Source: Eledone cirrhosa (Eukaryota). From it: DNA of 64,000 nt. The translations under genes were made by a program, and so were the position numbers. Below, one piece after another: positions 1 through 64,000 of the stretch; positions within the stretch are counted from its first letter, which is position 1, and each line of letters starts with the position of its first letter. Below the pieces are notes generated by a model that searched no databases, was not told the origin of the DNA, and worked only from the letters and a program-made list of their open reading frames with translations. The stretch covers positions 31,310,001 through 31,374,000 of the forward strand of contig OZ024749.1 of the NCBI GenBank assembly GCA_964016885.1, in the 5' to 3' direction.

Positions 1-46
1 CTTTTAGGAGACTGTTTAAGTGTGTAATCATTTTGGGGGATTTCTT

Positions 47-1492
<1,446 letters not shown>

Positions 1493-1493
<1 letters not shown>

Positions 1494-1710
1494 GAAGCCG
1501 TGTGGCTGAGTAGTTACAGAATTGGATTCACAATCTTGAGGTTGTGAGTTCGATTCCTCGACCGGGCGATGCGTTATGTCCTTGAGCAAGACACTTTATT
1601 TCACGTTGCTCCTTTTACCTGGAGTTGCGACCGATAGATAGTATTAGCAATTGGAAAGACCGATGAAAACATTGTCTCATCGGTCCGATTTGACGAAAGT
1701 CTATCGATAA
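1493..1710 (+). mobile_element. Chimeric SINE (tRNA head plus gtccttgagcaagacac domain plus atypical 3' tail) in (TA)n; rearranged second copy at 52175-52497
   Basis: A-box tggctgagtagtta, B-box gagttcgattcc. The junction gttgctcc-tt.tacctggagttg.gaccgatagatagtattagc is shared by both copies. Confidence 0.75.
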
Positions 1711-1725
1711 AAAAAGATATATATT

Positions 1726-1806
1726 ATATAGAAAAGGCTTCTACAGGAAGCCTGATGATTTCTCCCGACTGAAACAGGTCTTGTCCTGTAGAAGCGTTTT
1801 CTATAT
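1726..1806 (+). ncRNA. Degenerate hammerhead with long stem I
   Basis: CTGATGA 1752-58, GAAAC-ag-GTC 1771-80, ~22-bp flanking stem (gcttctacagga/tcctgtagaagc). Stem II and proximal stem I pair poorly. Confidence 0.6.
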
Positions 1807-2064
1807 TAAATATTTATACTCTGCTTTGTAATGAGTACCTTACTTACTGTGGTTACCCCCGATTGAACCGGGGATAAACTTATATATATAGATATGTATA
1901 TATATATATATATACTAAGCGTACGTACATATTCTTACGTGCATATACACACAGACACAATTATAAACACACACATGTATTTATTTATCTATATGTACAT
2001 ATTTCACAATGCTTCAAGCAAACTTTAACACCCTCTTATATGTATATATATATATGTGGGTGTG

Positions 2065-2101
<37 letters not shown>

Positions 2102-3569
2102 ATTATACGTATATACGTACAATTATACCTATATATTTTTACATGTATATAGACATACACACACCCAGTTACACGCATACACACACAAACACAATGATAT
2201 ATAATAGAAATGTAAGTGTCTACTAATGAACTGAATGCCTCAATATATATTACACTCTCACCAGTTCAATGTTTGTCTTTAGTGACGTTTCCAACCCATT
2301 AACTTTTTTTCAATTGATTTTACTGAAGCTGAACTGCTAATGCAATTCTCTTACTAAATAAAACCCTGTTCATTCATAAAGTTATTGCACAGGGCCGCTT
2401 CCTTGTTAGGGTTTTCGGCTCATAATCCTGACTCCGATTTTCGGGTTTTATCCTTGTGCTCTACACGTTATTTCACTTTGCTCCTGTCTACTATACCATA
2501 CAGGTACCCCTGCCTACTATGATATACAGGTACCCCTCAAAATTGAGGGGGACCTGTACATCAAAGGGCGAGCCAGCCTTGTCACACACTGTGTTACGCT
2601 GAATCTTCCTGAGAAAAAAGTTAAGAACACCGGCGTCTGAGAAATGGGTAGCCACTTGCTTGTTAATTTCATGAGTACGTAGTTTCGTTGATCGAATCCT
2701 CTGTGGTTATACTCTTCATCGTCACTGACGGAGTTTCAATAGGTTTAATATCATATACTTTTTTTAACTGTTTCATATTTTAATTCGTTCATATAATGTA
2801 TCATTTTATTATACAGTAGAAGTATGTTTTATTTTAAAATAATGGGTATTTTATTTTAAAATAAGGGGCATTCCATTATCAGAGCCGACTTATCTCATAA
2901 CCACACACGGCTGTTTAACGGGGCCCACGTTTTAATGACTCCGAAATTCAATTTTTTGTTGACCTTAAAATAATATTTATATTCTATCAGTTTCTTGCAG
3001 TTTTTGACTTAAAGTGTTTACCTTCTATTATTGTACAGTTTGTGTCTTTCTCACAGTTTTCGACTTAAACCTTTAGTTACCATCCCGGCCAAAATAGGCT
3101 CTGCTTCTATGAAATAAAACCACCCATGTTAAAGGGTTCCAATTTGTATTCTTCTTCTTATCGTGTCTACAAGAGTGTGGGCTAGAAAGCTTGGCTAACT
3201 CTGGTTTCGCCACAGCTGAATACATTGCTGTCCTTTCTTCTTAAATTTGTATTAAAATCATTCAATATAATTTTGTATAAGAGCCTTACATTAAGTTCCT
3301 ATTTTAGCTATGAAATGATTAATAACTGTTTCTACTTTTGGCACAGGGACAGGAATTTATCCCAGTGCATTACTGGTACTTTATTTTATCGACCCCGTAA
3401 GGATGACAGACAAAGTTAACCTCGGCGGATCTAAACTCAGAATGGCAAGGGCCGTAACTCTATGATTCCAAGCATGACTTCCTACCGATTAATAATGTTA
3501 GTAAATCGCTCAAAGTTCTCAATTAATTCATTTAAAATAGAGTCTATTTTACTAGAAATGCTGTGAACT

Positions 3570-3770
3570 GAATTTCTACTATTGTACAGTTTGTCTTTCC
3601 TGCAGTTTTCGACATAAAGTATTGAACTTTTACTATCATACCTTTTGTCTGTCTCACAGTTTTCGACATAGTGTTGAACTTCTACAATTGTACAGTTATT
3701 CTTTCTCACAGTTTTCCACATGAAGTGTTGAACGTCTATAATACAGTTTGTCTTTCTCACAGTGTTTACA
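3570..3770. repeat. ~55-bp diverged tandem repeat (related copies 2975-3070)
   Basis: tacagtttgtctttctcacagttttcgaca recurs. Confidence 0.85.
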
Positions 3771-4401
3771 AATTGACTTGATGGCATCATACATACACAC
3801 ACAAGTGTATAACGGCGTGTCTGTCTCTTGCCTGGATACATGTTTGTTTGCTAACAGTCTCATGTGGGTACAACAAAATATATATTCAATGACGAAGGTG
3901 GAGGTTATTTAGAATGGAAAGTTTGTTCAATATTTTAAATCAACAGAACAGCCTTTAAGTGGTTAATCAATCCATAGACACGTCCACCCATAAGGTAAAT
4001 GTCAGGCAGATTTGGCAAGACAGTATGCAACGGAGCTAGACGTTTCAATTACAGGTGCTAACGAAACTGATTAACATCTATGACTTTATACAAGAAATTA
4101 TAAATTTTGGTTCATCTCTTTTGAGCAAATTATCTTCTACATTTCTTTTTCTGTTTCGCCAGTCTTTTTTTTTTTTCTTTGTCTTTCCGTTCGTTTCTCA
4201 AATAAACATTGTCCCCTAATCTATTTAAAATATATTTCAAAGGATACATTTTTCTTTCTAACAAAATGTATTTCCTTAACATAATAATACAATTATAATT
4301 TGTAGTGACTGTTTATTTTGTTTTGTTTCTTTTACCCAAATTGCAAACGTACGGATTTTTTTCTCATATTTTATCTATGTGTCTATATGTCTATATATAT
4401 A

Positions 4402-4461
<60 letters not shown>

Positions 4462-4484
4462 CATAATAATACATATATATAATT

Positions 4485-4579
<95 letters not shown>

Positions 4580-4757
4580 TACGTATATATATAAAAAGGG
4601 TAAATATAGTAAGTACTGTAAACTTTTTAAAATTTATTTTAAAACTTTTTCTCTATTTGCTAAACCTTGAATATATATATATATATATGTGTGAATGAAG
4701 TAATTCCATCGGAAAAGTCCAAGAAAAAAGAGTGCTCTATGTAGGTAACAGAGCTTA

Positions 4758-4954
4758 ATAGTTATGTAATAAACAACATAAGGCAATTATTTCATTTACA
4801 ACTGGTTTCTTAAAAGCAAAAAAATGTTGCTTTCAATCATCAGAATGAAAAAATCCTCTAGCGGATTTTTTCATTCTGATGATTGAAAGCAAATTTTTTT
4901 TGCTTTTAAGAAACCACTGGTAAATGAAATAATTGCCTTATGTTGTTTATTACA

Positions 4955-4961
<7 letters not shown>
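4758..4961. repeat. DNA palindrome, 99-bp arms, 6-nt loop, abutting (TA)n
   Basis: 4758-4856 is the near-exact reverse complement of 4863-4961. Confidence 0.95.
4869..4929 (+). ncRNA. Type I hammerhead ribozyme (mirror copy on - strand at about 4790-4850)
   Basis: tttcatt CTGATGA(4876-82) ttgaaagcaaa/tttgcttttaa GAAA(4910-13) ccactgg TA^(4922) aatgaaa. Confidence 0.85.
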
Positions 4962-5012
<51 letters not shown>

Positions 5013-5752
5013 AAAGTATGTCCATAGAATCATTTGATAAAACATATACACCATTTCCTCTCCGAATCAGCATAATAAACTATACAAAAAAACAATTAAA
5101 CCAGGCTATAAGATTAAAAGACACCTATGAAGAAATAATAGATAAATAAACAACACCAATCTATTCGCGATCAACAACTATAGAATATTTATCCAGTATT
5201 TCTAATAGCACGTGGAAATCAATTATATATATACGTATACTCATACAAACACAAACACACATACAAAGTCGCATACACACACACAAACCTTTTGGGTTAA
5301 ATAATATAATAAATCTTGGAAGCACAAAATTCCATTAATAATGGTTTCTAATTCACACACGAGGTCAACAGATTTGAGGGATAAGGGAAAGACGATTAAA
5401 TCAACACCAGTGAATTACTGGTACTTTATTTTATCAGCCCCGAAAAAAATGAAAGGCGGGATTTGAATAAAGGACGTAAAGGGATGTATCTATATGCCGC
5501 AAAGTATATTGCCTGACACTCTGCCAATACTGCCAATTCACCACCCTGAAAATGCCATTAATAGTGGTTTCTAAATTATGTATAGGGCCAAAGAATGTGA
5601 GGGGAGAGGGAATATTGGTTGCCGCGACGCCAGTTTTTGACTGATACCTTATTCACCAACCTCGGATTTATGAACGGCAAAGTTGACTTCGGCGGGATTT
5701 GATCTCAGAACGTAAACTGCCATCACAATTACATTTTGCTCGACGCTCTAAT

Positions 5753-6660
5753 GATTCTACCAATACATTCAATCAAACATTCTATCAATACATTCAATCA
5801 AACATTCTACCAATACATTAAATCAAACATTCTACCAATACATTCCATCAAACATTCTACCAATACATTCAATCAAACATTCTACCAATCCATTCAATCA
5901 AACATTCTACCTAATACATTCAATCAAACATTCTACCAATCCATTCAATCAAACATTCTACCAATACATTCAATCAAACATTCTACCAATACATCCAATC
6001 AAACATTCTACCAATACATTCAATCAAACATTCTACCAATCCATTCAATCAAACTTTCTACCAATACATTCAATCAAACATTCTACCAATACATTCAATC
6101 AAACATTCTACCAATACATTTAATCAAATATTCTACCAATACATTCAATCAAATATTCTACCAATCCATTCAATCAAACATTCTACCAATCCATTCAATC
6201 AAACATTCTACCAATCCATTCAATCAAACATTCTACCTAATACATTCAATCAAACATTCTACCAATACATTCAATCAAACATTCTACCAATACATTCAAT
6301 CAAATATTCTACCAATCCATTCAATCAAACATTCTACCTAATACATTCAATCAAACATTCTACCAATACATTCAATCAAACATTCTACCAATCCATTCAA
6401 TCAAACATTCTACCAATACATTCAATCAAATATTCTACCAATCCATTCAATCAAACATTCTACCTAATACATTCAATCAAACATTCTACCAATACATTCA
6501 ATCAAACATTCTACCAATACATTCAATCAAACTTTCTACCAATACATTCAATCAAACATTCTACCAATACATTCATTCAAACATTCTACCAATCCATTCA
6601 ATCAAACATTCTACCTAATACATTCAATCAAACATTCTACCAATACATTCAATCAAACAT
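5753..6660. repeat. 25-bp minisatellite, ~36 copies
   Basis: Unit attctaccaatacattcaatcaaac. Confidence 0.98.
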
Positions 6661-6884
6661 GATTAGTTTTTGAAAAGTAATATTAATAATGGTTTCTTAT
6701 ATAGGCAAAAGGCCAGCAATTTGTGGGAGGGGACAGTCGATTAAATCGACCCCAGTGCGTGACTGGTACTTTATTTTACCGACCCCGTAATGATGAAAGT
6801 TAACGTCGGCGGCATTTGATCTCAGATCATAAAAGGCCGTAACTCTATGCTGCAAAGCATGGTGTCCGACCTTCTACCGATAAC

Positions 6885-7215
6885 AGTAATATTAATAAGA
6901 TCAATTTGTAACTAGTATTATTAACAAAGAGGGCCACTTATTAACTAGTATTATTAACAATAAGATCAATTTGTAACTAGTATTGTTAACAAAGAGGGAC
7001 AGTTATTAACTAGTATTATTAACAATGATATCAATTTGTAACTAGTATTGTTAACAAAGAGGGACAGTTATTAACTAGTATTATTAACAATAATATCAAT
7101 TTGCAACTAGTTATTGTTAACAAAGAGGGATAGTTAACTAGTATTATTAACAATAAGATCAATTTGTAACTAGTATTGTTAACAAAGAGGGACAGTTATT
7201 AACCAGTAATATTAA
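6885..7215. repeat. ~65-bp tandem repeat x5
   Basis: The taagatcaatttg word (with variants) recurs at 6896, 6961, 7026, 7091 and 7154. Confidence 0.95.
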
Positions 7216-7221
7216 ATATAT

Positions 7222-7775
7222 ATATAAGAAAATTGGAGTGCTGCGTGGTTGCTCATGGGTTACATATGAATAGAATTAGTCCTTCATCAGTGATCTTCCA
7301 ACATTCATTGGTATTTCATTGCTTTAAAAATCATATACCTCTGGTTTGCCAGTCAAACTCTCTCTCGGCTGGTCTCTTCCTCACACTTCCACTCACTCAC
7401 TTTCTTCTTCTCCCCCTCTCTCACTTCCTCCCGTTTGACCTGTGTGAAATCCTTTTCTCGTTCACATCTCACCCATGTCGGATGGTCTGTATCTCTCGTC
7501 TATGAATTTACCAAGCTTAAGCTTACAGATATCATGTACTTTTCTCTTCCTATCTTTCCGTTGCAATACCATCGTTGTTTGTTTACTTGTCTCGCTCGTT
7601 TCACCATATTTTACTTGTCCCAATAACTTTATTTAGTTATTGCTCGCACCAACCAGAGGTATATGATTTTTAAAGCGATGATATACCAATGAAAGTTGGA
7701 AGATCACTGATGAAGGACTAATTTTATTCATATGTAACCCATGTGCAACCACGCAGCACTCCATTTTTCTTATAT
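7222..7775. repeat. Inverted repeat (~125-bp arms) around a ~300-bp spacer
   Basis: 7222-7349 versus 7650-7775. Arms contain CTGATGA but no properly placed GAAA. Confidence 0.9.
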
Positions 7776-7905
7776 TTATATGTTTTCCTCAGCTGCGATT
7801 GTCTGTTTCCATCTTACTGCTTCCCCTCTCTCTGTATCTCACACCTTCTTTTTACCCCATCTGCCAGTCACACTCTCTCTGAAAGTGAAAGGTACGAATT
7901 TCCTG

Positions 7906-7985
7906 GATACCCGCAGAGGAGCACAGGAATGGTGTCTTTCACTTAATAATTCTTGCGGAACAGATTTTAGATCCGTCCGGGTATC
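7906..7985 (+). ncRNA. Degenerate hammerhead
   Basis: Perfect stem I gatacccg/cgggtatc; core CAGAGGA and GGAAC (two substitutions); GTC cleavage triplet at 7975-77. Confidence 0.55.
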
Positions 7986-8401
7986 GAAGGCAGTTGCCCG
8001 ATATAGACTTGTTATTTGTATTGACTTATTACTTTAAATCGAGACAGGCAAACCATAGTGTTTTAAATTAGTATTTTTTCAACCTAGCTAACTTGGTCAT
8101 TTACAATTCGAACACATGCATAATTGTATCGGTATTCATCCCTCTCATATATTCCAGTGTATTACACGGCTCGGAATGATTCCCTTCCTTGAGCTATTTA
8201 ATTGTAAAAGACTATTTTGAGTTTCTAACTCAACCTATGATATATATATATAATTCGAATTAATTTGCATTATTGATGCTCTGGGCAAATGTCCATTGAG
8301 CTTTTCTACTGAGAAACATGATCATCATATATTATATATGTTAAATTAGTATCTCTCTTCCTCTCTCTTTCCCTCTCTCTCTCTCTTTCTCCCTCTCTCT
8401 C

Positions 8402-8498
<97 letters not shown>

Positions 8499-8866
8499 CA
8501 TTTGGGTCCATGTCTGTTTTTATCATTTATTTTGTTTGACCTGTTTAGCTTGATTTGTTTTTTGGCTTAAGTGGTTAATGCCTTCTTGACCACTTTTTCA
8601 GTATGTATGGCGTTTTAACATATTGTTGAGCCCTAGTTATCTTAACTATTGGAGCGCTAGCCAGCATATCTACGATTTTGCGTTTCGTTTCGCTTTTTCT
8701 AGCAGCCGAAATACGATTCTCGCTGAATTTATATTTATATAATTGTCCTTAACACTATGACTTATTAAAGTAATATAAACAAATCACTATCCGGATTACT
8801 TCCAAAAACAATGGTTGTATTTTAATAGGGTACGTCAACACTTACTTGTAAAACTGTTATATATTG

Positions 8867-8931
8867 TATTTTGTCTGATGAAGGCATACCATAATTTAAT
8901 TTGGTATCCCTGAAATATGTATAATGAAATA
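8867..8931 (+). ncRNA. Type I hammerhead ribozyme, same family as the 63.6 kb copy
   Basis: tattttgt CTGATGA agg(c)atacca..tggtat(c)cct GAAA tatgta TA^ atgaaata. Downstream flank (ttttataaatatagtttccatt) matches 63710-63737. Confidence 0.8.
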
Positions 8932-8984
8932 AATATGATTTTATAAATATAGTTTCCATTTATTAGTATCGTATATATATATAT

Positions 8985-9165
8985 CAGGATAGAACCAGTT
9001 GAGAACTAGTTATACAATTACTCTATAGAGTACTCGATACTTGGGATAGTAGAGTATGACTATATTTTAAAGAGACGGGGCCCGACAGCTTAACTCTTGT
9101 CGTTTCTGAACATGGCGTGTACAACCCTTGTATCTGCCTATCTATCCCAAGTTTCCTAATACTCC
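8985..9165 (-). mobile_element. TA-associated insert distantly related to family A; second copy at about 51180-51325 (+)
   Basis: GAAAC..GTC/GTA, then actcta.tatccc.agtatcga.tact and actagtt..aact.gt..atcctgat in both copies. Confidence 0.7.
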
Positions 9166-9289
9166 ACAAGGAATGGACCGTTTCTCTCTGTCAAAAAGTT
9201 GTCTCACACGTAATATGACATCAATTCTACATTTAACTGACATAAAGCCAAACTACATCTTAACAAGATAAACTGGATCCCTGATCATT

Positions 9290-9700
9290 TGCGCTAAGAC
9301 CCTTCCGTAAATTTCATAATATGATCCATCAGCTTGATGTCCCGATAGTCCCCCTGTCTAGTGCAACTCCCTTGGCCTTGTAGAATTTGACGACGCTGCT
9401 GGAATGCCAGTCATTAGGTATGACACCATTTTGTGTTGCCTGATTCACAATACATATTGTTAATGTTTAGCCAACCAAGGTATATTCAGCATCTCAGCAA
9501 TTATTCCTGATGGTGAAGTTGCCTTATCCCACTTCATATCCTTAATTCCCTTACCTAATTTGGATGGCTGCTGGTGACAGACAGAATATGTTCCTTCCAA
9601 GCATTTTTTCATAATAGTATTTCGACGTTTGTTAATTCTCTCCGCGTTGGAAACGACCTGCGCGCCACTGACATTCCGGATACACTGTTCTCCAATAACA
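9290..9700 (-). mobile_element. RTE-clade LINE fragment (region just upstream of and entering RT), decayed
   Basis: Translates to IKDMKWDKATSPSGIIAEML and GVIPNDWHSSVVKFYKAKGVALD..DYRDIKLMDHIMK. Confidence 0.85.
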
Positions 9701-10129
9701 AAAATAAAGAAAATAGTTGATACTCATCAATAAAGAACCCCAACATTGTGTAGTTAATACATTTATAAAACTATATTAATCTCCAGGGACATTTACTTAA
9801 GTTAAATGAAACACATTAATAAAAGATATAAAAATTTGAAAGATAATATTTTTAAAACTTACAAATACTGAACAGCCAAAGTAACAATGATGAAAAGAAG
9901 ATGGTTTCTTTGAATTAACATAGCGTTCAAAGTAATGTATTAATCGTCAAACTGAGAATTGAATGGAGTTGTGTTACGTCTGGTATTGCTTGTAACAGTA
10001 AATATATATATATAAGTGTGTGTGTGTCTGTGTGTGTGTGTGTATACATACACAGACACACACACACGCACATATATATATATATATGTACGTATGTACA
10101 TATGCATGTATATACGTATGTATATACGT

Positions 10130-10420
10130 ATGGTCAGGTCACCAGTTGGTGCTACTGGTAACATGTATCCCAGTACAACCTGTCTCATGGTCGGGTCGTT
10201 GGCGACTAAACTGGCAACCCCACCAAGGTTTCTTGGTGAGGAGGGTGACTTTGGACATCCTGCAGGACTAAAAACAAAACCTGTCAAAGGGCCAAGGAGC
10301 TCTTAAGAGTCAATGGCCATCCAAAATCACAGGGAGAGATGACCCCTTAGCCTTTGTCAAGGCAGAATTCTAGGAGAAGGAAAACTCTGATATAACACTT
10401 GCAACCCTGATGGTATCCAA
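10130..10420 (+). mobile_element. Probable RTE-LINE 5' UTR remnant
   Basis: GC-richer island with ctaggagaaggaaaactctga and actggcaacccc words that I recall from RTE 5' UTRs; no ORF; not verified by search. Confidence 0.5.
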
Positions 10421-10429
10421 TGATGTTGA

Positions 10430-10800
10430 CTTGTTCTTCTTTTTGGTAAATATCATGTTGGTTAAGAGAGTGGGACTGGCTTTGTGCAGTGCCTTTGCTC
10501 ACTATAAAAGCTTCACGGCACAGGTATTGCTTTATATCTGGAGATCTCTCTACACTTGTCGTCACATGGTACCATGGGCCCAGCACTATGTGTCAATAAT
10601 TGTCACAAGTGTAGTGTTTGTACCAGAGTTTTCAAGTCGCTGGCTGGACTAAAATGTCTCACTCGTTCAGCGCATTGGTAGGGGTTCTCCTACTTGGATA
10701 TAAAGTAGTGGCCGTACTCGAAAACGAGTTGGCAGCCACCATATACGTATGTATGTATTTTGGCTCTACAAAGATTAATAAACAACTGGTTGTTCTCATG
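10430..10800 (-). pseudogene. Possible highly decayed GIY-YIG (Penelope-like) fragment
   Basis: Across frameshifts: CRAK..VY..CQL..YIQVGEPL.MR/LNE..CREAFIV..SLNQ. Confidence 0.35.
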
Positions 10801-11334
10801 CTTATTTAAGATCTAGGTACGGTCACGTGTATATTTAGAAAAGCTGCATAGGTTTACTTTCAATTAATCGATTAAAGGCTCCAGGACTGGTGAATATGTC
10901 ACCCGTCTTTGCCTAGATAGTCTCCGTAAGAAGCGATTATCTTATACATGTTGTAAACTCCTTTACTTTAAAAAAGGGGGTTACACATTTCCTTCAAATA
11001 TGGATTTAACTCTAATCGTCATTTATTGATTTCGACAGTGTTTAGTCCAGAAATTGTGACTGGGATAGAATTAGAATTGTTTGGTTGTGGATTTGTTGGT
11101 TGATGGGAATATTTGGGTTCAATAACTACTGTTTAATTTTCTTAATATTACTGGATAAAAAACATACCTTATTATTAATATTACTGGTTCAAATCCCGCC
11201 GAGATTAGTTTTGCCTTTCATCCTTAAAGGGTCGCTAAAATAAAGTACCAGTAACACACTGAGGTTGATTTAATCAAATTTCCAGTTACCTCAAATGGTA
11301 GGCGTTGTGCCTAAATCAGAAATCATTATTAACA

Positions 11335-12096
11335 CTAGCAGAAAAACCACCGTTAGGCTGCTTTTCTGCGAGCATGTGTAGTGTGCATATATATATTATA
11401 CGCAAATATATATGCATGTTTATATCATACGTTGAATGAAATCGTAATGCACAGAAATTGAACGAAGTCTGTGTTACACTCTATCCTGTAATCAGTAAAG
11501 TAATCCATGATACATTAAAAAAAGACGATATTATATATAAACTTCATATATAATAAACTAAAATGTTATGAAAACGAAAAAGGAGAAAATTAGCGACTTA
11601 AATATAGACCTTATATAACGATACAAATATAATTCATCCCTTCCTTTACATTTTCTTTACTGTTTTAAACGATGATGTGTTTGCTTGTTGTTTTTAGTGG
11701 TTTGGCATTCCTTCTTAAGTTTCAACGCAGTTTTTTTTCCTCTCTTCTTTTATTTAAACATTTCCTTTCTCCCTCCCCTTCTCCTAAACCTTTTCCTTAC
11801 TTTCGTTATTTAATTTTTTTCCCTCTTTCTTTTTCTTTTTGTTATTTCAAACATTATATAACCGATTTGAGATTTGTTGAAAGTTTATATAAGCGATGTC
11901 ATAAGGGTTATAATATAACTGACGCTAACCGGAAGTGTTGGCATTTGAAAATTTTAAAGAAGTGAAACTTAAAATAAGCAATACTTTATATATAAGAATA
12001 TTTATGTTTAATCAAGAGCTACGAAATTTAGTAGATAAATTACATAATATTCATTCATTATTCATTTAAAGAATCCAACTTATTTTACTAACGGGA
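11335..12096 (-). mobile_element. Second copy of the Helitron-like element (empty SINE site)
   Basis: Reverse-complement match to 56001-56719 including both termini. Confidence 0.75.
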
Positions 12097-12544
12097 TAAA
12101 ACATTATATAATGGACACTGTCCCGCACTCCTCCCTTTATTATATTATAAATTACTGGTTAAAATCTGGCCATATTGTTAACAATACTTGTTAATAGATG
12201 ACCTCATTGTTAATATTACCAGTTAAAACCTGACCATATTGTTAATAATAGTGGTTAAAAACGCAACTTATTAATAATACTGGCCAAAAACTGGCCATCA
12301 TTGTGAATAATGCTGATTAATAACTGTTCATAATGTTAATAATACTGGTTAAAATCTGGCTATATTGTTAAAAATATTTGTTAATAGCTGATCGTCATAT
12401 ATATATATATGCAAAAGAAACCAAAGAAAGCTCTCATACTCAAACAGTTTTAATCACTAACAATGTTTCATGCTCACCTTTAGGCAGGAATCAGCAGAGC
12501 TCAACAAATATCGTGTTGAGTATACCCTCCGAACATACGTAAAT

Positions 12545-12582
<38 letters not shown>

Positions 12583-12985
12583 TTAATACATAAACAGAGA
12601 AAGCCTTGAGCTATACTCTGACTGGCAACCATCTCACTCAACAAACTTTAGGATATACCTTAATATAATCCCAATTATATGTTTGGGGTGCTAACTATAT
12701 GTATTTTGTGGAAAGCCACTTGTATTATTTTATATGAGATACAATTAAAATTAAAATATATATCTCTCTGCTGATATATATATATATATAAAGAACAAAT
12801 AGAGTGTGGTAAGATGCCAGGTGGTCTCTAACGCACCAGAGTACTCAATTTTTGAGGTAGTAGAGTGGGTAACATTAAAAGATTCAGGACCCCAACGACA
12901 GAGATCCGTCCGTTTTGACAGCTAGATCCGGTTGATTTAATTGTCGATACAGCCGGAGCTCAGTCTTTGGGGTTCTGACTTGTTT

Positions 12986-13101
<116 letters not shown>

Positions 13102-13173
13102 TATATATTTATATATATATATATACATATATATGTACATATATATATATTTATATATATATATATATATATA

Positions 13174-13243
<70 letters not shown>

Positions 13244-13258
13244 TATATATATATGTAC

Positions 13259-13471
<213 letters not shown>

Positions 13472-13533
13472 TATATATATATATATATATATACATATAT
13501 ATACATATATGTACATATATATTTATATATATA

Positions 13534-13724
<191 letters not shown>

Positions 13725-13732
13725 TATATATA

Positions 13733-13874
<142 letters not shown>

Positions 13875-14614
13875 AATATATATTTATACATAAACTCACA
13901 TATACACACACAGATATATATACATACAATATACATACATAATATAAGATTGTAAGGACAACAACAAACAGCACCATGACAATACCAACACCCACTACAA
14001 CAACAACAACAACAACAACATCTGCAACAATTAACCACAGCCATAAACGACACTATCAATACCGATCTCAATTATGAATGATATCAATCAACATATTACC
14101 CCTATCAATAATCGATTAACACCCGATCCTACACCCACTCACATGCAACATCATCAACATAAGGAACAATTACTTAATCAAAAACTCATACAGTGTAGCA
14201 GCAGCAGCAGCACGTAAGAGAAAAACAATATTAAACAACAACAACAACAACAACAACAACAGCAACAACAACAACAACAACAACAAAACTATCAATAGAA
14301 AAAACGTCACCAATATCATCATCTACAAAAATAATTGTTTCTACTTTTGGCACAAGGCCAGCTAATACCCCAGTGTATTACTGGTACTTTATTTTATCGA
14401 TCCCCGTAAGGATGAAAGGCAAAGTTAACCTCGGCGGGATTTGAACTCATAACGTAAAGGGTTATAACTCTATGCCCTAAAACATTGAGTCTGACGCCCT
14501 ACCGATGCTGCCAATTCAATAATAAGTGTTTCTAGTTTATGGCACAAGGCCAGCAATTACCCAGTGTATTACTGGTACTTTATTTTATCGACCCCGTAAG
14601 GATGAAAGGCAAAA

Positions 14615-15041
14615 CACACAACAGTAACAATAACAACAACAGTAACAATAACAACAATAATACTAGTAACAACAACTTTAACAAGAGACAAACAACAACA
14701 GTAAGAACAACGGCAGAAACAACAACATCAATAACAAACACAACAATAACAGTAACAGCAATAACAGCAAAAACAACAGTAACAATTACAACAACAGTAA
14801 CAACCACAGCAGTAACAACAACATCAATAACAGTAACAACAATAGCAGCAACAACAACATCAATAATAACAACAGCAATAACAACAGTAGCAACAACAAC
14901 AACAATAACAAAAACAACAGTAGCAGTAACAATAACAACAATAGCAACAGCAATAATAATAACAACAACAACAACAGTAGCAGTAATAACAACAACAACA
15001 ACAACAACAGTAACAATAACGACAACAGTAGCAGTAACAAT

Positions 15042-15075
<34 letters not shown>

Positions 15076-15834
15076 GTAACAATGACAATAACAACAACAG
15101 CAACAGTAATAACAACAACAACAGCAGCAGCAGTAACAATAACACAACAGTAGCAGCGATAACAACAACAACAGTAGCAGTAATAACAACAACAACAGTA
15201 ACAACAACAACAACAGTAGCAGTAACAATAACGACAACAGCAACAGTAATAACAACAACAACAACAGCAGCAGCAGCAGTAACAATAACAAACAGTAGCA
15301 GCGATAACAACAACAACAACAACAACAACAGTAGCAGTAACAATAACAACAACAGCAGCAGCAATAAGAACAACAACAACTACAACAACAAACAGAGGGT
15401 TAACGTACAAAGGAAGACAGCTACACAGAAAGCAATAATACAGTCCACAATAAACAACAACAACAACAACAACAACAGCAGCAGCAGCAGTAACAATAAC
15501 AACACCAGCAGCAGCAATAACAACAACAATAACAACAACAACATCTGCATCATCAAACAGTTTAACAACTGTTTCTACATTAGGCACAAGGCCAGCAATT
15601 ACCCCAGTGTATTACTGCTACTTTATTTTATCGACCCCGTAAGGATGAAAGGCAAAGTTAACCTCGGCTGGATTTGAACTCAGAATGGAAAGGGCCGTAA
15701 CTCTATGCGCCAAAGCATGGCGTCCGACCCTCTACCGATACTGCCAATCCACCGCCCTTAAACAGTTTAATAACAACACAATGTATCTCTACACAAGGTA
15801 TCTCTAGTTCTTACTAGATTTACAACCGAACTGT

Positions 15835-15895
<61 letters not shown>

Positions 15896-15969
15896 AAAAC
15901 TACTACTACTAAAACTGCTACTACCACCACCAACAACACCATTGCTATTACTAGTAGTATCAACAGCAA

Positions 15970-16032
<63 letters not shown>

Positions 16033-16048
16033 CAACAACAGCAGCAGC

Positions 16049-16092
<44 letters not shown>

Positions 16093-16098
16093 CAGCAC

Positions 16099-16139
<41 letters not shown>

Positions 16140-16170
16140 ATAGTAGTAGTAGTAGTAGTAGTTCTATCGC
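14615..16170. repeat. (AAC)n, (TAC)n and (TAG)n trinucleotide microsatellites
   Basis: Direct inspection; source of the poly-T/V/L ORFs. Confidence 0.97.
15563..15758 (-). mobile_element. tRNA-derived SINE, representative full copy (about 30 full or partial copies in the window, e.g. near 3320, 5336, 5560, 6685, 11185, 14330, 22814, 30518, 32305, 33823, 35100, 35298, 35883, 46432, 48024, 54681, 56036, 58065, 58530, 58810, 60060)
   Basis: Head gggcggtggattggcagtatcggtagag (A-box), gagttcaaatcc (B-box), core ttgcctttcatccttacggggtcgataaaataaagtaccagt; 11-18 bp TSDs (aaacagtttaa here, ttactttgaataaataat at 56 kb). Confidence 0.92.
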
Positions 16171-16631
16171 TGCTGCTGCTACTATTTGTGTAATTCTTTT
16201 CTCGTTACGGCTCTGCTCACGTTGCCACCATTGCTGCTGCTGCTGCTGTCACTGCTGCTAGTTTCACTTTCGTTTTCGTTTGTCCATTCATTCATATATT
16301 TCAATTATTAAAAACAACCTCCTCCTGCCACCAGAGTTAACATACCACCTCCTCCCGTCACCAGTTCTCCTCCCTTCTGTATTAATCTTCTATGCCAACT
16401 TCCTCCTTTCTTTACCACCCTCTTCCCTCTCCCCCCTCCCCTTCTCTCTGTCTCTCTCTCTATTCCACCTGATGTTACAAATTACTATTTCAAGCATCTT
16501 CTCTCCTCCCATTCACTAAATTTGTATTACTACGGGACGAAACCCCTCCCCCAAACCAGGCCTGCCAATCTATATTTACATATAAACACCCTCCCTCTGT
16601 CTGTCTCTCTGTCCCTTTCTCTCTCTCTCTC

Positions 16632-16706
<75 letters not shown>

Positions 16707-16813
16707 TTCACCCACTCTACCTCGCATAAATACAAACATAATCCCCCCGCCCCCTCTCTCACCACTCTCAGTGTATTTCCAACTCGCTCTCTGCCCCTCT
16801 CTCTCTCTCTCCA

Positions 16814-16865
<52 letters not shown>

Positions 16866-17069
16866 TCTCTCTCACTCTCTCCACTCACACACCATAGACA
16901 CTCACATACACACACACATATATGTCTATATTAAAAACCATATCTATAATCACTACTTCTACTGCTACTGCTGCTACTACTACTAATTTTGTTATTATTA
17001 ATTAGTATTTTTTTTATTATTATAAGTAGTAAATCTATATATAAATACATATATATATTTATATATATA

Positions 17070-17133
<64 letters not shown>

Positions 17134-17221
17134 ATATACAGACACACACATACACACACACGAACGTACATACATTCATACATACAGAGAGGCATACATA
17201 CGTAGATAGTTGTATACAAAC

Positions 17222-17309
17222 ATGCATATATATGGGTTTATATGAATGACATCGGAGTAAGAAGAAGCCATATCACGACTTGGACAGCATTCTGTGAACA
17301 TCTCTTCAA
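17222..17309 (-). CDS. Candidate exon (3' boundary uncertain)
   Basis: Long polypyrimidine tract then ttaagcag after a 100-bp intron; in frame IEEMFTECCPSRDMASSYSDVIHINP. Confidence 0.35.
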
Positions 17310-17409
17310 CTGCTTAAGTGTTACTTAAACAGAGAAGAAAAAAAAACAAGAATAGCAACAGCCCAGCATTCTGCCGCCTAAGTTGCAGTCTGTGTATTTA
17401 TTCACTTAC

Positions 17410-17443
17410 TGTTACGGGCAGGTGTGATAGGGGGATCAAAAAC
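17410..17443 (-). CDS. Candidate 34-bp exon
   Basis: Acceptor tgttgtgtag, donor gtaagt; VFDPPITPARN; phase-compatible with 28314-28430 and with the next exon starting at 17309. Confidence 0.4.
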
Positions 17444-18194
17444 CTACACAACATAAACGTCATTAGCATCACAAAACTATTTTATTTAAAAGGAACACAT
17501 CAATAACAACAACAACAAAAACAAAAACAGAAAAACTATTAACTTGCTAAAACCAAAAACAATATATATATATATATATACACACAAGAATCCCCTCCCA
17601 CTAAAAAATTAATCAGCACCCCAAAATATATTAATCAGCACCCCAAAGATTATGAGCAACAATTAAAACTTATAACATACACACACAAAGACACAAACTA
17701 ACTTCTAAATATACCTCTTTAACACTAGATATATATTTATATATATATTTATTTATTCCAATCGCACCTATACAATTTTCCGTTTAAAGATCAATTAATT
17801 ACCTTGAACATTATGTTACTTCAAAGAAATCGTCTTCTTTTGATCATCTTTACCCTGGTTCTACCTAATTTGTAAGTTTTAAAAATTATTTTTTCAATTT
17901 AAAATTTTTTATCATTTTTTTTTTTTTTTTTTTACTAATGTGTTTCATTTAACTAAGGTCTGTGTACCCCTGGAAATTAACACAGTTTTCTACATGTGTA
18001 AACCGTACGACGATGGAGTTCTTTAACGGTGAGGGAAACTAATTTTGAGTTGTCTGTTTGAACAGTAAAACTTTCTACTTAAATCCATATTATTAATATC
18101 ATTTCTTAACGTCATCATTCTCTGCCCCCCCCCCTCTCTCTTTATCAATCTTTCTTTCTATTTCACTTCCTTTTTCTCTCTTTGTCTCTCAATT

Positions 18195-18257
<63 letters not shown>

Positions 18258-18832
18258 GAGTCGGGTTTTCTATCCATTCATCCAATTTGTCTTTCACCAT
18301 CTTACAGAGAGCTATATATATATATGTGTGTATATATATTTATATACAGATAGAGAGAGAGAGAAAGAGTACGAAAGAGAAAGAGAGAAAATAAGAGAAA
18401 ATAGAGAAAGAGACAGATTTCCATATATTTATTCATACATACAAAAATGTTTATTTAACTTAAACGATTGACACAAGTCTACCATGATTAAAGAGATTAA
18501 AATTCAAATTGTAAAGGTAAATGATGAACAATACAGATATATATATATAGCGAGGTTAGTAAGTATGTGTGTGTGTGTGTGTGTGTGTGTAAGACAGAGA
18601 GAGAAGGAAATCTCTCATTTAAACACTTTTAATACTACTAAAATGATATCTTGGTAAGTCTCGTGAAAGAGGAAGCGGTAGATTCAAATTATACTTGAAG
18701 TTTTATTATATTACATTTTGAGCAAAGTGATAAACACCGTTTTATTTCTTCTGGTAGTCATATGTAAATATCTATTTATCTTCCTCTCTCTCTCTCTGTC
18801 TCCCCCTCTCTTTCTCTCTCTACCAACGTATA

Positions 18833-18878
<46 letters not shown>

Positions 18879-19018
18879 TGTAAGTATGTATGTATACGTA
18901 CATACACATATGTATACAGACGTACGGTAGTATGCACACATATATACATGCACACATACATATATGCACGTATCGGTTTACCGAACATTTATTATAATGC
19001 TCGGTTTGTTTGTACACA

Positions 19019-19085
<67 letters not shown>

Positions 19086-19556
19086 AATGTAATTTGAGTT
19101 TTTCGAATATTAATAATTGTTTCTACTTTTGGCACAAGGCCAGCTATTAAAACCAGTGTATTACGGGTACTTTATTTTATCGACCCCGTAAGGCAAAGTT
19201 AACCTCGGCGGGATTTACCAATAACATCCGATTCGTTTGCAATTATGCAAACAAGCCTCAATGTTATAGCCATGTCAGTAGAATGAACCCTTCATTCTTG
19301 TTCTTGTGTTGGCATGTGAACATATACATATATATATATAAGAAAATAAGGTTTTTTTTTATTTAAAAAAAAACAAAAGATAAAGGAAAAACGAGATGCC
19401 CTTCATGGGTGAAAGTATAACGAAAGAAATCGAAAATGTAACTGGAGTCTTTTTAAGAATATTTATTTATTTCCTTTGCCGGTTTCACAATTCTATGAAA
19501 CCTGTAAATCAAAAAAATTTGTATTCTTAAAAAGACTCCAGTTTCATTTCCGATTC

Positions 19557-19668
<112 letters not shown>

Positions 19669-19881
19669 AGAGTATTGAAGTTTGCTTGAAGCATTGTGGA
19701 ACAATTGTGTTGTTATTATTATTTTTACCCTTTCACTATTCCCTTCATTCTACACATCTCACACATCTTATACACACCACGCATCTCAACGTACACCCAC
19801 TTACATATCTCTCTCTCTCCTACACCGGACCCTGTTACCCGGAGATTTACCCATTTGCATTGTCGAGGCTTCCAAACGACT

Positions 19882-19953
<72 letters not shown>

Positions 19954-20176
19954 ACCCTCGTGGCTGACCTCCGGCCGCTCCGACAGATAAATCCGAATTG
20001 TTCGGATCTAGCTATGAAAACGTTCGAAGCTCAGCCACTGGGGACCTGACTCTTTTCATATTACCAACTCTACTGCCCTAAATATTGAGTAATCTGGTGC
20101 GTTTTGGTCCACCTGGAATCTTATCTCACCTTGTTTGTCATATATATAAATATATATATATATATATATGTGTGTA

Positions 20177-20241
<65 letters not shown>

Positions 20242-20512
20242 CGAAGGAAATGTGGTAAGGAACCAGGTGGACCGTAACGCACCAAAGTACTCAATACTTA
20301 GGGTAGTAGAGTGGGTAATAGGAACGAGTAGGACCCCGACGGCTGAGCTCAAGCCGTTTCGACGGCTAATTCTGGACTGTATATATATATATTTGGCATA
20401 TTATTTTCTGTGAGTTACTCAACCGATACAAGTGTACACAGAATAGAGTACTCGACGGTGTATGCGTATAACAGAGACTGTGTAACAGATGAGTAAATTG
20501 TAACCTACTGTC

Positions 20513-20583
<71 letters not shown>

Positions 20584-20897
20584 CAAACAAGGTAAGATAC
20601 CAGGGGGACGAAAACGTACCAGATTACTCGTTACTTAGGGCAGTAGAGTTGGTAATATGAAAAGAGTGAGATCCCCAATGGCTGAGCTTCGAATGTTTTG
20701 ATAGCTAGATCTGAACAATTCGGATTTATCTTTGTCGGAGCGGCCGGAGGTCAGCTGCCAGGATCCTCACTCTTTCTATATATATATATATATATATAAT
20801 GAAATGAACTGCTTTACGTTTAGTACTCTCTATATTATTACATTACGATTGACCATACGGAATAGACCAGCTCTATCCAGTGGTGAACCTCAAACAT

Positions 20898-20976
<79 letters not shown>

Positions 20977-21132
20977 AAACAATTATATATTCTTGTAAAA
21001 TGTAGGAACACAAACATAGTAACTATAAACACAGTTGATTGCTATAAGTAAAACCATAGAAAATCCGGTAGAATAATAACGTTGAGATAGAAAATGCAAC
21101 TCTTAATTTTCAATGGATTGTCAATAGAAAAA

Positions 21133-21479
21133 CCGGTAAAGACTCGCTATATTCGCGGGGGTTACTTTCCTAGGGCACCCCGAAGAGAGAAAAACCGCGA
21201 ATATCGGAGGTGGTCCAGAAGAAAGCCTATAAACATCAAAATATAACTTAAAATATAATAAAAAAAGAGGGACCATCTTATACGAAGGGGCTTCCAAAGG
21301 GCCGGCAAATACGATATATTGTTATTAATAATTTAGCGTTAAAATTATATTGCCACGAAAAAAAAACATAAAAATTATCGTGGAAGATATTTGCGATTCC
21401 GAGAATATGCGGTGGTTTCCATGAACAAATATTAGCTAGGTCTTAAGGAAAATTCCGCGAATGGCGAAGGTACACTGTA
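21133..21479. mobile_element. Tigger/pogo-like MITE remnant
   Basis: Right end ccgcgaatggcgaaggtacactg-ta; left end ctcgctatattcgcgg. Confidence 0.6.
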
Positions 21480-21944
21480 TATTTATATGCTTTACGGGAT
21501 ATGGATACATTTAAGGTTAAAATCCCCCCTTTCATTCTTACGGAGCCGATAAAATAAAGTACCAGTAATTTACTTACCCTTTCTCCGCAATACTTTTCAC
21601 TCAATCAGTCATTTTGATTATATATTTTGGAAGAACTTTAAAGTCAAAGTTTCGGATTTGTAATGGTTTTACAATGTACTTGAAATGAAACCATGAGTTG
21701 AAAATGAAAATATTTACATCGTGGACGAAACATATTTTTAATACCATACACGAAACTCATTAGGTAATCAGGTCGCAAGAAGTGCGACGAAATGATTGCA
21801 ACAGTGATTTAGATGATTATTCAGTAGATTCTGTGTTTTGTCATTGTTAAAATGACTCTCTGTTTCGACTAAGGCTTTGAAACTTCAAGCATCTTTGCAA
21901 CATTATAAACTGTAATTTTTTTTTCTTATTTTCATATAAAATAT

Positions 21945-22295
21945 TATACAACAAATTATCCTCTACGTGGTCATTTGACATGCAAGAAATAGTAGCTATA
22001 TCTCTCATAACCATAGACTTAGCATACCACAAAGATATGTAACTTTAACAAATGATCCATTACGTAGTCATTTGCCATGCAAGAAATAGCAGCTATATCT
22101 CTCATAACCATAGAGTGAGCATACCACAAAAATATGAATTTTAACAAAAGGTCCACTACATGTTCATTTGACATGCATAAAATACCAGCTATATCTCCCA
22201 TAACCATAGACTCAACATACCACAAAGATATGTAACTTTAACAAAAGGTCCACTACGTGGTCATTTGACATGCCACAAAGATATGTAACTTTAAC
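21945..22295. repeat. ~97-bp tandem repeat x3.5
   Basis: cataccacaaa.atatg.a..ttaacaaa at 22023, 22120 and 22216. Confidence 0.95.
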
Positions 22296-23049
22296 GTAAT
22301 TCTCAGTGATATTTGACGTGATACATGGTGTGTTAAGGGTCACCTTTTGAATCATAGGTACAGTCCGTCTGTACCTATGTTTACCGAATTTCACTCGCAA
22401 TCAGGTAAGGGTCGCAGAGTTGTTATGGTGATTGATATTTGCTCATAGAAGCCATCAAGTGAGATCGAAACCTGTTTTCCAATGATTACGAATCGAACAC
22501 CTTAAACATCCAGCCGCCTCTTCAAGCTACAGCAACAAAAACAATAGCAACATCATCAAGAGTTACAACTAAAGATGAGACCTTCCTAAAATTGAATGAG
22601 ATATATAACAGAGATGTACAGCATTTCAGTATCTTAGATAATAGTTTCTGATTTGGGCACCAAACCAACAATGTTTGTCGAGGGGAACCTCGATCAAATC
22701 GACTCCAGTACTTTACTGGTAAATTATTTTATTGACCCCATAAGGCTGAAAAGCAATGCTAACCTAGGCAGGTTTGAACTTAGAACGTAAACGGACTTAA
22801 ATTTAATGTAAAAATAATGGTTTCTGATTTAAGCACAAGGCCAGCAATTTAGGGAGAAGGGAAATACAATTAATACGGCTCCAGTGCGTTACTGGTATTT
22901 TATTTTGTCGACCCCCGTAAGTATGAAAAACAAAGTTAGCCTCGGCGGTATTTGAAGACAGAACGTAAAAGGACGACACAATATGCTTAGAAGCAGATTG
23001 TCCGACGCTCTGATAATTGCTGCCAATAAATGACCCTGGTAACTTAGAT

Positions 23050-23280
23050 CAGGCATGTCAAACGGTCCTTTACAAGCACACCTGCGGCCTGTCAAACGGT
23101 CCTTTACAAGCACACCTGCGGCCCGCACAAATGTTTTTACAGCGCGAGCATGTTTTATCTTCGTAATATAAAATTAAAAAGATTAGTTGTAATGGGCGCA
23201 ATTAGCTGTCGTGTGTGACCCTCAGACAATACATATGTGACCCATGTGGTACTCGGGGAACCCTAAGTGCGACATGACTG
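23050..23280. mobile_element. hAT-type MITE
   Basis: TIRs caggcatgtcaaac / gtgcgacatgactg; 8-bp TSD acttagat / acttggat. Confidence 0.85.
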
Positions 23281-23545
23281 ACTTGGATGAAAATATTGTG
23301 TTTGTTTAGGTGATGCTTCATACAGTGTAGGCTTTAGTGCCAACACACACACCTGACTTTGGATCATATGGCAGCTTTATATGATGTTTGAACGATAGGG
23401 ACCCACTCTCCATATGTCACTATTTATACGGAAATTGTTAGGTGAGATTTGAACGTCGAACTCAATACAGCAAGCGATCATATTGAACGTTTTAATATTT
23501 CCGCCTGCGCAAGATTGTGTGTGCGTATGAATGTATGTATGTATT

Positions 23546-23638
<93 letters not shown>

Positions 23639-23704
23639 ACACATATATGTATACATATATATGTGTGTACACATATATATATGTATATATATATAAATGT
23701 GTGT

Positions 23705-23776
<72 letters not shown>

Positions 23777-23932
23777 CAAAGAGGGTGTGGTAAGATACCA
23801 GGTGGACCAAACCGCACCATAGTACTCGATACTCTGGGTAGTAGAGTGGGTAATATGAAAAGATTCAGGACGCCGATGGCTGAGGCTCCGGTAGTCTCCG
23901 GTAGTCTCGACACCTAGATCCTGAATCTTTTC

Positions 23933-23966
<34 letters not shown>

Positions 23967-23968
<2 letters not shown>

Positions 23969-24172
23969 CGAAGGAAATGTGGTAAGGAACCAGATGGACC
24001 ATAACGCACCAAAGTACTCAATACTTAGGGTAGTAGAGTGGGTAATAGGAACGAGTAGGACCCCGACGCATGAGCTCAAGCCGTTTGGACGGGTAATTCT
24101 CGACTAAAATCATTTTAGTCCAGAATTAGCCGTCGAAACGGCTTGAGCTCAGCCGTCGGGGTCCTACTCGTT

Positions 24173-24177
<5 letters not shown>
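23967..24177 (-). mobile_element. Family A: ~200-bp non-autonomous (TA)n-inserted element with terminal palindrome. Other copies: 12791-12988(-), 19951-20140(+), 20240-20379(-), 20582-20777(-), 23775-23935(-), 24384-24578(-), 30209-30280(+), 42823-42977(+)
   Basis: Shared sequence tgtggtaagga/ataccaggtggacc..aacgcacca.agtactc..tactt.gggtagtagagt.ggtaata; every copy is flanked on both sides by TA repeats. Confidence 0.9.
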
Positions 24178-24243
<66 letters not shown>

Positions 24244-24573
24244 CACAACAGTTAGTTCACCATCATGGTGGACTAACTGTTGTGTTGCCACTTCTACCTA
24301 ACTCGTCCCATGGACTGAGTGCTCTGCCACTATGGATATTACCTTCCAGTGTTCTACCACTCTCTCTATCTATATATATATATAACGAAGGAAATGTGGT
24401 AAGGAACCAGGTGGACCATAACGCACCAAAGTACTCAATACTTAGCGTAGTAGAGTGGGTAATAGGAACAAATAAGACCCCGACGGATGAGCTCAAGCCG
24501 TTTCGACGGCTAATTCTGTAACAGAATTAGCCGTCGAAACGGCTTGAGCTCAGCCGTCGGGGTCTTACTTGTT

Positions 24574-24624
<51 letters not shown>

Positions 24625-25529
24625 GTGCGTAAGGTCATGAGATGAGTCCTTGACCAAGACACTTTATTTCCCGCCACTCCAGTCCATTCAGCTGGTAAAA
24701 ATAGAAATGAGAAAGTGATATATAGGAAAAATCGAACCCAGTACTTGACGGGTACTTTTATTATCGACCGCCAAATTTACCTCGAACTTTACTTCCCCAC
24801 TTTAAAAAAAGAATATCATTTTTGAATGGTGTAATTATAGATACGTTATTGCTAAAAGCAATATGGGCTGTTCAAAAGTGCATAGCTGTTTCTCATAGTT
24901 CTGCTTGATAGTGTTACCCTAGACGAAATAAAATAAATAAAGCACATCCGGCCTACATTAAATTTTGCCTATTATATCATATTGTAATGTTGTGTTGTTG
25001 TTTGTTTTGGGGTTTTCTTGCTGGTGGCGTTTTAATTTAGGTCTAAAATATTTTCAGTTATAAACAGTATCAATATCATTTACACCAGCTTTATTTGAAA
25101 GGTGGTGAAATGGCCAAGTTGTTAAAGTTTTAAAAGAGGGATTGCGGTGTATGAAACCCACTGAGGTTAACTGTGCTTTCCTTCCTTTTGATGTCAATAA
25201 AATAAGATTCCACTCTCAGTAGTTCAGCTGAATTTGTAGAACATCGGATAAGATGCATTGCTTTATTTATTCCAGTACTGAGTGTTCTTAGTTCAAATCA
25301 CGCTACCTCCTGCTTGGATGGTAGTTTTTTAATTTGTCAAAAGGTTTAACACTAATTGGTCGTTGGGTGCTTGCTTTTATGTTTTTGTTTTTTTGTGTTT
25401 TTTTTTTTTGTTTTTGTAAAGGGGGCGGGGGTCCAATCTGCTCAAATCGTTCGGACTAAGTTTGAAGATACCTTTATTATTGTCCCTAGTCTCGGATAAA
25501 TTAAAAACAGTAAAGGTACTTCCCTTCTC

Positions 25530-26456
25530 TCCCAGAATAAATAATTGTTTCTACTTTAAGCACAAGGCCAGCAATTACCCAGTGCATTACTGGTACTTTA
25601 TTTTATCGACCCCGTAAGGATGAAAGGCAAAGTCAACCTCGGCGGGATTTGAACTCAGATCGTAAAGGGGCGTAACTATGCTGGAAAGCATGGCGTCCGA
25701 CCCTCTACCGATACTGCCAATCCACCGCCCTGAATAAATAATGGTTTCTGATTTAGGCACAAGGCCATCAATTTGGGGAGAAGGGGGGAAAGTCGATTTT
25801 ATCGAACCCAGTGCAATACTGGTCCTTTTTTATCGACCTCGTAATGATGAAAGGCAAAGCTAATCCCGACGGGACTTGAACTCATAACGTAAGGAAGATA
25901 ATTCTATGCCGCAAAGCATAGTATCAGTGCCTGATGCTCTACCGATACTGGCAATTCATCACCCTTTCTCCAGAATAAATAATGATTTCTAGTATAGGAA
26001 CAAGGCCAGTAATTTGGGTTGAGGGGAAAGTCTATTAAATCGACCCCAGTACGATACTGGTGCTTTATTTTATCGAGCCAGTAAGGATGAAAGTCACAGC
26101 TAACCACGGCAGGATTTGAACTCAGAACGTAAGAGCCATAATTCTATGCGGCAAAGCATGGTATCAGTGCCGACGCTCTACCAACACAGGCAATCCACTG
26201 CCCTTCCCCCAGAATGAATACTTGTTTCTATTTTAGCCACAAGGCCAGCAGCTTGGGGAGAGGGGAAAGTCGATTAAATCAACACCAGTACATTACTGGT
26301 ACTTTTTTTTATCGACCCCGTAAGGATGAAACGCAAAGTTAACCTCGGCGGGATTTGAACTCAGATCGTAAAGAGCCGTAAATCTATGCCGCTGCGCATG
26401 TTGTCCAACGCTCTACTGATTCTACCAATCCACCGCCCTTCCCAGAATAAATAATG
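25530..26456 (-). mobile_element. Stack of four head-to-tail SINE copies
   Basis: Copies are separated by a recurring (cca)gaataaataat motif. Confidence 0.9.
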
Positions 26457-27833
26457 AAAGTACATTGAAACAAATACGTCGACTACACACTTTGAAATAT
26501 TCCAGTTGAAGGGAAAGGTTAACATGTAATTATAGATATGTTATAAAGCAGTATGGGTTCTTCAAAACTTCAAAGCCATTCCTGCTAGTTCTGCTCGATA
26601 GTGTTACCCTGGACTAAATAAAATAAATAAACCACCACATACCGTTTCTATTAAATTTTGCTGACAAAAATTGTCATAATATGATATCGTATTATAAAAT
26701 TTATCTTAAAAAATATTAATACACATATTTTGTATCTGTTTTGGAGGGGTAAAAACTTTAAATGCATTGGGGTATTTTTTCTGGGGCTATGTGCTGTCAA
26801 TTCAAATCGCACCGTGGTCAATTTTGGGCTTCCATGTTTTTGAGATCGATAAAATAAAGGACCAATCAAGTACTGAAGTCGATGTAATTAACTTTCATCT
26901 CTTCCTCACAAAATTGCTGGCCTTGTGCCAAAATCCGAAACCTTTATTATCACTGTTGTTTCATGGCACTTTACGTTCTGAATTCAACTCCTGCCGAGGT
27001 TAACTTTGCCTTTCATCATTAAAGGATCGAAAAAATAAAATACCAGTAACGCACAGGGGTCGATTTAATCGATTTTCCTTCCCCAATTCGTTGGCTTTCT
27101 GCCTAAATTAGAATTTCACTGTTGTGTTGCCGACTCATATTTCGAATTAAATATGTTTAGATTTAATGTAGAATATTTTGTTGGTTTTTCTTTTCTTTTC
27201 TTTTTTTCTTTTTTGTTGATTTGCTTTTCACTGAATCCCATTTTGCTACGTAATTTATTTCCAAATAGTTACTACCACCGTTATTTTCTCTTAATAGATT
27301 TATTTTAATTTTCTGGTTTATTAATTACCATTAATTTGATAAATAATCAACGGCTGATTTTGATGGCGATTTTGAAGAATCGGAAACGAGTCACATTAAG
27401 CCTATTGGTTATTATTCTGTCATTCTTAGTTCAATTCCCATCAACATATGTTTAGTCTTTCATCCTTTTTTGAGAAAGTGGATTCGATAACGAAATTGCC
27501 ATTCCATGGATCCATATATGGAGGATTGGCCGAGGCACTAAAGAGTCAGATGGGTGGTTTTGTGATGTTTCTTCGTTCAATTTACGTTCTGAATTCCATC
27601 CTATACGATCTCGTTTTGCTAAGATTTGTGACTGGCAGATAGTAACAATAATGAAAATATCAATGGAAACGTCGTTTGCTTCGACCAATCTGATGATCAG
27701 GTCCTTTCCTTTTGACATATATTCTCACATCGGATTGTAAACCCGTTCGATACCAACCATTTCTCATTTGCGTGTTTCCAGATTGCTTGTGATTCGTTAT
27801 TTCTTCTCAAACCTTCTATTCCTTCAGGTTTAG

Positions 27834-27924
<91 letters not shown>

Positions 27925-28313
27925 CCCTATGTATGTCTTCCTTGATATAAAATCATACATGGATTAATGGTTAGGATGTGTGTTTCGAAACGCCGATCAC
28001 TCTGTTCGATCCCACCACGTGACTTCTTGTATAATTATTATTACCTTAGACTCCTGTAGATCCAAGAATTGTGGTGAAATTTGTGACATAGAAACTATGC
28101 AGAAGTCCGTCTGAGTGTTTGCAACAAGAATTAAATGGACCAGCCTCGACCCATAATGTATTCTAATTATTTATCTTGGATATTCCGTTAACGGTACACC
28201 ATGGATGTGAAATACTCAGTCACGTTCAAGTTAATTTATCTAGTCGGGTGTCTGATAGATCGAACAACTGAATGGTCATGATTCACAACGACAGAGGATA
28301 CCTCAATCATTAC

Positions 28314-28430
28314 CTTATCTTTATAACCTCCTATATTTGTGAAGTCAAAGACAATTGCCTGTTTTTTTTTCTTCCAATCAAGCACACAATATGAGACTGA
28401 ACTGACTCCTACTGGGAAGGATTTGACCAC
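28314..28430 (-). CDS. Candidate internal coding exon (117 bp, phase 0-0), product unknown
   Basis: Acceptor tttctctcctacag, donor AAG|gtaatg; only one frame is open: VVKSFPVGVSSVSYCVLDWKKKKQAIVFDFTNIGGYKDK. Confidence 0.45.
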
Positions 28431-28515
28431 CTGTAGGAGAGAAACTCGCGAGTTGGAATGACTCTTTCAACGCATCTCCACGCTATCCTGTTGGCTAAAG
28501 ATTTCATTACCAACT

Positions 28516-28700
28516 TGTGGTAATATATGACATCCACCATGTGGTAATTTATGTCATATACCATGTGGTAATATATGACATCCACAATGTGATAATATAT
28601 GACATCCACCATGTGGTAATATATGACGTCCACCATGTGGTAATTTATGTCATATACCATGTGGTAATATATGTCACCCGCCATGGGGTAATATATGTCA
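28516..28700. repeat. 24-bp minisatellite
   Basis: tggtaatatatgacatccaccatg x about 7.5. Confidence 0.95.
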
Positions 28701-28779
28701 GTCACTATGTCGAAATATAAATCAAATATAGAGGGATCACAGGACAAAAGAAATGGGAAAAAACAACCGAAAGACGGAC

Positions 28780-28816
<37 letters not shown>

Positions 28817-28817
<1 letters not shown>

Positions 28818-29112
28818 TTACAATAATCAAAGTTCAGTTTAAATCATTTATTTGCTTACAATTGTTTCCTCCAAACCGAGGTTTGGATTCTTCGGAGCAA
28901 CTATTTAGTGATCTATAACATACTTGACCTCCTTTTCAACACAAGAGACATATAAAACATATGCACATATGTTTTATATGTCTCTTGTGTTGAAAAGGAG
29001 GTCAAGTATGTTACAGATCACTAAATAGTTGCTCCGAAGAATCCAAACCTCGGTTTGGAGGAAACAATTGTAAGCAAATAAATGATTTAAACTGAACTTT
29101 GATTATTGTAAT
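28817..29112. repeat. DNA palindrome, 147-bp arms, 2-nt loop
   Basis: Centre catatg-ca-catatg at 28958-28971; one mismatch seen between arms. Confidence 0.95.
29029..29077 (+). ncRNA. Hammerhead ribozyme variant with CCGAAGA core; identical mirror copy on - strand at about 28852-28900
   Basis: ttgct CCGAAGA a-tccaaacc-tc-ggtttgga-g GAAA caattg TA^ agcaa. The U4C change is present in both arms. Confidence 0.75.
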
Positions 29113-29280
29113 ATCTATATAACTGCTCTGTAAAACAACGGATGTTATTACATTGAGCTATTTATCTTACTGGTAATAAGATAGTAATTAATGACTATCT
29201 TTCACTATTTAAGGTTTGTATGAAAAATATATTACCATAAAAGGTTTTATTACATACATAACCATAAATAGTATCCTTAA

Positions 29281-29334
<54 letters not shown>

Positions 29335-29533
29335 CTATTGGTGTACTGAAATAGGGATGTATACATGAATGTATGTATAGTATATATGGCAATATACTGT
29401 ATGTTTTAAAGTAGTGACTATGTCACTACTTTAAAACTCATAGCGAATGGTCTTCTAAATGTTTTTAATTAAACGTACAGTATATTGCCATATATACAAT
29501 ACATACATTCATATATATATATATATATGTATG

Positions 29534-29659
<126 letters not shown>

Positions 29660-29750
29660 GAGTTTATGTTGGTTGTATACCAACACCTCAGTATGCAGGC
29701 TTGAGCACTCGACGAAGTGCGCAGGTTGGTTCGGTTACTCCGGAGTAGTG

Positions 29751-30164
29751 TAAAATAAAGTTAAATAAAAGTCAAATGATTAAAATTTAGCTTCTTTATT
29801 ACTGCTATATATATTTGAGTGACAGCCATCTTTGGCTGTAACCTCTTCAGGCAGTTTGAATTAGACAAGTACATATGTTGTTTAGGTGTATAATATAGTC
29901 AATACTCTGATATGCCCAGTTCCTTGTTGGGTTGTTATTTCACATATGACTCCAGTTCCTCAATGAAATAACAACCCAACAAGGAACTGGGCATATCAGA
30001 CTATTGACAAGATTATACACCTAAACAACATATGTACTTGTCTATACCACACTAATTCAAACTGCCTGAAGAGGTCACAGCCAAAGATGGCTGTCACTGA
30101 AATATATATAGCAGTAATAAATGGAGCTAAATTTTAATCATTTGACTTTTATTTAACTTTATTT

Positions 30165-30166
<2 letters not shown>
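29751..30166. repeat. DNA palindrome, ~190-200 bp arms, 21-nt spacer
   Basis: 29751-29942 versus 29964-30166, with several mismatches and small indels. Confidence 0.95.
30061..30115 (+). ncRNA. Type I hammerhead ribozyme (mirror copy 29801-29855 on - strand has GAAA>CAAA)
   Basis: actgc CTGAAGA ggtcacagcca-aaga-tggctgtcact GAAA tatata TA^(30110) gcagt. Confidence 0.87.
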
Positions 30167-30195
<29 letters not shown>

Positions 30196-30277
30196 ATATA
30201 TATATATGTAGGACCCGGACGGCCGAGCTCTGGTGCGTTATGGTCCACGTGGTTTCGTACCACACGTCCTTAGTTTG

Positions 30278-30309
<32 letters not shown>

Positions 30310-31012
30310 CAAACAGATTAAAGTTTAAGCAAAGAATCGCTGCTTTCACCCTTAACGGGATCTTCTGAAACTAACAAAGTCAATCTGTAAACGCAGAAGT
30401 TAATATTTCAAAAAACGTTGCAACCGGAGGAAGACAGGAAGACGATACTTTGGTTCGTGGTAACGTTCGCTGGCAAAGAACGGGAAAAAACGAATAATAC
30501 GTCATTATTTGGAGCGGTTCAAATCCCGCCGAGGTTAACTTTGCCTTTCATCCTTACAGGGTCGATAAAATAAAGTACCAGTAATACACTGGGTAATTGG
30601 TGGCCTTGTGCCTAACGTAGAAACAATTATTTGGAGCGGTGAAAAACAATTACGCGCAAAGACAGAACCACGTTATGGTATAAAAGAAGTCGTAGACTAA
30701 TGTTCTCTTAGGTGGTTCATAGAGACGTTCTCTGGCAATGAACGAAAAAAACGAAGATAATACGTCATATGTGGAGCGTGGAGAACAATTGCACGCAAAG
30801 AAAAAAGCACGTAAATGGTATAGCAGAAGTCGTAGACTAAAATTCTAACTAGGAGACCGAATGAATCTCCGCTACAGAATTAAGAATAAAGTAAATAAAT
30901 ACTATACAGAGGTAATCGAAATTAAATAAATACATACACGCATACAAATACGTACATACACAAGCATACGCGAAAACACTTACCATAGGTATTCAAAACC
31001 ACGCACATATAA

Positions 31013-31048
<36 letters not shown>

Positions 31049-31503
31049 ATACAAATAAATAAATAATTAAATAAACGTATATAAATAAATTAATACGTAT
31101 ATAACAAGCGCAGACACATACTTATATGTAAATACACAAATGTTCGGAGACGTAAGTCAACCAAAACATGAAGTACACATATACACACACCCTACCTACG
31201 TACGAACCTGCATACTCACACAGACGCAAAAACCCCCGTATACACATAACCAAACCATATGTACCAGAATATATAAAATTATACGCCATAACATATACAA
31301 TCAAATGTACGTACGAGAAATTATTCGTACCTTCACACAACATGCAGGTAATATATACTTACCTATGCAAATAAGTAAATAAAAGATATACTTAGCTACC
31401 ACATCAAGACGTAAAATATCCACGTATAGATCGTACTATCCGTTAGGGTATAACGTGGGGCTGTAATACAGGAAAGTTTTGTGCAATTTATGTTTACAAG
31501 CCA

Positions 31504-31563
<60 letters not shown>

Positions 31564-31612
31564 CATATATATATATAAAGATTTTAGTCTTCAAATTTAT
31601 TATTATTATTAT

Positions 31613-31658
<46 letters not shown>

Positions 31659-31738
31659 ATAATAATAATAATAAATTTGAAGACTAAAATCTTTGCTTAA
31701 ACTTTAATCTGTTATTTTAATATATATATATACAATAT

Positions 31739-31806
<68 letters not shown>

Positions 31807-34526
31807 TGTAATCCATGTATCATAACAGCTATGGCGGCTGCTTGGCACGGATGACAGTTCTCACTGGAGACCTGTTGGTCTGCCGTGTCATATCAAACAC
31901 ATCTATCACGTTGTACTTTAAATAATATACTGACCTATTCCATTAATCTTTCCAGAAGCCCGGATTAATATAATGGAATAAGATGATATACAGTGGCAGC
32001 TTCCATTATATTATGTAATTATTCACTTACACAAATAGCATTCTTCAAGATGTTCTCTTCGTATTTCAGGCAGGTGACAGTTTGGTGGATTTTTCACTAA
32101 GAAAATACACTTCTTTGTGACTACCTCTGCGACAAAGTTTCGGGTCGATTGCAATATTATTTAACCTTTTAACTAAAATACCTGAACTCGATCTAGAGAC
32201 TGTTAGTTTTCAAATGTTGATGTATTTCTAAGCGTCCCTAGCTGAAAGATAAAGGCTGTTTGTTTTCAAATGTAGGTATATATGTAAAATATAACAACTT
32301 GTAATTATAACTGTTTCTACTTTTGACACAAGGCCAGCAATTATCCCAGTGCATAACTGGTACTTTATTTTATCGACCCCGTAAGAGTGAAAGGCAAAGT
32401 TAACCTCGGCGGGATTTGAACTCAGACCGTAAAGGGACGTAATTATGCTGAAAAGCATGATGTACGAACCATAATTTTATATAAAATGGTTTATTAAATT
32501 ATTCCATACGCCATCTTCACAGAATCTGGCGACTAGAGTTCAAACAGCAATGTCGGTCAATGACCAGAAAGCCAAAGGACCTCTAGCCATAAACAACTGT
32601 GATGATCGTGACGAGGAAATGAAAGAAGTTTGTGGTGGGTAATAACAATAATAACAAACATTGATTTTGAAACTGGAAACCACCATATTGTCTATTTCTA
32701 ATTTGGTATCAGGAACCTATTAAAGGAAGAGAAAAGTACAGGAAACGAAATGCGGAAAGGAAACAGAGAAAGAGAGAGAGAGGGGGGAGAGGGGGCAAAG
32801 AGAAAGGGAGAGAAGGCGAAAGTGACAGGAGATTCACAGTCCTTTGAAGAGGGACCAATTTCCTCCGAAGAAAAAAACATGCAGTGATGGAATGAATATT
32901 GCAGAGATGTCCTAAGAATTGTTGCTACTTTTGTCACAAGGTCAGCAAATATCCCAGTACATTACTGGTACTTTATTTTATCCACCCCGTAAGGATGAAG
33001 GGCAAAGTTAATCTCGGTGGGATTGGAATTCAGACCGTGAAGGACCGCAACTCTATGCTACAAAGCTTGGCGTACGACCCTCTACCGATGCTGCCAATCT
33101 CCTTGAAGAATAACTAGTCCGGAAATAGAGGAAGACATCAAGTGACAGACAATTGTTAAAATGGGATGGAATTAAATGGGATGGACTTTCGTTGGTTTAG
33201 ATGATGAGAAAACCTGCTCAAGGAATGAACATGTACGTGACTGAGCAGTCCATGGAACATATGTACCCATAACTTAATTCTCGTAGAGATTTGGAGTATA
33301 CACTGTCACAAGGTGAAGGTTAGTTGGCCAATGGTAAGGATGGTAGACTTTCAATCATAATGTCATGTGTTCGATTCCTGGATTAAGATGTGTGTTGTGT
33401 TGTATTCTTGAGTAATACATTTTATTTCACATTGCTCCAGTATATTCAGCCGAAAATTAGTAACATCAATAGCTGGGGGGTTTAACCCTGTGTTGGACTG
33501 GTTTCCTGTCAAGGGAGCGAGTCTTGTACTCTCAGTCGCTTAACGCCACGAAAACCGAGATACGTACCGGCTTGATGAGATTCCTGGCTCAAGACAGACT
33601 TCAAACTTTAGACTGGCATAAGGCTGGCTCTTTGATTTGCAGGTTCAATCCCTCTGACGGACTTCCAAAACACTTTCTGTGGACCCAGTTTCACTCATAC
33701 GTTTGGGTCGATAAGAGGCTACATTCAATGACACTTCCTATAGATACTACGCAATGAGATCGAACCTGGGATACAATTGGTATACTGTGTGCAGTATCCC
33801 TGGATATTATTACACACTAAATGGTGGATTGGCAGTATAGGTAGAGGGTCGGACAACATGCTTTGACGCAAAGAGTTACGGCCCTTGCCATTCTGAGTTC
33901 AAATCCCGCCGAGGTTAACTTTGCCTTTCATCCTTACGGGGTCGATAAAATAAAGTACCAGTAATGCACTGGGATAATTGCTGGCCTTGTGCCAAAAGTA
34001 GAAACAATTATTACACACTAAATCAAATATATGCCAAGGATGTGACTCACTTTTGTTTCATTTACCTCACGCAAATAATGGTTTCTGATTTAGGGTCAAG
34101 GACTGTAGGCGATGGAAAGGTCGATGAAATCAAACGGTGTGCGTTACTGGTACTTAGTTTTATCGACCATGTAAGGATGAACCATAAAGTATGCGATCTG
34201 AAAATTTAAGATTCACAAGGCTCCAGTACGAACAATAGATTGCGAGCAGAATGGTACCGTTATCTAGCCAAATTAAGCAGTTCTTGGGTCACATTCCTAC
34301 GTGTTATTTTATGTACCTTCTAAAATAATATTTTTATTGGGTGTTTTCAACATGTCTGTATGGTCACGAAACTCATGTGGGAGTCGTGGCGGTGTTGTAT
34401 TGGTATACAGCGTTTCTTGGGTATTTTAAGTCTGGCTTTTTATCGACCTCGAAAGGGTTAAAGGCAAAGTTGACTACGGCGGGATTTGAACTCAGGGAGG
34501 AAAGAGTCGGAACGAATACCAAAAAT

Positions 34527-35027
34527 CAGAGGTTCTCAAAGTGAGTGCCACCCCACACCGGGGGAGGGTAGAAGAACCAGGGGACGCCTATGAGGGCGCT
34601 GGGTGTGGTAGATATGATATAATAATATATTAAATATCAAATGATACATATTATATATAGATATAGTAAAATAAAAAATATATATTTATTTATCTGTACA
34701 TAGTATATATTATATCATTTATTATATATTGCGGATTGGCAGTATCGGTAGAGCGTCGGACACCATGCTTTGCAGCATAAAGTTAAGGCCCTTTATGATC
34801 TGAGTTGAATTCCCGCCGAGGTTAACTTTGCCTTTCATCCTTACGGGGTCGATAAAATAAAGTATTGTTGGCCTTGTGCCTATATAAGAAACGATTATAT
34901 AAAAACTAACAATTTTATTTATTATATATTATTTACAATTTGCCTGTAGGCATGTCTCTCTGGAAATATGGGTCGGGGCGCTGTGGTCGTGATGAGGGCC
35001 GTGACGTCAAAAGTTTGAGAGTCTCTG
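34527..35027. mobile_element. hAT-like MITE that interrupts an old SINE and carries a nested SINE (34730-34898)
   Basis: TIRs cagaggttctcaaa / tttgagagtctctg; TSD degraded. Confidence 0.7.
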
Positions 35028-36189
35028 CTGTAAATGATTATATCCGACGTCCTAACGACTCTGCCAATTTATTTGCCGCCTTTGTTTTCAACATAGTTTT
35101 CTATGTGGATTATCAGTATCAGTAGAGGGTCGGACGCCATGCTTTCCAGCATAGTTACGTCCCTTTACGATCTGAGTTCAAATCCCGCCGAGGTTGACTT
35201 TGCCTTTCATCCTTACGGGGCCGATAAAATAAAGTACCAGTAATGCACTGGGTATTTGCTGGCCTTGTGCCTAAAGTAGAAACAATTATAAGTATTAGGG
35301 CGGTGGATTGGCAGTATCGATAGAGGCTCGGACGCCATGCTTTGCAACATAGAGTTACAGCCCTTTATGAACTGAGTTCAAAACCCGCCGAGCATAACTT
35401 TGCCTGTCACCCTTACGGAGTCGATAAAATAAAGTACCAGTCACGCACTGGGGTCGATTTAATCGGCTTTCCCCTAGCCCCAAATTGTTGGCCTTGTGCC
35501 TATATATGAAACCAATATTTATTATATGCATATATTTTTACATATTTGTGTGTGTGTGTGAATGCTTCTGTGTAAACCGTCCACGACGCATTCACCTTAT
35601 TTTCCTATAATTTGCCTTGTTATCTATAATCCCTCCATGGTTTTTAACCTCTCCCGTTATCGTATATATGAATGACAACGTATCTAATTGCCTCTACGTG
35701 ACTAAATAAGGAAAAATCACTTCTATCATCATCACCATCATTACCATCTTCATCACCAATATTATAATCATCATCATCATCAGCATCAATATTATTAATA
35801 TTGATATTATATGTAGTAGTAGTAGTAGTAGTAGTAGTGATGGTGGTGGTGGTGGTGGTAATAGTAAAATTATTATTATTGTTAATAATTGTTTCTACTT
35901 TTGGCACAAGGCCAGCAATTATACCAGTGTATTAGTGGTACTTTATTTTTTATCGACCCCGTAAGAATTAAAGGTAAAGTTAACCTCGGCGGGATTTGAA
36001 CTCAGTCCGTAAAGGGACGTAACTATGCTGCAAAGCATGGCGTCCGACCCGCCACCGATACTGCCAATCCACCGCCCTATTATTGTTAATAATATCAACA
36101 ATATCATCAACGTTATTTTTGTTATTAATTCGTCTGAAAAATGATTATTATTATTTTGAAAGAGAAAGATGGGGGGATAGATATAATGT

Positions 36190-36205
36190 GGAAGAGAGAG
36201 AGAGG

Positions 36206-36269
<64 letters not shown>

Positions 36270-36622
36270 ATGGCAATAGATAAAGAGAGGTGTACGGAGG
36301 GAGAGAAAGGGAGACAGATTGAGAGATGGAGGGAGGGCAGATAGAAGTAGGAATGAGAGATATAGAAGAGGGAGAGATAGAAAGAGAGAGAGAGGAACAT
36401 ATAGATGGAGGAGAGAGATAAAGAGAGGTGTAGTGAGAGATACAGAGAAGAGAAAGAAATAGAGAGGTTTACTGAGAGCTAGAGAAGAGAGTGATAGAGA
36501 AGTAGAATAAGAGATAGAGCAGAGAGAGATAGAGAGGTGGAATGAAAGATAGAGAGAAGAGGGAGAGATAGAGACAGAAGAGAAAGATAAAGAGAAATAT
36601 ACCGAGAGACAGAGATGTGGGG

Positions 36623-36677
<55 letters not shown>

Positions 36678-36850
36678 AAGGAACATATAGAGGGAAAAGA
36701 GAGATAAAGAGAGGTGTAGTGAGAGATACAGAGAGATGTAGGGAGATAGATAGATAGATAGATAGATAGAGAGAGAGAAAGGAACAGATAGAGGGTAGAG
36801 AGAGATAAAGAGATGTGTAGTGAGAGATACAGAGAGATGTAGGGAGATAA

Positions 36851-36923
<73 letters not shown>

Positions 36924-37065
36924 GAGAGGGGAACAGATAGAGGGTAGAGAGAGATAAGGAGAGATGTAGCGAGCGACAGAGAGATGTAGGGAGATAGATA
37001 GATAGAGATGTAGTGAGAGAGAGAGGAGGAGAATAGAGATGAAGAGAGGTGTAGTGAGAGATACC
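36190..37065. repeat. (AG)n/(AGAT)n purine-rich low-complexity block
   Basis: Direct inspection. Confidence 0.97.
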
Positions 37066-37248
37066 AGAAACCAAACGAATGTATATAAATATTTATGAGA
37101 TTTGAGGACAATAATTTCTATCGTTCCTTTCTTTGCTAGTTTGTAATTGTCATCATCGAGGTTAAACTGATTAGAAAATCGCCATATATGGATAGTTTAG
37201 GAAAATTACTTGAAATGATCCCGTTAGCTTAGGAATTATAATTTAAAA

Positions 37249-38157
37249 TGTATTTTACAAACCTAATTAGAGTCGCTTGACACCAAGATGTAAATTGAGA
37301 TAAAACTAAATAGTGAGATTCCGTCGGTTACGACGACGAGTGTTCCAGTTGATATCATCAATGGAACAGTTTACTTTTTTACTCTTTTACCTGTTCCAGC
37401 CATCCCATGAAATTAACGTGCAAGTGACTGAGGGTTCCACAAACACAAACATGTGCAGTTCGCAGGGAGATTCAGCGTGGCACACAAACATGTATTTTAC
37501 AAACCTAATTAGTCTCGCTTGGCACCAACATGTAAATTGAGATAAAACTAAATACCGGTACTCCGTCTGTTACGACGATGCGTGTTCCAGTTGATACCAT
37601 CTATGGAACAGCTTGCTCATGACATTAGCGTGTAATGCCTGAAGGTTCCACACACACAAACACGTATACTCTTATGGTAGTTCTCAGGGAGATTCAGCGT
37701 GATACACAAACATGTATTTTACAAACCTAATTAATCTCGCTTGGTACCAAGATTTAAATTGAGATAAAACTAGATAGCGGAATTCCGTCGGTTACGACGA
37801 CGATTTTTCTACTCGATACCAACAATAGTTGGTATCAACTGGAAAAATCAGCCTGCTTATGAAATTAACCTGATGGAACAACCTGCTTATGAAATTAACA
37901 TGCAAGTGGCTGAGCATTCCACAGACACAAACACAACGTACCTTTAACGTAGTTATCAGGGAAATTCAGAGTAACACAGAGTGTGACAAATCTGGCGCAT
38001 CAAATTACAGGTACAACTCATTTTTGCCTGCTGGGTGGACACTGGAGCAACGTGAAATAAGGTGTGTTACTCAAGGACACAATGCGCCTCCGGGACTGGA
38101 ACTCAAGACCTTACGATCATGAGCCGAATATCCTAACAAAGTCACGTGCCTTCACAG
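37249..38157 (-). mobile_element. Second SINE type with its 3' part tandemly triplicated (~220-240 bp units); relatives near 2440-2740, 24630, 33320 and 45405
   Basis: tRNA-like head at 38090-38157; tgtgtccttgagtaacacac domain; atgtattttacaaacctaatta recurs at about 37249, 37490 and 37712. Confidence 0.75.
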
Positions 38158-38372
38158 ATAAAGCTAAATAACTAAAGAACAAATGAACAGCCATATTCTT
38201 TTATACTTTTTATACTTTTGTTCGTTTCACTCATTAGCCTGCGATCATGCTGGGGCAATGCCTTGATTTAGCTAATCATGCTTACTTTATGAAGTCCGAA
38301 AACTGATTGTCGAATCGCTAGTTTGCGGGATTTAAACTCAGATACAGTCACAAGCGTAAATAGGCACACACG

Positions 38373-38468
<96 letters not shown>

Positions 38469-38859
38469 CACAAATACACAAACACACACACTCACATATG
38501 TATATAGGAGCCTTCGGCTGGAAAGTTTATAGGCTGTTCAACATGGTCTTTTGAAAGAAACCATACAACTATTAATAAGATGAGTTGAAATTAATGCAAT
38601 CACTCATTTGAGTCAACAGTCATACAGTAGGCTTCTGCAATTCCGTCTAACAAGACCATTTCTCAAAACATTTTTCAATCCGATTGGATATGAGAAGTAA
38701 TTTGACCGAAGTATCGCGAGAGCTGGACTGGACTTTGAACCACGTAACTACAAGGGAATTCCTTAAATACATTGCCATGCCTGCTCTAAGTATAGTATTG
38801 TTATATTGAAATACAGGGTATTTGTGGAAGAAGTATTTTTTAAAGATTCATCATCACCA

Positions 38860-39400
38860 TGGCCACCATAGTCAAACATTCCAAACAACGTCTCTCTATA
38901 ATTCACGATTTTCCATTGTTCCTGGCAAATGCTCTCTACTAAGGTTTGTATCGTCTCAGAGTTGATCGATGAATGTTCGGACAAGTCTTCCTATACTGCC
39001 GCTCCCATAAATTGGTTCTCACAATGGTAGCTTGTCTATAACTTCCTGCTTACTTCCAGAAATGTCCTGCAAATCGCAACCGTTTTTGAGCAATTATAGT
39101 TGTTATCTTGGGAAACTTTCCATATACATTTTCATTTGTAATATGTTAGCCCCAGTTTAAGTATATAATGTATGTATATATTATATATTCCTTCAGTATT
39201 GGTACATTTGTTTAGAGACTAATATATCATATGTTATAGATATATATGTAAAGTAACTTGTGCATAATTCCCTGCTTACTTGTCCAGCAATGTCAAGCAA
39301 ATCGTAACCGTTTTTGAGAATTCTAGTCGTTATCTTGGGCAAGATGCCGTATAAAGAATCATAATAATATTTAATACATGGATCTCCATCGATTTCCAAG
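38860..39400 (-). mobile_element. RTE-clade LINE 3' end fragments (partially duplicated)
   Basis: HITNENVYGKFPKITTIIAQKRLRFAGHF..EPIYG..GR..TFIDQL.DDT; 39263-39352 repeats 39038-39126. Confidence 0.85.
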
Positions 39401-39725
39401 ATCAATATTTTAATTGTTAGATGAATTGAATTAAGGTGAAGTGATTAGGTGTTCCGTAGAGATGTCTTCGCCTGAACAGTTTCTTTGATACAATGTTTTA
39501 CTCAAAATGCTTCGATAAAACTGAGGCTACAGGATCGAACACCAGAACTTATGAATCTGGAGACGAACGTCTTAACCACTTGGTCACGCCTGTGAGACAT
39601 GTGTATAGATTACAACGCATACATTTACACACATATACCTATACCCAAGTACCCATAATGATACAAACGCATTGACACCCACTCACACGTACACACATAC
39701 ACACACAGTCTCGCACGCACAATGG

Positions 39726-39756
<31 letters not shown>

Positions 39757-40019
39757 CTACAGATATACACACCCAATCATATACGATCACATACACGACA
39801 CACATTCTCAATTTCTGTTTGAATGCTTTACAATTATATAAAGTAATTGAAGCTCCATCGATTATAACTATCAGTATTCCAGTCGATCAACATCTGAACT
39901 AGTGTGTAGGAATTACCAATTCTACAGACTGGTCTACTGTTCCTTGCAATCTCCATACATTTTATCTGGGTTTACATGTTGCATTAATCGACTGGGCACA
40001 GAAGACTCTATATATATAT

Positions 40020-40429
40020 ATAGTAGAATAATCGAGTATCGAAAAATCGGCGCACGAGTTCACGATAAACAAAATTCGATATGAGCGGCAAAGGGCTCAA
40101 TAATTTAGATAAATCAGAGCTATAACTATCGTTAAAATACCGTCACACATAGAACAAGTCTATAATCAACCATACAACCGAAACATTGCGATCTGGAAGA
40201 TTCGGGACACTCAGATAAAAAATCAATAAATCAATAAATCAAATGAATGTAAAAAGCATACCCCGGACCCGCTAGAAAGATGGTAAATCTAGCTTCTTGG
40301 GTTTCTGTAAATCCTTAAACTGTCCTCTATCAGCTCACATAAAGATATATAAGACTTCTAGGTGCCAGCGGACGGGAGTTTACTTCCTCAACGAGCTTTG
40401 TCCCAACGAATGAAAAGGCATAACCTAGG

Positions 40430-40432
<3 letters not shown>
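40020..40432. repeat. Diverged TA-embedded repeat; second copy at about 44620-45000
   Basis: Collinear shared words: gcggcaa, gctcaat.att.agat.aa.cagagctataac, ggaccc, tggtaaa, tgggtttctg, ctcaac. Confidence 0.75.
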
Positions 40433-40523
<91 letters not shown>

Positions 40524-40548
40524 CATATATACATATATACATATATAC

Positions 40549-40661
<113 letters not shown>

Positions 40662-40962
40662 CATATATATGTATATATATAATTATGTATATATAAACGA
40701 AAATGTATGTCTGTATGCAGTGGATGCATTTCCAGAATTTCCATCCGATTTGGTTCCAAATTGATACATAGGTTATTAAACTGCCATGTAGTTACCATGT
40801 AGTTTAAATCATTCTCTCCACTGGAATAGCCGAGTTGTGGGTCTATTTAGAGAAGACACTGTTGAGGAGAGAGGGGCTTTTTAATTTACAGTGGCGAAAG
40901 GTGTACCCGGCAACGACGGACTCTTGCTAGTATATATTCTTATTCGACGGACTGTTTTGGTA

Positions 40963-41016
<54 letters not shown>

Positions 41017-41133
41017 CGATTGGCAGATGGTGATGCAATAAGAAAACAGTATTCGACGTTATTATTGCTACAAGTGTTAGGATTAAAATCAACATCAGCA
41101 ACAATAATGATATACTACCAAATGATTCTGTGA

Positions 41134-41207
<74 letters not shown>

Positions 41208-41558
41208 TGGCGCACATGTAGCCTTACTGATCGCATTATCACCTGTGACAAGAAATTGTAGCAAAATACTTAACGCGAAGGGCGGAGCTGAACGTAAAAT
41301 TAGCAACACATATCGATCAGCAATTTTTTTTTATTTTTTATTTTTATTTTATTTGGTTTTGTTTTGAATAATATCATTTACAAAATTGTTAAGAAATGTA
41401 ACATCGTTCTTCATTTGGGTTTATTATGAAAATAAACAAGAAAAAACGAGATTCAAGCATAAGAATAGCAACAACAACAACAACAACTGCAACAACAACA
41501 ACAATGAAATAAGACAAGCGATCAATAACAATAAAATTAAGAAACATTATTGTAAACG

Positions 41559-41638
<80 letters not shown>

Positions 41639-42019
41639 AAGAAGAAGAAGAAGAAGAAGAAGAAGAAGAAGAAGAAGAAGAAGAAGAAGAAGAAGAAGAA
41701 GAAGAAGAAGAAGAAGAATGATGATGATGAAAATGATGATGATTTCACGAAATTGTATTGATTTTTATTTCTTTAAACATAATTTATTTATTTGAATTAT
41801 TTGAGTTTTTCATCATCTAATAGTTTGTGACTCTTACTTTTCTCTTAATATCTTTAAATCGAAGAATCGGTGAATATATCTTTCTTCAGAATCGAATTTG
41901 AGCTCTTCAATATATTTTTCTTGGGAATCGAATTTCTCCGCAATCGATGTGTGAAATTATAATTCACCCTCTCTTCCTTGTCTTGCGTTTTAACGCTTTT
42001 TATTTCACTACTGCTGCTG

Positions 42020-42080
<61 letters not shown>

Positions 42081-42708
42081 GATAAAGATAACTGTCTAGC
42101 CCGCTCGCTAACGATCGTTACTGATTGCAACTTGAGCTGATCAATCGAGAAAGGCACGTCACGTGTGAATACCTATACTGCTACTTCTATCCGGCTTCTT
42201 TTTATTATTGTTATTAACATTCTACACCTTAAGGGTTCCTATAATTGTAGAATCCCACAACGCTAGCCGGAGCGGAATATTAACATTAAGTACTCAAACT
42301 GGTGAACATTACAAGACATTGCACAGCAATACACGATCGATATATATATGTATATATATATATATGTATATATATGTATATATATGTATATATATATATA
42401 TGTATATATATGTATATATATGTATATATATATGTATATCTATATATGTATATATATATGTATATGTATGTATATATATGTGTATATATATGTATATATA
42501 TGTGTATATATATATATGTATATATATGTATATATATATGTATATATATATATGTATATATATGTATATATATATATGTATATATATGTATATATATATG
42601 TATATATATGTATATATATATGTATATATATATGTATATATATGTATATATATATGTATATATATGTATATATGTGTATATATATATATGTATATATATA
42701 TGTATATT

Positions 42709-42741
<33 letters not shown>

Positions 42742-42748
42742 GTATATA

Positions 42749-42797
<49 letters not shown>

Positions 42798-43025
42798 ATA
42801 TATAGGAAAAAGTATGACCCCGGCGGCAGAGCTGGAGCCATTTTGACGGCTATTTCTGGACTAAATTAGAATAAAATTCGGGATCATACTTTTTCCTATT
42901 TCCCTCTCTACAACCATAAGTATTGAGTATTCTGGTGCGTTATGGTCCATCTGGTTCCTTACCACAATTCTTTTGTTATATATATATATATGAATATGTA
43001 TATATATATATATGAATATATATGA

Positions 43026-43101
<76 letters not shown>

Positions 43102-43136
43102 GTATATATATATATATATGTATATATATACATATG

Positions 43137-43167
<31 letters not shown>

Positions 43168-43193
43168 GTGTGTATATATATATAGAGAGAGAG

Positions 43194-43237
<44 letters not shown>

Positions 43238-43765
43238 GTAATAATAATGTGAAGAGTAAAATCCAAAGAGGGCTCGATAAGGATAAATATGTATCAAAAA
43301 TATATAAGAACCCTATAGCAAATATTTATTAAAATAACAGATAAAGTGTAAGCAAAGAATTGCTGCTTTCCCCCTTAACGGAACCTTCTGAGAAAATCCC
43401 GTTATATAAAAAATATTCCCCCCACAAAGCAGATAACAAAATTATTAGCCTACTCTGTTTCATAACACTGGCATTGCAACCTAGTAACCCAGTTGCATAG
43501 AAGTTAGTCGACATTGCGTTTAGAAATTATCGGCATTCCTTCAGATCTTCTTTCTGTCATCTTTTTTAGAGGAATTAAATATGCAAATTTTAAGTAGACC
43601 TTTTCCCCTCTTCTTTTCCATTTCGTAATTCATTGAAATATATATGTAGCATATATTATATATATATTATAGTTGAAACAGAAAACATAAAAAAACAAAA
43701 AAATACAAAGCGTAGAAGCAGTACAAAGTGTTAATATTAGGCTCAAGCTTGAGTGGATATATATA

Positions 43766-43842
<77 letters not shown>

Positions 43843-43861
43843 ATATATATGTGTGTGTATA

Positions 43862-43964
<103 letters not shown>

Positions 43965-44059
43965 GTATATATATATGTGTATATATATATGTATATATAT
44001 ATATATATATATTTATGTATATATATATTTGTATATATATGTATATATATATGTGTATA

Positions 44060-44108
<49 letters not shown>

Positions 44109-44245
44109 GTATATATATATTTGTATATATATATATGTATATATATATATATGTATATATATGTATATATATGTATTTATATGTATATATATGTATTTAT
44201 ATATATATGTAAATATATATAAATGTATGTATATAGATGTATATG

Positions 44246-44278
<33 letters not shown>

Positions 44279-44580
44279 AAATATATATAGAGGTGTGTAT
44301 ATAGTGTATATGTATATATGTATATATATATATACATATACATCTATATACATACATCTATATATATATATATATATACAAGCACACACACACATATATA
44401 TATAGATATATGTATGTATATATATATAGATGTATGTATATAGATGTATATGTCTATATATATATATATACATGCACACACACACATATATATATATATG
44501 AATATATGTATGTATATATATATAGATGTATGTATATAGATGTATATGTCTATATATAAATATGTGTGTGAGCATGTATG

Positions 44581-44620
<40 letters not shown>

Positions 44621-45150
44621 TAAACAAACATAAATTATCGAGATTCGCATTTCTGCCCACGAAATAACGAAAAACAACCTCCGAGATATGCGGCAAGTGC
44701 TCAATGATTCAGATGAACCAGAGCTATAACAAACGTTAAAGGCCAAAGACACTGAGACGATGGACAAACAATCATTCGTATAGCCAAAAAAAAACGATCA
44801 AGTAATTCGGGTATTGAAAATTTACCTGGACCCCTGGAAGCTTGGTAAAATCCAGTATATGGGTTTCTGCGGCTCCTAAATCAAGTACTAAATAATGTCA
44901 GGCTTCTGGTAAGATGATTGAACAAGGAAGCCACTTTCTCAACAGGTTTTAGTTCAATGTTAATACAAGGACTGACTATTGCTGACCCCACGTGGGGATC
45001 GGAAAGATTTGCCAAGCTTAATTTCAAGATCAATTGGTGCAATATTCAAATGTAATTCAATGTTTTATGTCTAATTGTGTTCAACATTGGAATTAATGAA
45101 TGTAAATGCATTGACAAAAACACTAACCCACTACACATGTATATATATAT

Positions 45151-45220
<70 letters not shown>

Positions 45221-45237
45221 ATATATTTATATACATA

Positions 45238-45269
<32 letters not shown>

Positions 45270-45303
45270 AATATTTTTATATACATATATATATATATAT
45301 TTA

Positions 45304-45341
<38 letters not shown>

Positions 45342-45772
45342 CATATATATATATATGTGTATGTGTGAGTGCGTGTTTGTGTGTGTGTCTATGTGTGAAG
45401 GTACATCGTTTCGCGGTTAGAGAGTCCGGCTTACAATCTCGCACCGGGCTTTGCGTTGTGTTCTTGAGCAAGAGTCTTTATTTCACCATGCTCCAGTTCA
45501 CTCAGCTGTAGAAATGAGTTGCAACGTCACTGGTGTCAAGCTGTATCGGAGTTTGTATTTTCCTTGGACAGCAACGGTCGCGTGGATAGGAGAGACCGGT
45601 ATGCATGGGTGACTGCTGGTCTTCCACAACATTGCCCGGACTTGTGCTTCCGAGGGGAACTTTCTAGGTGCAAATTCCATCGTCATTCATGACTCAAGGT
45701 GGTCTTTACTCTGTGTATATATATATATATGAGATTATAGTTTAACTATTTTCATTGGTATATAGATATATT

Positions 45773-45803
<31 letters not shown>

Positions 45804-46879
45804 GTGTGTGAGTGTAAGTATATATGTATATGCGTTTGTACGTGTTTTTCTCAGTGTGTATATATAACATGATTTCTTTAAAGTGTATCGTTATAGTATG
45901 GCTTTAATTATTCGTGTTAACTATTTCTCTTGATTAAATCTACGTTAAAGAAATATTATATATAACTTACTTAATGGAAAGGGGAAAGGAAAAGAGATAA
46001 AAGAAGCTGAACATTATACCGGCCAAAGGAATCTATTCATTTCTCTATAGGTATTTCCATTGTTGATCCTATCTTCTGGTTTCAACCCCTAGAAGATCTT
46101 GTTGAAACTTGAGCTCAATGGAGTTTATATAATTTTCTTGTTGATATGTTGACCAATTGGCTGAATAATATCATAAAACTTTACACACAGACAAAGATAC
46201 AAAAGCAAATATTATGTATAGTAATTATTAAGGATAAACGCATATTAACAGTTTCTAATTTTGGCTCATCTATACCGGAAGTATGTCAGTAAATGTTGAC
46301 GTTAGTGAAATGTAAAGACAGAATGTAAAAGGACGTAACTAAATTCCATACACATTTTGTCCGACGCTCTAACGATTCTGCCACTCCAATAATTGCGATG
46401 GAGTGGCAGAATCGTTAGAGCGTCAATACCTCTAATAATTGTTTCAATTTTGGGCACAAGGCCAGCAATTATCCCAGTGCATTACTGGTACTTTATTTTA
46501 TCGACCTCGTAAGGATGAAAGCAAAGTTAACCTCGGTGGGATTTGAACTCGGACCGTAAAGGGACGTACCTCTATGTTGCAATTCATGGCGTCCGACCCT
46601 CTACTGATACTGCCATTCCACCGGTCTCTAATAATGGTTTCAAATTTATGCACAAGGTCAACTTTTGAATGGCAGATTGAAAAGTCGAGGAAATCTAACC
46701 CTGCACTTGATTAGTACTATATTTTATCGACCTAGGAGGATGATAAACAACGTTGGTCTCCCTTGGGAATTGAACCCAAACATTAGAGAGCCAAACGATA
46801 TACACCTATTAAAGTTTGGTATGATTTTTTAACCACGCTGGCTATCTACTTCCTTACCATTCGTAGAAATACTAATAAT

Positions 46880-47505
46880 TAAACAAACTCTAATAATTGT
46901 TTCTACTTTAGGCACAAGGCCAGCAATTACCCAGTGCATTACTGGTACTTTATTTTATCGACCCCGTAAGGATGAAAGGTAAAGTCAACCTCGGCGGGAT
47001 TTGAACTCAGATCGTAAACAAACTCTAATAATGATTTCTAGTATAGGCACAAGGCCAGTAATTTGGGGGAAGGCGAAAGTCGATTAAATCGACCCAGTAC
47101 GTTACTGGTGCTTTATTTTATCGAACCCGCAAGAATGAAAGGCAAGGTTAACCTCGGTGTGATTTGAACTCAGACCGTAAAGGGCCGTCACTCTATGCTG
47201 CAAAGCATGACGTCCGACTCTCTACCGATACTGCCAATCCACCGCCCTTAAACGAACTCTAATAATAGTTTCTGATTTAGGAACAAAGCCAATATTTTCT
47301 CTTTTAGGGGGTGGAGTGGGGTCGATTAAATCACCCCCAGAGCGTCACAGGTACAGTATTTTATCGAACCCTTTAAGGATTTAAGGCAAAGCTATCCTCG
47401 GCGGGATTTGAATTGGGACTGTAAGTATATGCCGCAAAGCATGTTGTTTCATTGACGCTCTACCGATACTGCCAATCCACCGCCCTAAACAAACTCTAAT
47501 AATGA
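46880..47505 (-). mobile_element. Stack of three SINE copies
   Basis: aaac(a/g)aactctaataat recurs near 46881, 47015, 47250 and 47487. Confidence 0.9.
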
Positions 47506-48305
47506 TTATTTCCAACAAAGCCACAAATTTGATGTTGGTTGAATCATAAAGAGTCGGATCATAAAGAGCCGGATCAAATTGCGCGGAACAACTTATCTGA
47601 CATTCCACCGGTTCTACCAATCTTCCGCCCTAAATAAAAGTATATTTAGAAACAGAGCAACAAAATACCTGCATGTAATTGTATATACACCCACATATAC
47701 AGGTAATAGCAAATACTTTGCTTCCATTGTAATTAGGAAATAAGATGTGAATGACATATTTAAATAGTAACGAAAATCGATATAATTAAATTAATAAAAA
47801 AAATCGATGATTCTTGTTTCCCTTCTACTTAACACTAAACTGCCAAACATAGATATTACTTTTTTCTTTGGTGGAACATACACATCATTAGAGGAATCAA
47901 AAGAAGATATTTTTCATTTAATCGACAAAAAAAAAGTCAAAACCGATTTTATAAAAAACAGATCGAAAGGTGATCATTTACATTAACACCGCTTTCTTCT
48001 CTCATTATTAACCCTTTTATTAACGGTGGATTGGCAGTATCGGTAGAGGGTCGGACGCCATGGTTTGACGCATAGAGTTACGTACGTCCCTTGCCATTCT
48101 GAGTTCAAATCCTGCCGAGGTTAACTTTGCTTTTCATCCTCACGGGGTCGATGAAATAAAGTACCAGTAATGCACTGGGTAATTTCTGGCCTTGTGCCTA
48201 AATAGAAACAATTATTTACCCTTTTGATACAATCCCGCACAAAACATAATTCGTTATTATTTAACAACAGAAGCAGCCATTTCTTAAAATCATTCCTACA
48301 TAATT

Positions 48306-50117
48306 ATACACAAGGTAATATTGTGGGAAGGGACCCACAGGAGATGCAGTAGAGGAAGATATACACAAGGTAATATTGTGGGAAGGAACCCACAGGAGAT
48401 GCAGTAGAGGAAGATATACACATGGTAATATTGTGGGAAGGAACCCACGGGAGATGCAGTAGAGGAAGATATACACAAGGTAATATTGTGGGAAGGAACC
48501 CGCAGGAGATGCAGTAGAGGAAGTTATATACAAGGTAATATTGTGGGAAGGAACCCACGGGAGATGCAGTAGAGGAGGATATATACAAGGTAATATTGTG
48601 GGAAGGAACCCACAGGAGATGCAGTATAGGAAGATATACACAAGGTAATATTGTGGGAAGGAACCCACAGGAGATGCAGTAGAGGAAGATATACACAAGG
48701 TAATATTGTGGGAAGGAACCCACAGGAGATGCAGTAGAGGAAGATATACACAAGGTAATATTGTGGGAAGGAACCCACGGGAGACGCAGTAGAGGAGGAT
48801 ATATACAAGGTAATATTGTGGGAAGGAACCCACAGGAGATGCAGTAGAGGAAGATATATACAAGGTAATATTGTGGGAAGGAACCCACGGGAGATGCAGT
48901 AGAGGAAGATATATACAAGGTAATATTGTGGGAAGGAACCCACGGGAGATGCAGTAGAGGAAGATATATACAAGGTAATATTGTGGGAAGGAACCCACAG
49001 GAGACGCAGTAGAGGAAGATATACACAAGGTAATATTGTGGGAAGGAACCCACAGGAGACGCAGTAGAGGAAGATATATACAAGGTAATATTGTGGGAAG
49101 GACCCACAGGAGATGCAGTAGAGGAAGATATACACAAGGTAATATTGTGGGAAGGAACCCACAGGAGATGCAGTAGAGGAAGATATACACAAGGTAATAT
49201 TGTGGGAAGGAACCCACGGGAGATGCAGTAGAGGAAGATATACACAAGGTAATATTGTGGGAAGGAACCCGCAGGAGATGCAGTAGAGGAAGTTATATAC
49301 AAGGTAATATTGTGGGAAGGAACCCACGGGAGATGCAGTAGAGGAGGATATATACAAGGTAATATTGTGGGAAGGAACCCACAGGAGATGCAGTATAGGA
49401 AGATATACACATGGTAATATTGTGGGAAGGAACCCACAGGAGATGCAGTAGAGGAAGATATACACAAGGTAATATTGTGGGAAGGAACCCACAGGAGATG
49501 CAGTAGAGGAAGATATACACAAGGTAATATTGTGGGAAGGAACCCACGGGAGACGCAGTAGAGGAGGATATATACAAGGTAATATTGTGGGAAGGAACCC
49601 ACAGGAGATGCAGTAGAGGAAGATATATACAAGGTAATATTGTGGGAAGGAACCCACGGGAGATGCAGTAGAGGAAGATATATACAAGGTAATATTGTGG
49701 GAAGGAACCCACAGGAGATGCAGTAGAGGAAGATATATACAAGGTAATATTGTGGGAAGGAACCCACAGGAGACGCAGTAGAGGAAGATATATACAAGGT
49801 AATATTGTGGGAAGGAACCCACGGGAGACGCAGTAGAGGAGGATATATACAAGGTAATATTGTGGGAAGGAACCCACAGGAGATGCAGTAGAGGAAGATA
49901 TATACAAGGTAATATTGTGGGAAGGAACCCACGGGAGATGCAGTAGAGGAAGATATACACAAGGTAATATTGTGGGAAGGAACCCACAGGAGACGCAGTA
50001 GAGAAAGATATATACAAGGTAATATTGTGGGAAGGAACCCACGGGAGATGCAGTAGAGGAAGATATATACAAGGTAATATTGTGGGAAGGAACCCACGGG
50101 AGATGCAGTAGAGGAAG
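48306..50117. repeat. 55-bp satellite, ~33 copies
   Basis: Unit atacacaaggtaatattgtgggaaggaacccacaggagatgcagtagaggaagat. Confidence 0.98.
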
Positions 50118-51338
50118 ACCTGCTTGAACCGTCATCGATCAACTTTCAAACGTTACACACCGTAACTTTCAAACGTTACAAATGCTTGATACCGTAACTC
50201 TTGAATGAGTCGTAGGGTCGCCATATTGACATACGGCATATCTAGGGCATTTTTTAAACCTAGATAAGGCTATCTCATCTCCAGATATCTTTAATCTGTA
50301 TACAGCAGATTTCTTCAAGATAATGTGTGAGTATATGAGTGAGAAAGAGATATATAGGAAGAATCTATCCTAGTATCTGACTGGAACTCTTTTAACAACT
50401 TGGAATGGAAGAAAGGCTAATTTGACCTCGGTGGGATTTGAACTCAGAGAGGAGAGAGCCAAAACTAGCACTACAAAGCATTCTATCCGAGGTTCTAACG
50501 ACTCTGCGAATTCGCTACGGACATATAGAGGAAAATAAATGGAAAACAGGGTAGAGAGCTGATCAAAGCTCCTTTATTCCAATTCTTTACGATTTGTTTT
50601 TAAAACCCACTAAAGTTAACCTTTCCTTCCCTCCTTTCAGGTTCGATCAAGTAAAGTAAAGTTCAAGCACTGAGATCGATTTAATCGACTATTTCCTAAA
50701 CTTAAGTCGGTTGAACTCCACAGGGAACCATTTTCAGTACATATACACAGATACACAAAACACACACACACATACAAATACACACAGACTCACGCATACA
50801 CACACACACGCACGCACACACATACATATATATACATATATATATAAACATATATGTATGTATGTAAATTTACTTACATAGTACTGAGACTAGAGTAGAT
50901 CGAACTCTATATGCTTTTTACGTTTGAAATTACGACTGCAATTGAGCATATCCAGGCATATCCAGCCGAATGTTTCCTATGCAAGAGGTCATAGTCTTTA
51001 ACCTATTCTCAACTCAGTGCCGTGTGAGAAAATCTCACTAACGAAGGATAAAAACCCAGAAATTTCTATCTGTTATTCCCAACGTCAACTAAGGTAGCTG
51101 TGACATTATCACTTATTAAAAAAGGTATAGCGATACTCTCATATATCTATTATACATAAACATATCGTATATTCTTTTATATAAATCCCTGACATTTCTT
51201 ATCGAAACAACAAAAGCTCAGACGTAGGTCCCTAACTATCTAGTATATTTACACTCTATTATCCCTAGTATCGAATACTTTACTGAAAAATCTTCTTACT
51301 AGTTTAAACTAGTGAAATCCTGATCCCTCCCCTATTTG

Positions 51339-51432
<94 letters not shown>

Positions 51433-51697
51433 TGAGGTGTGTGTGTGGTTGTGTGTATGTGTGTATGTGTGTGTGGATAGATAACGTGCGGTACTAGATC
51501 CTCAGGCGTTATTATATTCATATTGGATTATTGATACTATTCAAATCAATAAGTTAATCATCTTTATTTACTGATATATATTCTTTTCTATAAATAAATA
51601 AATTCTTTCTTGTATTATATAAACATATTTCTACAATACTGGTGTTTTGAAATTTTATTTTACGTATATATATATATACGTATATATATATAGAGCG

Positions 51698-51762
<65 letters not shown>

Positions 51763-51899
51763 TGTTTATATATATACACACACACACATACACACAGTCA
51801 CACACACACATACACATATATATATATACAAAGAGTCTCCACATTCACCGAACCCTTGTTCCTTTGGCATAATGATAGACCCGTACACTCAAATACGCC

Positions 51900-51948
<49 letters not shown>

Positions 51949-52046
51949 GGAGGTGAGTTTTATTGTAGTACAATAAAGCAATGCAGATATGTTGATTTAA
52001 AACTGCACTATCCACAAGTGTTTTTAACCTTCATATCATGTCCTCC

Positions 52047-52117
52047 TATTTTATCTGATGAAAACACAAATGTTATTGCATGATGATATTTGTTTTTGAA
52101 ATGCGCATAATAAAATA
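52047..52117 (+). ncRNA. Intact type I hammerhead ribozyme in a ~200 bp insert within (TA)n
   Basis: tattttat CTGATGA(52055-61), 16-bp stem II with one mismatch (52062-97), GAAA(52098-101), TGCGCA, TA^(52109), ataaaata. Stem I is a perfect 8 bp. Confidence 0.9.
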
Positions 52118-52241
52118 CATGGAACTCATTTAACCATCTTTTGATCTTATATATTATATATATATTTATATATAGGAACGATCGACTTTCGTCAAATCGG
52201 ACCGAGGGAACAATGTTTCCGTTGGTCTTTCCAATTGCTAA

Positions 52242-52282
<41 letters not shown>

Positions 52283-52492
52283 CTCATTGAAATCGAGGAG
52301 GTTGTGAGTTCAATTCTTGGACCAGGCGATCCGTTATGTCCTTGAGCAAGACACTTTATTTCACGTTGCTCCTTCTACCTGGAGTTGTGACCGATAGATA
52401 GTATTAGCAATTGGAAAGACCAACGGAAACATTGTTCCCTCGGTCCGATATCGTATTGCGAATCCAATTCTCTAACCACTCAGCCACACGCC

Positions 52493-52605
<113 letters not shown>

Positions 52606-52607
52606 AC

Positions 52608-52694
<87 letters not shown>

Positions 52695-53178
52695 TCTATT
52701 TATATATGTAATTTTGTATGTACCCATGTATGTGTATATCTATATACAAAGATTCTTTATCTACCATCTTTAACCTGGAATGTTCCTTATGTTCTATATT
52801 GTTACAATTCTTTCAATAGTCATATTAATTTTAACACGCAAAGCTACGTTAACTTTCAGAATAAAACTTCGTTTAGTCTTCAATTCTTTGCTTTCGTTAG
52901 TGTTATGATTTACTGATAATATGTGGTATATCTTATATATATTTTTTGTCATACATCTAAACATGTTTACATGTTTCATCATTCTCTTGTATCGCACACA
53001 CACACCCACACACACACATGCACGCGCGCGCGCGCACACACAGGCACATACAGACGTACAGACACATTCATATATATATATATATATATATAAATATATA
53101 TATATAAGCTGCCTACAAAAAGCGAATGCCTGTATGTTATCTCGTATATATATATACACACATATATATATATATATT

Positions 53179-53262
<84 letters not shown>

Positions 53263-53504
53263 TGTATGTACGTGTCTATACTCCTATATACACACATATA
53301 AATGAGTTTCGGAGAAATATTGTTCCATTTTAAAGGTGAAGAGCTAATAGAGAAACATGAAGAAACTTATAACAAAGAATATATCCAGAATATATCCAAC
53401 TCAGTCACGTCTTTAATTCAACATGTTTGGAGGAAAAGCTGATCCTTACTCATGCAGATATCTATGTATCTGTCTGTCACTATATATATATATATATATA
53501 CAAC

Positions 53505-53549
<45 letters not shown>

Positions 53550-53655
53550 CTCATAATATATATTATTAATATATGTATATATTATAAGGTATATATATAT
53601 GTATGTATATATATATATATTAATATATATATATATGTATACATATATATATATA

Positions 53656-53774
<119 letters not shown>

Positions 53775-55589
53775 AAGAGAGAGAGATAAATACTCACGTA
53801 TCGTATAATACAGCATAATACAACTTATAATATTCGATAATGTTTGTGCTATGACCACTTACATGTCTTTTATTGAATAAACGGAAACTTTATTGTATGG
53901 TTAAATCTAATATTGATGAAATGAATGTTGCTTATACTGTTGTTGTTGCTATTGTTGTCTTGTATATTTGAATTGTTCACATCTATGTTGTAGTTTCCGT
54001 TTACGTTGTAATTTTATGAATACAAAACGAGATAATTTATCTATAAATATTCTTTAGGTGTGATGTAATTTGAACGTTTGGGGAGGTTATTGGGTATTAT
54101 TTGTGAGAAAATGCTGCATGAATTTGGTAAAATTATGACATAACTTTCGACTGATTTTCTGGTAATCGTTTCAATTATATTTTTATTCTTCGCACTTAAC
54201 GTAATTACTCGTGGAAGAATTGACGTCATCGCGTTATTTCTAAAACTCGGTTGTTCAACTACATCGTATTAACTAGCATAACCGCAGTAGGTTTAATCTG
54301 TCGCGTATTTTAGCACCACCACTTATTCCTTAGCTGCACCTAACCGATTCTATACTGTTACTATACATTTAAGCTACCCCTTCCCTGCCCCTTACTCATA
54401 CACAGAGTTAACCAGTGCTGATTCCTAACATCACCACAAGCTAATATCTTAGTGTCTCTTGATAAAGTCCATATGTTTGCAAGTATTTGCCCATCCAACT
54501 TTGTACTTCAGACATAGTCATTTTATGAAATGTGTCGTCTGCCCTTTTAATGTAGTAAGTTTCGGTTTGAATGTGATTTGGTTGTTAATTCTAGCAGCTG
54601 AATCAACCAAATATAGGATTCCTAGTTGGTGTATGTGCTAAGTATGCAAAATAAATGTATGTTATCATTTTAGAACGAGAGCGGTGGATTGGCAGTATCG
54701 GTGGAGGGTAGGACGTCATGTTTTACAGCATAGAATTACGCCCCCTTACCGTCTGATTTCAAATCCCGCTGAGGTTAACTTTGCCTTTCATTTTTACGGA
54801 GTCGATAAAATAAACTACCAGTAATACACTGGTATAATTGCTGGCCTTGTGCCAAAAGTAGAAACAATTATTTTAGAACGAGGATATCCTTGATCTTTCG
54901 TAATCTCACGTACTACATTGCCCCATATTTCTGTATTTATAATGATAGAATGTGCATTTGGAGAAACATTGCTGCTATTTCGAGTAAATTGTGTGACCAG
55001 GCTTCTTCCTTTGTTTTTGTCTTATCTTTGGCTGTTAAAGTACAACAAACCATTAATTCATTAGTGTGTCATTTCTACATTTGATGTAGTAGAGTGTGAT
55101 TTGAAGGTAGTTTATCTGCAACTTCTAACAGGCAGAGCGATAACACAAGAGAATTCCACACTGGGTACTATATTTTATTATGTATACTGGACAGAAATAT
55201 TTGCTGTTATGTTGCTACTGGCCATATTTAATCGAGCAGAACTCTTTTCCAAACAGTTCCAGCTCTGACAATCGCGGCATTTTGTAATTGCACATATCAC
55301 ATTCTCCAATCTTTCTTAATCTAAAAGGGTCGGAACTGAATTGATGGAGATATCGCTGCTGATATTTCTAGGGACCCTCCGAGACCCAGATTATATTCAT
55401 TCGCTTACGTTTCATTAATTCCTCCCCATTTTGAATTTTCATCTAGTAAGTTTTCATTGGAGCACCATATTACCATGAGAAAGCTTTCTCAAACCTCAGT
55501 AACTATATAGATCTTATTGGGGTCATGTATAAAGAAGCAAGCCTTTTATGAACCTTTAAACTGTGAACATTCTTATAGTTGGGTATATT

Positions 55590-55935
55590 GGCATGTCATT
55601 TGATATATACTCACAGTGTACTTTAATGCTGTCTATATGGGTATGGAGTTATATACACACATGTCATTTGATATATACACATGCACTTTAATGATTTGAT
55701 ATATACACATGTACTGTAATGATTTGATATATACACATGTACTGTAATGATTTGATACATACACATGTAATTTAATGCTGTCTATATGGGTATGGAGTTA
55801 TATACACACATGTCATTTGATATATACACATGTGCTTTAACGATTTGATATATACAGATGTACTGTAATGATTTGATACATACACATGTAATTTAATGAT
55901 GTGTATATGGGTATTGAGTTCGATACACACCTGTC
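55590..55935. repeat. Nested 28-bp / ~150-bp tandem repeat
   Basis: atgatttgatatatacacatgtactgta and tatatgggtatggagttatatacacac recur. Confidence 0.9.
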
Positions 55936-56000
55936 ATAACAATCTATAATATAATAAAGGGAGGAGTGAGAGTCAGCGTTCGTTTTATATTTTATTTTTA

Positions 56001-56719
56001 TCCCGTTAGTAAAATACGTTGGATTACTTTGAATAAATAATTGTTTCTACTTTAGGCACAAGGCCAGCAATTACCCAGTACATTACTGGTACTTTATTTT
56101 ATCGACCCCGTAAGGATGAAAGGCAAAGTCAACCTCGGCGAGATTTGAACTCGGATCGTAAAGGGACGTAACTATGCTGGAAAGCATGGCGTCCGACCCT
56201 CTACCGATACTGCCAATTCAACGCCCTTTTACTTTGAATAAATAATGAATGAATATTATGTAATTTATCTATAAATTTCGTAGCTCTTGATTAAACATAA
56301 ATATTCTTATATATAACGTATTCCTTAGTTTAAGATTCACTTCTTTAAAATGTTCAAATGTCAACACTTCCGGTTACATCACTTATATAAATGTTTATAT
56401 ATTTGCATCGTTAAATAAGGGTTATATTTCCGTCGCTAATTTTCTCCTTTTTCGTTTTCATAACATTTTCGTTTTCATAACATTTTAGTTTATTATATAT
56501 GCAATTTTTATATAATATCGTCTTATTTAATGTATCATGGATTACTTTACTGATTACAGAAGATAGTGTAACACAGTCTTCGTTCAATTTCTGTGCCTAT
56601 TGTCAATTAGGATTTCATTTGACGTATCTTATCTACATGTATATATATTTGCGTATAATATAAATATACACACTACACATGCCAGCAGAAAACCACCGAA
56701 AGGGTGGTTTTTCTGCTAG
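56001..56719 (+). mobile_element. Non-autonomous Helitron-like element with nested SINE
   Basis: A^TC start; 3' hairpin agcagaaaaccacc-gaaag-ggtggtttttctgct ending CTAG^T; homologous to 11335-12096. Confidence 0.75.
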
Positions 56720-57261
56720 TGTACCTTAATGTTGAGTATATTAGTATGTATTATGTTTGATATATACACATTCATTAAACTTTTCCCAGTTTAGATTCCT
56801 TCCCAAATCCACACTTGGCTAAAGATCCTCCTCAGCCAGTCAATCACCTCCTGTTCGAGAATTACTGATTGTGGTTGGTTTTTTTTTCATTGGTACAAGT
56901 AATTCACTGTGATTCAGTACATCATCGCCATTGAGCCATTAACAACATTGGGTCATTAGCAACGCTGGGTCGTTAGCAACGTTGGGTCGTTAGCGACATT
57001 GCAAACGTCCGTATAGTTTCTTAATTATATCCATTGTGTGAAATATCTACGACTGATTGTGAAAGGAGAGACGGCATTAGTTTGGTTCAGAACATGGGAT
57101 TAAGAAAAGTATTGCCAAGAATAAAACTGGGTTATTGGGCAGAATCAGACACACGTGAGGTCATATATTTAACACACAACCATACACACAGAATCAAACA
57201 AACACACATGCATATATACATGTATATGCATAAAGCCATATGCACAGTTACATATATATAC

Positions 57262-57303
<42 letters not shown>

Positions 57304-57354
57304 TATAAATGTATATTTATATGTATATATATATATGTATATAAATATATGTAT

Positions 57355-57391
<37 letters not shown>

Positions 57392-57431
57392 AATATATAT
57401 ACATATACATATACACACACACACACACGCG

Positions 57432-57491
<60 letters not shown>

Positions 57492-57509
57492 TATACACAC
57501 ACACACACA

Positions 57510-57569
<60 letters not shown>

Positions 57570-57570
57570 T

Positions 57571-57606
<36 letters not shown>

Positions 57607-58249
57607 CACAATACGTTGATGATTGGCCATGATTCGTTAAACATTAGGACTCTTGCTGATACGATTAAGGGACGGTTAAGGCGAGGAACACTACCGCTTT
57701 AGTACAATCACACCAAGACGTATTTACTTCCATTGACAATATGTTTATTTATAATAAACCAATATATATCTTGCTATGATTATTTGAAGTTATTTCCTAG
57801 GGTTAATTACTTTAATGGCGGCCAGTGACTGAGCACTATGTTATCTTTCGTCCTTTTCCCTCCGTCTGTAATGGCTATTCGTTATCTTTTCCTTCTCATA
57901 TCTTTCCAGTTATTATATTTCCTGAGTCCTCTTTATAACCATCAACTTGTATTGTGTCTAAGATAAAATAAAATGGTTATTCCTAGTCGGCCACGGAGGC
58001 TTGGCTAGGAATATGACAATCGTTATGTTAATATTTACTATTGATATGATATGATGTGTATTATTGATTGGCAGTATTGGTAGAGGGTCGGACGCCATGC
58101 TTTCCAGCATAGTTACGTCCCTTTTACGATCTGAGTTCAAATCCTGCCGAGGTTGACTTTGCCTTTCATCCTTACGGGGGGTCGATAAAATAAAGTACCA
58201 GTAATGCACTGGGTTATTTGCTGGCCTTGTGCCTAAAGTAGAAACAATT

Positions 58250-58382
58250 AATGATGATGATGATGATGATGACGGCGGCGATAAGGATGATGATGATGAG
58301 GAGGAGGAGGAGGGGGGTTATTATGATGGTGATGATGATGATGTTGTTGATGAGTATGACCACAACGATATTGATGATAATT

Positions 58383-58421
<39 letters not shown>

Positions 58422-59781
58422 CTGATAATGATGATCATGTGTATTGATGATGATGACGATGATGAAATGAAGATGATGATGATAATGATGATTTGTATTG
58501 ATAATGATGACGATGATGATGATAAGGATAATAATTGTTTCTACTGTTGGCACAAGGCCAGCAATTATAATCAGTGTATTACTGGTACTTTATTTTATCA
58601 ACACCGTAAGTATGAAAGGCAAAGTTAAGCTCGGCGGGATTTGAACTGAGACCGTAAAGGGCCGTAACTCTATGCTGCAAAGCGTGTAGGTTCGACTCTC
58701 TACCAATACTGCCAATCAACTGATAATAATTGATCCCGCCGAGGTTAACTTTGCCTTTCATCCTTACGGGGTCGATAGAATAAAGTACCAGTAATGCACT
58801 GGGCTAATTGCTTCTACTTTTGGCACAAGGCCAGCAATTATCCCAGTACATTACTGGTACTTTATTTTATCGACCCCCGTAAGGATGAAAGGCAAAGTTA
58901 ACCTCGGCAGCATTTGCACAAAGACCATAAAGGGCCGTAACTCTGTTAGAAAGAATGGCGTCCAACCCTCTACCGATACTGCCAATTCACCGCCCCTGAT
59001 GATAATTATGATGGCGATGATGATGATGGCGATCATGACGACCATGATGATGATGATGATGATGGTGGTAAGAAAAGGAGTGAGTAGAAGGAGAAGTAGG
59101 AAGAGGAAGAGGAGAAGGATGAGGAGAGGGAGGGAGGGAGTGTAGGAAAAGATGGATTTGATGAAAATAGCGTTTATGATGAGAACATTGCTGATTATTG
59201 AAATAATAATTATGTCGGTTATTAAGATAATCTTTGGTAGGATCTTAACCATCATTATCACCATAACCATCATCATCATCGTCGTCTCCTTCACCACCAT
59301 CATTATCATCACCATAAATAACCATCAGAATCATCCTCATCGTAACCATCATCGTCTCCTTCAACATCATCATAACCATCGCCATCATAACCATCATCAT
59401 CATCATCATCGTAACCATCATCATCATCATCATCGTCAACTTCACCATCATCATAACCATCATCGTCACCTTCACCATCTTCATTATCATCATCATCGAC
59501 GTCACCATCGTCATCATCATTATTACGATCCTGATGACCATTATATTATCGTTATCATCATCACCATCATCAATACACATCACCATCGTCATCATCGTCA
59601 TCATCATCATTACCATCATCGTGAACCATCATCGGCATCAATCGTCATCATCATCATCGTCTTCATCATCACCATCATCATCATCATCACCACCATCATC
59701 ATCATCATCATCATAAAAATCATCATCATCATCGTCATCATCATCATTACCATCATCGTGTACCATCATCGGCATCAATCG

Positions 59782-59812
<31 letters not shown>

Positions 59813-59897
59813 TATCATCATCATCATCATCGTGATCATCATCATCATCATCATCATCATCATAAAAATCATCATCATCATCATCACCATCATCACC
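58250..59897. repeat. (GAT)n and (CAT)n microsatellites interleaved with SINEs
   Basis: Direct inspection; source of the poly-D/H/M/I ORFs. Confidence 0.95.
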
Positions 59898-60297
59898 GTT
59901 CAAACAGTACTATATATCACGTGCGACAACAACAATAGATAGTAATAAGAATCACAAAACACCAATTACTGTAACTTATATCAACCTTCATCAAAAAGGT
60001 AATGTAGTTCTCGGCTTTAACGAGATTTTACGGCATTATTTCCTCCAGATGGTAGTGACCCGCCGAGGTGAACTTTGCCTTTCATCCTTACGGGGTCGAT
60101 AAAATAAAGTAGTAGTAATGTACGGGGTAATTGCTGGCCTTGTGCCAAAAGTAGCAACAACTATTTCCTCCAGATACATAAACACAACGTCACAGATCAT
60201 ATCACACATCTCATGAGATTACCAACTCCCGTTTTAATCAATCTGTAACCATTTACACGATGCCATCTTTAATTAAAATTATAACTGGCAGTAAAGG

Positions 60298-60396
60298 TAC
60301 ATTAATTGAAGAAATTTAGATAATTGAGCAATTAATTGTAGCAATTATGAATTTAGCAAATAAGTATGTCATAGAAAATATACATACACCTATTAC

Positions 60397-60434
<38 letters not shown>

Positions 60435-60528
60435 GTAATAGGTGTATGTATATTTTCTATGACATACTTATTTGCTAAATTCATAATTGCTACAATTAAT
60501 TGCTCAATTATCTAAATTTCTTCAATTA

Positions 60529-60533
<5 letters not shown>
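60298..60533. repeat. Perfect palindrome centred on (TA)n
   Basis: 100-bp unique arms are exact reverse complements around TA tract 60398-60433. Confidence 0.95.
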
Positions 60534-60567
<34 letters not shown>

Positions 60568-60832
60568 TGTGTGTGTGTGAGTGTGTGTATATATATGTGC
60601 TAGTGTATATATATATATATATGTGTATGTATATATATATGTGTGTGTGTGTATATATATGTGTGTGTGTTTATATATATATATATGTGTGTGTGTGTAT
60701 ATATATATGTGTGTGTGTATATATATGTGTGTATATATATATATATGTGTGTGTATGTATATATACATGTGTGTATGTATATATGTATATATGTATATGT
60801 ATATATATATATGTATGTATATATATACGTAA

Positions 60833-60909
<77 letters not shown>

Positions 60910-60953
60910 GGAATACTGTTGGCTTCTCGCTACAATGTTTTCTATACCTTTCA

Positions 60954-60984
<31 letters not shown>

Positions 60985-61002
60985 GTGGTTACACAACAGT
61001 TA

Positions 61003-61059
61003 GTTCACCATACCGAGAACAATTGTTTCACCTTAGCGGCTCCTCAGCTCGTAATGAAC
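61003..61059 (-). ncRNA. Type I hammerhead ribozyme in the 3' pseudo-LTR of the Penelope-like element
   Basis: Minus strand: gttcattacgag CTGAGGA gcc-gctaa-ggt GAAA caattg TT^ ctcggtatggtgaac. Stem I cgag/ctcg plus gttcatta/tggtgaac; palindromic stem III; about 160 nt downstream of the endonuclease stop. Confidence 0.85.
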
Positions 61060-61216
61060 ATGGTTATACGGAACAGGTAGGTCAACCATACGAACGCGCA
61101 TGCGCAGAAACCGGTCACTTCACAGGCAATACTAAAATGCATGCGAGAGGTGTAAGGGAGATAACTGCGAAAGACCTAAAAGTTTCTAGTTGATGAGAAA
61201 ATTATGGTGTTGTAAT

Positions 61217-61723
61217 TCAATCCGGAGCTTTGTAGTTATGCAAGAGGTGTTTTGAGACGTGTGGACAACGTGTGAAGAATCCATTTCTCGTGTTTAGGGA
61301 ATCACTATTGCATAATCTCTTTAGAATATTTATTCGTTCATCAATACATAGTCCACACGACGGATTTCCCCTTGCGTATGGTTTGGACTTAATGATGGCT
61401 TTCCATTGAATAGAGTAGTCTATACTTGAGTCCTTGAGGGACCATACCTGGCTGGCGAGTTTCGTGGATGAACGTCTGTCCGACTACCTAAAGGTCAACT
61501 GGTGGTTCAGGAAACGTTCCTTAAATCGGCCCTCCGCCATACCCACATATGATTTGACCTGCTGTGGTTCGTTTGGTCGGTTGGAAGTGACCACAGCTTC
61601 ATAGATTACAGCTGGTGTGTTGCATTGCTGTTGAAGGGTGCAAGCTTCGGGCTTACGGCAAGAGCACCCTGATAGGGTGTTGCTCCTAGGGCTGGTGGTG
61701 ATGTGGGCCTTGATGTTCTTCAT
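61217..61723 (-). pseudogene. Penelope-like (Neptune-type) retroelement C-terminus: Cys-rich linker plus GIY-YIG endonuclease, 5'-truncated, one in-frame stop
   Basis: ORF 61484-61723 reads CSCRKPEACTLQQQC..VIYEAVV..KSYVGMAEGRFKERFLNH. Reading through the TAG at 61484-86 the same frame continues STKLASQVWSLKDSSIDYSIQWKAIIKSKPYARGNPSCGLCIDERINI..LNTRNGFFTRCPH to TGA at 61217. This matches the PLE GIY-YIG motif series (VIY..YVG..R..H..CxLC..E..LN..CxH), with the Cys linker typical of Neptune. Confidence 0.9.
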
Positions 61724-62050
61724 GTAAACTTGGCCAGATTACAGAACTAAACAATATATGTTAAAACCAAACAAGATTTGAACTCAGAATTTCAACGAAT
61801 GCTCTAGCAATTTGGCAAAGTCGCAACCATAACTATGTAATTTGCATATAAAACAGCAATACAATGAAATGATCATAAAGTTTTGTGAGCAAATGGATCA
61901 CATGGGCGACTTTTTCTCTTTTAATATGTTATCTATTTTAATTATATTTATTCCTGTTAGAACTTAAGCAAAATAATCTTTGTGGAAGCGAAATAATCTT
62001 TCTTGAATTTACATTTGCTTTAATTATAATTGAAGAAGCAAACACATTCC

Positions 62051-62147
<97 letters not shown>

Positions 62148-63052
62148 GTATATATATATGTATATGTATATATATATGTATATATATACATGCATATAGA
62201 CATATATGAGTGTGCGTGTGTGCGAGTGTGTGAGTGTGTTCGTATGGTTTTAACTATGATTAAACAAATGAAGTCACGTATATATGTATGTATGCGTGTG
62301 TATATGCATGTCTGTCCATGTATATACGTATATACCTGTGTATATATATATATATATATATGCTTGTATATATTTATAAATATACATGAGAATATACATA
62401 AATATACACATATGTATATTAGCCGCATACATCCATACATACATACATGCACAATTCTAATATGGCGGCTTTTAATTTGATATGCAATGCTGCAAAAATA
62501 TAATCATTGTCTGATTTGTTGGATATAGAGGGGTCAGACGTCACATGGTTAGCATATCAGAATCCTGATTGTTGCTAATATTAAATCACACAGTACATGT
62601 TCCCGTACCGTCCATGAATTTAACATTTCACAAACGACAATACATGTTGCCGTGCCGGTAGTGGTGGTGGTGATGGTGGAGATGGAGATGGTGTTATTGT
62701 TGTTGTTATTCATTAGTCCCATGTAAGGCCCTTATTAATGGGATCTATCATCAAAACAATCCCAAGCCTCATCGAATCCTGTATCACTAGGCAGTGAGTT
62801 AGCCAAACTGGCATTTCTAACTTTTTTTTTAGTTTTGAGTCCTCCGTTCAAATCCCACCAAAGTCTGGTTGTTCTATGCTCAAATCCATCTGTGATCAAC
62901 CTTGCTTTTCAGTGATCCGTGGTTATTAGAATACATTGCAATAGAATTTTATTAACAAACACATTGGAGTCCATTTAAATGTGTGTATATATATTATATA
63001 TATATATATATTTATATATATGTTTGTGTGTGTGTGTGTGTGCGTGTATCTA

Positions 63053-63083
<31 letters not shown>

Positions 63084-63085
63084 AG

Positions 63086-63126
<41 letters not shown>

Positions 63127-63129
63127 TTA

Positions 63130-63200
<71 letters not shown>

Positions 63201-63268
63201 AATATATATATATATATATATGTATATAATATATATATATATATATGTATATAAAATATATATATATG

Positions 63269-63313
<45 letters not shown>

Positions 63314-63317
63314 ATAT

Positions 63318-63750
63318 ACGATATTAAACAAATGGAAACTATATTTATATTTATAAAACCATATTTATTTCGTTATATATATTTCTGGGATATCATATTA
63401 AAAATATGTTATGCCTTCCTCAGACAAAATACAATACATAAGCTGTTTTATAAATAATTAGTGACATACCTTGTGATAATGCAACTTCCTTTTAAAAAGT
63501 TGATTTGGTACCAAATCAACTTTTTAAAAGGAAGTTGATTTGGTACCAAATCAACTTTTTAAAATCAACTTTTTAAAAGGAAGTTGCATTATCACAAGGT
63601 ATGTCACTAATTATTTATAAAACAGCTTATGTATTGTATTTTGTCTGAGGAAGGCATAACATATTTTTAATATGATATCCCAGAAATATATATAACGAAA
63701 TAAATATGGTTTTATAAATATAAATATAGTTTCCATTTGTTTAATATCGT
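63318..63750. repeat. DNA palindrome, ~190-bp arms, reiterated centre
   Basis: Arms 63318-63506 and 63562-63750; gttgatttggtaccaaatcaac occurs twice in the centre. Confidence 0.95.
63637..63702 (+). ncRNA. Type I hammerhead ribozyme (mirror copy 63366-63431 on - strand)
   Basis: tattttgt CTGAGGA(63645-51), imperfect stem II, GAAA(63683-86) tatata TA^ acgaaata. Confidence 0.8.
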
Positions 63751-63836
63751 AAACCTACTCCAGAAACTGTTGAGTGCTTTTATATCAGTTATAAAATATT
63801 TACTCGTTGTAACCCAACAATCTTAAATAAAACTGT

Positions 63837-63930
<94 letters not shown>

Positions 63931-64000
63931 TATATATATATTCAATATTAACAATATTAAATATTAAATAAATGGAAAACTATATTTATAAAACCATATT

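What the first reader, a model, noticed from the sequence alone, without database searches (positions are those of the whole stretch)
23967..24578. Family A: terminal palindrome centred beside a hammerhead 3' half, with arms changing in concert
The arm reads ..gccgtc GAAAC-ggct-tgagctc-agcc-GTC ggggtcc, i.e. GAAA, stem III and a GUC triplet, but no CUGANGA is present: the position of stem II is the palindrome axis. Adjacent copies differ in both arms together (aacGagtaGgacc versus aacAa.taAgacc) and have different centres, which suggests the second arm is re-synthesised from the first by fold-back. In contrast, the 19951 and 20582 copies share arm mismatches, suggesting a subfamily that inherits the hairpin. 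Inference: cDNA snaps back at ribozyme stem II, or the half-ribozyme is cleaved in trans by another RNA supplying CUGANGA.
Basis: partly seen in the sequence, partly recalled or inferred. Interest (0 to 1): 0.7.

Follow-up and report, generated by a model that had tools for sequence, protein, structure and literature searches.

The report
Penelope-type hairpin insertions with half hammerhead
These short mirror-image repeats in TA microsatellites have the known layout of Penelope-type jumping-gene insertions, their two arms were likely copied from one RNA at both ends of a DNA cut, and the half of a self-cutting RNA motif they carry has no visible partner and is likely an inactive relic.

Summary
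The palindromes, the GAAA/stem III/GUC half-hammerhead (3 of 5,000 shuffles on the same strand) and the concerted arm variants are real. Family A has the published Penelope-like (PLE) layout: (TA)n, inverted arm, direct arm, one-sided 78-nt tail. Four unrelated families in the window share it, three with complete hammerheads in both arms. Reads show an abundant family (0.19% of RAD reads) whose inverted arm ends at the arm/tail boundary. Some copies have an inverted arm longer than its partner, which copying one arm from the other cannot give; two priming events, closed by snap-back or microhomology, fit best. Longer relatives show no CUGANGA in 47-48 nt upstream, so the axis is not a native stem II. 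The 19951/20582 pair is not a subfamily: depth at its centre is 1-2 copies, and the two share 12 of 19 rare changes. In palindromic RNA the half-ribozyme is fully paired. Still of interest: inner ends of seven insertions fall 13-28 nt upstream of GAAA, likely the RNA's 5' end. The scan noted similar hairpins elsewhere in this genome.

The parts
23968..24045 (-). Copy 1: 78-nt one-sided tail (3' extension in element sense; element sense is the minus strand here)
   Evidence: same position as the tails of families B, C, D, E
24016..24039 (-). Copy 1: bulged ACTC...GAGT stem starting 7 nt behind the arm end (candidate reverse-transcriptase start signal; lead from earlier notes)
24046..24110 (-). 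Copy 1: tail-side (direct) arm; five private changes, G of GAAA lost
24111..24111 (.). Copy 1: palindrome axis (1-nt spacer, 3-nt loop)
24112..24176 (+). Copy 1: inverted arm, ends at the arm/tail boundary against (TA)n
24135..24157 (+). Copy 1: hammerhead 3' half (GAAA, 6-bp stem III, GUC); no CUGANGA
24177..24242 (.). (TA)n target array between copies
24243..24365 (+). Family B insertion between the two copies: 20-nt inverted arm, 3-nt loop, direct arm, ~80-nt tail; same layout, unrelated sequence
   Evidence: longer copy at 60982-61738
24385..24462 (-). Copy 2: 78-nt tail, with bulged stem at 24433-24456
24463..24519 (-). Copy 2: tail-side (direct) arm
24520..24520 (.). Copy 2: palindrome axis (1-nt spacer, 3-nt loop)
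24521..24577 (+). Copy 2: inverted arm
24536..24558 (+). Copy 2: hammerhead 3' half
23776..23935 (-). Family A, subfamily 2 copy: long direct arm, 17-nt inverted arm joined at a 3-nt microhomology
20241..20379 (-). Family A copy with tail and direct arm only, no inverted arm; intact half-hammerhead
19950..20141 (+). Old subfamily 2 copy, duplicate partner of 20583
20583..20778 (-). Old subfamily 2 copy; centre at 1-2 copy depth
42802..42976 (+). Family A copy with a 21-nt direct arm and a ~70-nt inverted arm (inverted arm holds sequence absent from its partner)
12791..12989 (-). Old subfamily 2 copy, two arms 39/58 alike
30208..30278 (+). Family A copy reduced to part of the tail and 23 nt of inverted arm

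Best explanation
Family A is an abundant, short, non-coding element with the insertion layout of Penelope-like elements (inverted arm, direct arm, one-sided tail, in TA repeats), likely pasted by a Penelope-type enzyme that primes two cDNAs from one RNA at the two ends of a cut, and its half hammerhead is likely an inactive relic. Shown: the layout, the fixed outer ends, arms sharing variants within a copy, unequal arm lengths, inner ends 13-28 nt 5' of GAAA, and no CUGANGA in 47-48 nt of native upstream sequence. Inferred: (1) the enzyme nicks both strands of (TA)n; (2) one end primes at the tail end, the other at the arm/tail boundary, as the two start sites seen in vitro for Poseidon; (3) both cDNAs run to about the same place, most likely the 5' end of the RNA; (4) the gap is closed either by a snap-back with a 3-nt loop whose product anneals to the other cDNA (symmetric copies) or by microhomology (asymmetric copies); (5) cleavage is not needed, so the ribozyme's 5' half could be lost or replaced.
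For: Layout shared with four unrelated families in the window, three with complete type I hammerheads in both arms (63321-63839, 29650-30162, 4689-4958) and one whose longer copy sits behind a decayed reading frame resembling a Hydra-clade endonuclease (by eye: against the alignment; Pfam found nothing). Layout published for PLEs; octopus Hydra and Naiad families prefer (TA)n. Two internal start sites, both strands nicked and extended, ribozyme mutants still insert (PMC11167929). Fixed boundary: 3,543 and 3,059 reads pass from position 20318 into TA repeats (table 7). Asymmetry: copy 42976; 7 of 13 listed opposite-strand joints leave from inside the tail, 3 of those 7 seen in whole-genome contigs (table 5). 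Concerted variants in 4 of 4 younger two-armed copies. No CUGANGA upstream: loose ends at 20378 and 20368 and 20716, whereas the complete hammerheads of this window have 11-36 nt between CUGANGA and GAAA. Stem III competes with an alternative hairpin (P 0.45 versus 0.54) and is absent in palindromic RNA.
Against: No coding partner of family A was found; none of the family's motifs tried hit the Craig et al. consensus file as an exact match in a related element (line breaks can hide matches). Asymmetric copies could be later deletions in an unstable palindrome, and RAD joints near the AATT site at 20368-20371 could be ligation chimeras. Exactly symmetric centres with 3-nt loops (two family A copies, one family B copy) look like fold-back and need the extra snap-back step. 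Many reads continue into native upstream sequence (584 in X9, 1,586 in X7), so not all copies stop at the cluster and a single fixed RNA start is too simple. The half-hammerhead core is better kept between subfamilies than its flanks (by eye, 31 of 33 nt, from loose-end consensus), which a pure relic does not predict. No RNA data.
Confidence: 0.6

Rival explanations
1. One cDNA folds back and rebuilds the entire second arm from the first (first reader; self-priming was proposed for PLE palindromes in PMC3846280); the new strand stops at the TA at the arm/tail boundary by annealing to the target.
For: Symmetric centres with 3-nt loops; concerted variants; TA microhomology at the boundary in families A and C; copy 23776 fits a large-loop fold-back.
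Against: Inverted arms longer than their partners (copy 42976; 7 of 13 listed joints); same fixed boundary in families B and D, where the boundary offers only 1 nt of microhomology; centres do not retain the native loop that a snap-back at the native hairpin would leave.
Confidence: 0.17
2. The half-hammerhead is part of a working ribozyme in the parent RNA, with CUGANGA more than 48 nt upstream (long stem II insert) or beyond the tail end (type II order), outside the part that is normally copied. The insertion route could still be as in the best explanation.
For: Motif rarer than chance, on the sense strand, GUC 17 nt before the arm end, comparable to family B (26 nt); core kept between subfamilies; Craig et al. 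list split cores ('HHR_half_core') in Naiads.
Against: No CUGANGA or stem I partner in 47-48 nt upstream or in the 78-nt tail; no two-sided covariation in stem III between subfamilies; a competing hairpin; the rewired order seen in octopus Naiad ends needs CUGAUGA shortly after GAAA, and family A has none.
Confidence: 0.13
3. The half-ribozyme is a substrate cleaved in trans by another RNA that supplies CUGANGA.
For: Substrate-type half (GAAA, stem III, GUC) is intact in young copies; dimeric action of PLE hammerheads is proposed (PMC4209133).
Against: No candidate partner among the 20 CTGANGA sites of the window; the half is fully paired in palindromic RNA; cleavage at GUC would separate GAAA and stem III from the tail, yet inserted arms keep them.
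Confidence: 0.04
4. A DNA foldback element or MITE, or arms homogenised after insertion by gene conversion.
For: Short, non-coding, palindromic, TA target; arms match within copies.
Against: Inverted repeats are not at both termini (78-nt tail outside one arm); centres and arm lengths differ per copy; one copy has no second arm (20241); private mismatches between arms persist (5 in copy 23968).
Confidence: 0.06

Closest known systems
Insertion layout of endonuclease-bearing Penelope-like elements: inverted 5'-truncated pLTR plus one-sided tail (Arkhipova et al. 2013, PMC3846280, passages; Craig et al. 2021, PMC8557442, passages and supplement parts)
   Same: Head-to-head arms, tail at one end only, palindrome at the inverted junction, (TA)n target, no visible target-site duplication.
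   Different: Whole insertion about 200 bp with no reading frame; tail 78 nt rather than 30-40; inner ends clustered; only the 3' half of a hammerhead.
Hydra clade of PLEs, e.g. Hydra-1_Obim (PMC8557442 supplement)
   Same: (TA)n preference; neighbouring family B looks like a Hydra 3' end and shares the bulged tail stem with family A.
   Different: Hydra elements are reported to carry complete hammerheads throughout; family A does not, and no sequence match to Hydra-1_Obim was found.
Poseidon_Ac in vitro (Frangieh et al. 2024, PMC11167929, main text parts 1-2 of 4 read)
   Same: Two internal start sites that bracket the tail, both strands nicked and extended, AT-rich target, ribozyme dispensable for insertion.
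   Different: The parts read do not show how the inverted arm or its centre is formed; different clade, no (TA)n array target.
Animal non-LTR retrozymes (PMC7229834, passages; bioRxiv 10.64898/2026.07.22.740005, part 1 of 5)
   Same: Small, non-coding, hammerhead-associated, proposed to be moved by PLEs.
   Different: Retrozymes are head-to-tail arrays with a complete type I hammerhead in each unit; family A copies in the window are not arrays and have no complete core.
Type-SGC rearranged hammerheads (Eckert et al. 2023, PMC10085705, passages) and the split cores at octopus Naiad ends
   Same: GAAA block without CUGANGA 5' of it.
   Different: SGC needs the cleavage block before GAAA and CUGANGA after it; family A has the cleavage block after GAAA and no CUGANGA.

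Membership tests
Penelope-like element (EN+) insertion | Inverted 5'-truncated end copy next to the direct copy | tested here: met
   8 of 9 window copies have an inverted arm or its remnant
Penelope-like element (EN+) insertion | Tail extension at one end only | tested here: met
   78-nt tail; reads leave into TA at both 20241-20251 and 20318
Penelope-like element (EN+) insertion | (TA)n target as in Hydra and Naiad families | tested here: met
Penelope-like element (EN+) insertion | Linked RT and GIY-YIG reading frame in longer copies | tested here: inconclusive
Type I hammerhead ribozyme | GAAA, stem III with A-U base pair, NUH site | tested here: met
Type I hammerhead ribozyme | CUGANGA and stems I and II 5' of GAAA | tested here: not met
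   absent in all window copies and in 47-48 nt of native upstream sequence of both subfamilies; no hammerhead family among 52 Rfam matches to E 10
Type I hammerhead ribozyme | Self-cleavage at GUC | not testable with these tools
   no assay; no RNA run listed
Type II or SGC hammerhead | CUGANGA 3' of GAAA or of the cleavage site | tested here: not met
   none within arm and tail; sequence beyond the tail end not visible
Non-LTR retrozyme | Head-to-tail units each with a complete hammerhead | tested here: not met
   window copies are separated by (TA)n and lack the core; one contig shows a 107-nt step back
MITE / foldback DNA transposon | Inverted repeats at both termini and constant structure | tested here: not met
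   tail lies outside the palindrome; centres vary

The most novel reading that the evidence does not exclude
Family A carries a discontinuous hammerhead: the CUGANGA half lies outside the part the enzyme copies (beyond the start site at the tail end, far upstream, or on another RNA), so every inserted copy is a cleavable substrate but never a self-cutter, and the repeated AGCCGTC on both sides of GAAA switches stem III on and off.
Probability: 0.1. Interest if true: 0.75.

Novelty: new member of a known kind. Interest (0 to 1): 0.35.

Why it matters
How Penelope-like elements make their inverted ends is an open point; the papers read propose self-priming or leave the step unexplained. A young family with thousands of ~200-bp insertions, fixed outer ends, clustered inner ends and both symmetric and asymmetric centres is a convenient data set and a small RNA substrate for telling two-ended priming from fold-back. 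It also suggests that a family can spread after losing half its ribozyme. The class and layout are known, and the scan has noted them many times in this genome, so the surprise is modest.

Tried and rejected
No whole genome is held, so no genome-wide arm phylogeny; only pairwise arm identities for 15 arms of 8 window copies (copy 30278 and the distant 9008 relative left out). Rfam: no hammerhead family among the 150 listed of 278 matches for the window or the 52 for 23900-24620. Metagenome scans: tail pattern 0 hits; core pattern 5 hits, all GC-rich and without an upstream CUGANGA, taken as chance. Two short motifs from the upstream loose ends found only chance-level matches in the window. No RNA holder listed; this is no evidence on expression. 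Organism C gave 0 contigs on the old subfamily 2 copy, which may be a false blank. SGC and Naiad-type rewiring checked by eye against and rejected: no CUGAUGA after GAAA; CTGA followed by ATC or CTC in subfamily 2 lacks G8 and A9. A CTGCTGG upstream in subfamily 2 was considered as a decayed core and rejected, as it has no stem I or II in register. ADAR-type editing was considered for the 19951/20582 arm mismatches: mixed change types, not convincing. Earlier-findings look-ups by sequence and near this place returned nothing. Searches for a published two-ended priming model or half-hammerhead PLE family found the layout, self-priming and the in vitro start sites, but no such model or family in the listings and passages seen; subscription papers are not covered, and bioRxiv supplements were not seen.

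Full report
Observation. The window is animal DNA rich in (TA)n; an octopus is likely (inference from its repeats and from the (TA)n-targeting octopus PLEs listed). At the given coordinates lie two copies of a ~200-bp element, each a 78-nt unique segment followed by a palindrome of 65 or 57 bp that ends in (TA)n. The right arms read GAAA, a 6-bp stem III and GUC (24135-24157, 24536-24558). That motif arises in 3 of 5,000 dinucleotide shuffles of the arm on the same strand and 19 of 5,000 on either strand (>=5 bp). None of the 20 CTGANGA sites in the window falls in a family A copy. BLAST finds nine copies and one distant relative near 9008-9140; they form two subfamilies.

What it is. Read on the strand where the tail follows the arm, each copy is (TA)n, inverted arm, direct arm, tail, (TA)n. 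This is the published layout of Penelope-like insertions: an inverted 5'-truncated copy and a tail at one end (PMC8557442; PMC3846280). Four unrelated families in the window have the same layout with tails of 80-105 nt. Three carry complete type I hammerheads in both arms (63321-63839, 29650-30162, 4689-4958; my scan did not list the 29850 arm, which one search shows). The fourth, family B, sits between the two focal copies; its longer copy (60982-61738) has a complete hammerhead behind a decayed frame that by eye matches the Hydra-clade endonuclease alignment, although Pfam returned 0 families for 4 pieces. Family A's tail has a bulged ACTC...GAGT stem 7 nt behind the arm end, and families B and C have one at 16 and 10 nt (lead from earlier notes). 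The family is abundant: 23,618 of 12.5 million and 24,263 of 12.8 million RAD reads (0.19%), 17,143 contigs in a whole-genome run, and 33 contigs in a second organism. RAD counts are biased by a cut site in the arm (7,225 and 7,330 reads end at 20371). An order of 10^4 copies follows only if a 2-3 Gb genome is assumed.

Are the arms made together? Yes. In 4 of 4 younger two-armed copies (23968, 24385, 42976, 23776) both arms carry the same diagnostic letters in the distal 21 columns, and these letters segregate in the population (20326 G>A 30%, 20331 G>A 46% of X1 depth). Against a clean picture: the right arm of 23968 is closer to copy 20241 (60/61) than to its own left arm (60/65), because that left arm has five private changes; and the old copy 12791 gives no signal (39/58).

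Fold-back or two primings? The inverted arm ends at the arm/tail boundary: 3,543 and 3,059 reads pass from 20318 into TA (table 7). In vitro, a Poseidon enzyme nicks and extends both strands and starts at two internal sites that bracket the tail (PMC11167929), which gives such ends directly. A fold-back can only copy what the first arm holds. Copy 42976 has a 21-nt direct arm and a ~70-nt inverted arm. Of 13 opposite-strand joints listed (15 of 20 rows shown), 7 leave from inside the tail (20265-20312), 6 of them into arm positions 20365-20378, and 3 are in whole-genome contigs (table 5). Later deletion or ligation chimeras could explain some. On the other side, the two focal copies are exactly symmetric with a 1-nt spacer, that is a 3-nt loop, as is the family B copy between them (by eye). 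I read this as two cDNAs that fix the outer ends, with the centre closed by snap-back and annealing in some copies and by microhomology in others (3 nt in copy 23776). These steps are inferred. Self-priming as the source of PLE junction palindromes is already proposed in PMC3846280.

Is the axis stem II? Not natively. Reads show what lies upstream in longer relatives: loose ends at 20378 (subfamily 1; 104 contigs in X1, one in X5) and at 20368 and 20716 (subfamily 2; 1,586, 1,646 and 584 reads). With the window sequence this exposes 48 and 47 nt 5' of GAAA. Neither has CUGANGA or a partner for the GGGGUCC strand, whereas the complete hammerheads of this window have 11-36 nt between the two cores. 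The consensus lines stop at 30 letters, so a more distant core is not excluded. By eye, each subfamily has a native hairpin that closes 3 nt before GAAA (subfamily 1: GGCT/AGCC and AATTCT/AGAATT around a 10-nt loop; subfamily 2: a weaker 6-bp stem around a 7-nt loop). The long arms of seven independent insertions end 13-28 templated nt 5' of GAAA, six of the seven in that loop or at its edge (one search counts, trimmed by eye for spacer bases; the 13 for copy 23776 includes 5 nt that my cut gave to the other arm; the 19951/20582 pair counted once). Three arms are much shorter. It cannot be the only template, since many reads run further upstream.

Is the hairpin inherited in a subfamily? No. 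On copy 20583, no read or contig is 99% alike; X1 depth falls from 8,000-18,000 over the tail and 400-600 over the left arm to 9 at the centre (unique flanks gave 1-5), and 0 reads of a second individual cross it. At 19 positions where more than 70% of X9 reads differ from copy 20583, copy 19951 shares its letter at 12. The two are one decayed copy duplicated, 440 bp apart and inverted; flanks beyond the TA show no similarity, so whether by DNA duplication or one retrocopy is open. Illumina libraries under-sample hairpins, but this one is only about 65% paired.

Could the half-ribozyme work? In a one-armed RNA, stem III (P about 0.45) competes with a hairpin that buries GAAA (P about 0.54), because AGCCGTC occurs on both sides. 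In palindromic RNA of either strand, stem III has P 0.0. Ribozyme mutants of Poseidon still insert in vitro, and Naiads spread without a canonical hammerhead. An inactive relic is the simplest reading. The good conservation of the core between subfamilies leaves room for a distant or trans core (together about 0.17).

Papers seen: PMC8557442 passages, supplement searches and part 24; PMC11167929 parts 1-2 of 4; PMC3846280, PMC4209133, PMC7229834 and PMC10085705 passages; bioRxiv 10.64898/2026.07.22.740005 part 1 of 5; others as search listings only. Hammerhead numbering and the roles of G8 and A9 are recalled.

Verdict. Real feature, new member of a known kind. Interest 0.35.

Noticed in passing
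window 63319-63839, 8814-8964: Palindromic element with complete type I hammerheads in both arms and a 92-nt tail; complex centre with duplicated segments; a one-armed relative at 8814-8964.
   Followed up: partly
window 29650-30162: Unrelated palindromic element, hammerheads in both arms, 21-nt asymmetric centre, ~105-nt tail.
   Followed up: partly
window 4689-4958: Palindromic element with a hammerhead in both arms, arms ending about 12 nt upstream of CUGAUGA at a self-complementary centre, 80-nt tail.
   Followed up: partly
window 60982-61738: Family B long copy: hammerhead at 61047 (minus) behind a decayed frame resembling the C-terminal endonuclease of Hydra-clade PLEs.
   Followed up: partly
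window 8985-9140: Distant family A relative: GAAAC and GUC kept, stem III broken by one mismatch, tail with two bulged stems; lies next to what looks like an RTE LINE fragment (recalled motif).
   Followed up: partly
window 24046-24110: Five transversions clustered in the tail-side arm of copy 23968, none in the other arm; one is shared with the tail-side arm of copy 24385. Error-prone fill-in or assembly error.
   Followed up: no
window 52055: Another single type I hammerhead in a TA-flanked segment.
   Followed up: no
window 7226-7346 and 7651-7771; 28818-29111; 60307-60524: Further inverted repeats next to (TA)n without a complete hammerhead; 28818-29111 has a 2-nt spacer, 60307-60524 is centred on a TA array.
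   Followed up: no
window 48161-50145: 55-bp tandem array of about 35 units; also many copies of a ~190-bp SINE-like repeat across the window.
   Followed up: no
table 5c (window 20241-20392): 65-83 RAD reads join a 20241-type end through a short TA run to the start of another copy, suggesting other loci or alleles with the identical truncation.
   Followed up: no

What the first reader, a model, noticed from the sequence alone, without database searches (positions are those of the whole stretch)
60981..61725. Neptune-type GIY-YIG remnant with downstream hammerhead: the candidate driver
About 168 codons with a single stop, followed by a CTGAGGA/GAAA-CAATTG-TT hammerhead and ending directly in (TA)n. 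It ties the ribozyme inserts to a specific retroelement clade. Its CAATTG stem III is the same as that of the 29 kb ribozyme.
Basis: partly seen in the sequence, partly recalled or inferred. Interest (0 to 1): 0.7.

Follow-up and report, generated by a model that had tools for sequence, protein, structure and literature searches.

The report
Dead Hydra-clade Penelope retrotransposon end
This is the broken tail end of a known kind of animal jumping gene (a Hydra-clade Penelope-like element, not Neptune) with a hammerhead RNA motif predicted to self-cut; it likely landed in a TA repeat as such elements are known to do, and it shows no family link to the ribozyme at 29 kb.

Summary
In detail: a minus-strand GIY-YIG frame with one internal stop, then a type I hammerhead with CAATTG stem III, then (TA)n. 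The clade call is wrong. The protein has the CxCx5C linker, no cysteines between the GIY and YIG strands, and C-terminal CxxC and CxH motifs. These define the Hydra clade (Craig et al. 2021), not Neptune. Long homologues carry an upstream YRDD reverse-transcriptase motif with this endonuclease at the C-terminus. Public contigs show a very abundant family whose other copies continue upstream in frame at 61720 and also end in (TA)n. The stop is private to this copy, which looks dead and 5'-truncated. Hammerheads and (TA)n insertion are already published for Hydra elements, including an Octopus family. The 'driver' link to the 29 kb ribozyme is unsupported: only 11 nt of core are shared, and that ribozyme has its own high-copy family. 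A real tie exists to a tiny inverted pair of this family's end at 24.2 kb, with two ends 9 nt apart. This scan already noted Hydra-clade elements and hammerhead swarms on other DNA of this genome. Verdict: new family of a known kind, low interest.

The parts
60982..61720 (-). 5'-truncated copy (739 bp) of a Hydra-clade Penelope-like element family
   Evidence: Summed contig depth 1.2e4-7.9e5 over the element against about 7 above 61738; loose ends at 61720 and at 60983
61217..61720 (-). Linker plus GIY-YIG endonuclease, the last 167 codons of the ORF, and its TGA stop (61219-61217)
61640..61666 (-). CxCx5C linker motif (CSCRKPEAC), with a fourth Cys five residues on
   Evidence: Hydra definition, alignment
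61541..61609 (-). GIY...YIG core (VIY...YVG) with no cysteine between the two strands
   Evidence: Neptune rows have a Cys pair here
61484..61486 (-). Premature TAG, private to this copy
   Evidence: 99.5% of X1 depth at 61484 shows another letter (22797 of 22904); also X2, X4 and most of X5
61346..61357 (-). Hydra-type CxxC (CGLC) just before the conserved Glu
61259..61267 (-). Hydra-type CxH (CPH) after the conserved Asn
61048..61216 (-). 3' untranslated region between the stop and the hammerhead core
   Evidence: covered by family contigs
61014..61051 (-). Type I hammerhead: 4-bp stem I, 2-3-bp stem II, palindromic stem III, GUU triplet, predicted cut after 61018
60956..60981 (.). (TA)n tract at the element's 3' end, likely the target
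   Evidence: other copies also run into TA here (26 contigs in X2, 1 in X5)
61721..62050 (.). Single-copy non-TA flank at the 5' junction; supplies the ATG; no target-site duplication seen
   Evidence: depth about 7 and a contig spanning 61675-62050 without differences in X1
24243..24294 (.). Tiny inverted pair of the same family's 3' end: short arm 24243-24263 (-) ending in (TA)n, long arm 24265-24294 (+) ending 9 nt further
   Evidence: blastn 90% over 30 nt, E 2e-5, and 100% over 21 nt

Best explanation
This is the last 739 bp of a Hydra-clade Penelope-like retrotransposon, likely written into a (TA)n tract by target-primed reverse transcription that stopped early, and likely decaying since. 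Shown: the endonuclease motifs, the same-strand hammerhead motif, the family boundaries, other copies ending in (TA)n, and the private stop. Inferred from related PLEs: a full-length family member made an RT-endonuclease protein; the endonuclease nicked TA-rich DNA; RT started at one of two fixed internal sites 9 nt apart just 3' of the hammerhead; synthesis broke off inside the linker and was joined to non-TA DNA. The hammerhead is predicted to be a weak motif needing a dimer or protein help. The copy is a passive product, not a driver.
For: Motifs match the Hydra definition point by point. By eye, the published Hydra-1_Obim endonuclease shares GCSCR, CNT.A..Y.A.V.SNR, YVG, LA..VW.LKD, C.LC..ER..IL and CPH. 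Of the 150 best phmmer hits, 110 have strict CxCx5C, 142 CxxCxxE and 125 the N...CxH pattern; 0 of 121 with a parsable GIY..YIG span have two Cys inside. In 9 of the 10 hits of 450 aa or more a YRDD motif lies upstream of the match; full-length ones have DKT/DKS, not DKG. Contigs going past 61720 read in frame as the KLGYSC linker motif (19 contigs in X2, 1 in X4, hand-translated), matching KLSYGC/KVSYSC in Hydra rows. Of 15 near-fixed differences from other copies, 11 change the residue and 4 do not; of 7 sites polymorphic among copies, 5 are silent. Two ends 9 nt apart occur at 24.2 kb, and one X1 contig piece starts at 60991, the short-end position. Two internal RT start sites producing a tail were shown in vitro for a Poseidon element.
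Against: No full-length copy of this exact family was recovered: no genome is held, and Logan contigs are short. Pfam gave no family for the query or for 12 hits, so the GIY-YIG and RT names rest on motif comparison with the published alignment. No tree with reference PLEs was built. The 5' junction is not in TA and shows no inverted arm. TA adjacency of one copy is weak alone: 7.6% of random non-TA positions lie within 40 nt of a TA tract. X1 and X2 are one sample and may be the window's source. Substitution counts use 22 of the 27 coding rows shown, out of 90 rows in all, 40 shown.
Confidence: 0.92

Rival explanations
1. It is a Neptune (or Nematis/Naiad) element.
For: Neptune is also C-terminal EN+, bears hammerheads and has a Cys-rich linker linked to microsatellite bias.
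Against: No CX2-5CxxC and no Cys between VIY and YVG, whereas all four Neptune rows show both. The 14 of 150 hits matching the CX2-5CxxC pattern do so at the C-terminal CxxC (11), outside the match (2) or just before VVY (1). Naiads have an N-terminal endonuclease and lack canonical hammerheads.
Confidence: 0.03
2. The family's protein mobilised the 29 kb insert and the other hammerhead inserts of the window in trans.
For: All nine hammerhead-like motifs checked lie 37-213 nt upstream of a TA tract (background median 937). Several are inverted pairs. Retrozymes are proposed to ride PLEs. The CAATTG stem is shared.
Against: No similarity outside 11 nt of core. The 29 kb family has a different core and its own two ends at 29121 and 29282. 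Six independent loci show five different stem III sequences, and an unrelated sea-anemone family has ACAA-GT-TTGT, so the match is cheap. Published Octopus genomes hold other TA-targeting PLEs (Hydra-1_Obim, Naiads), so TA targeting does not single out this family.
Confidence: 0.1
3. The copy was inserted longer and lost its 5' part and 5' TA flank later by deletion, rather than by truncation at insertion.
For: The 5' junction is in non-TA DNA, with no duplication and no inverted arm.
Against: 5' truncation is the norm for PLEs. No microhomology is seen between the flank and the family's upstream letters (by eye). The empty site was not available.
Confidence: 0.2
4. A domesticated stand-alone endonuclease gene starting at the ATG at 61723.
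For: An in-frame ATG opens a 168-codon frame.
Against: The ATG is flank DNA; the frame has a premature stop; private changes are mostly non-silent.
Confidence: 0.01

Closest known systems
Hydra clade of C-terminal EN+ Penelope-like elements (Craig et al. 2021, PMC8557442; sections 11-12, passages, and supplement parts 1, 2, 7, 52-55 read)
   Same: CxCx5C linker, no CCHH, CxxC and CxH around Glu/Asn, C-terminal endonuclease, sense hammerhead near the 3' end, (TA)n ends (26 of 27 listed families marked (TA)n).
   Different: This family is not among the six novel consensi or the listed hammerheads. Its stem II has only 2-3 pairs against 3-7 in the published table. The two ends seem 9 nt apart, against the 30-40 bp tail given for PLEs in general.
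Hydra-1_Obim (Octopus bimaculoides; same paper, supplements)
   Same: Closest published endonuclease by eye, including SNR after the VIY strand and CPH..K.LL.N.K at the C-terminus; complete 2507 bp, (TA)n, hammerhead ending in T.
   Different: Different hammerhead (CTGAAGAG, 7-bp stem II, ACCA-A-TGGT stem III), different 3' UTR and many residue differences: a separate family. Identity was not computed.
Neptune clade PLEs
   Same: C-terminal GIY-YIG, hammerhead in the pLTR, microsatellite bias.
   Different: Neptune has CX2-5CxxC, a 20-35 residue spacer and CCHH; none is present here.
Minimal type I hammerheads of PLEs (Cervera and De la Pena 2014, PMC4209133; parts 1-2 of 4 read)
   Same: Type I topology, short palindromic stem III suited to dimer folding, predicted low activity.
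   Different: Stem II is shorter than the long (6-8 bp) stems described there.
Poseidon element PAc of Anolis (Frangieh et al. 2024, PMC11167929; parts 1-2 of 4 read)
   Same: Works-like model: AT-rich nicking, two internal RT start sites giving a tail, protein-assisted hammerhead not needed for insertion in vitro.
   Different: Another clade; none of this has been shown for a Hydra element in the papers I read.

Membership tests
Hydra-clade PLE | CxCX5C linker before the GIY-YIG core | tested here: met
   CSCRKPEAC, residues 25-33
Hydra-clade PLE | CCHH motif absent | tested here: met
   No Cys between VIY and YVG; 0 of 121 parsable hits have two
Hydra-clade PLE | CxxC and CxH flanking the conserved Glu and Asn | tested here: met
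   CGLC 128-131 and CPH 158-160
Hydra-clade PLE | Endonuclease at the C-terminus of an RT ORF | tested here: met
   Stop and 3' UTR follow; upstream loose end continues in frame as the linker motif; long homologues have YRDD upstream in 9 of 10. The family's own RT was not seen.
Hydra-clade PLE | RT with DKT and RWK motifs, grouping with Hydra | tested here: inconclusive
   RT is missing from this copy. Homologues: N-terminal DK[TS] in 6 of 10 long hits; RWK in 1 of 10, RWR and RWP in two others. No tree built.
Hydra-clade PLE | Canonical sense-strand hammerhead near the 3' end | tested here: met
   motif only, cleavage untested, stem II short
Hydra-clade PLE | Insertion into (TA)n | tested here: met
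   This copy, the 24.2 kb short arm, and loose ends of 26 contigs in X2 and 1 in X5; no genome-wide fraction
Neptune-clade PLE | CX2-5CxxC linker | tested here: not met
   against Neptune rows
Neptune-clade PLE | CCHH motif with two Cys inside the GIY-YIG core | tested here: not met
Naiad/Chlamys | N-terminal endonuclease followed by CxC and RT; no canonical hammerhead | tested here: not met
   Endonuclease is followed by stop, UTR and hammerhead
Type I hammerhead ribozyme | Core CUGANGA, GAAA, UH with stems I-III | tested here: met
   Rfam gathering search found none in the window
Type I hammerhead ribozyme | Self-cleavage | not testable with these tools
   Monomer hammerhead fold is predicted disfavoured (-1.5 against MFE -5.7 kcal/mol, probability 2e-4); the stem III palindrome self-pairs at -6.4
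Non-LTR retrozyme | Non-coding tandem units, each with a hammerhead | tested here: not met
   Single coding-derived copy; no tandem unit in the sequence read

The most novel reading that the evidence does not exclude
This Hydra family is the autonomous partner of a much larger population of non-coding hammerhead mini-elements that share its last ~54 nt but differ upstream, and its RT starts at two fixed sites only 9 nt apart. Basis: summed depth steps up about tenfold over the last 70 bp; 59 and 64 contigs leave the element at 61035 into a variant hammerhead 5' half with unrelated upstream letters; the two-ended pair at 24.2 kb. That would give a matched driver and passenger pair for testing PLE trans-mobilisation. 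The passengers would not be the 29 kb family.
Probability: 0.25. Interest if true: 0.45.

Novelty: new member of a known kind. Interest (0 to 1): 0.2.

Why it matters
Modestly. It adds a very abundant, apparently uncatalogued Hydra-clade family that Pfam and Rfam both miss, so such copies go unannotated. It corrects the clade assignment. A full-length member with its short-ended derivatives could serve to test how Hydra-clade enzymes choose (TA)n and RT start sites, which the papers read leave open. The combination of endonuclease, hammerhead and (TA)n is itself already published.

Tried and rejected
No genome is held for the window, so the proposed genome tBLASTn could not be run. Pfam: no family for the query or 12 hits. 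Rfam gathering: 0 matches. Word-indexed protein searches found nothing, longer (143 candidates) or near length (7 candidates); the exhaustive phmmer search did. Cluster look-up of 10 hits gave no useful names. No RNA holder was listed. Search of earlier findings by sequence: nothing. Six short motifs from the window's hammerheads searched in the Craig supplement: five had no hit and one a chance hit in a Chlamys consensus; line wrapping can hide matches, and Repbase consensi are not in that file. tblastn of 8 homologues, 5 of them with RT regions, hit only this locus in the window. C->T against G->A asymmetry 15 against 4, p 0.06, not pursued. No structure was predicted and no language-model look-alike search obtained, so fold-level evidence is absent. 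Published Hydra proteins were compared by eye only. Rejected: Neptune label, ATG as a start, CAATTG as a family marker.

Full report
Observation. The minus strand carries a frame from an ATG at 61723 to a TGA at 61219-61217: 168 codons with one internal TAG at 61486-61484. After 169 nt comes a type I hammerhead motif, CGAG / CTGAGGA / GCCGCTAAGGT / GAAA / CAATTG / TT / CTCG (61051-61014). The sequence runs into (TA)n at 60981, 36 nt past the predicted cut. A descriptor found 7 such motifs in the window and none in any of 60 block-wise dinucleotide shuffles; I wrote it after seeing the motifs, so this shows non-randomness, not an unbiased count. Rfam and Pfam found nothing.

What the protein is. 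phmmer against 1.84 billion representatives gave 4502 proteins at E<=0.001 and 1578 at E<=1e-10; the best is E 6.5e-36, 45% identity. In the ten hits of 450 aa or more, nine have a YRDD motif upstream of the matched region, and the full-length ones have DKT or DKS near the N-terminus. Their RT regions show the same motifs as published Hydra-clade ORFs, such as CRLINP and GLYRDDG (by eye). Pfam names none of 12 hits tested, so the domain names rest on that comparison.

Clade. Craig et al. 2021 (PMC8557442, section 11) define Hydra elements by a CxCX5C linker in place of CX2-5CxxC, loss of CCHH, and CxxC and CxH motifs around the conserved Glu and Asn. They also report canonical hammerheads and insertion into (TA)n in almost all families. 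The window protein has CSCRKPEAC, no Cys between VIY and YVG, CGLC before the Glu and CPH after the Asn; it has no CX2-5CxxC. The four Neptune rows of their Fig. S2 all show the CxxC linker and the internal Cys pair. Among the 150 hits, 110 have strict CxCx5C, 142 CxxCxxE and 125 N...CxH; none of 121 parsable cores has two Cys. Fourteen hits match a CX2-5CxxC pattern: 11 at the C-terminal CxxC, 2 outside the match and 1 just before VVY. The Neptune label therefore fails two defining features. The closest published family by eye is Hydra-1_Obim from Octopus bimaculoides, but its hammerhead and 3' UTR differ, so this is a separate family. That the host is a cephalopod is my inference from this likeness and from earlier AI notes, not a tested fact. 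I could not see Repbase or Dfam, so the family may be catalogued there.

The family. Six public runs hold part of the stretch. Laid at 80% likeness, runs X1 and X2 (one sample, possibly the window's source) gave 5911 and 6405 contigs. Summed depth was 1.2e4-7.9e5 across the element in X1, against about 7 above 61738; this is no copy number but marks a very abundant repeat with a sharp edge. Other copies leave the window at 61720, and their next letters read in frame as the KLGYSC linker motif (19 contigs in X2, 1 in X4). So the ATG is flank and the copy is cut inside the linker. At the 3' end, 26 contigs in X2 and one in X5 also run into (TA)n. The stop is private: 99.5% of X1 depth shows another letter. 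Of the 27 coding rows shown (40 of 90 rows were printed), I used 22 and dropped 5 with under 2% share in X1. Of 15 near-fixed differences 11 are non-silent; of 7 polymorphic sites 5 are silent. This is the pattern expected of a dead copy from a family that was under selection.

How it likely works. From related PLEs I infer target-primed reverse transcription: the endonuclease nicks TA-rich DNA, and RT begins inside the RNA. Frangieh et al. 2024 (PMC11167929, parts 1-2) showed two internal start sites for a Poseidon element, which explain the optional tail, and found its hammerhead protein-assisted and dispensable for insertion in vitro. The window offers a matching footprint: at 24243-24294 an inverted pair of this family's end, the short arm stopping at GTTGTGT in (TA)n and the long arm 9 nt further, where the 61 kb copy ends. 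One X1 contig piece also starts at the short-end position, 60991. This rests on two loci and one contig. The hammerhead is predicted weak: the monomer fold has probability 2e-4, while the ACAAUUGU palindrome self-pairs at -6.4 kcal/mol, as in the dimeric model of Cervera and De la Pena 2014 (PMC4209133, parts 1-2). At 61040 nearly all other copies have a letter that leaves only two Watson-Crick pairs in stem II. The 5' junction lies in single-copy non-TA DNA without duplication, so later deletion cannot be excluded.

The driver claim. The 61 kb and 29 kb 3' modules align only over GAAACAATTGT (score 22; shuffles 17.7+-2.1; 17 of 300 as high). By contrast the 8.9 and 63.6 kb modules, which are one family, score 170. 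The 29 kb motif has a CCGAAGA core with no variant of 20% or more listed there, an 8-bp stem II, and its own abundant family with TA-joined ends at 29121 and 29282. Six independent loci show five stem III sequences, and a sea-anemone family has a similar one. In favour of some shared machinery, all nine motifs checked lie 37-213 nt upstream of a TA tract, against a background median of 937, and retrozymes are proposed to ride PLEs (bioRxiv 10.64898/2026.07.22.740005, part 1 and passages). That points to PLEs in general, not to this family. No RT lies in the window.

Most novel reading left. Depth rises about tenfold over the last 70 bp, and 59 and 64 contigs leave at 61035 into a variant hammerhead 5' half with unrelated upstream letters (agreement 0.61). 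These may be non-coding passengers sharing the family's end, or simply sister subfamilies and very short truncations. I could not separate these.

Novelty. Three searches on clade, hammerhead and host returned Craig et al. as the main source; it already joins Hydra endonucleases, hammerheads and (TA)n, with an Octopus example. Earlier notes of this scan report Hydra-clade elements, two-ended insertions and hammerhead swarms elsewhere in this genome; I reached the clade call before seeing them and do not count them as support. Verdict: new member of a known kind; interest 0.2.

Noticed in passing
window:28813-29283: Inverted pair (151 bp, 98.7%) of a separate high-copy family whose hammerhead core reads CCGAAGA (U4C) apparently family-wide, with two TA-joined ends at 29121 and 29282, about 160 nt apart.
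   Followed up: partly
window:8814-8984 and 63306-63751: Two copies (about 80% alike) of another hammerhead family; the 63 kb one is an inverted pair between TA tracts.
   Followed up: partly
window:4761-4961: Inverted pair (95%) with a hammerhead in each arm, long stem II (10-11 bp) and 7-nt stem III.
   Followed up: no
window:29752-30166: Long inverted pair (89%) with a hammerhead at 30066, ending in (TA)n.
   Followed up: no
window:52055-52109: Hammerhead motif with TGCGCA stem III and a long imperfect stem II; no relative in the window.
   Followed up: no
window:60338-60533: Perfect 98-bp inverted arms enclosing a (TA)n tract.
   Followed up: no
window:60905-60960: About 50 bp of unique sequence between two TA tracts just past the element's end; may be the end of another tiny insertion; no match in the window.
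   Followed up: partly
window:60983-61720: Differences from other copies lean to sense-strand C->T (15) over G->A (4), p 0.06; not significant.
   Followed up: partly
window:23968-24616: A repeated family with internal fold-backs (23968-24174 and 24385-24576) flanks the 24.2 kb mini pair inside TA tracts.
   Followed up: no
window:48305-50118: 55-bp tandem array, 33 copies, 95% matches.
   Followed up: no
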